Virus record (IMG/VR): IMGVR_UViG_3300032277_000043
Span: 1 to 33,374 of that record
Direction: 5' to 3' (one strand)
Source: a virus
Lineage: Duplodnaviria > Caudoviricetes
Length of the DNA stretch: 33,374 nt
Within the stretch, counting starts at the first letter, position 1, and every line of letters begins with the position of its first letter. Shown piece by piece: positions 1-33,374 of the stretch. The translations under genes and the position numbers were made by a program. The notes beneath the pieces are model-generated. The model saw nothing but the letters and a program-made list of their open reading frames with translations, had not been told where the DNA came from and made no database searches.

Positions 1-1
1 C

Positions 2-1333
2 GTTACGGTCTCTAGCGGCCCGACAAATGGCACCATAAGCGTTAACACAACATCCGGCGTTTGCGTATTCAACCCTCGTGAGGGCGGATCACCACATACC
101 CACACAAGCGGTGAAGTAAAAGAGACCATTACCATTACCGCAAACCGGATCAATTATGACGGCACCAACACCCCAAGCGTCGGGGCGTCTGAAACATTCG
201 ATATATCGTTCCGTGTTATCCATTGGGGAACGGACGGCGGCAATCCCTACTATCTTTGCCGGATTGATGGGAGCTCTCTATGGGCGGATAATAAAGCGTG
301 GTTTTTGGATGCAAACCGCTGGCAATCATGTGCTTATTCGTTCGTTGATCAGCTTGTTGCGTCCGGTTACTCGACATCACGGGCTCTTTGGTTGGAGTGG
401 ATGAATGAGCCCTGGAACGCTGCCAAGAGATTTGAGCAAGACCGCAATATATGTGTTGGCGCGGCGACCGCGTTCGATGCTGATTGGGATGCCTGGCGTA
501 TAGCGACAAGTGCGTCTACCGCGTTTGGACAGTCTACCGGTGGTCCTGGCGTTATGTCGGCAATATTCCGAAAGTATGTTGAGGATGAGTTGTCTGATCG
601 TGCTCTTTCGTATGACTTGCGCTGGGTTGTTGGCTGCCAAATGGCGGTCCCTGGCGATGGCGCTTCTAGCGCTCAAGGCCATAGGTTTATATGGGAAGAT
701 GAGTTTGGTTTAACGCCGACGCAAGCCACTGCCAAAATGCAAAGCTTTTACATTGCGGGCGCTTACTATCCATCGGGCGCGCATTATTGGGATCGACCCA
801 CAGACAACCTAACTGGGTTGTCAGATACCGCCAACGATGATGAGCTTTTAGATCGCTTCGATGGCACCAAGGTAGGTTATAGCGCCGATAGCTCAGAGCT
901 GGACGCTGAAATCATTGCCTGGACAAATGGCGCATCTAACCTATTCAACAACAAGTATCTATTAGATCGCGAGATTGCAGAAAAAATACTCGTGACTGCC
1001 GAGGGCGGAAACTGGGCTGGTGCGTATGAGGACGGAGATCATGATAATACTGATGTGATATCTTCTGGTTTGCGTAGCAGCATAAGAACAAACTCCGCTG
1101 GTCAGACTTTCTCAGAGTGGACCGTCGCGGCGTCCAAGGGTCAGCGCCGGGCTGATATCATTCAAGACGGTTGGGATAAGCGCATTGCCGAGCAATCAGA
1201 TACAATTCTTTGTGTCTATGGCGGGCAATACACCAAATCAATCGGCGAGCCATGGGCTACAGATTGGTGGCAAAATGCGGCAACCTTGGAAGTGCAGAAA
1301 ATTAGAGACTTTGGGAGAGGTGACGGAACATGA
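2..1333 (+). CDS. 5'-truncated large protein: Ig/cadherin-like segment followed by putative glycoside-hydrolase-like domain (possible tail-associated depolymerase)
   Basis: The frame is open from base 2 (VTVSSGPTNGTISVNTTSGVCVFNP...) into the ORF-track 305..1333 protein. The N-terminal part resembles Big_9-type repeats, and WLEWMNEPWN resembles the NEP acid/base motif of clan GH-A enzymes. Confidence 0.55.
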   Translation, partial: VTVSSGPTNGTISVNTTSGVCVFNPREGGSPHTHTSGEVKETITITANRINYDGTNTPSVGASETFDISFRVIHWGTDGGNPYYLCRIDGSSLWADNKAWFLDANRWQSCAYSFVDQLVASGYSTSRALWLEWMNEPWNAAKRFEQDRNICVGAATAFDADWDAWRIATSASTAFGQSTGGPGVMSAIFRKYVEDELSDRALSYDLRWVVGCQMAVPGDGASSAQGHRFIWEDEFGLTPTQATAKMQSFYIAGAYYPSGAHYWDRPTDNLTGLSDTANDDELLDRFDGTKVGYSADSSELDAEIIAWTNGASNLFNNKYLLDREIAEKILVTAEGGNWAGAYEDGDHDNTDVISSGLRSSIRTNSAGQTFSEWTVAASKGQRRADIIQDGWDKRIAEQSDTILCVYGGQYTKSIGEPWATDWWQNAATLEVQKIRDFGRGDGT

Positions 1334-1647
1334 TTAAAATTAAAAACGGCGTTGATATGTCTGGATTAGATCATCGTCTATGGAAAAAAGCGAGGCCGAT
1401 TGCAGCGATTTTTGCCAAGCATGGCCTCGATGCGGTTATTACTTCCGCGAGACGCGCGCCAGGTGGTCGGTTTTCATGGCATCATGAGGGCAAGGCCTAC
1501 GATTGGCGCGCAAAGCACATCGAAAGCCCACGCCTAAAAAGGCTGATATTACAAGAGATTAGCAATGTTTGTGGCCGCAAATTTGATGTTATACTTCACG
1601 GCGAAGGCAACAATATTCATTATCATGTTGAGTATGATCCAAAATAG
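1330..1647 (+). CDS. Peptidase M15-family endolysin (Zn-dependent, LAS-type)
   Basis: SWHHEGKAYD (SxHxxGxAxD) and HYHVEY (HxH) motifs; first gene of the lysis-like cluster. Confidence 0.8.
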   Translation: MIKIKNGVDMSGLDHRLWKKARPIAAIFAKHGLDAVITSARRAPGGRFSWHHEGKAYDWRAKHIESPRLKRLILQEISNVCGRKFDVILHGEGNNIHYHVEYDPK

Positions 1648-1656
1648 GAGGTTGAT

Positions 1657-1773
1657 ATGAGTGACTGGCTTAAAGATAAGGTAAAAGGCTTTTTTACTTT
1701 CTGGAAAACGCGCCCCATCACTATGGGTTGCTATGGTGCCGGCTGTTTTGCGCTCGGCTTTTTGTTTTTTTAG
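1657..1773 (+). CDS. 38-aa small membrane protein (not in ORF track)
   Basis: GGAGG RBS at 1647-1651; MSDWLKDKVKGFFTFWKTRPITMGCYGAGCFALGFLFF; fills the gap between neighbours. Confidence 0.65.
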   Translation: MSDWLKDKVKGFFTFWKTRPITMGCYGAGCFALGFLFF

Positions 1774-1785
1774 GAGACTATCGAT

Positions 1786-2055
1786 ATGGCTGAAATTCTA
1801 ACGGATGAAGCAGTAATTCGTGGACAGACTGAATTACTGCTTCGCGAAAGAGATTTGCGGAAAACGGTTCGGAGAGTTTGCGCGCTTGCGCGTGACACCG
1901 TTGGTGTTTCCGGAGAGCAATGCGCGACGCTTGATGAAAAAGCTCGCGCCGTCCGTGCTGCAATGAAAGATTTTCACGATTGCGCTGAAACGCTTTGTAA
2001 TTCTGGCGGCATCCAGCCGTTAACAGGCGGTACTGAAAAGCCAGACGAGGAATAA
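1786..2055 (+). CDS. hypothetical protein
   Basis: AGGAG RBS; 89 aa; contiguous with the operon. Confidence 0.65.
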   Translation: MAEILTDEAVIRGQTELLLRERDLRKTVRRVCALARDTVGVSGEQCATLDEKARAVRAAMKDFHDCAETLCNSGGIQPLTGGTEKPDEE

Positions 2056-2598
2056 ATGCCAGGGTGGTTAGTTGACGTTTTGATGTGGAACGGATGGGCT
2101 GAGACGTTCCTTGCGTGGTGCGTCTTGTCCACATCCTACGCTGCGGTCCCATTTCGAGACACAAGAAATAAGCCCCTTTTATTTGGAACTTTTATTTTTC
2201 TTATTGAATGGGTGATCACTAACAGCATGGGTGATATGTTTGCTCAGCCAGAGGGGGTTGTGACGTATGCTGGCGTTGACGTTATTCTTGGCGGGGCATT
2301 TCTTTATATTGCTATGAGATATAAAGCTGCATGGGCCGCTTTTTGCGTGTTAACCCATTTTGGAATGGGTGTGATACACTTTAAAATGTACGTAACAGAG
2401 TGGCATTCGTTTTATTACATCTTAAGCTTAAATATTTTGTACGCAATATCAATTGCGATAAACAATGTTGGAGTTTGGGCGGGCAAACATGACAGGAATA
2501 GAGTACTGGATAGGTTTGTTCATAGTTTCAGTGGCGGCGGTACTTTTAGCGGCATTTTGCTACCCGGCGGTTGGCGTTCTGATAAAGGCTTGGGATAA
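2056..2598 (+). CDS. multi-pass membrane protein
   Basis: About 5 hydrophobic segments; GAGG RBS; abuts the previous stop. Confidence 0.7.
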   Translation: MPGWLVDVLMWNGWAETFLAWCVLSTSYAAVPFRDTRNKPLLFGTFIFLIEWVITNSMGDMFAQPEGVVTYAGVDVILGGAFLYIAMRYKAAWAAFCVLTHFGMGVIHFKMYVTEWHSFYYILSLNILYAISIAINNVGVWAGKHDRNRVLDRFVHSFSGGGTFSGILLPGGWRSDKGLG

Positions 2599-2645
2599 AA
2601 TGATGAAGAAAAAAAACAAATGATAATTCGAGATCGGATTTTGTT

Positions 2646-3020
2646 ATGAACACAGGACCAAGCACAACTGTAGCCGGGAACGCCTCTGGTCTTTTTGTTG
2701 TGATAGTATCAACCGTTTTTGATCCCGTTTTTGTTGTCACCGTCCTATGCTCTATGGTTGGGGCATTTTTTGGCGCATACCTTCAGAGCAAAGAACAAGA
2801 ACTCTCAACAGGTGACTTTATATTTTGGTTTGCATCCGGATTGTTTACTGGCGTAATTTTTGGCATGTTTGCCGAGGCCAACATACCCCTGAAGGGCGCT
2901 GGTGCCATCATGGGGTTTGCCATATCATTAGGTGGCACGGGGACCATTATGTCCCTAAAAAAGTATGACTGGAATATCGCGGCCTGGCTGGCTGGTGTTA
3001 TAAGTAAAGGCGGAAAGTGA
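2646..3020 (+). CDS. holin-like membrane protein
   Basis: Three hydrophobic segments, basic C-terminus, located between endolysin and spanins. Confidence 0.55.
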   Translation: MNTGPSTTVAGNASGLFVVIVSTVFDPVFVVTVLCSMVGAFFGAYLQSKEQELSTGDFIFWFASGLFTGVIFGMFAEANIPLKGAGAIMGFAISLGGTGTIMSLKKYDWNIAAWLAGVISKGGK

Positions 3021-3346
3021 TGAATGAAACTCGTTGGCAAACAATCCTTGCTGCGATGATACTCGGAGCAATGCTTATTATCGTTGTTGTTGCTCTAAAC
3101 TTTGGCTCGGATCGATACTCTGGCGCGGATGCGATTAGAGACAACATAGAAACAGAGGTTTCTTTTGACGCTATCAATGCGCGCATATCGGATCATTTTG
3201 ACAAGCCTGGACATTCCCCATTGGTTGCGGAGATTTCCAAAATAGAGGCGCGGAGCGCAGCGCTAGAGTTGCGTATCGCCTCGCTTGAGGCGAGGGTCGC
3301 CGAATTAGAGGCAATCATTGCTGAATTGCGCGTGGCAGAGGAATGA
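3017..3346 (+). CDS. membrane-anchored coiled-coil protein (lysis region)
   Basis: N-terminal TM segment and C-terminal heptads (LELRIASLEARVAELEAII). Confidence 0.6.
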   Translation: MMNETRWQTILAAMILGAMLIIVVVALNFGSDRYSGADAIRDNIETEVSFDAINARISDHFDKPGHSPLVAEISKIEARSAALELRIASLEARVAELEAIIAELRVAEE

Positions 3347-3744
3347 TCGGAACAAAGGCAATATTGATAGGCTGCGGCGCTCTTGTGCTTGCTTCTTCCG
3401 TTGCCAGCTTCCGTGCCGGTCACGATCGGGCTGAGAATAAGGCTCTCAAACGCGAAGCGCAGGCCGTGGAGGACGCGATAGAAGAAACGACGCGCAGCAT
3501 GGAAGCGCAGCGCATCGCCGCCCAGGACGATGTAGCGGCTGTTATGGGGCGCAATGCGGATCTATTGGCGCTATTAAGGAATAGACAAAATGCTGAGATA
3601 CCGACTGGTAGGAATTGCATTATTGAGCGTGACGCTATCGAGTTGCGAGACGTTCACTACGAGATTTTTGAAGACAGATTGCTCTCCGGCGGCGGAGTTG
3701 ACGGTGAAGCGCAACCCGCCAGCGGCACCCCCAATGACAACTGA
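3343..3744 (+). CDS. Rz-like inner-membrane spanin
   Basis: N-terminal TM segment, helical periplasmic part, C-terminal Cys; overlapped out of frame by a lipoprotein ORF. Confidence 0.7.
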   Translation: MIGTKAILIGCGALVLASSVASFRAGHDRAENKALKREAQAVEDAIEETTRSMEAQRIAAQDDVAAVMGRNADLLALLRNRQNAEIPTGRNCIIERDAIELRDVHYEIFEDRLLSGGGVDGEAQPASGTPNDN

Positions 3745-3847
3745 CGTTGTTTTGTGGAAAGCTTATATCCGCTATCTCATGGTTGAGGTAGAATTGCGCG
3801 ACCTAAAGCATAGTCGGCTTGTCGATCATATCGATAGCCACTGTTGA
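3590..3847 (+). CDS. Rz1-like outer-membrane spanin lipoprotein
   Basis: Signal peptide with lipobox LSSC, Pro-rich segment (NPPAAPP); overlaps the 3' end of the Rz-like gene. Confidence 0.7.
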   Translation: MLRYRLVGIALLSVTLSSCETFTTRFLKTDCSPAAELTVKRNPPAAPPMTTDVVLWKAYIRYLMVEVELRDLKHSRLVDHIDSHC

Positions 3848-3865
3848 CGGGCCTCTATAGTTGAT

Positions 3866-4030
3866 TTAATCTATGGACTTTTCCGTCAGTAACTCAGCCT
3901 TACGCATTAGGCTGGAACGCAACACGTCCAACTCCCCGTCGTCGCCATTCTCGTTCGCAATTTTAACCATCGAAGCTGCCGCCGTTAGAAGCGTTGCCTT
4001 TTCGACTTTATGATATTCTTGCTCTGTCAT
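3866..4030 (-). CDS. 54-aa microprotein (array gene 9)
   Basis: MTEQEYHKVEKATLLTAAASMVKIANENGDDGELDVLRSSLMRKAELLTEKSID; preceded by GAGGCCCGC. Confidence 0.7.
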   Translation of the reverse strand: MTEQEYHKVEKATLLTAAASMVKIANENGDDGELDVLRSSLMRKAELLTEKSID

Positions 4031-4040
4031 ATTGCGGGCC

Positions 4041-4205
4041 TCAAATGCCGTAATCGGCAGGTTGAATTTTCAGAAAAATCGCCGCTGAAACCAAGACGCG
4101 CTTTTGCTGCTCAGGGTCGAGCGTTTGCATAACTGCGAGGATATTATTGAACGCCTCAAGGCTGTCGGCCACTGGCTTTTCGTCTGCTTTATCTTGCTGC
4201 TTCAT
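4041..4205 (-). CDS. 54-aa microprotein (array gene 8)
   Basis: MKQQDKADEKPVADSLEAFNNILAVMQTLDPEQQKRVLVSAAIFLKIQPADYGI; preceded by GAGGCCCGT; its stop overlaps the next motif. Confidence 0.7.
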   Translation of the reverse strand: MKQQDKADEKPVADSLEAFNNILAVMQTLDPEQQKRVLVSAAIFLKIQPADYGI

Positions 4206-4212
4206 ACGGGCC

Positions 4213-4425
4213 TCAAACGTTGTCTTTGATTAATGCGGAAATATCTTCTTTTGTGACCCTCGCGCCGGAGCATATTCTTAGCTGTCTTTTGGCGGCGTAA
4301 ATCCAGTCATCACTATCGTCTAGGCTGAAATCTGGATCGTGCATATTCTTGAGTGCATCAATCACCAATCGCTCAAGCTGTTTGGTGTATTCGTGCTGTA
4401 ACTGTTCTTGCGTCATCATTGTCAT
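4213..4425 (-). CDS. ~70-aa microprotein (array gene 7)
   Basis: Start placed after GGAGCCCCATCGC; TGA stop overlaps the next GAGG. Confidence 0.7.
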   Translation of the reverse strand: MTMMTQEQLQHEYTKQLERLVIDALKNMHDPDFSLDDSDDWIYAAKRQLRICSGARVTKEDISALIKDNV

Positions 4426-4441
4426 GCGATGGGGCTCCATT

Positions 4442-4627
4442 TTATAAATTTACACCGGTCAGTTTCGTGGCATCCAGCGTCCGTTTCATTATGCCAATCC
4501 TTCGCCGTAAATCAGCAACGGTTGCGGGCTGGTTTTCTTCCTCAATGATGTTTGAAAGCTCGTCATCAATATCTGCGAAAAGTGTGGCCAACTGTCCAAA
4601 ATGAAGGCGGGATGGTTCATCTTTCAT
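4442..4627 (-). CDS. 61-aa microprotein (array gene 6)
   Basis: ORF track; preceded by GAGGCCCCCGCA. Confidence 0.7.
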   Translation of the reverse strand: MKDEPSRLHFGQLATLFADIDDELSNIIEEENQPATVADLRRRIGIMKRTLDATKLTGVNL

Positions 4628-4645
4628 TGCGGGGGCCTCTACTGA

Positions 4646-4936
4646 CTAATATAAGCCTTCGGAATAGAGCGTGCGGAAATCTCCGCCACACCCCTCCCGA
4701 AAGTCGATAAATTGGCGAGCTTTCAAAGCGACATTCATCGCTTCTTCGCGATCCATGTAGACACCGTGTTGATCAATGAACCCTTGGTCAAACGTGATGC
4801 TCTTTCCGACCATACCTGCGGCTTGGATTTGCTTGTGCATGGTCGCATCGAAATGGCGCGGGCCGCAGAAAATCAAATGGCTACCCGGCTCACGGACCGC
4901 CGCGCAGACTACAATTCTTGTGGTTTCTTCAGTCAT
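4646..4936 (-). CDS. 96-aa conserved phage hypothetical protein (array gene 5)
   Basis: IVVCAA...GPRH...QGFIDQHG.YMDREEA...LYSE pattern, which I recall from many phage hypothetical proteins. Confidence 0.8.
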   Translation of the reverse strand: MTEETTRIVVCAAVREPGSHLIFCGPRHFDATMHKQIQAAGMVGKSITFDQGFIDQHGVYMDREEAMNVALKARQFIDFREGCGGDFRTLYSEGLY

Positions 4937-4949
4937 TTTTATCCGGCCT

Positions 4950-5105
4950 CTATTGTGTTTTCCAGTTATGATTGGCGGGCCGGTTGCCCGACGAGGGGTT
5001 TAACGGTGCTTTTTTACCCCTAAGTGCCAAGCCCGTATTCAACGACACTGCGACATTACCAAGGCTCTGAACGCCACCGCCAATCATAACTGGTTTCATT
5101 TTCAT
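4950..5105 (-). CDS. possible 51-aa ORF coincident with the structured RNA (array unit 4)
   Basis: GGAGCCCCGT-ATG start and TAG overlapping the next motif, but the sequence is constrained by RNA structure; translation uncertain. Confidence 0.35.
   Translation of the reverse strand: MKMKPVMIGGGVQSLGNVAVSLNTGLALRGKKAPLNPSSGNRPANHNWKTQ
4962..5093 (-). ncRNA. putative structured RNA, five-way junction (cloverleaf-like)
   Basis: Perfect 17-bp inverted repeat (4962-4978/5077-5093) enclosing four hairpins. G-U pairs and a GCAA tetraloop form only on the minus strand. Confidence 0.7.
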
Positions 5106-5120
5106 ACGGGGCTCCATTGA

Positions 5121-5411
5121 TTATGCGGCTGGCCGCCTTCTTAAGGCGCGTTCACGCACCTCTTTGGCGCGCTGCAATATTTCCTCGTCTTCGTAATCTG
5201 CTAGATAGTCATCTAGCTCCATATCAAAATCGTCGGTGCGCTTTTGCCTAATCTCTGACAACATCGCATCCAGTGTGTAGTTCGTTTTCGACATCCCATG
5301 CGTCACCTCGCAAAGAACGCATGAGAAGCGATAATCTACGTCTCCCACCCATGGCGAAATACGGCAGGCGAGCCAGTAGCGGAACTCATCGAACTTGCGT
5401 TTCAAATTCAT
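5121..5411 (-). CDS. 96-aa hypothetical protein (array gene 3)
   Basis: ORF track; preceded by GAGGCCGCT. Confidence 0.75.
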   Translation of the reverse strand: MNLKRKFDEFRYWLACRISPWVGDVDYRFSCVLCEVTHGMSKTNYTLDAMLSEIRQKRTDDFDMELDDYLADYEDEEILQRAKEVRERALRRRPAA

Positions 5412-5418
5412 AGCGGCC

Positions 5419-5574
5419 TCAAATGCTTTCTTGTTTTACTCTGGCTTTCCAGCACTTGGCGCACCGAAAAGTTACATCACGTTGGCCGCGCTCGTATGCG
5501 CTCAAATTTTGAAACTGAAACCTAGACATTTGCCAATCGTGCAATCCGAAAAAGCATAAGATTTTATGTCTCAT
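5419..5574 (-). CDS. 51-aa putative Zn-binding microprotein, DUF1660-like (array gene 2)
   Basis: MRHKILCFFGLHDW...FRCAKCWK; LCxxxxHxW...CxxC pattern; preceded by GGAGCCCCGC. Confidence 0.7.
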   Translation of the reverse strand: MRHKILCFFGLHDWQMSRFQFQNLSAYERGQRDVTFRCAKCWKARVKQESI

Positions 5575-5586
5575 CGTGCGGGGCTC

Positions 5587-5751
5587 CTATGACGCCAGCG
5601 CGGCACCAATAACCGCGACTAAAACAAACGTGATTGAGAGGTGGGCATATTGGCGTTTTGCGCCTTCACATTCGTGCTCTGCGGAAGCCAAAAGCGAACC
5701 GCCCGCGCCGATAGCGCCAATTGCCATTAGGATTGCATACTGTGGTTCCAT
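5587..5751 (-). CDS. 54-aa two-TM microprotein (array gene 1)
   Basis: MEPQYAILMAIGAIGAGGSLLASA...ITFVLVAVIGAALAS; start follows GGAGCCCGT. Confidence 0.65.
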   Translation of the reverse strand: MEPQYAILMAIGAIGAGGSLLASAEHECEGAKRQYAHLSITFVLVAVIGAALAS

Positions 5752-5764
5752 GATACGGGCTCCA

Positions 5765-5950
5765 TAACGTGCGGGCGGCGGGCTCTTCACCCCTTGTTGC
5801 AAGCCAGCCCAATGTTCACACCGAACAATACAGGCTGCATTTGTGCTCAGCGTTAGCATCTCCCTTGCGGGTGCTTTTCGCGCCGGGGGCTCGCAGGCCG
5901 TACCGGACCGCCCTCTCTGGGTATTCTTTCGACTCGACCCATAAGGGGCT
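5765..5950 (-). ncRNA. structured 5' leader or possible ncRNA
   Basis: About 190 nt without a convincing ORF. Hairpins UGGGU..ACCCA (with a GAAA loop), CCC-GCAA-GGG, and CAGCC..UGUUC/GAACA..GGCUG. Confidence 0.45.
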
Positions 5951-6016
5951 AAACCTCTTGTCTTAACTACTTATCAAAACCTCTTGTCAAAAGTCAATAC
6001 CTGTTCTAGTTATGAT
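5951..6016. promoter_or_regulatory. divergent promoter region with 12-bp direct repeat AAACCTCTTGTC (putative operator)
   Basis: Repeats at 5951-5962 and 5977-5988; TTGACA/TTGACT on the minus strand; TATGAT at 6011-6016 on the plus strand. Confidence 0.55.
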
Positions 6017-6026
6017 GGCGTGAAAA

Positions 6027-6605
6027 ATGCGAATTGGATATACGATAAAAATCAAATCGGGCGCGTCCGAGACCGAACAGCTCGAAGCGTTGGGGGACAT
6101 TGGTGCCGCCAAGGTTTTCAGCGAAAAGGTTTGGAAACGGAAACCAAAGCCCGAGGAAGACCCACGGCTAGAGCGCACCGAGTTGATCGACGTTCTCCGG
6201 CCCGGGGACGAACTGTGCGCCTACTCTGCCCTGCATTTAGCAAAGGATGCTGGCGATCTGTTTTCGGTACTAGCAGCAGTGACAGCGCAAAGCGCAAGCG
6301 TTTATGTGATTGATATGGATGAGAATTTTACTGGCAACGAAAGCCATGCAAGAATTGCTAAGGCCCTCTCCCGGGATAAGCGACACGCGCAAACAGCGAA
6401 TGCCCGGGCATCGGAAGGCAGAAAGAAAAACCGTGGCGGTCGGCCAAAAGCCCTTGGCGATTTGGACAAAGCCCAATGGGCACAATTCGACCGCGACTGG
6501 AAAGATGATGCTGTCAGCATTCCGCAGATGGCGTCGAAGTGGAATGTTTCAGAGGCAACGGTGAGCCGTAAGGCCAAGGCCCGGAAGCTCGGGAACAAAG
6601 CGTAG
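6027..6605 (+). CDS. resolvase/invertase-fold protein with C-terminal HTH, catalytic motifs degenerate
   Basis: IGY...QLEAL...KVFSEK...LRPGDEL...GGRPK...HTH layout of small serine recombinases. YxRVS reads YTIKI and DRLAR reads LHLAK. Confidence 0.8.
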   Translation: MRIGYTIKIKSGASETEQLEALGDIGAAKVFSEKVWKRKPKPEEDPRLERTELIDVLRPGDELCAYSALHLAKDAGDLFSVLAAVTAQSASVYVIDMDENFTGNESHARIAKALSRDKRHAQTANARASEGRKKNRGGRPKALGDLDKAQWAQFDRDWKDDAVSIPQMASKWNVSEATVSRKAKARKLGNKA

Positions 6606-6623
6606 CAAGAGGACTCTAAGCCG

Positions 6624-6827
6624 ATGGATAAGAAGCGCTGGCAAGTTGAAATCATCTATGCGTCAAACGACGGTGACGAGCCTGTTTGGCACGCTGTCGA
6701 TGAAATTGAAGAATTGCAAGAAATCGTGGAGCGCGGCCCCAATTTTTACGCGATCAAGCAAATCGTCATCAAGCCAGACGCAAGCCTGATTGGTGGGCCG
6801 CTGACACTAGAAACCGCTAATCTATAA
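6624..6827 (+). CDS. 67-aa hypothetical protein
   Basis: GAGGAC RBS; ORF track. Confidence 0.75.
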   Translation: MDKKRWQVEIIYASNDGDEPVWHAVDEIEELQEIVERGPNFYAIKQIVIKPDASLIGGPLTLETANL

Positions 6828-6835
6828 AGGACCCA

Positions 6836-7054
6836 TTGATGGCTGAAAACAAGAGGTTTCCAATTCATCCTGACGAGGGAAAACGGGGCGGGTCTATACC
6901 TTGGGAGGCCGCTGAGAAGTTGAGAAAAACCGCCGAACGCAATCACAGCCAATCGCTTGAAACATTGGCTGCGCGTGGCGGGTTGTCCTGGGAAGAGATG
7001 GCAAGAGCCGCCTTAGGGCTGCACTTATTCAAGAACGAAATTATAAATGATTGA
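6836..7054 (+). CDS. 72-aa hypothetical phage protein
   Basis: IPWE...NHSQSLETLAARGGLSWEE pattern; AGGAC RBS. Confidence 0.75.
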   Translation: MMAENKRFPIHPDEGKRGGSIPWEAAEKLRKTAERNHSQSLETLAARGGLSWEEMARAALGLHLFKNEIIND

Positions 7055-7066
7055 GGACTGTGAAAT

Positions 7067-7204
7067 ATGGCTGAAAACGCATTTAAATACGCGGCAAGCG
7101 CCGCCAAAAAACTTGGTGAGCAGCTTCGAAAGCTACCGTTGAAGGAGTTGATTGAAGACGAATTTCGCGAAGACTTGCGCGCGATTAGACACAAGACATC
7201 TTAG
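7067..7204 (+). CDS. 45-aa microprotein (not in ORF track)
   Basis: GAGGAC RBS; MAENAFKYAASAAKKLGEQLRKLPLKELIEDEFREDLRAIRHKTS. Confidence 0.65.
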   Translation: MAENAFKYAASAAKKLGEQLRKLPLKELIEDEFREDLRAIRHKTS

Positions 7205-7217
7205 GACCGTATTATAT

Positions 7218-7616
7218 ATGGACAAGGACGAGCTAATAGACGCGCTAGAAAACACCGACACCGCGAACATCGCGCTTGATGCTAAAATAGCAAAGCAGAT
7301 GGGTTTAATCCCAAGCGGCAGCGATTGGCAAAAAACTGGTGAATATACTTGGCATAAAAATTTGTCTTGGCGTTATGGAACGGCCACCTTTGATGATAGT
7401 TACCAACCAAAACCATTCACAAAATCAATAGACGCCGCCATAACGCTAATCCCTAAAGGCTCTTTATGGAGCGTGTGTGATATGGAGGATGGGCCATTTG
7501 CACAAATAATAAGGCCAATGGGCGATCAGGGCTTTTGTGGCGGATTAACTCACGCGGGCCACAAAGGCTCTGCCTCTATTGCAATTTGCATCGCCGCTCT
7601 AAAGGCCACAACGTAA
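7218..7616 (+). CDS. hypothetical phage protein, paralogue of 9946..10341
   Basis: Start moved to the ATG after AGGAC; FTKSIDAAITLIP...IAICIAALKA. Confidence 0.8.
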   Translation: MDKDELIDALENTDTANIALDAKIAKQMGLIPSGSDWQKTGEYTWHKNLSWRYGTATFDDSYQPKPFTKSIDAAITLIPKGSLWSVCDMEDGPFAQIIRPMGDQGFCGGLTHAGHKGSASIAICIAALKATT

Positions 7617-7625
7617 GAGGACCGC

Positions 7626-7778
7626 TTATTGCATCCTCTTTCCTTGGATTGCCGCACAGCACTGACAAGTGCGTTGCGTATAGTTTGCCGCGTGTGTTGG
7701 AGTGACATAAACGCCCATCCAATCACCCCAAGCATGAAGCCTTATGTAGCATAACCATGATTGAACGAGCTTACCCAT
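7626..7778 (-). CDS. 50-aa putative Zn-binding microprotein, DUF1660-like
   Basis: MGKLVQSWLCYIRLHAWGDW...RTCQCCAAIQGKRMQ; AAGGA RBS. Confidence 0.65.
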   Translation of the reverse strand: MGKLVQSWLCYIRLHAWGDWMGVYVTPTHAANYTQRTCQCCAAIQGKRMQ

Positions 7779-8055
7779 TGGTCAATTCCTTAAAATTTAA
7801 CGCTTCTGACACCCGACCGATGCTAACATTGAATTTTGCACCTATCTGCCGATAGCCGAGTGTGGGGAATTTGTTTGCGTAAGCGCGTATCTCTTTCGCT
7901 AACTCACAAGTCATTGCTTGGCTCTGCGCTGCCGCCTTCCTTACCGGGGGTTTGCGGTGCAGCAAGCCGATAATGTCATCAATTTCGTGCGCAAATTCAG
8001 GGTTTTTGTTGGCTAATTCTTCAAGCCGCTCTCGTGCAAGTGGTATGTTGCTCAT
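7771..8055 (-). CDS. HTH-containing hypothetical protein
   Basis: C-terminal YRQIGAKFNVSIGRVSEAL helix-turn-helix; ATG start at 8055. Confidence 0.7.
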   Translation of the reverse strand: MSNIPLARERLEELANKNPEFAHEIDDIIGLLHRKPPVRKAAAQSQAMTCELAKEIRAYANKFPTLGYRQIGAKFNVSIGRVSEALNFKELTNG

Positions 8056-8065
8056 GGCGCAGCGC

Positions 8066-8347
8066 TCAGTAGTTGGGGACGAAAATATTTTCGCCCTCTG
8101 GTAAGTCGAAATCATCGCCGGGTCCGTTGCCGTGTTTCTTGCGGTCGTATGGGACGGGCTTTATTATCCCGAACGCCTCTGCGGTGTCTTGAAAATCCGC
8201 ACCGCTAATGTCGTGAGCGTCAGGGAAGAAGTTTCTAAGTAGCTGCTTGGCAAAGCCCTCGTAGTCTGGTGGTATCTGCATTACACTATCCTCGGTTGTG
8301 TATAAAATGGCGTCCTTGTATTTGAATTTCATGCTACCCCAGCCCAC
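8066..8347 (-). CDS. hypothetical protein
   Basis: ORF track; true start may be 8332. Confidence 0.65.
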   Translation of the reverse strand: MGWGSMKFKYKDAILYTTEDSVMQIPPDYEGFAKQLLRNFFPDAHDISGADFQDTAEAFGIIKPVPYDRKKHGNGPGDDFDLPEGENIFVPNY

Positions 8348-8390
8348 CCGGTTGTTGGATTGATAAACTGGGGCAACATAGCGTTAAGCC

Positions 8391-9083
8391 TTAAAGCTCA
8401 ACGCCAAGAGACACGACGGCGCGAGCGTCAGCAAATACCGCAGCAAAACCACCCAGGCCCAGGCCTTTTGTGTCTGAGTATTCACCCTGCAAATAGATCG
8501 GACCTTTTGAGACGCGCAAACCCGCGCCAAAGTCCTGATAATTTGCAGCGCCGGTATTGTGAGCGGCCTTCGCAAATGGTGTGATTGTTGTCTCTAGTGG
8601 ACCGTCAAAGTCACGGGATACAACACCCTCAACGCGCCAGTTGTCACCAGTGCTAAAAATGTAGTCAGGCGAGAAACGCCCAGTTACGGCAACATCAACA
8701 AGGCCGGTTTCCACTTCCGCTCCAAGATGCATTTCCAGAAAGTCAGTACCAGGAATGAATGAGCCAAAGAATTTCGAGTATGAAACACCGCCATCAACGG
8801 TCACGCCGTCGATCAATTCAGTGCGTACCCCAAGCGTCGAAGTCATATCGAATGACGTGAACGACGCAAGCTGCGACCGTGTTTGACCGCTAAGGTTAAC
8901 ATAAAAGATACCTTCGCTGGCGTGGATGTTTGCGTTGAACCCAGGCTCGCCGCCTGAGACTGAATAACCTCGCCATACGTTCTCGCTTGTGGCGGACGCA
9001 CCGCCGGATAGGTCAAGCGCATAGGCCGGTCCTGACACAAGCGCCAATGCGGCACCAAGGCAAGCTAATACTGTGAGTTTCAT
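8391..9083 (-). CDS. TorF/Gcw_chp-like putative outer-membrane beta-barrel porin
   Basis: Sec signal peptide (AYA/L), LSGGASATSENVWRGYSVS resembling the family N-terminal SDYxFRGxSQ motif, alternating amphipathic strands, terminal strand VVSLGVEL. Confidence 0.75.
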   Translation of the reverse strand: MKLTVLACLGAALALVSGPAYALDLSGGASATSENVWRGYSVSGGEPGFNANIHASEGIFYVNLSGQTRSQLASFTSFDMTSTLGVRTELIDGVTVDGGVSYSKFFGSFIPGTDFLEMHLGAEVETGLVDVAVTGRFSPDYIFSTGDNWRVEGVVSRDFDGPLETTITPFAKAAHNTGAANYQDFGAGLRVSKGPIYLQGEYSDTKGLGLGGFAAVFADARAVVSLGVEL

Positions 9084-9170
9084 TTTGTAGTCCCTTCATT
9101 TGTAGGCTTTATTTGATAATCGGGTATTATAGACCGCCCCCGACGCAACGGGTAGTGTAATTATGTAACG

Positions 9171-9521
9171 CTAATCGTTGGCCGTAACGTTAACGCCAAT
9201 AAGCGCCGAGAAATAATCCTCAATCATTTTTTTAATCTCTTGGTCATCGGTTTGACTTGAGATTTGCGTAAGAGCGGCGTTTGCGGCCTCTAGCGCTTTT
9301 GCCATTAGGTCTATGCGCGGCATTATTTGCTCCATTGTAGAGGACGCGCCATCCGCAATAGCCTGAAGGTCAGAAATAGTCATTTGACATTGCGCGCGCT
9401 CCTCTAGTAGGTCGAAAATATCCGTATGGATCTGCTTTTCGTCTTTACTCTGAGGGTTTCTTGCAACCAATAGCTTGCGCAAATCCGCTGCCCGTTCGTT
9501 AGTCATTGTTGATCGGCTCAT
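9171..9521 (-). CDS. coiled-coil hypothetical protein
   Basis: ORF track; AAGGA RBS. Confidence 0.7.
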   Translation of the reverse strand: MSRSTMTNERAADLRKLLVARNPQSKDEKQIHTDIFDLLEERAQCQMTISDLQAIADGASSTMEQIMPRIDLMAKALEAANAALTQISSQTDDQEIKKMIEDYFSALIGVNVTAND

Positions 9522-9741
9522 TGTTTTTCCTTTTATCAGTCGGTTCTTTCGGAACGATTGTAAAACCAGCTTCGTCTATTGCTTTGAGGGCGGCGCAAAT
9601 TTGCCTTTTATATGTACTGCGCTCTCTATCCAGCAGCTTATCGAATGCGCTCAGCTTCATAGCTGCATTTGTTTTTAGTTCGCTCCGGAAGCAGTCCCAA
9701 GAAGCGGTCGCCATCCTCTCTATCAATTCAGCTTTGGTCAT
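9499..9741 (-). CDS. hypothetical protein
   Basis: Start MTKAELIERMA after AAGGA; coupled to the upstream stop. Confidence 0.7.
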   Translation of the reverse strand: MTKAELIERMATASWDCFRSELKTNAAMKLSAFDKLLDRERSTYKRQICAALKAIDEAGFTIVPKEPTDKRKNNEPINND

Positions 9742-9968
9742 TGGCTGGTGTCCTTTCTTGCTCGCGCTTCCTGTGCTTTCGCAATCAAGGCTTCCGTCCA
9801 CATTTCACCGATGGACTGCAACTCGTCATCACTTAAATCGCTAATATGGAATTTATGATTGCGGCTTGTTGCCAGAATGTAGTTTGGCAGCAATGGGCAA
9901 TCCACTTGAACCTCTTGCGTTACAACTTTAGTGACACGCAGCATTTTACTTATCCTCCCTTGCTTCAT
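9738..9968 (-). CDS. hypothetical protein
   Basis: ORF track; start probably near 9944. Confidence 0.65.
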   Translation of the reverse strand: MKQGRISKMLRVTKVVTQEVQVDCPLLPNYILATSRNHKFHISDLSDDELQSIGEMWTEALIAKAQEARARKDTSQ

Positions 9969-10341
9969 GAGCCTTTAGGGCTGCAATGCAGAGGGCTATT
10001 GCTGTGCTCTTGTGAGAGCTATAAAAATTATCAACATCTTTAGTCCAAGACTCACTTTCGTAGACAACCTCTGCGTGGCACCACAGAGAGACAGTATTAA
10101 TGTGCGCCCGATAATACTCTGAACCCTCAGGAATAGACGTTATCGCTGCGTCGATTGACTCTGTGTAACGAGGTAAGGGTTTGCAATAATCCTCTGCATT
10201 AGGATCGGTCACATGACCTGCGGTTTTCGGGCCAAACCATTTTGCATCGGGATCAATTTTTAGCCGGTATATCTCTAGGTCTATTTCCCTATCAGGCCCG
10301 TCTGCATTCTCCAGCTTTGTGATGAGGTCAGATAGGGTCAT
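9946..10341 (-). CDS. hypothetical phage protein, paralogue of 7218..7616
   Basis: LENADGPDREID...YTESIDAAITSIP...AIALCIAALKA. Confidence 0.8.
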   Translation of the reverse strand: MTLSDLITKLENADGPDREIDLEIYRLKIDPDAKWFGPKTAGHVTDPNAEDYCKPLPRYTESIDAAITSIPEGSEYYRAHINTVSLWCHAEVVYESESWTKDVDNFYSSHKSTAIALCIAALKAHEAREDK

Positions 10342-10556
10342 TGTTCATCCCTCCAAATTACATGATCGATCTTGTGCATTGGTGCCTCAAACAAAATGTC
10401 CTCGCCATTTTTCACTGTAATCTCGATCCAGCTAGGGCTTTCGCTGTCGCCCCACTCGTATGCAGAAATTTCGGTGCAGTTTTGTCCCACTCGAAACCAG
10501 TGAAGGTTTCCATCTGTGGCGCTGTAAGCAACCTCGTAACGTTTAGTAGCCATCAT
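10338..10556 (-). CDS. hypothetical protein
   Basis: ATGA overlaps with both neighbours. Confidence 0.7.
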   Translation of the reverse strand: MMATKRYEVAYSATDGNLHWFRVGQNCTEISAYEWGDSESPSWIEITVKNGEDILFEAPMHKIDHVIWRDEQ

Positions 10557-10909
10557 TCACCCTCCGGCTTTGGTAGTGCGGACAGGGGGATGAAGTGGGT
10601 TGGTGACTTTGCTCCGCGCGGGTGCGGTTCCATTGATGGAACGCGCCAACCCGTCCACGGAATATCTGACTTGGAATTGTCGAGCCACCTAGCCCAGCGC
10701 CATTCATGCTGCCAGTGCGCCAAAACCCAAGAGCCGTCTTTATCGTGTTCCGCAATCGGCCTTGCCTCCATTGCTTCGTATGCTGCGATTAGGGCGGTGA
10801 GGTCATCTATTCGTACTGGCGTGAAAATTGGCTCTAACTCAAGGCCCGTTCCCGCTAAGGGGTCTTTTGCCTTTCTTAACCGTTCAAGCTGTTCTTTGGT
10901 TACGGTCAT
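10553..10909 (-). CDS. DUF551-like hypothetical protein
   Basis: RPIAEHDKDGSWVL...PTHFIPL..LP pattern. Confidence 0.65.
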   Translation of the reverse strand: MTVTKEQLERLRKAKDPLAGTGLELEPIFTPVRIDDLTALIAAYEAMEARPIAEHDKDGSWVLAHWQHEWRWARWLDNSKSDIPWTGWRVPSMEPHPRGAKSPTHFIPLSALPKPEGE

Positions 10910-11271
10910 GGCTGCACCACGATATGCATACTGAGCTTGCCGCCGCGCATCGCTTCAACGTCATCCGGCCACGGCGGGCGATTGCCGCCGCTTTGTACAA
11001 CGATACCCCCATAAGCCTCCCAACCGCCAACGTCGTGAACCTCCGGCCACTCATCTTGATTTTCTATGTGTTTTTCAACTTCAAAACCTTCGGGGAATTT
11101 TTCATCAAGCCCGCGTTCGCAATCCCTTTTGGACCAGCCTGGGGAGCTGCTTTCGCCACTTGAGACGGGCTTTCCTTCCTCATCCCGAACAACCCATAGA
11201 AAATCATAGGCGTATTCCACTGGCCCGTTATATAAAATTTGCTCAATTCTGCATGTTAGTTTTTTGGTCAT
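10906..11271 (-). CDS. hypothetical protein
   Basis: ORF track; ATGA coupling. Confidence 0.7.
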   Translation of the reverse strand: MTKKLTCRIEQILYNGPVEYAYDFLWVVRDEEGKPVSSGESSSPGWSKRDCERGLDEKFPEGFEVEKHIENQDEWPEVHDVGGWEAYGGIVVQSGGNRPPWPDDVEAMRGGKLSMHIVVQP

Positions 11272-11663
11272 TTTTTCCTTGCTTTCTTTATTAACGCTTT
11301 CATTCGTTCGTATGCGGTTTTTCGTTGCTCCTTCGATGGCCCCTTAATGGATGAGCCTCCGCGCTTCATGCGTCGCGCATACTGGCCTTTGCGGCCTGAT
11401 TGGCGCTCGGCTTTTGCAGCATCTTTTGTGTCTTTCGCGTGTGTTACCTTGGCGCAACCGCAATCAACGCCCTCGACGCGACCGTTATCAATCTTAGTCA
11501 ACCCGCCAAGAGAGTGAGCCTTGATGTGTCCGGCAATCCATTTTCCGGTTATTGACTTGCCGCAAAGCTCGCAATCGCCATTGGCCCGCTTGAATATCTG
11601 CGCCTTTTGGCGAGCGGTAAAAATGCGGCGCTTGTCTAACCTTAGGCGCTCACTCATAGCCAC
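11268..11663 (-). CDS. HNH-like endonuclease (divergent)
   Basis: CELCG...GHIKAHSLGG...DN...CGC pattern. Confidence 0.65.
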   Translation of the reverse strand: MAMSERLRLDKRRIFTARQKAQIFKRANGDCELCGKSITGKWIAGHIKAHSLGGLTKIDNGRVEGVDCGCAKVTHAKDTKDAAKAERQSGRKGQYARRMKRGGSSIKGPSKEQRKTAYERMKALIKKARKK

Positions 11664-12099
11664 GCCCCAGGTCGTCGGGGTTTATCAGTTTAACGCCAAG
11701 CTCCAGAAAATGTTGTTGCATATTATCGAGATACGCTTTCTTTTGCTTGGTCGTCATTAACCTAGTGACCGGCATATCAAGTGGCTCCATCATAAGCGCG
11801 ACCTTTTGCTCATAGGGTAGCGGTTTGACGTGCTTATCGTATTGAGCGCGGAAGCCTTCATTTTCAGCGCGAAGGATCGGAACGGCAAACATTAACTTAC
11901 AAAAGCCGCGCACCTCCTCAGTGGTTTGTCCTTCGTGTTGTTCTGTAATTTCCTTAACCCATAAGCGTTGCAATCGGTTTTGCTGTAGGCTGCGCTTGTG
12001 GCCCTTGGTGATGGTTGCGGAGAACGGCATATCGTGATCGGCGATAAACTTCTGCAAGTTTTTGCGGTCGTATTCGTTTTCAACAAAGCGATTTGCCAT
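11650..12099 (-). CDS. NinB/Orf-like recombination mediator
   Basis: KRSLQQNRLQRLWVKEI...TRLMTTKQKKAYLD motifs; adjacent to exonuclease and SSAP. Confidence 0.7.
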   Translation of the reverse strand: MANRFVENEYDRKNLQKFIADHDMPFSATITKGHKRSLQQNRLQRLWVKEITEQHEGQTTEEVRGFCKLMFAVPILRAENEGFRAQYDKHVKPLPYEQKVALMMEPLDMPVTRLMTTKQKKAYLDNMQQHFLELGVKLINPDDLGRGYE

Positions 12100-12740
12100 T
12101 ACTTTATACCTTTGGCTTGTATGGCTTTGAATTTTTCCATCATCTCCAAAACCTCGACCTCCGCCTTTTCAATCTCTTGCTCCATTAGGCCAATCATTTT
12201 TTCATCGCGCTCCAGGCGGACGATAGCCAGCTCAAGGCCTTCGGGGAATGAGGGGCAATAGCTGACAACATCAACCCATTTGCGGCCCGTACACATCATT
12301 TGGAATTGAGCCTGCTTATTATGCTCAACCCCATGACTACCACGCAACAAAGCATCGCCATGGCGCGCGGACGCTGACGGGCACTTAAACTCGGCAAGCC
12401 CATCATCACCTACAAGGCGGTCGGGGGATGCGCCGCAATTCTTGATTTTCGGGTGCGGGACAAATGCAACCTTTTCAAGCACAACGCCGCGCAAGAATGT
12501 ATAGGCGTCCGCCGCCTCATCCTCGACTTCGTTGCCACGCTCCATTTCCCAACTCTTGAACCCTTCCGAATATTTGCCGGTCATTCGTTCAACGGCGAGT
12601 GAGGCGATAAGGTTGGCGCGCGTCTTGGATGGAGCACCACCCTGACCTTTTGCCATTAAATCCTTAGCGCGTGATGCGGAGAATTTGCCCGCCTTTAGCT
12701 CAAGCCATTCGTCGCTATTTTGTTCAATGTTATCCAGCAT
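12099..12740 (-). CDS. YqaJ/lambda-exonuclease family protein
   Basis: EQNSDEW, SAS, MERGNEVE, GASPDRLV, EFKCP, QAQFQM motifs. Confidence 0.9.
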   Translation of the reverse strand: MLDNIEQNSDEWLELKAGKFSASRAKDLMAKGQGGAPSKTRANLIASLAVERMTGKYSEGFKSWEMERGNEVEDEAADAYTFLRGVVLEKVAFVPHPKIKNCGASPDRLVGDDGLAEFKCPSASARHGDALLRGSHGVEHNKQAQFQMMCTGRKWVDVVSYCPSFPEGLELAIVRLERDEKMIGLMEQEIEKAEVEVLEMMEKFKAIQAKGIK

Positions 12741-13452
12741 CGGACACCTTTTTCATTTTTGCGGCATAGGCCGCCTTAACGACCGCAAAACCTTTGCCGG
12801 ACAGTTTTATCTTTTTCGCCTCGGCGCTGATTTTCGCGTTTAAGCCGTCCATTTCCTCCCGCTTTGCTTTGTCAATCATTTCCACGATCGGCGCGGCTTC
12901 TTCCTCGGGGTCTACACCGCCGCCAGCCGCGCGCCCGTCGTCGTCGGTCGTGACCGATAGGCCAAGGGCCGCCTTTAGCGTGTAGCGCTGCAGGTAAGTC
13001 GTAGTTGAGCCAACGGCCTGGATTGCGTTCTTGTTTCCAGAACCATCGGGCGGCGCGCTCATGGTCGTTTCTTCGCGGTGCCCGTCGCGATGCGTCACCT
13101 TGCAAGTGACCTTTACGCGGCCACCTTCGCCGTCTGCGACTGACCAGCGATAAGAAAGGCCCAAATCAGTTAAAAGTGGATCAACCGCAGAGGAAATATC
13201 GACTATATCCTCATATTTATTGTTGTGCCCTTGGCGGGTTTTGATGATCGGGCGGAGCTGCCCGCGCAATTCGGCCATAGCCTCATCGAAGGCCTTGCGC
13301 GCCTCGTTTTCACTGTGACGCTCTTGAAGGGTTAGGAGCTGCCCCAAGGTCTCAGGGCTTGCGCCGCTCGCTATCGCGCTGGAGATAACCGCCATTGGCG
13401 AAAGCTCGGCGCTCTCCGGTGTGATTACGGTTACGTCTTTTTTAGCTGTCAT
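12730..13452 (-). CDS. erf: ERF-family single-strand annealing protein
   Basis: KNAIQAVGSTTTYLQRYTLKAALGL...DDDG signature. Confidence 0.9.
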   Translation of the reverse strand: MTAKKDVTVITPESAELSPMAVISSAIASGASPETLGQLLTLQERHSENEARKAFDEAMAELRGQLRPIIKTRQGHNNKYEDIVDISSAVDPLLTDLGLSYRWSVADGEGGRVKVTCKVTHRDGHREETTMSAPPDGSGNKNAIQAVGSTTTYLQRYTLKAALGLSVTTDDDGRAAGGGVDPEEEAAPIVEMIDKAKREEMDGLNAKISAEAKKIKLSGKGFAVVKAAYAAKMKKVSDAG

Positions 13453-13464
13453 TGTTTTTCCTTA

Positions 13465-13821
13465 TTAAAATCGAGTATCGCCGGTTTCATTGTCTGCGCG
13501 GGTCGCGGGGTCTGGAATGTGGAAAAAGTCGGCCAACAATTCCAAAACGTGTTCTTGAAATAGGGTTTCAACCTTGACGCCGGTGCGCTTGGTGGTGCGC
13601 TCGAATGTTCCGTCAACGTCAAAATTAAGGTCGCTCGCGGCTTTCATCACCTGCCTTACGGTGTCCTTTGCGGTGTCCTTCAATGCGTCTTGAAGCTCAT
13701 TATTGCGAGCCTCTTGCGCTTCGAAAGCCTTATCCCAGGCGGTGCGGGGTTTTGAAATATCAGGCACTTTCTTTTGCCTTATGCAATTCAGCGATTTTTT
13801 TGCAAATGGCCATCTCAGCAC
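13465..13821 (-). CDS. hypothetical protein
   Basis: ORF track; start uncertain. Confidence 0.6.
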   Translation of the reverse strand: MLRWPFAKKSLNCIRQKKVPDISKPRTAWDKAFEAQEARNNELQDALKDTAKDTVRQVMKAASDLNFDVDGTFERTTKRTGVKVETLFQEHVLELLADFFHIPDPATRADNETGDTRF

Positions 13822-14008
13822 TAGCTATATGATCCTTGGCGCTTTTTAGCCGTGTTAGCATTGTGTGATGACGCTCTAGCTCAAGGTGGCTGCCACCCTC
13901 AAACTGCATTTCAAACTCGGTCATACCGGCGGCTATGTCTTGAATTGCAAATCGCATTTGCTGGCTTGGGTAAGCGCTATCGCCAGCCTTATCGGTGTAC
14001 TTGATCAT
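13760..14008 (-). CDS. hypothetical protein, first gene of the leftward early operon
   Basis: AAGGA RBS; follows the leftward promoter. Confidence 0.7.
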   Translation of the reverse strand: MIKYTDKAGDSAYPSQQMRFAIQDIAAGMTEFEMQFEGGSHLELERHHTMLTRLKSAKDHIASAEMAICKKIAELHKAKESA

Positions 14009-14043
14009 TGTTTAAAATCCTTCTTAATTCCTTGTGAGATAAC

Positions 14044-14147
14044 CTTATTTCATGAGAAAATAGAGAAGTCAACGGTTTTTCGTGAAAAAAGAACATTTAG
14101 CCGTTTATGCTATTGACCTTCATGTACTATCGTGCTTACTGGTAAAC
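14044..14147. promoter_or_regulatory. divergent early promoters with imperfect palindromic operators
   Basis: TTGACT (minus, 14072-14067) and TTGACC (plus, 14113-14118); TATTTCATGAGAAAATA and TTTTTCGTGAAAAAA. Confidence 0.6.
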
Positions 14148-14327
14148 ATGAAAAATTTCAGCAATAGAGCCGAGTGCTTAAAGTACGAGCGAAAGAAGAA
14201 ATCTCTTTCCGTTCGTCGTCTTGCAATCTTGGCCGGTATCCCGCCATCCACCCTTCAAAGCATGGATCGCGAGGATTGGAACCCTACACTAAAAGTATTG
14301 ATAGCGCTTGAAGAAGTGCTTTTGTAA
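14148..14327 (+). CDS. Cro-like XRE HTH regulator
   Basis: SLSVRRLAILAGIPPSTL...WNPTLKVLIALE; ATG at 14148 lacks an RBS (possibly leaderless). Confidence 0.8.
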   Translation: MKNFSNRAECLKYERKKKSLSVRRLAILAGIPPSTLQSMDREDWNPTLKVLIALEEVLL

Positions 14328-14351
14328 TACCGCCTCCCCGACGGGCGGTTA

Positions 14352-14401
14352 AGGCCTGGCGCGAACCCCACTGTATCCCCCGCGCCGGGCCGCTTTTTTT
14401 T
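14352..14401 (+). terminator. tR1-like intrinsic terminator after cro
   Basis: GGCCTGGCGCG...CGCGCCGGGCC stem followed by a T-run. Confidence 0.6.
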
Positions 14402-14421
14402 AAACCACAAAGGATTAAACC

Positions 14422-15078
14422 ATGGATAGACAAGAGCAATTCAGAATTGACGTTGAGAGGTTCGTCTGCAAACACCTTAACAAGGTGACGCATAACCCTT
14501 GTGGAGTGGCGCTGAAGCCATTCGAGCTAACGCCGGAAAGCATAAGAACCGCAACCCACCGAATGCCATACACAACTGCCCGTCAGTTTTGCTTTTGGTT
14601 GATGAGAGCCCACCCAGCAGCCAAGCGAGGCGGTGTTTTTATGTCGTCAACAAAGTTGGGGAAAGAATACAAACGCGACCACACAACGGTTATTTATTCC
14701 GTTGCTGAGCGCATTCCAGGCTATGTGAGCCAAAAAATCGCGCACCCATACGCGCTGATATTGCAAGATGTTTGCGATGATTTGGCGAAAGAATGGGGCG
14801 AGGGCTTTTGCATTTGGTCAGTTTATGGCCTCAAGCGGCCACCTGACACAATGACGGAGGTAAAAGCCAGAATTAGGGAGCACGTTAAAATGCAGCGCGG
14901 AGAGGTCGCGGCGCTTCGAGCCACCCGAAATACAGCAAAATTAGACGCAAGAAACGCAAAAATCATCACCCTCCGCGTTAAAGAAAAGCTCCCAGTTTCA
15001 GATATTTGCGAGCGCTTTGGTATATCACCGACAACAGCAAGAAAAATCATCGGCGACGGAGTGAGCAAGGCCCCTTAA
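14422..15078 (+). CDS. protein with DnaA C-terminal (domain IV)-like HTH plus a second C-terminal HTH
   Basis: ARQFCFWLMR...SSTKLGKEYKRDHTTVIYSV (RDHTTV signature); VSDICERFGISPTTARKII. Confidence 0.8.
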   Translation: MDRQEQFRIDVERFVCKHLNKVTHNPCGVALKPFELTPESIRTATHRMPYTTARQFCFWLMRAHPAAKRGGVFMSSTKLGKEYKRDHTTVIYSVAERIPGYVSQKIAHPYALILQDVCDDLAKEWGEGFCIWSVYGLKRPPDTMTEVKARIREHVKMQRGEVAALRATRNTAKLDARNAKIITLRVKEKLPVSDICERFGISPTTARKIIGDGVSKAP

Positions 15079-15294
15079 ATGGCTCGCCGTAAAGAGATAA
15101 CCAATCGAGGGGCTGATATACCTAGCCCATGCTGCGCCTGCACAAAGTTTGGCGGCGGCGCAGCATGGACAATCAAGTATATTCCGTGGCGAGGACGTTG
15201 GATTGAGCGGATTATGCACACTGGACAATGTGAGCGTGATTTCGATGCCAAGATAAACCCCATTTTAGACAAGGAAAACAAAGCCAATGGCTGA
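15079..15294 (+). CDS. hypothetical Cys/His-containing protein
   Basis: CCAC...HTGQC; contiguous in the operon. Confidence 0.6.
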   Translation: MARRKEITNRGADIPSPCCACTKFGGGAAWTIKYIPWRGRWIERIMHTGQCERDFDAKINPILDKENKANG

Positions 15295-16174
15295 ATTACC
15301 ATTTATGCCGGTCGCGACCGATGCGCTCCTGGCCGACGTTGGAGACTTACCAAATGAATTGTTTGGTGCTTATTGTCGGCTGCTGTTTCGATGGTGGCGT
15401 GAGGGCGCAAAGCCTGAAAAGAGCGGAAAACGTCTCGCCAGGTGGTCCGGTTTATCGCATAATGATTTTGAAGAATTGCTAGAATTTTTGACCGAAACTG
15501 AGGATGGATGGGTGCAAAAAAGGTTGCTCGAAACCTTCCAAAAATCAGAGTTAAAATCAAAAAAAGCACGTGAAGCGGCGCATAAGCGCTGGCATGGTGA
15601 TGGTGATGCGGACGCAGTAATTACGCAATGCGAAGGGAATGCTAACCATAACCATAACCATAACCATAACTATAAGAAAGAAAAGAAAGAGGGCGCTAAA
15701 CGCGCCTCTCGTTTGTCTAAAGATTTTCAGCTTCCGGATGATTGGAAAGAATACGCTCAAAACGGTGGGCTCTCGCTCGCTGAGATCGAAGGCCAGTTTC
15801 AGGATATGGTCGATTGGTCGATTTCATCACCTCAAGGCAAAAAGCTGGATTGGGATAGAACCTGGCAAACTTGGTGCCGCCGGCATAAGTCCTGGGGTAA
15901 TAAAATCAGATCTGACCAAAAATCAATTCAGTTCGAAATGCCTAAAAACCCAATGGCAGCTGACAAGGCCCAATCCCTGTTGAAGCGTGTTGGAAACGGG
16001 CCGTATGCTAGTTTTTTCGGGGCAAACCCGCCTAAATTAGTTGGCGAGACCTGGGTTGTAGACCCTGGAGGTTCTGCGACTAAGGCTGATATGATCCACA
16101 CCAGGTTTTCAGGGGCTCTCGATGATGTTTACGGCAAGGGATACTGGACCTGTTTTGCGGGGCGCACATCATGA
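15287..16174 (+). CDS. DUF1376/YdaU-family replication initiator
   Basis: LPFMP...LAD...GAYCRLL N-terminus; RASRLSKDF and DWDRTWQTW motifs; internal NH repeat. Confidence 0.8.
   Translation: MAELPFMPVATDALLADVGDLPNELFGAYCRLLFRWWREGAKPEKSGKRLARWSGLSHNDFEELLEFLTETEDGWVQKRLLETFQKSELKSKKAREAAHKRWHGDGDADAVITQCEGNANHNHNHNHNYKKEKKEGAKRASRLSKDFQLPDDWKEYAQNGGLSLAEIEGQFQDMVDWSISSPQGKKLDWDRTWQTWCRRHKSWGNKIRSDQKSIQFEMPKNPMAADKAQSLLKRVGNGPYASFFGANPPKLVGETWVVDPGGSATKADMIHTRFSGALDDVYGKGYWTCFAGRTS
15643..15672 (+). repeat. (TAACCA)4 tandem repeat in the initiator gene, near the likely origin
   Basis: Direct observation; encodes NHNHNHNHNY and is followed by an A-rich tract. Confidence 0.8.
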
Positions 16175-16551
16175 GGTTTAATCTCCCCTACCCGCTAAGC
16201 CTTAACAACGCCTTTGCCAATGTACCAGGTAGAGGTCGTGTAAAAACAAAGGCTTATCGAGATTGGTCTACCGAGGCGGGGTGGCGCATCAATGCAGCTA
16301 AGCGGATCAAAAAACCGCTTATTTCTGAGCTGTCGCTCCACCTTTTCGTGACGAAAAAATACCGCGGCGATCTGGATAACACGCTGAAACCGGTTCTGGA
16401 TGCTTTGGAGAAAAACGGGATCATCAAGAACGATCGGCAATTCAAGCGGATCACCGTTGAGGCTGCCGACGTTGAAAATATGATTTGTCTCGTGTCCGCG
16501 CTCAATAGCAGCGACGTGGAGGGGGTAAATTCGCCCGCCAATGATGATTAG
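16171..16551 (+). CDS. rusA: RusA-family Holliday junction resolvase
   Basis: PLSLNN, GDLDNTLKPVLDAL, IIKNDRQ motifs. Confidence 0.9.
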   Translation: MRFNLPYPLSLNNAFANVPGRGRVKTKAYRDWSTEAGWRINAAKRIKKPLISELSLHLFVTKKYRGDLDNTLKPVLDALEKNGIIKNDRQFKRITVEAADVENMICLVSALNSSDVEGVNSPANDD

Positions 16552-16553
16552 AC

Positions 16554-16593
16554 AAAAAAATGACCGCTACTAGCCTGAAACTACCAGCGGTCA
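16554..16593 (-). terminator. intrinsic terminator between convergent operons
   Basis: TGACCGCT/AGCGGTCA stem with a T7 run on the minus strand. Confidence 0.7.
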
Positions 16594-16614
16594 AATTTGG
16601 GGCCTTAGCGTTGA

Positions 16615-16791
16615 TTATGCGTGACGTGGGCAAAAGAGCTTATTTTTAGAGTGGGCCGCCCTACATCTCTCGTTAGTTGTTTTTGATGTTGCTATGCACC
16701 TAGAGCCATCCTTAAGGATTGGTTTGTGTGTGTGTTTGATTAGGGGGCGCTTGCGTCCCTTGCTGTCCGTATACGTTTTCGGGCCGGTCAT
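16615..16791 (-). CDS. 58-aa CCCH-type Zn-finger microprotein (not in ORF track)
   Basis: RCIATSKTTNERCRAAHSKNKLFCPRHA; ATGA-coupled to the upstream gene. Confidence 0.65.
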   Translation of the reverse strand: MTGPKTYTDSKGRKRPLIKHTHKPILKDGSRCIATSKTTNERCRAAHSKNKLFCPRHA

Positions 16792-17000
16792 TCTTCAAAC
16801 CCCGCCAAAATTTGCTCGTCGTGCTTCTCAGGGCAGCCCATTTCCGCACGTAACTGAGCGTCTAGGACCTGAGAGGCTATAGAGCCGCCTCGGCTTTCGC
16901 GGTGTTGTGGGCGAGCCTTAACGGGTTTATCGGGATGCTTTGCCTCGGTGTGCGCTTTGAGGTTTTTGCATTTTTTCCCACAATGAAAACACTTGCTCAC
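16788..17000 (-). CDS. C2H2-type Zn-finger small protein
   Basis: CFHCGKKCKNLKAHTEAKH. Confidence 0.7.
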   Translation of the reverse strand: MSKCFHCGKKCKNLKAHTEAKHPDKPVKARPQHRESRGGSIASQVLDAQLRAEMGCPEKHDEQILAGFEE

Positions 17001-17176
17001 TGGCTTTGCTCCCCGTCCTGGTCAAATTGGGCCATGATCTTGTTTTTGTCGCCTTGGTATTCTTCCAGGGTCACGGATTTATAGCCGCCTAGATCGTCAT
17101 TCACCACGATATGAGGTGTTGATTTTTTGCGTGATAGCCTTTGGGCTCTCTGGTAGGCGTGTCTAAATGTGGTCAT
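16997..17176 (-). CDS. 59-aa hypothetical protein (not in ORF track)
   Basis: AAGGA RBS; MTTFRHAYQRAQRLSRKK...; GTGA overlap with the next gene. Confidence 0.65.
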   Translation of the reverse strand: MTTFRHAYQRAQRLSRKKSTPHIVVNDDLGGYKSVTLEEYQGDKNKIMAQFDQDGEQSQ

Positions 17177-17200
17177 GGTTTTTCCTTTTGTTACAATGGT

Positions 17201-17290
17201 TTAGGCAAAGGCGGCGGCAAATATGATTACTACATAGATGAGGGTGAAGGTTGCTGCTAGGGCGGCTAAATCTTTGAGGGTGTCAATCAT
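17201..17290 (-). CDS. 29-aa single-TM peptide
   Basis: MIDTLKDLAALAATFTLIYVVIIFAAAFA; ATGA coupling. Confidence 0.5.
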   Translation of the reverse strand: MIDTLKDLAALAATFTLIYVVIIFAAAFA

Positions 17291-17577
17291 GCTGCGTTTT
17301 CCATCCCCATTAAAAAGGCGTAGATCATGTCGCTGGCAATGCGCTTGGTTTCATAACCCATTTGAATAGGGTTAGATTGTCCGGTGCATCCTTCGTCCAA
17401 GCTCATTCTGGCCAGCTTAACGCCGCCATAAGCCCAATCAAGAAGATAGACACCGGCGTTTGGCTTATATCGTCCGGTTTCCGGGTCTTTGCGGTATGGC
17501 TCAGCTTCCATCCCGGCGCGATCATTGATGCGGGCTACGAGGTTTTCTAGGTGTGCTTTTGTAATTCGGTTTGTCAT
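17287..17577 (-). CDS. hypothetical phage protein
   Basis: MTNRITKAHLENLVARIN...YLLDWAYGGVKL; AAGGA RBS; TTGACA upstream at 17637-17632. Confidence 0.75.
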   Translation of the reverse strand: MTNRITKAHLENLVARINDRAGMEAEPYRKDPETGRYKPNAGVYLLDWAYGGVKLARMSLDEGCTGQSNPIQMGYETKRIASDMIYAFLMGMENAA

Positions 17578-17769
17578 TGGCTTTCCTTTGTGGTTCGTCC
17601 TTGAGCTATATATGCACCTTATATCGTGCGGTGTCAACAGGTTTTATCGGGTGGGGAAAGGTTTTTGTTGGTAATTGTGCGGAAATCAGTGTTATTATTG
17701 GCTTATCGGGTTTTTAATCCTTTCCCGGTCCTGTCTGTGGTGGTTCGCAAACATGGTTTCCTTGTGTGA

Positions 17770-17806
17770 GAACCGGGTCGGGCTTACCCCCGGCTCGGTT
17801 TTTTTT
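17770..17806 (+). terminator. intrinsic terminator upstream of the late genes
   Basis: AACCGGGTCGGG/CCCGGCTCGGTT stem plus a T-run. Confidence 0.7.
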
Positions 17807-17819
17807 AGGAGGTTTAGCG

Positions 17820-17966
17820 ATGACTAGAGCAACGGCCTTTCACGATCTGGGTGTTTGTCACGCTGCCATTGGGCGGCCAGGGCTTTGTGAATTTGATTTC
17901 GAGCGCCATGCTGACTTTCAGAATTACCTGAGCGGGCGAGCTATGATTAACAGGATGATACCATGA
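17820..17966 (+). CDS. 48-aa hypothetical protein
   Basis: AGGAGG RBS; ATGA-coupled to the next gene. Confidence 0.6.
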   Translation: MTRATAFHDLGVCHAAIGRPGLCEFDFERHADFQNYLSGRAMINRMIP

Positions 17967-18319
17967 CAGCTCGCGCTAGAATTATGGAAAACGGAGACAA
18001 GGTCTCCAATGTCATGGAGCAATGTGGCTCAGCCTTACGTTTATTCCTGACAAGTGGGCAGGTTAAGCCTGTTAAACTCGATTTTAGTGATTTTATCACG
18101 ACTGGGGACACAATTACCCTTGCTGAGATCATCAAAAGCACTGTGACCACGACCACACCAGTCATCGCTACTAACGATGTTACGCTATCAGTGACCGGCC
18201 CGGCTGGGTCTGGTTATGTCGATATCAGGGCTACCCTCTCAACCGGCGAGACAATCACACAGCGCATAACTGTTCAGGAAAACAACTATCACCGCCTAAA
18301 CAACGACTATGTGCATTAA
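17963..18319 (+). CDS. beta-rich protein resembling phage fibre-tail adaptor proteins
   Basis: LDFSDFITTGDTI...ATLSTGETITQRITV pattern; resemblance judged by eye only. Confidence 0.45.
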   Translation: MTARARIMENGDKVSNVMEQCGSALRLFLTSGQVKPVKLDFSDFITTGDTITLAEIIKSTVTTTTPVIATNDVTLSVTGPAGSGYVDIRATLSTGETITQRITVQENNYHRLNNDYVH

Positions 18320-18363
18320 ACGACCAAACCCTCCGACATAGACAAACAGTAAGCCCTAATCCA

Positions 18364-18939
18364 ATGCCTCTATCACGTAAGCAAAAAGCAGAACGGCACG
18401 AGAAAGCTATAAAGCTATTAGATGCCATAGGGAAACAAGGACAGTCTCTCACAAAAGCCGCTAAGACTATTAAGATGAGGTATGCAACCGCTTGGGATAT
18501 AGTGAATAGCGAGAAATATGCGGATGGTTACGCGCGTGCTCGGGAAGAACGGGGCTGGCTGTTAGCCGAGGAAACCCTTGATATTGCTGACAATCCCGAC
18601 TTAGCCCCTGAGCATAAGCGGATCATGGTCGACAGCCGCAAGTGGTTCGCCAGCAAGCTCAACGTAAAGCTCCACGACCGTGTACAGCATGACGTTAAGA
18701 CCGATATCAGCCTACAGGTGACTAAGATCGAGCATGTTGTGATTGAAGGAAAAGCCCCAGGAGCGCCTGAATTAGTTGCAGAACAGCAACACCTGTTAGC
18801 CGATTATGCTAAACCCATGGGGGGGGAGATAGCCGATTATGCTAACGGTGTAGCAGATAATGCTAACAAATCAGAGAAAACGGCGGAAACACTAGAGCCA
18901 TCCGATGTCGAGATTATTCCCCCAGCTAAGACGGGCTAG
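18364..18939 (+). CDS. terS: terminase small subunit (Sf6-like)
   Basis: YARARE...AEETLDIAD...RIMVDSRKWFASKL; directly upstream of terL. Confidence 0.9.
   Translation: MPLSRKQKAERHEKAIKLLDAIGKQGQSLTKAAKTIKMRYATAWDIVNSEKYADGYARAREERGWLLAEETLDIADNPDLAPEHKRIMVDSRKWFASKLNVKLHDRVQHDVKTDISLQVTKIEHVVIEGKAPGAPELVAEQQHLLADYAKPMGGEIADYANGVADNANKSEKTAETLEPSDVEIIPPAKTG
18796..18866. repeat. three 17-bp quasi-palindromic repeats TAGCCGATTATGCTAA
   Basis: Copies at 18796-18812, 18829-18845 and 18850-18866. Confidence 0.85.
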
Positions 18940-18941
18940 GC

Positions 18942-20303
18942 ATGACCACACTCAGGGTAGAGACGCCTAAGGTATTCCAACCACTCCTTGCGCCAGCTCG
19001 CTATAAGGCAGCGCATGGGGGGCGTGGCTCGGGCAAGTCTCACTTCTTCGCAGAACAGCTGGTATTAACATCCATAAAAAATCAGGGGTACAGGGCCGCA
19101 TGTATTCGCGAGGTACAGCGTACCCTCGGCCAATCAGTCAAACGTCTTATAGAAGATAAAATAGAGAAATTCGGTTTAGGTCCTGCTTTTGAGGTTCAGG
19201 AGTCCCAAATTCGGACCCCGGGTGATGGTTTGATAATATTTCAGGGGATGCAGAACCATACTGCGGATAGTATAAAATCTCTTGAGGGCTTTGATTTGGC
19301 TTATGTTGAGGAGGCTCAGAGTTTATCGCAGCGATCGATGGATTTGTTGCGTCCGACCATTCGTAAGGAGGGTTCGCAGTTATGGTTTGCTTGGAACCCG
19401 CGGTTGGACACGGATGCTGTGGATGTATTTTTCCGTGGTAGGAAGCCGCCTGAGAGTGCGGTTGTTGTTGAGGCGAATTGGCAGGATAATCCATATTTGC
19501 CGAATGTGTTGCTTGAGGAGATGCGTCATGATTTTGACCGTGATCCTGAGAAGGCTGAGCATATTTGGAATGGTGGTTATGAGGTTATTACTGAGGGGTC
19601 TTATTTTGCGAGATTGTTGGTTAAGGCGGAGCGTGATGGTCGGATAGGTGATTTTCCTTATGATCCGGCTTTGCCTGTGATTACGGCTTGGGACATTGGG
19701 GTTGATGACCATACGGCGATTTGGTTTTTGCAGGAGAATGGTCGTCAGGTACGGGTTATTGATTATTATGAGGTTTCTGGTGATGGGGCTGAGCAGATTG
19801 TTTTTGATGCGATGCCTGAGAGTTTGGCTAATCGGAAAAAACGCCGCGAAGGCCTGGCGGCCTTAGAGCGTAAGGCAAGGTACCGCTTTTCGAAGCATCA
19901 CTTTCCGCATGATGTTAAGGTTAGGGAGTGGGGTGCGGGTGCGAAATCTCGGCAGCAGACGTTGCGGGAGATTGGTGTGAAGCCTATTTTTGTTGGGGTT
20001 GCGCAAAGGCCCGAAGAACGGATAAATGCGGTGCGAGCGTTGTTTCCTGTGTTGCGTTTTAACCGGGAGACGACGCACCAGGGTTTAAAGCGGCTCCGTA
20101 ACTACCGGCGCAAGTGGTCTGAGAGTATGCAGACATTTCAAGGGCCGTTGCATGATGATAATAGCCATGGGGCTGATGCGCTGGGTGAATTTGCGGTGAA
20201 TTGCTCGATTAGAGCATATGATCCGGAGCCAGAAAAGCCGAAGCGCGATCGATATGATGATGCTTTTGATGATGAGGATGAGGGTTCATGGATGACGGCG
20301 TAA
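18942..20303 (+). CDS. terL: terminase large subunit (PBSX/Terminase_3 type)
   Basis: Walker A HGGRGSGKS, Walker B YVEEAQ, nuclease AWDIG and HGADA. Confidence 0.95.
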   Translation: MTTLRVETPKVFQPLLAPARYKAAHGGRGSGKSHFFAEQLVLTSIKNQGYRAACIREVQRTLGQSVKRLIEDKIEKFGLGPAFEVQESQIRTPGDGLIIFQGMQNHTADSIKSLEGFDLAYVEEAQSLSQRSMDLLRPTIRKEGSQLWFAWNPRLDTDAVDVFFRGRKPPESAVVVEANWQDNPYLPNVLLEEMRHDFDRDPEKAEHIWNGGYEVITEGSYFARLLVKAERDGRIGDFPYDPALPVITAWDIGVDDHTAIWFLQENGRQVRVIDYYEVSGDGAEQIVFDAMPESLANRKKRREGLAALERKARYRFSKHHFPHDVKVREWGAGAKSRQQTLREIGVKPIFVGVAQRPEERINAVRALFPVLRFNRETTHQGLKRLRNYRRKWSESMQTFQGPLHDDNSHGADALGEFAVNCSIRAYDPEPEKPKRDRYDDAFDDEDEGSWMTA

Positions 20304-22153
20304 AATCAAAAGAGGCCGTTCCTGATGCCCCAGGAAATCAGAGATTTGTCCAATGGTATGAGACATTTCACCAAGGATCCGTCGATTGGCGCGAAAAATG
20401 GCTCCGAGCCCGCTGGTTTTACCACAATAAGCAATGGGATAGCGCTGAAGAAGCTATTTTAAAATCCCGTAAACAGCCGGCCAATGTCTATAACGAGATT
20501 AAACCCGTCATCGACTTCCTTGTTGGGATGGAAAAGCAACAACGCTCGGATCCGAAGGCATATCCTAGAACCCCATTACACGAAAATGATGCCTTCGCAG
20601 CTACGGACGCAATGCGCTACCTCGCCCAGCGTGAGGAATATGACCAAAAGCGCTCGGGTATGTGGTTTGATATGCTTACCGTCGGCTTTGGCGGTCTTGA
20701 GCTCGCCCCGTACCAAAAACGCAACGGCGAGATAGAGCTCGGCCTTCAGCAAAATAAATGGGATCGTATGTGGTGGGATATCCACTCTTGCGAGCCTGAT
20801 TTTTCCGATGCGCGCTACCAAGGGCTCATCCGGTGGATGGATCTTGATGAAGCTGTTTATGAATATGGCGAGGATGCCCGCGATAAGCTGGAAGCGACGA
20901 AAGGCCTCCAATATCTAGCCTCAGATGATGTTCATGAGGATAAGCCACGAAATCATAGGTGGTATGATAGTACAGAAAAACGCGTCGCCATCTGCGTTGT
21001 CTATTATCTTGAGAAGGGTAACTGGCATTTTGCAGAATTTACGGGAGGGGAAGGGGGGCTTTTAAATCACGGCCCAAGTCCGGTCCGTGACGAGGAAGGA
21101 ATTCCAATAAACCCGTATATCTGGAGCTCGGCTTATGTTGATCCGGATAATTGCCGCTTTGGCCTTGTTGAGGAGATGATCGATCGCCAGCGCGAGGTTA
21201 ATAAGCGCGGGTCCAAGTTGATCCATCACCTCTCGACTGAACGCTCATTCCACAAAAAAGGTGCCATCGCCTCTGAGAAAAGGCTAAAATCTGAACTCGC
21301 CAAGCCTGACGGCTCGATTGAGATTGCAGAGCATGCTGAATGGGGCAAGGATGTAGGTATCATCGGCACCGACGCCGAGGTGCAAGGTCACTTTGCCCTC
21401 CTGCAGGACGCAAAAGAAAGTATCCGCCGCATTGGAGCCTCATCTTCCATGCGTGGGCAAGATGGTCCGGAACGCTCCGGCGTTGCAATCCAGGCAAAAC
21501 AACAAGCAAACCTTGTCGAACTCGGCGCGCTTATGGATGGCTTGCGCTATGTCGACCGCCGCGCCTATCGGCGCATGTGGGAAGGTATTCGCCAATTCTG
21601 GACAGGCGTTAAATGGATCCGAGTAACGGATGATGAAAATAACGTCCGCTTTGCCGGCCTGAATGTCCCTGGTGAATTCGCCGATAAAATGCCAGATAAC
21701 GTCAAGCCTCTGGCCCAGCCCGTCGCTGAAATGGATGTTGATATCATCATCGAGACAGCGCCGGATATGATTACGCTGCAATCCGAGCAATTCTCACAAC
21801 TCATTGATCTGGCCGCGGCCGGCGTCACCTTTCCAGATCCAGTCTATCTGGAAGCCGCGCCGAACTTGCGCAACAAAAAACGCCTTCTCGAAATCATCGC
21901 CCAGTCAAAATCAGAGCCAACGGCAGAACAACAAGCGCAAATGGCTAAAGATCAAGTCGATATTGCCAAGAAAACAGCCGATACCCGCCGCTCAGAGATT
22001 GCCGCCATTAAAACGGAGGCTGAAATTGATCAAGTATCAGCCGATACCGGAAAAACAATTGCCGAAACCGAGCAAATCAAGGTCGAAACAGCGCTTGACT
22101 ACGCAGAGGGCGTAGCCGGGCGTGATCGCGCACCCAATGGGAGCGCTGAATAA
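20288..22153 (+). CDS. portal protein (P22-like)
   Basis: 621 aa after terL; QW...RKQP.NVYNEIKPVID, DRQREVNKR, SGVAIQAKQ motifs; C-terminal coiled coil. Confidence 0.9.
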   Translation: MDDGVKSKEAVPDAPGNQRFVQWYETFHQGSVDWREKWLRARWFYHNKQWDSAEEAILKSRKQPANVYNEIKPVIDFLVGMEKQQRSDPKAYPRTPLHENDAFAATDAMRYLAQREEYDQKRSGMWFDMLTVGFGGLELAPYQKRNGEIELGLQQNKWDRMWWDIHSCEPDFSDARYQGLIRWMDLDEAVYEYGEDARDKLEATKGLQYLASDDVHEDKPRNHRWYDSTEKRVAICVVYYLEKGNWHFAEFTGGEGGLLNHGPSPVRDEEGIPINPYIWSSAYVDPDNCRFGLVEEMIDRQREVNKRGSKLIHHLSTERSFHKKGAIASEKRLKSELAKPDGSIEIAEHAEWGKDVGIIGTDAEVQGHFALLQDAKESIRRIGASSSMRGQDGPERSGVAIQAKQQANLVELGALMDGLRYVDRRAYRRMWEGIRQFWTGVKWIRVTDDENNVRFAGLNVPGEFADKMPDNVKPLAQPVAEMDVDIIIETAPDMITLQSEQFSQLIDLAAAGVTFPDPVYLEAAPNLRNKKRLLEIIAQSKSEPTAEQQAQMAKDQVDIAKKTADTRRSEIAAIKTEAEIDQVSADTGKTIAETEQIKVETALDYAEGVAGRDRAPNGSAE

Positions 22154-22161
22154 AGAATACC

Positions 22162-22244
22162 CGTCGCCGGGGTTAACGGGCGTTTGCGTGTCGCCGACGG
22201 ATTGAATGGGCGTTTAAGTGGTGCCGACTTTTTATGAACGGGCA
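22162..22244 (+). promoter_or_regulatory. three repeated GCCG...GGGC elements in the scaffold leader
   Basis: GTCGCCGGGGTTAACGGGCG, GTCGCCGACGGATTGAATGGGCG, GGTGCCGACTTTTTATGAACGGGCA. Confidence 0.6.
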
Positions 22245-22256
22245 GAGGACTATTTT

Positions 22257-23093
22257 GTGACTAATGACCTAGACGATCTTATTGATGGAGAAGACGAAGC
22301 AACAGACGAAGCGCCAACAACGCCGGAAGTAGAAGCGACCGACAATCCGGAAACGGACGAAGCGGAAGCAGAAGCGACCAGCGAAGAAGGCGAAGAAACT
22401 AATGAAACATCGGACGATGAGGACGATGCTGATGAGGAAAATGTAACACCGGAGCCGCAAAGCGTTCCGTTGGCTGCGTTTTTAGAAAATCAGAACAAGC
22501 TGAAGGCTGAACTTGCCGCCAAGACTAAAGAGTTGGACGAGGCAAAAGCAAAACAAGCAGCAGCTCCGGATTTTAACGGTTTCTACAAGCAGGCACCCGA
22601 GAATATCCCCTCGGTTCTCGATGACGAGCAGGGTTTTCAAGCTGCACAAACGGCAGCTATGGAAGCATCTAGCTTCAATACTCGCTTTAGTATCTCTGCA
22701 AACTACGCGCAGAAAACTTACGGTGAGGAAGTTGTTGGGAATGCAATCGCTGAATTCAATGCTGCGGCTGAGGCAAACCCATTACTAAAACAGGCCCTTG
22801 ATAATTCATCGGACCCTGTTGGCGAGATTGTATCATGGTCGGAAGATAACCGCATCCGAACGTCTATCAAGGCGGCAGGCGGTATGGAAGGTTATGAAAA
22901 GGCCCTCAGGGAGAAAATCGTTAAAGAGTTGACTGAAAGCGGAAAGATCAACACCGCTGAAGACAACGATAAAGACGAGGCAACCCCTACAACACCTGTA
23001 CCGAACATGCCAGGTAATTTTAACAAAGCATCAAAGGGGGGCGGCAACAAAGCTGGCCCAATACACTCAACTCTTGATGAATTGTTGACTTAA
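22257..23093 (+). CDS. scaffolding protein
   Basis: GAGGA RBS before GTG at 22257; acidic N-terminus, SVPLAAF motif, coiled coil; lies between portal and capsid. Confidence 0.8.
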   Translation: MTNDLDDLIDGEDEATDEAPTTPEVEATDNPETDEAEAEATSEEGEETNETSDDEDDADEENVTPEPQSVPLAAFLENQNKLKAELAAKTKELDEAKAKQAAAPDFNGFYKQAPENIPSVLDDEQGFQAAQTAAMEASSFNTRFSISANYAQKTYGEEVVGNAIAEFNAAAEANPLLKQALDNSSDPVGEIVSWSEDNRIRTSIKAAGGMEGYEKALREKIVKELTESGKINTAEDNDKDEATPTTPVPNMPGNFNKASKGGGNKAGPIHSTLDELLT

Positions 23094-23142
23094 CTGGTTA
23101 ACATTAATCTTTATGCGGATTTACCGCTAGAAGGAAGTTAAC

Positions 23143-24285
23143 ATGACTAACTCAACTGCTGCTGATGGCTTAAAGGTCCAGAAGTGGGACGCAAAATTCT
23201 TTAAAGAATACATCCAGGAAAATCCTTTTAAGCCTTACATGGGCACATCGTCTAATTCCATTATTCAGATTAAGGAAGACACCGTCAAGCGCTACCAAAC
23301 AATCACGTTTGCGCTTGTCAATAAACTATCTGGCGCCGGTGTAACTGGCTCTAGCACCCTTGAGGGTAACGAAGAAGATATGACTAGCCGCTCATTCGCG
23401 GTTACTGTTGATAAGCTTCGTAACGCCGTCCGCGTTGCAGAGATGGAGGAACAAATTTCCGCCATTGATCTGCGAAAAGCGGCAAAAGAAACGCTAAAAG
23501 ACTGGGCAATGGAAATCGGTGCGCAAAACCGTATTCTAACAGCTCTTTCTGACATTAACGGCGTTGCTTATGGATCTGCTACCGCAACACAGCAAGATGC
23601 ATGGCTTGATGCTAATGCCGATCGCGTAATGTTCGGTGGTACTGCGGCGGCTGCCCCTGTTGCTCTTGCGACAGATGCTCCTGCCGGTGGTGCGACAAAT
23701 GATTTGTCTGCAACATTGACTGATCTAACTGTTGCAAATGCTGGTTGGGATACTGAAGGCGATGCGGCTGCATTCCTGTCACGTCTACGCCGTAAAGCAT
23801 TGGCGGCAAATCCAAAGGTTCGCCCTATCCGTGTTGAGGGAATGAACCAGCGCTACTTCGTTGTTTTTGTTTGCCCTAAGACGATGGCCGACATTAAGAA
23901 CGACAAGAAAATCACTGACGCACAAGTTGGCGTTGCCTTGAAGCAGCAAAACAACAAGCTATTCAAAGGTGGTGATCTTGAGTGGGATGGTATGATCATC
24001 CACGAGGTTGATAACCTCTCAACGGTTGCATGGGCAACTGCTGGCGCTGCCAGTATTCCGCTTGCTCCTGTCTATCTATGTGGCGCGCAGGCCATTGGCT
24101 TTGCTCTTGCGAAGCGCTGGCGCTCTGTCACAGAGTCTTTTGACTATAAAGACAAGAAAGGTGTTGCGATTGAGACAATCGACGCTATCGAAAAAATGAT
24201 TTTCGGTACTGGTGCAAACGACACTGACACAACTAAAGATCATGGTGTCGCTACTGGATACCATGCTCTAATTTCTACTATCTAA
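23143..24285 (+). CDS. major capsid protein (N4-gp56/DUF4043-like)
   Basis: ITFALVNKLSGAGV...LEGNEE, IDLRKAAKETLKDW, NKLFKGG...WDGMIIHE; strongly biased codons. Confidence 0.9.
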   Translation: MTNSTAADGLKVQKWDAKFFKEYIQENPFKPYMGTSSNSIIQIKEDTVKRYQTITFALVNKLSGAGVTGSSTLEGNEEDMTSRSFAVTVDKLRNAVRVAEMEEQISAIDLRKAAKETLKDWAMEIGAQNRILTALSDINGVAYGSATATQQDAWLDANADRVMFGGTAAAAPVALATDAPAGGATNDLSATLTDLTVANAGWDTEGDAAAFLSRLRRKALAANPKVRPIRVEGMNQRYFVVFVCPKTMADIKNDKKITDAQVGVALKQQNNKLFKGGDLEWDGMIIHEVDNLSTVAWATAGAASIPLAPVYLCGAQAIGFALAKRWRSVTESFDYKDKKGVAIETIDAIEKMIFGTGANDTDTTKDHGVATGYHALISTI

Positions 24286-24300
24286 GCCAGCCTGGTAATG

Positions 24301-24326
24301 GGGAGGCTGCGGCCTCCCTGTTATTT
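24301..24326 (+). terminator. terminator after the capsid gene
   Basis: GGGAGGC-TGCG-GCCTCCC followed by TGTTATTT. Confidence 0.7.
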
Positions 24327-24342
24327 CAAAGGAATTTTTTAA

Positions 24343-24696
24343 ATGGCAGTTAAGACGCAGACGGACATTGCACTGATGGTATTGGAATATTTAGGTCTTG
24401 TACCTGAAGGCCAATCTCCAAGCTCCGCTAGGATTGCAACGGCAAAGGATGGCGTTGCGAATGCGCATGCCGAATTAGCCTCTGCAAATATAGCATGGTG
24501 GGGTATTGATGAGTGCCCAACTTCTGTTGCAAGCGCCCTTTCGCATTATGTTGCAGGTGATCTTGCGCCGCAATTAGCCGTTCCTGAGCGCATCCGGTAC
24601 TATCAATCTGGAATGATGCGTGCGCGCCGTCGAATGGCTGCCGTTGTTTCAAAGCGTGATATTTCTGATCGACCTACAGAGGTGCAAGATTTTTAA
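24343..24696 (+). CDS. head-to-tail adaptor (P22 gp4-like)
   Basis: Position and size; LEYLGLVPEGQSPS pattern. Confidence 0.7.
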   Translation: MAVKTQTDIALMVLEYLGLVPEGQSPSSARIATAKDGVANAHAELASANIAWWGIDECPTSVASALSHYVAGDLAPQLAVPERIRYYQSGMMRARRRMAAVVSKRDISDRPTEVQDF

Positions 24697-26117
24697 TGCC
24701 TTCAATTCAATTTGGCGCAGAGGCTTACGAGAACGAAAGCTACGGTTTAGCGCCGATTAAGCTTGAAAACTGGTTTGCCGAGGAGACAACCGACCGTTCA
24801 GAATGGGGTCATCGCCTCATCCCGACGCCTGGTCTTGTTTCATTTTCAGATAATGCACAATCAACCGGTCGCGGTTGTTTTCAATCTGATGCGATTGCAT
24901 CTGGATCGATAATTCAAGCGTTCAGTACAACAGTTAGGCGTGTTGATGCGAGCGGAACGAGCGCAGGTCTCACCGGTTCTATTGTTGATGACGGAAAACC
25001 TATTCGATCGGCGTTAAGCCAGGCCGAGGCGGTTTTAAATTCAGGCGGTAACGCCTATCAAGTAACAACTGGTGCCGTGACCGATATAACGGCTCAATTA
25101 ACGGGTGCGGGCGCTTCTGGTGACATTATAGACGTGGCGGTTTTAAACAGCCGCCATCTCTATGTGGAGGACAATTCAGGCCGTCTATTTTATTCTGCGG
25201 TTGGTGATTGCGATAACATCGAAGGTTTTATCACTGCGGAAAGTGACCCGGACCAATTGCTTGCCGCAATGGTTGTTGCTGGGTCTTTGTTGCTGCTTGG
25301 TAAACGAAAAACCGAGCTATGGATTGGCACGTCAAGCGCGACCACTCCGTTAATCCGTCGACAAGGCTATATTTTGGATGTCGGCATTATCTCGTCGGAT
25401 GCAAAATGCTCCACGGGCGGCGTTGGTTACTGGGTTGGGCAAGATAATACCGTGTATCGTTGGGGTGGTGGCGCAGAGGTCCGCATCTCCGCTCACTGGA
25501 TGGAGCGTTCAATCCAGGCGCTGAGTGAAGACAATAAGTCAAAAATCAGAATGTCGCCGCACAACTGGAATGGGCACAAGTTTGTTAAGGTACACATTCC
25601 GACCGTTGGCGATTTCTTCTTTGATACTCTAACGCAACGCTGGCACCGCCGAAAAGATATTGCCGTAGACGATCCTCATTGGGGTTTTGATTATTTTGTT
25701 GAGGCCTTTGGCTCTACGTTTGCGCAAAAGAGAAGCAACGGCTTAATCTACCGCCTCGATAATATGATCCATACGGAGGGCGATAGTCAGGTTAGGCGTA
25801 TCGCAACCGCGCATGTTCCTGTTTCAAAGGTAACGGATATGCGAAATGTTGTCGTTGAGGGTCAGTCTGGCGTCGGATTGAATGCGGTTTCAGGCCAAGG
25901 CGTTGACCCTAAGTGCATACTGAAAATCGGTTATGACGGCCAAACTTTTGTTGGCGAGCACACTCGCGACATCGGAAAGCATGGTGAGTTTAGATGGCGG
26001 CCCGTATTTGGTGACATGGGTCAAGCAAAGCCTCCTACTGTTCTTTTGGAGTTGGCATATTCTGACCCCGTTGGTTGGTCTGTATACGGCGCAAGCTTTA
26101 ACGAGGCGCAACACTAA
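24696..26117 (+). CDS. packaged-DNA stabilization/tail hub protein (P22 gp10-like)
   Basis: 473 aa; PTPGL, TAESDPD, GVGL..GQGVDP, IGKHGEF motifs. Confidence 0.85.
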   Translation: MPSIQFGAEAYENESYGLAPIKLENWFAEETTDRSEWGHRLIPTPGLVSFSDNAQSTGRGCFQSDAIASGSIIQAFSTTVRRVDASGTSAGLTGSIVDDGKPIRSALSQAEAVLNSGGNAYQVTTGAVTDITAQLTGAGASGDIIDVAVLNSRHLYVEDNSGRLFYSAVGDCDNIEGFITAESDPDQLLAAMVVAGSLLLLGKRKTELWIGTSSATTPLIRRQGYILDVGIISSDAKCSTGGVGYWVGQDNTVYRWGGGAEVRISAHWMERSIQALSEDNKSKIRMSPHNWNGHKFVKVHIPTVGDFFFDTLTQRWHRRKDIAVDDPHWGFDYFVEAFGSTFAQKRSNGLIYRLDNMIHTEGDSQVRRIATAHVPVSKVTDMRNVVVEGQSGVGLNAVSGQGVDPKCILKIGYDGQTFVGEHTRDIGKHGEFRWRPVFGDMGQAKPPTVLLELAYSDPVGWSVYGASFNEAQH

Positions 26118-26668
26118 TGGCTAGAGACTACTCATTAAGCGCAACGGTTCCTGCCCCAAAGACACCAATCGGGGAGGTTCTGATCGATGGTGAAATGCAC
26201 CCTGTTACTTGCTCTGAGGCTTGGCGACGAACATGGTTTGAGCCGGTTGGCGTTTCTTTGTACGGCGAGACGGGCGGCGAGGATATAACGCAGGCGATTA
26301 GCGACGGCGGCATTGTCAAGCTCGGCGTTGGAACAAGCGGGAATTACGTCCAAAGCGTAACCGGAGACCCAACAAAGGGTCTAAATGTTGCTGGCGGCGC
26401 TGGCGAGGGCTCTGTTAATGCCGTGACATTGGCTCAGGATATCCAGGTAACGGGCTCGCCGGAATTTGCTGACGTAACAATCACTGGTGATGGCGCGATA
26501 TCCGCGCTCTTTGTCACTGTTTCTGGTAAGGTTACGAAGGACGCGACGATAACAGCACCAGAAACGGCTCATACAGTGAATGCAACGTTTAGCAATACTG
26601 AGATTAAAGGCTTCCTAGATGACTTGGGGGCGGTGGTTGAGGAATTAAGACAGGCGATGAATGCATGA
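26117..26668 (+). CDS. putative tail needle/virion protein
   Basis: Occupies the position of P22 gp26; function inferred from synteny only. Confidence 0.5.
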   Translation: MARDYSLSATVPAPKTPIGEVLIDGEMHPVTCSEAWRRTWFEPVGVSLYGETGGEDITQAISDGGIVKLGVGTSGNYVQSVTGDPTKGLNVAGGAGEGSVNAVTLAQDIQVTGSPEFADVTITGDGAISALFVTVSGKVTKDATITAPETAHTVNATFSNTEIKGFLDDLGAVVEELRQAMNA

Positions 26669-27078
26669 TTGAACTAGCAACACCCGTAACAACGAATTTT
26701 GTCGCTGATAATCTGGCTGACGATGAGATTGGCGTGATTGAGTTTGGTCGCGATAATGCTGGCGAGCTCTGTTATGAGTGCGCCTCTCAGAGCGTTATGT
26801 CGTGGGCTGTCATTGTTGATGGCGAGCCGGTCTGTCTTTTTGGCGCTGACGGGCAAAGCGGCGATGAGTGGGCCTCTGCATGGATGTTTTCAACCCCGAA
26901 TGTGCAAAAGGCGCGGTTTGAGGTAATAAAGGGTGCAAGAAAGGCCGTAGAGTTTAGTCGTGATTTTTGGCCAGAGCTTCGGATACGCGCCGAGGATCGC
27001 ACAGAAAAGCAGATTAAGTTTTTGAAAGTAATAGGTTTTAAACCCTCGGAAGACGACCCAACGGAGTTAATATTATGA
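26665..27078 (+). CDS. GNAT-fold/T7 gp13-like virion assembly protein
   Basis: DGEPVCLFG...AWMFST...IKFLKVIGF pattern. Confidence 0.65.
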   Translation: MIELATPVTTNFVADNLADDEIGVIEFGRDNAGELCYECASQSVMSWAVIVDGEPVCLFGADGQSGDEWASAWMFSTPNVQKARFEVIKGARKAVEFSRDFWPELRIRAEDRTEKQIKFLKVIGFKPSEDDPTELIL

Positions 27079-27623
27079 CAGGCGGCAAGAAAAAACGGAA
27101 CGATATAGCCGAGGGCGAGCAGAAGTTTAACACCTTTGCCAATCAGGCTATCGCAACGCAACAACCCTTTGCAAAGCAGGGTGTTCCGGCGGTTAATCAA
27201 TTGTCGGCTATTTCCGGGCTTTCTGGACAGCACGCGCAAAATGTGGCGCGCGGCCAGTTTAATAACAGCCTTTTCTACACGGGCGGGCGAACCGCCTTTA
27301 ATAACGAAAAGGACGAAATTGATAGCGCTCTTGCAAGTCAGGGTTTGGTTTACAGCCAGTCACGTCAAAACGCCGTCGCTGACGCAAGAGAGCGCAACTA
27401 TCAAAATGCGCTCAATTCCTTCCTGAACAATACCGGCAGTGTTGCGAATGTTGGCATAGGGGCCGCGACAAATCAGGCGAACACGTATCTAAATCAGGGC
27501 AACGTTGCCGTTGGCGCTCAGAACAATATCGCAAACACCCGGCAGGGCTTCCTCGGGGGGCTTCAGCAGGTGGCGGGTATTGGTCAGGCAATCGGCGGCT
27601 CAATGGCGCGAGGTGGCTTCTAA
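27075..27623 (+). CDS. DNA ejection protein (P22 gp7-like)
   Basis: Gly/Ala/Asn/Gln-rich, QQPFAKQG motif, synteny. Confidence 0.65.
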   Translation: MTGGKKKRNDIAEGEQKFNTFANQAIATQQPFAKQGVPAVNQLSAISGLSGQHAQNVARGQFNNSLFYTGGRTAFNNEKDEIDSALASQGLVYSQSRQNAVADARERNYQNALNSFLNNTGSVANVGIGAATNQANTYLNQGNVAVGAQNNIANTRQGFLGGLQQVAGIGQAIGGSMARGGF

Positions 27624-27624
27624 A

Positions 27625-28788
27625 ATGGTCGGATTAAGTGATCTTATTGGCTTTGCCGGAAACGCGGCCGACGCCGTGCTTACCGGTGGTGCGGTGGGCC
27701 GAACGCGCCGCAGGGGCCAGTTTAACGAGCTTATGGAGACTGGCGACCTTTCTGGTGCCCAGGCCTTTGCAACCAAGCATGGCCGGGATGATATTGCGGC
27801 CAACCTTCACCAACGCCAAACCCAAGCGACTGCCTTGCAAAAACAAGAACAGGACGCAGAATTTCAATTCATCGTAAATCAAGCATCCGTTTTGGATAGC
27901 CTTGTGACCGATCCGGCCCAGCAAAAGGCTTATCTTGATCAAAACATCCCCCATTACCTTTCCCAAGGTCTTATAGGTGATGAAGATGTTCCGATGTTGT
28001 ATGAAAATATCGGGGTTGAGGGCGGATTTACCGGCATTGCGCGCTCGCTTACGGATCATAACGACCAGTTTGATAATGCTGTTAACGCTCAAAACGCGGA
28101 CACAAGCCGGATTAACGCCTTAAAAGCACCCGCCCCGCTTGTAACGGTCAACACTGGTGATCCGAACAACGCAACAGCGCCGCCCGTTCGCCGGCCTGGC
28201 AATACGGCGCGCGTTCCCGATTTTGACCCGATTGAACAGGCGACAGGCCCAGCCGATACCATCTTGAGAGTTGCACAGCGAATACCGATACTTGCTCCTC
28301 TTATTGGCGAGGCTGGCTCAGAGCAGCGTCAATCTCGCCTTATTGTGGAAAATATCAATAATGATTTGCGGCGTGCTTTTGCGGTAAATGGCAGCCGAAT
28401 TTCAAACTTTGATTTAGGGCTGGCCGAAAAATTGCTTCCGGCATCGCTTGGCGTTTTCTCGTCAGAGCAAGCCTCGGTCGCTGATTTAACGCAACTAAAA
28501 AGCCTTATAGATCAAGATGTTGACCAGCAACTAGAGGCTAGTCGAACGCAGGATTTGACGAAAGCCGATCGCTCAGATGTACAACAAGGCATCAATCACC
28601 TTTCAAATGCGTCGAATAAGATTGGCGCTATTTTGACGGCGCGGCAGCTTGCCGTGACTAAAATAGATGGGCGGCCCGTTGGCGAGTTTAGCCGGCAAGA
28701 ACTCGAGGGTTTAGCGGCTAACGCTTCCGGATTAGATGATGCGCAGTTGCAAGCGCTATCGGCGGCATGGGACACTTTTAATGACTAA
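27625..28788 (+). CDS. putative DNA ejection protein (gp20 position)
   Basis: ATG at 27625 after GAGGTGG; helical, Gln/Ala-rich; synteny. Confidence 0.6.
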   Translation: MVGLSDLIGFAGNAADAVLTGGAVGRTRRRGQFNELMETGDLSGAQAFATKHGRDDIAANLHQRQTQATALQKQEQDAEFQFIVNQASVLDSLVTDPAQQKAYLDQNIPHYLSQGLIGDEDVPMLYENIGVEGGFTGIARSLTDHNDQFDNAVNAQNADTSRINALKAPAPLVTVNTGDPNNATAPPVRRPGNTARVPDFDPIEQATGPADTILRVAQRIPILAPLIGEAGSEQRQSRLIVENINNDLRRAFAVNGSRISNFDLGLAEKLLPASLGVFSSEQASVADLTQLKSLIDQDVDQQLEASRTQDLTKADRSDVQQGINHLSNASNKIGAILTARQLAVTKIDGRPVGEFSRQELEGLAANASGLDDAQLQALSAAWDTFND

Positions 28789-31495
28789 TCCGTTTGAGGC
28801 AGAATTGGCTAAGCGACAAGGGGCGCAAGCGGGGCTTGAAGGCCCGCCGCCCCAGCAATTGTCCGCGCCCCAATCTGCCCCGAATAGTGGCGGCAATCCA
28901 TTTAAAGCTGAATTATCCCGTCGCGGCCTAGATGCTACTCCCTCACTGTCCTCGCTTCAAAACACTGGCCAGCCAATTCGTGAGGGGCTTACTGACGCCA
29001 ATAAGATCATTGCGGAAACCGTGGGTGGTGTTGGGGAAATCCTTAATGCGCCTGGAAATGCTTTGTATAAGGCTACAAATCGCGCCGGATTAACGAATGT
29101 CCGCACCGATCCGGAGGCCGGATTATTCCCGACGAAAAAAGAGGTCAAGGAAGGGTTTGAGGATGTTGGCATTGACGTTACGCCGAAGCTAGACGCAGAG
29201 CGGACACCATCCGAGCGGGCTGCCGGCGCTGCCGGTAAGGTTATTGGCGCTGGTGCAACATTCTTAGCTCCCGGCACCGCTGCGGTCAAAGCAGGTGCGT
29301 CCGGAAAGGGTGCTCTTGGTTTTCTTGGGCCGATCGGCCAGCAATTTGTGAAAAACCCATCCGCCTTTGCTGCAACTGAGGTTGGTACACTGGCAGGCTC
29401 CGCGCAGGGCGCCGCCGCCGCCGAGCTACTTTTTCCCGGCAGCGACACGGCGAAATTTGTTGGTGAGGTTGCGGGTGGTTTCGTTAATCCAGCCGCCGCG
29501 ATGGCTAAGGCTGGCCCAAAGGCTGCCGGTGCAATTGGTCGCGCTGCCTCGACATTCACCAGAGGGGGGCGCGAGGCTGCGGCTTCTAAAGTCCTTCAAA
29601 ACATGGCGATTGAAGCCGGTGAAGATCCAAAGGTTTTAGCCGCTGCACTGCGAAAAACGGACGTGGTTCCAAATAGCCTGTCATCTGGCGCGAAGACTGG
29701 GTCTGAGGCAATGTTACGCCTTGAGGCAAGTGTTGCGCGGGATAACGCTAAATTCCAACGCACCAATCAAGCTTCTACGGATGATGCTTTTGAGCGCATC
29801 CGAACATCGATCGATGATATGGCAGCGTCTGGTGATCCTGAGGCGGTCCGAATTGCATCAAAGCTACGCCAACAGAATTTTGATAACCTCTTAGATGGTC
29901 GAATAAGGTCCGCCCAAAATCAGGCGATGGAAACGGCGGCGCGCGTTTCTGGCCCTGGTAAAGCGGCATCGAGCGCGAGGGTCGAAAAGGTATTGCGAAA
30001 CGCGCTTGATGAGGCGCGCGGAGCTGAAAGGGCGTTATGGAATGAGGTTCCAAAGGATATACCGGTCCAAATCAATCCGGATGGCCCACTAACCGCTGCC
30101 GTCAAAGAGGCGCGGACACGTCTGCTTGATGAGGAAATCCTACCGTTTGATAGGACGTTAAACCGCATCATGGAGGCGGGCTCAAATAGTGGAGAGTTGA
30201 TTACCCTTCGTAGCCGATTACTAGATAATGCGCGGAAACTTCGTTCTGAGCGTGATTACGGTAAGGCTGCAATTGCCTCTGATTTGGCTGAAGCTGTCCG
30301 CAAACAAATGGATGATGTTGGAAACCCTGCCTTTGATGAGGCTCGGGCTTTCTCACGTACACTGAATGAGAAATTCACACAAAGTTTCGCAGGTGATGCC
30401 CTTAGGTCTGATCCAGCGGGTGCATCCAGGATGTTGCCTGAGGTTGTCCTTGACCGCGCCTTTGCTGGGGGCGGCGGTGGTAGCTCTGTCCGCTTCCGTC
30501 AACTAGAGGAGGCTGGCGATTTTGCTGACGCGCAAGGTGGTAACTTCCTATTCCGAGATGCGGTTCGAAGTGAGCAAGAGGCGTTTTTACGGTCTGCGGC
30601 AGAAGAAACGATGACTGATGGCGTGGTAAACACCACAAAATTACAAACATTCATGACACGGAATGCTGAGACGTTAAAGCGCTTTCCTGGCGTTGCTGCG
30701 GACCTTCAAGACGCAAACTCGGCAGCGAAGGTTTTAAAGCAAGTTGAAAACTTAAACGCGAGCGCGTCAAAGATTGTTCGCCAAAAAGCAACGTTTTCAA
30801 AGGTTTTAGATGTTGAGGATGCAACTGCGGTTGTCAGTAAGGCTATCTCGGGTAGAGAGCCGGCACGCGAGATTGGACAGCTATCGAGGTTGGCTCGAAA
30901 GAGCGGCCCGTCTGCGGTTGCCGGGTTGCGTACGAGTATTATTGATGATGCCGTATCAAGGGCAACATCCGCAAAGGGTCTTGATTTTCAAAAGCTTGAC
31001 GACGCTCTATCGAAGCCTGTCTCGCGCGGCGGACCAAGTGCTTATGGTATGATTTCATCAAATCAGCTCATGAAGAACGAGGAATTGGTAAGGCTAAAGA
31101 GCTTGGTTTCAAGAGCGGCACAGATTGAAAAGAATGTTGCGACCCGCTTCCTTAAGGAGGAGTTGGTCGAAAGTCCTGATGCCATAACGGACCTTGTTAT
31201 TCGTATTGCTGGTGCCCGTGTTGGCGCAAGGGCTGCGGAGGGCGGAGCCGCTGGCTCCTCTCTAGTTGCAGCGAGTGCTGGCTCACGGTTTTTGCGCGGT
31301 ATTCTTGAGAAAGTGCCGGCATCGAGAACTCAGGACGTTCTAATTGAAGCTGCGCAAAATCCGCAATTTGCCGCAAAACTTCTTGAAAAGCCTAAAACAG
31401 AAGCTGCGCGGCGGCGTATTGGAAAACAATTAAATGTATTCTTGTTGCAAGCTGGAATTATCGCTGAGGATGGGCAAGATGAACAATCAAAATAA
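28781..31495 (+). CDS. large DNA ejection/internal virion protein (gp16 position)
   Basis: About 904 aa, Ala/Gly-rich; repeated NPF(E/K)AEL at the N-terminus; synteny. Confidence 0.65.
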   Translation: MTNPFEAELAKRQGAQAGLEGPPPQQLSAPQSAPNSGGNPFKAELSRRGLDATPSLSSLQNTGQPIREGLTDANKIIAETVGGVGEILNAPGNALYKATNRAGLTNVRTDPEAGLFPTKKEVKEGFEDVGIDVTPKLDAERTPSERAAGAAGKVIGAGATFLAPGTAAVKAGASGKGALGFLGPIGQQFVKNPSAFAATEVGTLAGSAQGAAAAELLFPGSDTAKFVGEVAGGFVNPAAAMAKAGPKAAGAIGRAASTFTRGGREAAASKVLQNMAIEAGEDPKVLAAALRKTDVVPNSLSSGAKTGSEAMLRLEASVARDNAKFQRTNQASTDDAFERIRTSIDDMAASGDPEAVRIASKLRQQNFDNLLDGRIRSAQNQAMETAARVSGPGKAASSARVEKVLRNALDEARGAERALWNEVPKDIPVQINPDGPLTAAVKEARTRLLDEEILPFDRTLNRIMEAGSNSGELITLRSRLLDNARKLRSERDYGKAAIASDLAEAVRKQMDDVGNPAFDEARAFSRTLNEKFTQSFAGDALRSDPAGASRMLPEVVLDRAFAGGGGGSSVRFRQLEEAGDFADAQGGNFLFRDAVRSEQEAFLRSAAEETMTDGVVNTTKLQTFMTRNAETLKRFPGVAADLQDANSAAKVLKQVENLNASASKIVRQKATFSKVLDVEDATAVVSKAISGREPAREIGQLSRLARKSGPSAVAGLRTSIIDDAVSRATSAKGLDFQKLDDALSKPVSRGGPSAYGMISSNQLMKNEELVRLKSLVSRAAQIEKNVATRFLKEELVESPDAITDLVIRIAGARVGARAAEGGAAGSSLVAASAGSRFLRGILEKVPASRTQDVLIEAAQNPQFAAKLLEKPKTEAARRRIGKQLNVFLLQAGIIAEDGQDEQSK

Positions 31496-31516
31496 TATAT
31501 TTGGAGAAACCCTGTA

Positions 31517-33277
31517 ATGGCCGCTGTACCTGCATTATTCCGAATGAGAGACGAAAACGGCGTCCTAGAAGCTGGTGCTAAGTTATATACTTACATCGCC
31601 GGAACAACGACGCCGCTTGCCGTTTATTCTGATGCGGCTTTATCCACACCCTTTCCAAATCCGGCAATTGCTGACGCTTTTGGGCGTATTGTTGTCTGGT
31701 TTGACAGTAATCAATCGTACAAGGTTGAGGTCAAAAAGTCTGACGATAGCGCTGATTTGTTCCCGGCCTTTGATAACTATTCACCTGGTGACGATGATAT
31801 TTTGCAATTTGTTGGCACTGATGCCTCTGCGGCTGCGGTTGCAGCAGCGGAAGCTGCGGCCCTAGCGGAGGGTTATAAGGATGATGCGGAAACAGCGGCG
31901 AACACTGCCACGGCTGCGGCGTCGGCGGTTACGGCGGATGCAATCACGGCATCGGCTGCGGCGGCTGGCGCTTCAACGTCAGAAACTAATGCAGCAACTT
32001 CAGAGGCTAATGCAGCATCTTCCGAAAGCAACGCAGCGGCCTCGGCCTTAGCGGCGGATGCTGATGCAACGTCTGCTGCCGGTAGCGCAACGTCTGCCGG
32101 CACGTCGGAAACAAATGCTGCGGCGTCTGATGATAGCGCTGAATTGCATGATATTTCCGCTGGCCTTTCTAATGAAAACATTCGATCGCGTGTTTTGCCA
32201 GGATCCTATGCGAATGCCGCTGCGGCGGCTGCGGATGAAAACGCAATAGTTGGATCGCAATATCTTGGCACTGACGACGGATACTATGCCCTAACGGCGC
32301 TATCTCCGGCGGCGGCGATTGCTGTTCCATCGCTGACGGCGCAACAAACAACTAACCTCGCAGCGGTGCCGCGTATTGATGAATTTACCGCCCGCCTAGA
32401 TGATAGCGGAATTTCAGCCGGTGCTGCGGACGCTTATGTCTACACATCCGCAAGCGGGCTTGAATTGTCCGCTTATGCAGCCGGCGTTAAGGTTGCTTTT
32501 TTCGCTGCGGCAACAAATACTGGCGCATCAACAATAAATATTGACGGTCTTGGTGTTAAGGATTTGCGAAAGCGCTTCAATACACCCCTTATTGCTGGGG
32601 ATATTCCACTAGGCTTGCGGGTTGAGGCTGTTTACGATGCAACAAATGATGTTTTTCAGATTGTCTCTCCACTTGTTAACAATAACCTCACAGCTTTAGA
32701 GGCGTTAACCGGCGCTGCCGCTGATAAGATGCCGTATTTTACTGGCGCGGGCGCAATGAATGTCGCTGACTTCACTTCTTTTGGTCGAACACTTGCCGGA
32801 TCTGCAAACGCAGCCGCTGCACAGGCCTCTCTTAATCTTGACCCCGGCTCTGATGTGCAAGCCTACAGCGCAAGACTTACCGCAATTGCTGCAATCGCCG
32901 CAACAAACAGCCGCTTCCTTGTTGGTAATGGGTCAACATGGGTTGCTGAAACAGGGTCAACCGCAAGGGCATCGATGGGCGCTGGCGAGGTGAACACCTA
33001 CACCTCAGGAAATCCTGCATTGCTTCGTATAAAGACAAACGGTAATGACGTTGGTATTACATGGGGGTCCGACACTGTTAACGCTGGCCAAAGCTTTATT
33101 CAAAACTTTATTTCAAGCTTTTCTGGTGTTCCGATTGGCCTAATAACCGGCACGAGCGCAAACAGCAATTTAGATAAAAACCTAACAGCAGTTACATCAA
33201 CATCAAATATAACGCTCCGCAACTGGACAGCAGATAATCAGCTTATCATGTGGGCCGCTATAGGGCAGCTCCCATAA
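31517..33277 (+). CDS. tail fibre protein
   Basis: N-terminal GAKLYTYIAGTTTP...NP.IAD..GR attachment domain, Stf-like SETNAA repeats, NTGASTINIDGLG module. Confidence 0.85.
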   Translation: MAAVPALFRMRDENGVLEAGAKLYTYIAGTTTPLAVYSDAALSTPFPNPAIADAFGRIVVWFDSNQSYKVEVKKSDDSADLFPAFDNYSPGDDDILQFVGTDASAAAVAAAEAAALAEGYKDDAETAANTATAAASAVTADAITASAAAAGASTSETNAATSEANAASSESNAAASALAADADATSAAGSATSAGTSETNAAASDDSAELHDISAGLSNENIRSRVLPGSYANAAAAAADENAIVGSQYLGTDDGYYALTALSPAAAIAVPSLTAQQTTNLAAVPRIDEFTARLDDSGISAGAADAYVYTSASGLELSAYAAGVKVAFFAAATNTGASTINIDGLGVKDLRKRFNTPLIAGDIPLGLRVEAVYDATNDVFQIVSPLVNNNLTALEALTGAAADKMPYFTGAGAMNVADFTSFGRTLAGSANAAAAQASLNLDPGSDVQAYSARLTAIAAIAATNSRFLVGNGSTWVAETGSTARASMGAGEVNTYTSGNPALLRIKTNGNDVGITWGSDTVNAGQSFIQNFISSFSGVPIGLITGTSANSNLDKNLTAVTSTSNITLRNWTADNQLIMWAAIGQLP

Positions 33278-33374
33278 TGACGGTATTTCTTGAAACAGAT
33301 CACCGTGTTGTGCTTCAGATGCACGATCAGGCAGCGCCAGGACAGCCGGCGATTGCTCTTGATTTGTTAAATGG
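33277..33374 (+). CDS. 3'-truncated ORF
   Basis: TAATG coupling; MTVFLETDHRVVLQMHDQAAPGQPAIALDLLN runs off the window. Confidence 0.6.
   Translation, partial: MTVFLETDHRVVLQMHDQAAPGQPAIALDLLN

Follow-up and report, generated by a model that had tools for sequence, protein, structure and literature searches.

A candidate structured RNA on the minus strand of a phage genome presents, in the loop of one of its predicted hairpins, a word complementary to the tag that recurs at the ribosome-binding sites of the small genes around it, and this loop–tag complementarity is beyond chance at the stricter of the thresholds applied. The element occupies positions 4962–5093 of the window, that is, of the whole stretch of DNA analysed here, a phage record of 33,374 bp, and is entirely contained in ORF4 (g4; 4950–5105, minus strand), an open reading frame of 51 codons that carries a start tag of its own. 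The reading proposed below, which we hold with about as much confidence as doubt, is that the element is an antisense RNA processed from the transcript of the surrounding array, resembling the phage RNAs C4 and CI without belonging to their class, and gated by the translation of ORF4. That a discrete folded RNA is made from the element is plausible.

The phage record and its microprotein array

The record is linear and estimated to be 84% complete. Its gene content comprises a P22-type portal, a terminase, a capsid protein, ERF and YqaJ, and the nearest capsids among named phages are those of Pam5 and Pan3, at 47–48% identity. No tyrosine integrase was found in this incomplete record. Ten small leftward ORFs, with starts from 5751 to 3841, come in order after lysis-like genes: g1 (start 5751, 54 aa), g2 (5574, 51 aa), g3 (5411, 96 aa), g4, which is ORF4 (5105, 51 aa), g5 (4646–4936, start 4936, 96 aa), g6 (4627, 61 aa), g7 (4425, 70 aa), g8 (4205, 54 aa), g9 (4030, 54 aa) and g10 (3841, 12 aa). 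The gaps between them measure 7–24 nt, from which we infer that the array is co-transcribed. The product of g5 belongs to the T4 Arn.3 family (phrog_839), which is present in 1071 phage records, and stands alone in an otherwise orphan array. Among the nine array proteins scanned against Pfam and PHROG, none other than g5 has a family at E < 0.001, and no match to an antirepressor or to a replication-operon immunity family was obtained.

The ten starts (3841–5762, minus strand) are linked by a tag, GAG(G)CC(C/G), which begins 9–14 nt ahead of each of them. It was found upstream of 10/10 array starts against 0/40 other starts in the genome, a comparison in which the 40 starts were hand-picked and knowledge of the tag entered into the choice of two array starts, g7 and g10.

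Some further observations concern the same record. The array contains a second inverted repeat, 4551–4565/4713–4727, with arms of 15 nt that are 93% complementary and 147 nt apart, which straddles the g5/g6 junction and its tag. In the early operon, positions 8391–9083 encode a secreted-looking protein of 230 aa with a weak Gcw_chp match (E 8e-4, below the cut-off), possibly an outer-membrane protein. The ORFs at 7152–7616 and 9946–10341, on opposite strands, have in common a '..IDAAIT.IP.G' stretch and an 'IAICIAALKA' end, a similarity of sequence which suggests that they are paralogues.

A candidate folded element inside ORF4

The element was predicted to form a five-way junction in which a closing stem, P0, encloses four hairpins. 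The 5' arm of P0 (5077–5093) and its 3' arm (4962–4978) are a perfect inverted repeat of 17 bp, as the sequence-only reading had described, and this repeat is the longest in the window; in 60 dinucleotide shuffles of the window the maximum was 15 bp, so that none (0/60) was as long. The four hairpins also pair as they had been written: H1 (5051–5076; 7 bp, of which three are G-U, and a 12-nt loop), H2 (5023–5049; 7 bp), H3 (4994–5021; 6 bp and a 16-nt A-rich loop) and H4 (4979–4992; 5 bp and a GCAA tetraloop), the last of which adjoins P0. The hairpin tiling is possible on the minus strand only, in agreement with the strand that had been assigned.

The stability of the individual helices is uneven. 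Mean pair probabilities at 37 °C are 0.98 for P0, a value that holds in contexts of 250–500 nt, 0.95 for H3 and 0.99 for H4, and only 0.30 and 0.40 for H1 and H2, which are marginal and drop further at lower temperature. P0, H3 and H4 of the fold originally drawn are firm, while H1 and H2 are minority folds and the whole is not the minimum-energy structure (−54.2 against −57.5 kcal/mol). An alternative helix competes with H1 and H2, and in the minimum-energy fold most of the seed described below is buried. The element as a whole folds with z = −4.5 relative to shuffles, a value owed to the inverted repeat alone, since interior shuffles that keep the stem fold equally well: the stability of the interior is ordinary, being matched by 633/1000 interior shuffles with the stem kept and by 744/1000 without it. 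The arrangement of the interior is less common. Four unbroken helices of 5–7 bp, 25 bp in total and joined by linkers of 0–1 nt, cover its 98 nt without remainder, and an exact four-hairpin tiling was found in 0/2000 interior shuffles and in 1/6052 sampled genomic windows (which may be the element itself), although the significance is overstated because this test was devised after the fold had been seen.

The element had been called cloverleaf-like, a description that gives way to that of a five-way junction of ~130 nt. Neither a tRNA nor any tmRNA- or Y-RNA-like cloverleaf was detected in it by ARAGORN and Rfam: ARAGORN finds no tRNA, and at E cut-offs of 1 and of 10 no match was obtained with any of 4227 Rfam families. 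Likewise, the RF01695 (C4) model has no match at E up to 10 anywhere in the record. A retron msr-msd RNA was also considered. Such RNAs are expected next to a reverse transcriptase gene, and this candidate was rejected, no PF00078 match being present in the record.

ORF4 and its tag were overlooked in the sequence-only reading. The frame starts at its own tag, 12 nt ahead of the stem, and its stop codon overlaps the next tag. The search for relatives of its peptide returned one candidate, the peptide itself, and no Pfam or PHROG family was matched. Its codon score is −0.05, compared with +0.03 to +0.25 in seven array genes and −0.22 in g2, and the frame remains open in 301/2000 shuffles. As no relative of the peptide was returned, the codon score is weak and the frame stays open in some of the shuffles, ORF4 may serve to lead ribosomes across the RNA and not to make a product. 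Folding of the growing transcript predicts, in addition, that loop 2 pairs with the tag of ORF4 itself at 3/4 intermediate lengths and that it is released from this tag on arrival of the 3' arm.

Complementarity between loop 2 and the start tag

Loop 2 together with the next U (5029–5042, minus strand) constitutes an antisense seed to the array tag. Within it, AUACGGGCUU (5038–5029) can form 10 bp, including one G-U, with the start tag of g1 (5762–5753), and likewise 10 bp with one G-U at g8 (4213–4204, within the tag at 4204–4214), where two bases of the AUG are included; both matches had been reported from the sequence, as had the partial pairing with the other copies of the tag. The remaining eight starts offer 5–8 bp: 8 bp at g10, 7 at g4 and g9, 6 at g2, g6 and g7, and 5 at g3 and g5, the tag of ORF4 (5104–5114) giving 7 bp contiguously or 10 bp with one bulge. 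A third 10-bp target, which had been missed, lies in the untranslated leader (5827–5836) and, according to the predicted fold, is base-paired there within a local hairpin. The three 10-bp sites are thus found within 0.8 kb, on the same strand and both upstream and downstream of the element. The UU of the seed pairs with both variants of the tag (GAGCCC and AGGCCC) at the cost of one wobble each, whereas a merely inverted copy of the tag would read UC or CU at this place.

How unusual this match is depends on the threshold. Out of 64,597 windows of 14 nt, 9 (0.014%) find three 10-bp partners in the array transcript; loop 2 accounts for four of these, and the other five correspond to two coding places with partners elsewhere in the array. 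The count rises to 245/64,597 (0.4%) at 9 bp and to 2,154/64,597 (3%) at 8 bp, so that the signal of loop 2 is threshold-dependent, and the three-site test was, like the tiling test, devised after the data were seen. Allowing for ~45 loop positions, the chance of such a match is estimated at a few per thousand at the strictest cut and at much more at the looser ones (9 and 8 bp). Nearly identical words stand at the tags of g1 and g8, which therefore do not count as independent matches. Among windows containing GGG or GGC, no place other than loop 2 can form 10 bp or more with two starts. Ranked against 32,043 windows that contain GG, loop 2 comes 645th in mean duplex energy across the ten starts and shares fourth place in summed helix length. 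Neither loop 1 nor loop 3 finds a 9-bp partner within the array.

In energetic terms, opening AUACGGGCU costs ~1.1 kcal/mol at 37 °C and 1.8 kcal/mol at 25 °C. The predicted net binding is best at g8 (−12.7 kcal/mol), followed by g1 (−9.6) and g4 (−9.3), and ranges from −2.6, at g5, to −6.7 kcal/mol over the five weak starts with 5–6 bp (g2, g3, g5, g6 and g7). A kissing interaction between loops 1 and 2 is predicted to be weak (−6.8 kcal/mol). The idea that one RNA co-regulates the whole array is wider than these results allow: strong pairing (7–10 bp) is confined to the leader, g1, g8, g10, g4 and g9, the five weak starts offer 5–6 bp, and the energy rank given above is unremarkable. On these predictions, we favour a graded targeting of about half the array over a uniform control of all its genes.

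The leader, the divergent promoter and the invertase-like neighbour

The array is preceded by an untranslated leader of ~200 nt (5763–5960, minus strand) that contains further sense and antisense tag-like words and whose folding stability is not above that of shuffles (z −0.9). The sense tag occurs at 5893 and 5785 and an antisense word at about 5812–5801, alongside hairpins with GAAA or GCAA tetraloops; a hairpin word, CCCGCAAGG, is common to this leader and to that of G001, a relative discussed below. The leader may be an attenuator or an antiterminator. A relay through the leader was rejected as a candidate, given that holding 5836–5827 open left the fold of the g1 ribosome site unchanged.

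Upstream of the leader, an inferred divergent promoter region (5950–6020) carries three 13-bp direct repeats, which resemble hix/gix half-sites. A strict sigma-70 scan found no promoter in this interval. The gene on the other side (6027–6605, plus strand) encodes a resolvase/invertase-like protein whose closest solved relative is Gin. When aligned to Gin, it lacks the catalytic Ser (GY.RVS) and the DRL.R motif, with Ile and LHLA in their places, and both features are absent from all 17 of its close relatives. This dead-invertase family consists of 17 proteins with 55–100% identity, and five representatives match at E < 1e-30. The protein is likely to be the repressor of the array promoter.

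G001 (L004, L006) is the only relative with DNA context. Its spacer is 83% identical over 111 nt and its dead invertase lies at L004 4920–5579, with the promoter driving one small ORF and 12 tRNA genes; it has neither a tag array nor the element. Since G001 keeps the spacer and the invertase while facing tRNA genes instead of a tagged array, the dead-invertase repressor and the promoter look, from sequence comparison, like a portable module. The tag and the RNA are specific to the array described here, and the promoter and its likely repressor are not. G001 itself measures 73.9 kb and has two tRNA arrays on the same strand (L004 3060–4495 and 6947–8165, of 12 and 11 genes), between which the dead invertase and a small number of rightward genes are placed, as well as an integrase-like ORF (L004 988–2373) and a GroES-like ORF (L027), both labelled by reading the translations alone.

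Searches for homologues

No homologue of the RNA element was recovered by pattern, blastn, DNA or protein-led searches. In viral contigs, the 17-nt loop pattern had three matches, all within unrelated long ORF regions, and the two arms with a variable gap had four matches of equal span, of which the one examined lies in a coding gene; two copies of the tag 147–177 nt apart occurred 31 times, in no case as an array of tagged starts. Searches with the region or the element by blastn against phages and plasmids gave no true match, and in a DNA search of 17 related records the sole match to the element, in G001, falls inside a gene.

Protein-led scans of viral contigs with g5, g3, g7 and the capsid brought no homologue of the element either. 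The g5 match L009 has no tag array, the g3-led scan gave a weak match, L071, and invertase-led scans returned one independent relative and two weak genome matches. Close relatives are known as protein records, with 81–94% identity in g7 and 55–77% in the invertase-like protein. The element is single in the record, without a second copy in phages, plasmids or viral contigs, and neither variants nor an inverted joint were seen in it in contigs of four microbial-mat DNA runs, of which three cover the element and in which assembly into contigs drops rare variants. The DNA analysed here may itself derive from one of these runs.

Comparison with known systems

The sequence-only reading had invoked P1 C4, P4 CI and N15 CA, the last of which also counts among the C4/CI-like phage antisense RNAs. 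The element shares several properties with this class: it lies inside the transcript that it putatively regulates, has sites both upstream and downstream, would recognise its targets through an unpaired loop and would act at a ribosome-binding site. In the literature searched, which lies largely outside subscription papers and includes PMC3203893, PMC4825925, PMC5320573, PMC2864571, PMC12197685, PMC12699233, PMC12612679 and PMC10969869, no phage RNA directed against a tag that recurs across many genes was found to be described. According to these sources, the transcript under the control of P4 CI is also the one from which this RNA is processed, and the sites with which the RNA pairs, seqA and seqC, lie on either side of it (PMC4825925), while C4 is an RNA of ~77 nt with three helices whose b' loop covers a ribosome-binding site (PMC5320573); c4 motifs are also covered in Additional File 1 of PMC2864571.

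Membership does not follow from this likeness, as the element departs from the class in covariance model, size, number of helices, two-loop recognition and target genes. It is 132 nt long with five helices, in contrast to the ~77 nt and three helices of C4, has no match to RF01695, and recognises its targets through one seed loop rather than through a' plus b'. Its perfect 17-bp stem, which by inspection does not have the form of a 7-bp acceptor carrying a free RCCA, differs from a tRNA-like RNase P substrate. Furthermore, it is located in the middle of a ten-gene array, whereas C4 and CI are found in a leader before an antirepressor, and it has up to ten potential sites instead of two.

The tag, for its part, resembles the start-associated sequences (SAS) of cluster K phages. 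As described in the available text of PMC3203893, these are 13-bp asymmetric start tags that overlap the Shine-Dalgarno sequence, contain extra conserved C residues unable to pair with 16S rRNA and are situated a few bases before the starts of non-structural genes, often over the upstream stop codon; Pope et al. left open whether an RNA or a protein binds them, and the available parts of PMC3203893 and PMC12699233 describe no partner RNA. The array tag has the same character: it is short and asymmetric, it occupies the ribosome-binding position in front of genes that are non-structural, and its conserved bases extend past the Shine-Dalgarno sequence. It differs in belonging to another host group, in being another word than the cluster K consensus and in its extent, as SAS span half a genome and the array tag is limited to one 2-kb operon.

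One reversed SAS copy is reported in Anaya and three other K1 phages (PMC3203893, available text). In Anaya, this single reversed start tag falls between genes 96 and 97, which are separated by 385 bp. Read on the same strand as the tagged genes, it is predicted to occupy the 10-nt loop of a hairpin at 59870–59882, in a region with z −4.7; the loop is also an anti-Shine-Dalgarno word. The tag-loop structure (Anaya 59779–59979, L070 480–680) is downstream of a separate 16-bp hairpin. From its predicted fold, this region is a candidate antisense RNA in a cultured phage. In ZoeJ the reversed tag merely serves a leftward gene as its ribosome site and was set aside, and no reversed start tag occurs in Pixie, so that an analogue is present in only one of the three cluster K genomes examined.

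Two other kinds of element offer partial parallels. In the dual-function RNAs Gifsy-1 IsrK, Spot 42/SpfP and AzuCR, as far as the available text of PMC4825925 and PMC12612679 goes, the transcript is both a messenger and the source of a small RNA, with alternative folds and with a short ORF that overlaps or adjoins the pairing region, so that translation competes with pairing. IsrK activates one downstream ORF via ~30 nt of pairing (PMC4825925, available text), and the element differs in that its seed measures 7–10 nt and is aimed at a repeated tag; no sequence likeness to IsrK-type RNAs was found with Rfam. With Correia MITEs, as presented in the available text of PMC10969869, the element shares a length of ~130 bp, perfect terminal inverted repeats, co-transcription and the potential to be an RNase III substrate. 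It is set apart from them by the lack of any second copy among the sequences searched, by an ambiguous target duplication and by a loop that matches the tag of the surrounding operon itself.

Alternative explanations

In a first alternative, the element would act solely within its own mRNA, the stem dividing the operon between g3 and g5 as a processing site or as a switch coupled to translation and loop 2 pairing only with the tag of ORF4 during transcription, with no RNA released in trans. We consider this unlikely. The predicted pairing of loop 2 with the ORF4 tag until the 3' arm is made agrees with it, as do the exact fit of ORF4 between two tags and the stability of P0 in context (0.98), and the uncut element does belong to the mRNA; yet the distant sites at g1, g8 and the leader fit loop 2 better, with 10 contiguous bp, than does the tag of ORF4 (7 bp, or 10 when bulged), and a switch in cis has no need of the exact four-hairpin tiling. 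Three separate coincidences, namely the 17-bp repeat, the exact tiling and the three-site match, would have to be accepted if ORF4 were instead an ordinary microprotein gene whose tag is recognised by a protein or just marks a preferred ribosome site, all RNA features except the repeat being accidental. Little credence is given here to that reading, which accommodates the proper tag of ORF4, its neighbour-like length, its stop codon over the next tag, the ordinary folding energy of the interior, the unremarkable mean duplex energy of loop 2 and the cluster K tags, described without an RNA partner in the available text of PMC3203893 and PMC12699233; a peptide that has neither a relative nor a Pfam or PHROG family fits it poorly.

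The element could alternatively be a MITE-like insert, its arms being terminal repeats and the flanking AAA a target duplication, in which case ORF4 would have arisen from a 7-codon minigene through an in-frame insertion, and the match of the loop would be due to chance or acquired later. The perfect 17-bp repeat falls in the size range of IS ends (~10–50 bp) and RNase III cleavage of co-transcribed Correia elements is reported, both according to the available text of PMC10969869. The length of the element is divisible by three, no homologue of ORF4 was found, its codon score is −0.05 and its frame stays open in 301/2000 shuffles, and the element has no homologue in related phages. On the other side, the record holds a single copy and no second one was found among plasmids, phages or viral contigs; the AAA found on both flanks lies within A-rich spacers in which it is frequent, and three 10-bp sites are left unexplained. 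We judge this origin quite unlikely. Highly improbable is a role at the DNA level, with the arms as binding or inversion sites of the invertase-like protein and the antisense word as an inverted gene junction. The arm at 4960–4978 does resemble 6004–6020, beside the invertase start, in 12/13 bases, the two form a 17-bp duplex with one G-U and one bulge that is the best in the genome, and the frame of ORF4 is also open when inverted. Against this, the runner-up duplex is only 1.2 kcal/mol weaker, 9/300 shuffled arms equal the arm in this respect and G001 differs at the arm-like bases; moreover, the arms are not among the sites that match the 12-bp repeat of the promoter at 9/12 or more, the catalytic Ser and DRL.R are missing throughout the 17 relatives, and the contigs of the four runs, three of them covering the element, contain no inverted joint, rare variants being dropped from contigs.

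Proposed mechanism and implications

In the reading that we prefer, that of an antisense RNA gated by ORF4, the array would be transcribed leftward from a promoter near 5990, likely repressed by the dead invertase. Ribosomes on ORF4 would unfold the element, and it is therefore proposed that poor translation of ORF4 is required for the RNA to accumulate. While the transcript is still being made, loop 2 would stay paired with the ORF4 tag until the 3' arm arrives, which would allow time for the stem to close. The 17-bp stem would then be cut by a double-strand RNase (e.g. RNase III), or would guard the ends after trimming, and the released species would be ~105–135 nt long. Through its pairing with the shared start tag, loop 2 would occlude ribosome-binding sites in trans, that of ORF4 included, and dampen translation of the array, strongly at the leader, g1, g8, g10, g9 and ORF4 and weakly at the remaining genes. 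Occlusion of the ORF4 tag would amount to a positive feedback, with a delayed shut-off following an early burst of accessory proteins. Repression is taken as the sign of the effect because the site covers the Shine-Dalgarno sequence and the start codon; on the present analysis, activation by the element may still be considered in its place.

A broader version of this proposal, put forward tentatively and with less conviction than the mechanism itself, holds that one self-encoded RNA silences a class of genes tagged at their ribosome sites, the element being one of the array's own cassettes, concealed in a tagged ORF, unfolded when that ORF is translated and serving as a translation-sensing timer, and that the same arrangement explains the SAS. 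If this is true, the timer runs a ten-gene accessory operon under a dead-invertase repressor, and the SAS of cluster K, unexplained since 2011, follow the same logic. For the phage described here, the putative case rests on one genome; in cluster K, the reversed tag that Anaya is predicted to display in a loop allows the SAS part to be tested in a cultured phage. The known C4/CI-type phage RNAs control one leader through two sites, and a single RNA that recognises the tag of many genes would make up a regulon run by RNA. The function of phage start-associated sequences would thereby receive an explanation open to test, and gating by translation of the ORF that contains it would let such an RNA sense ribosome activity in a compact way.
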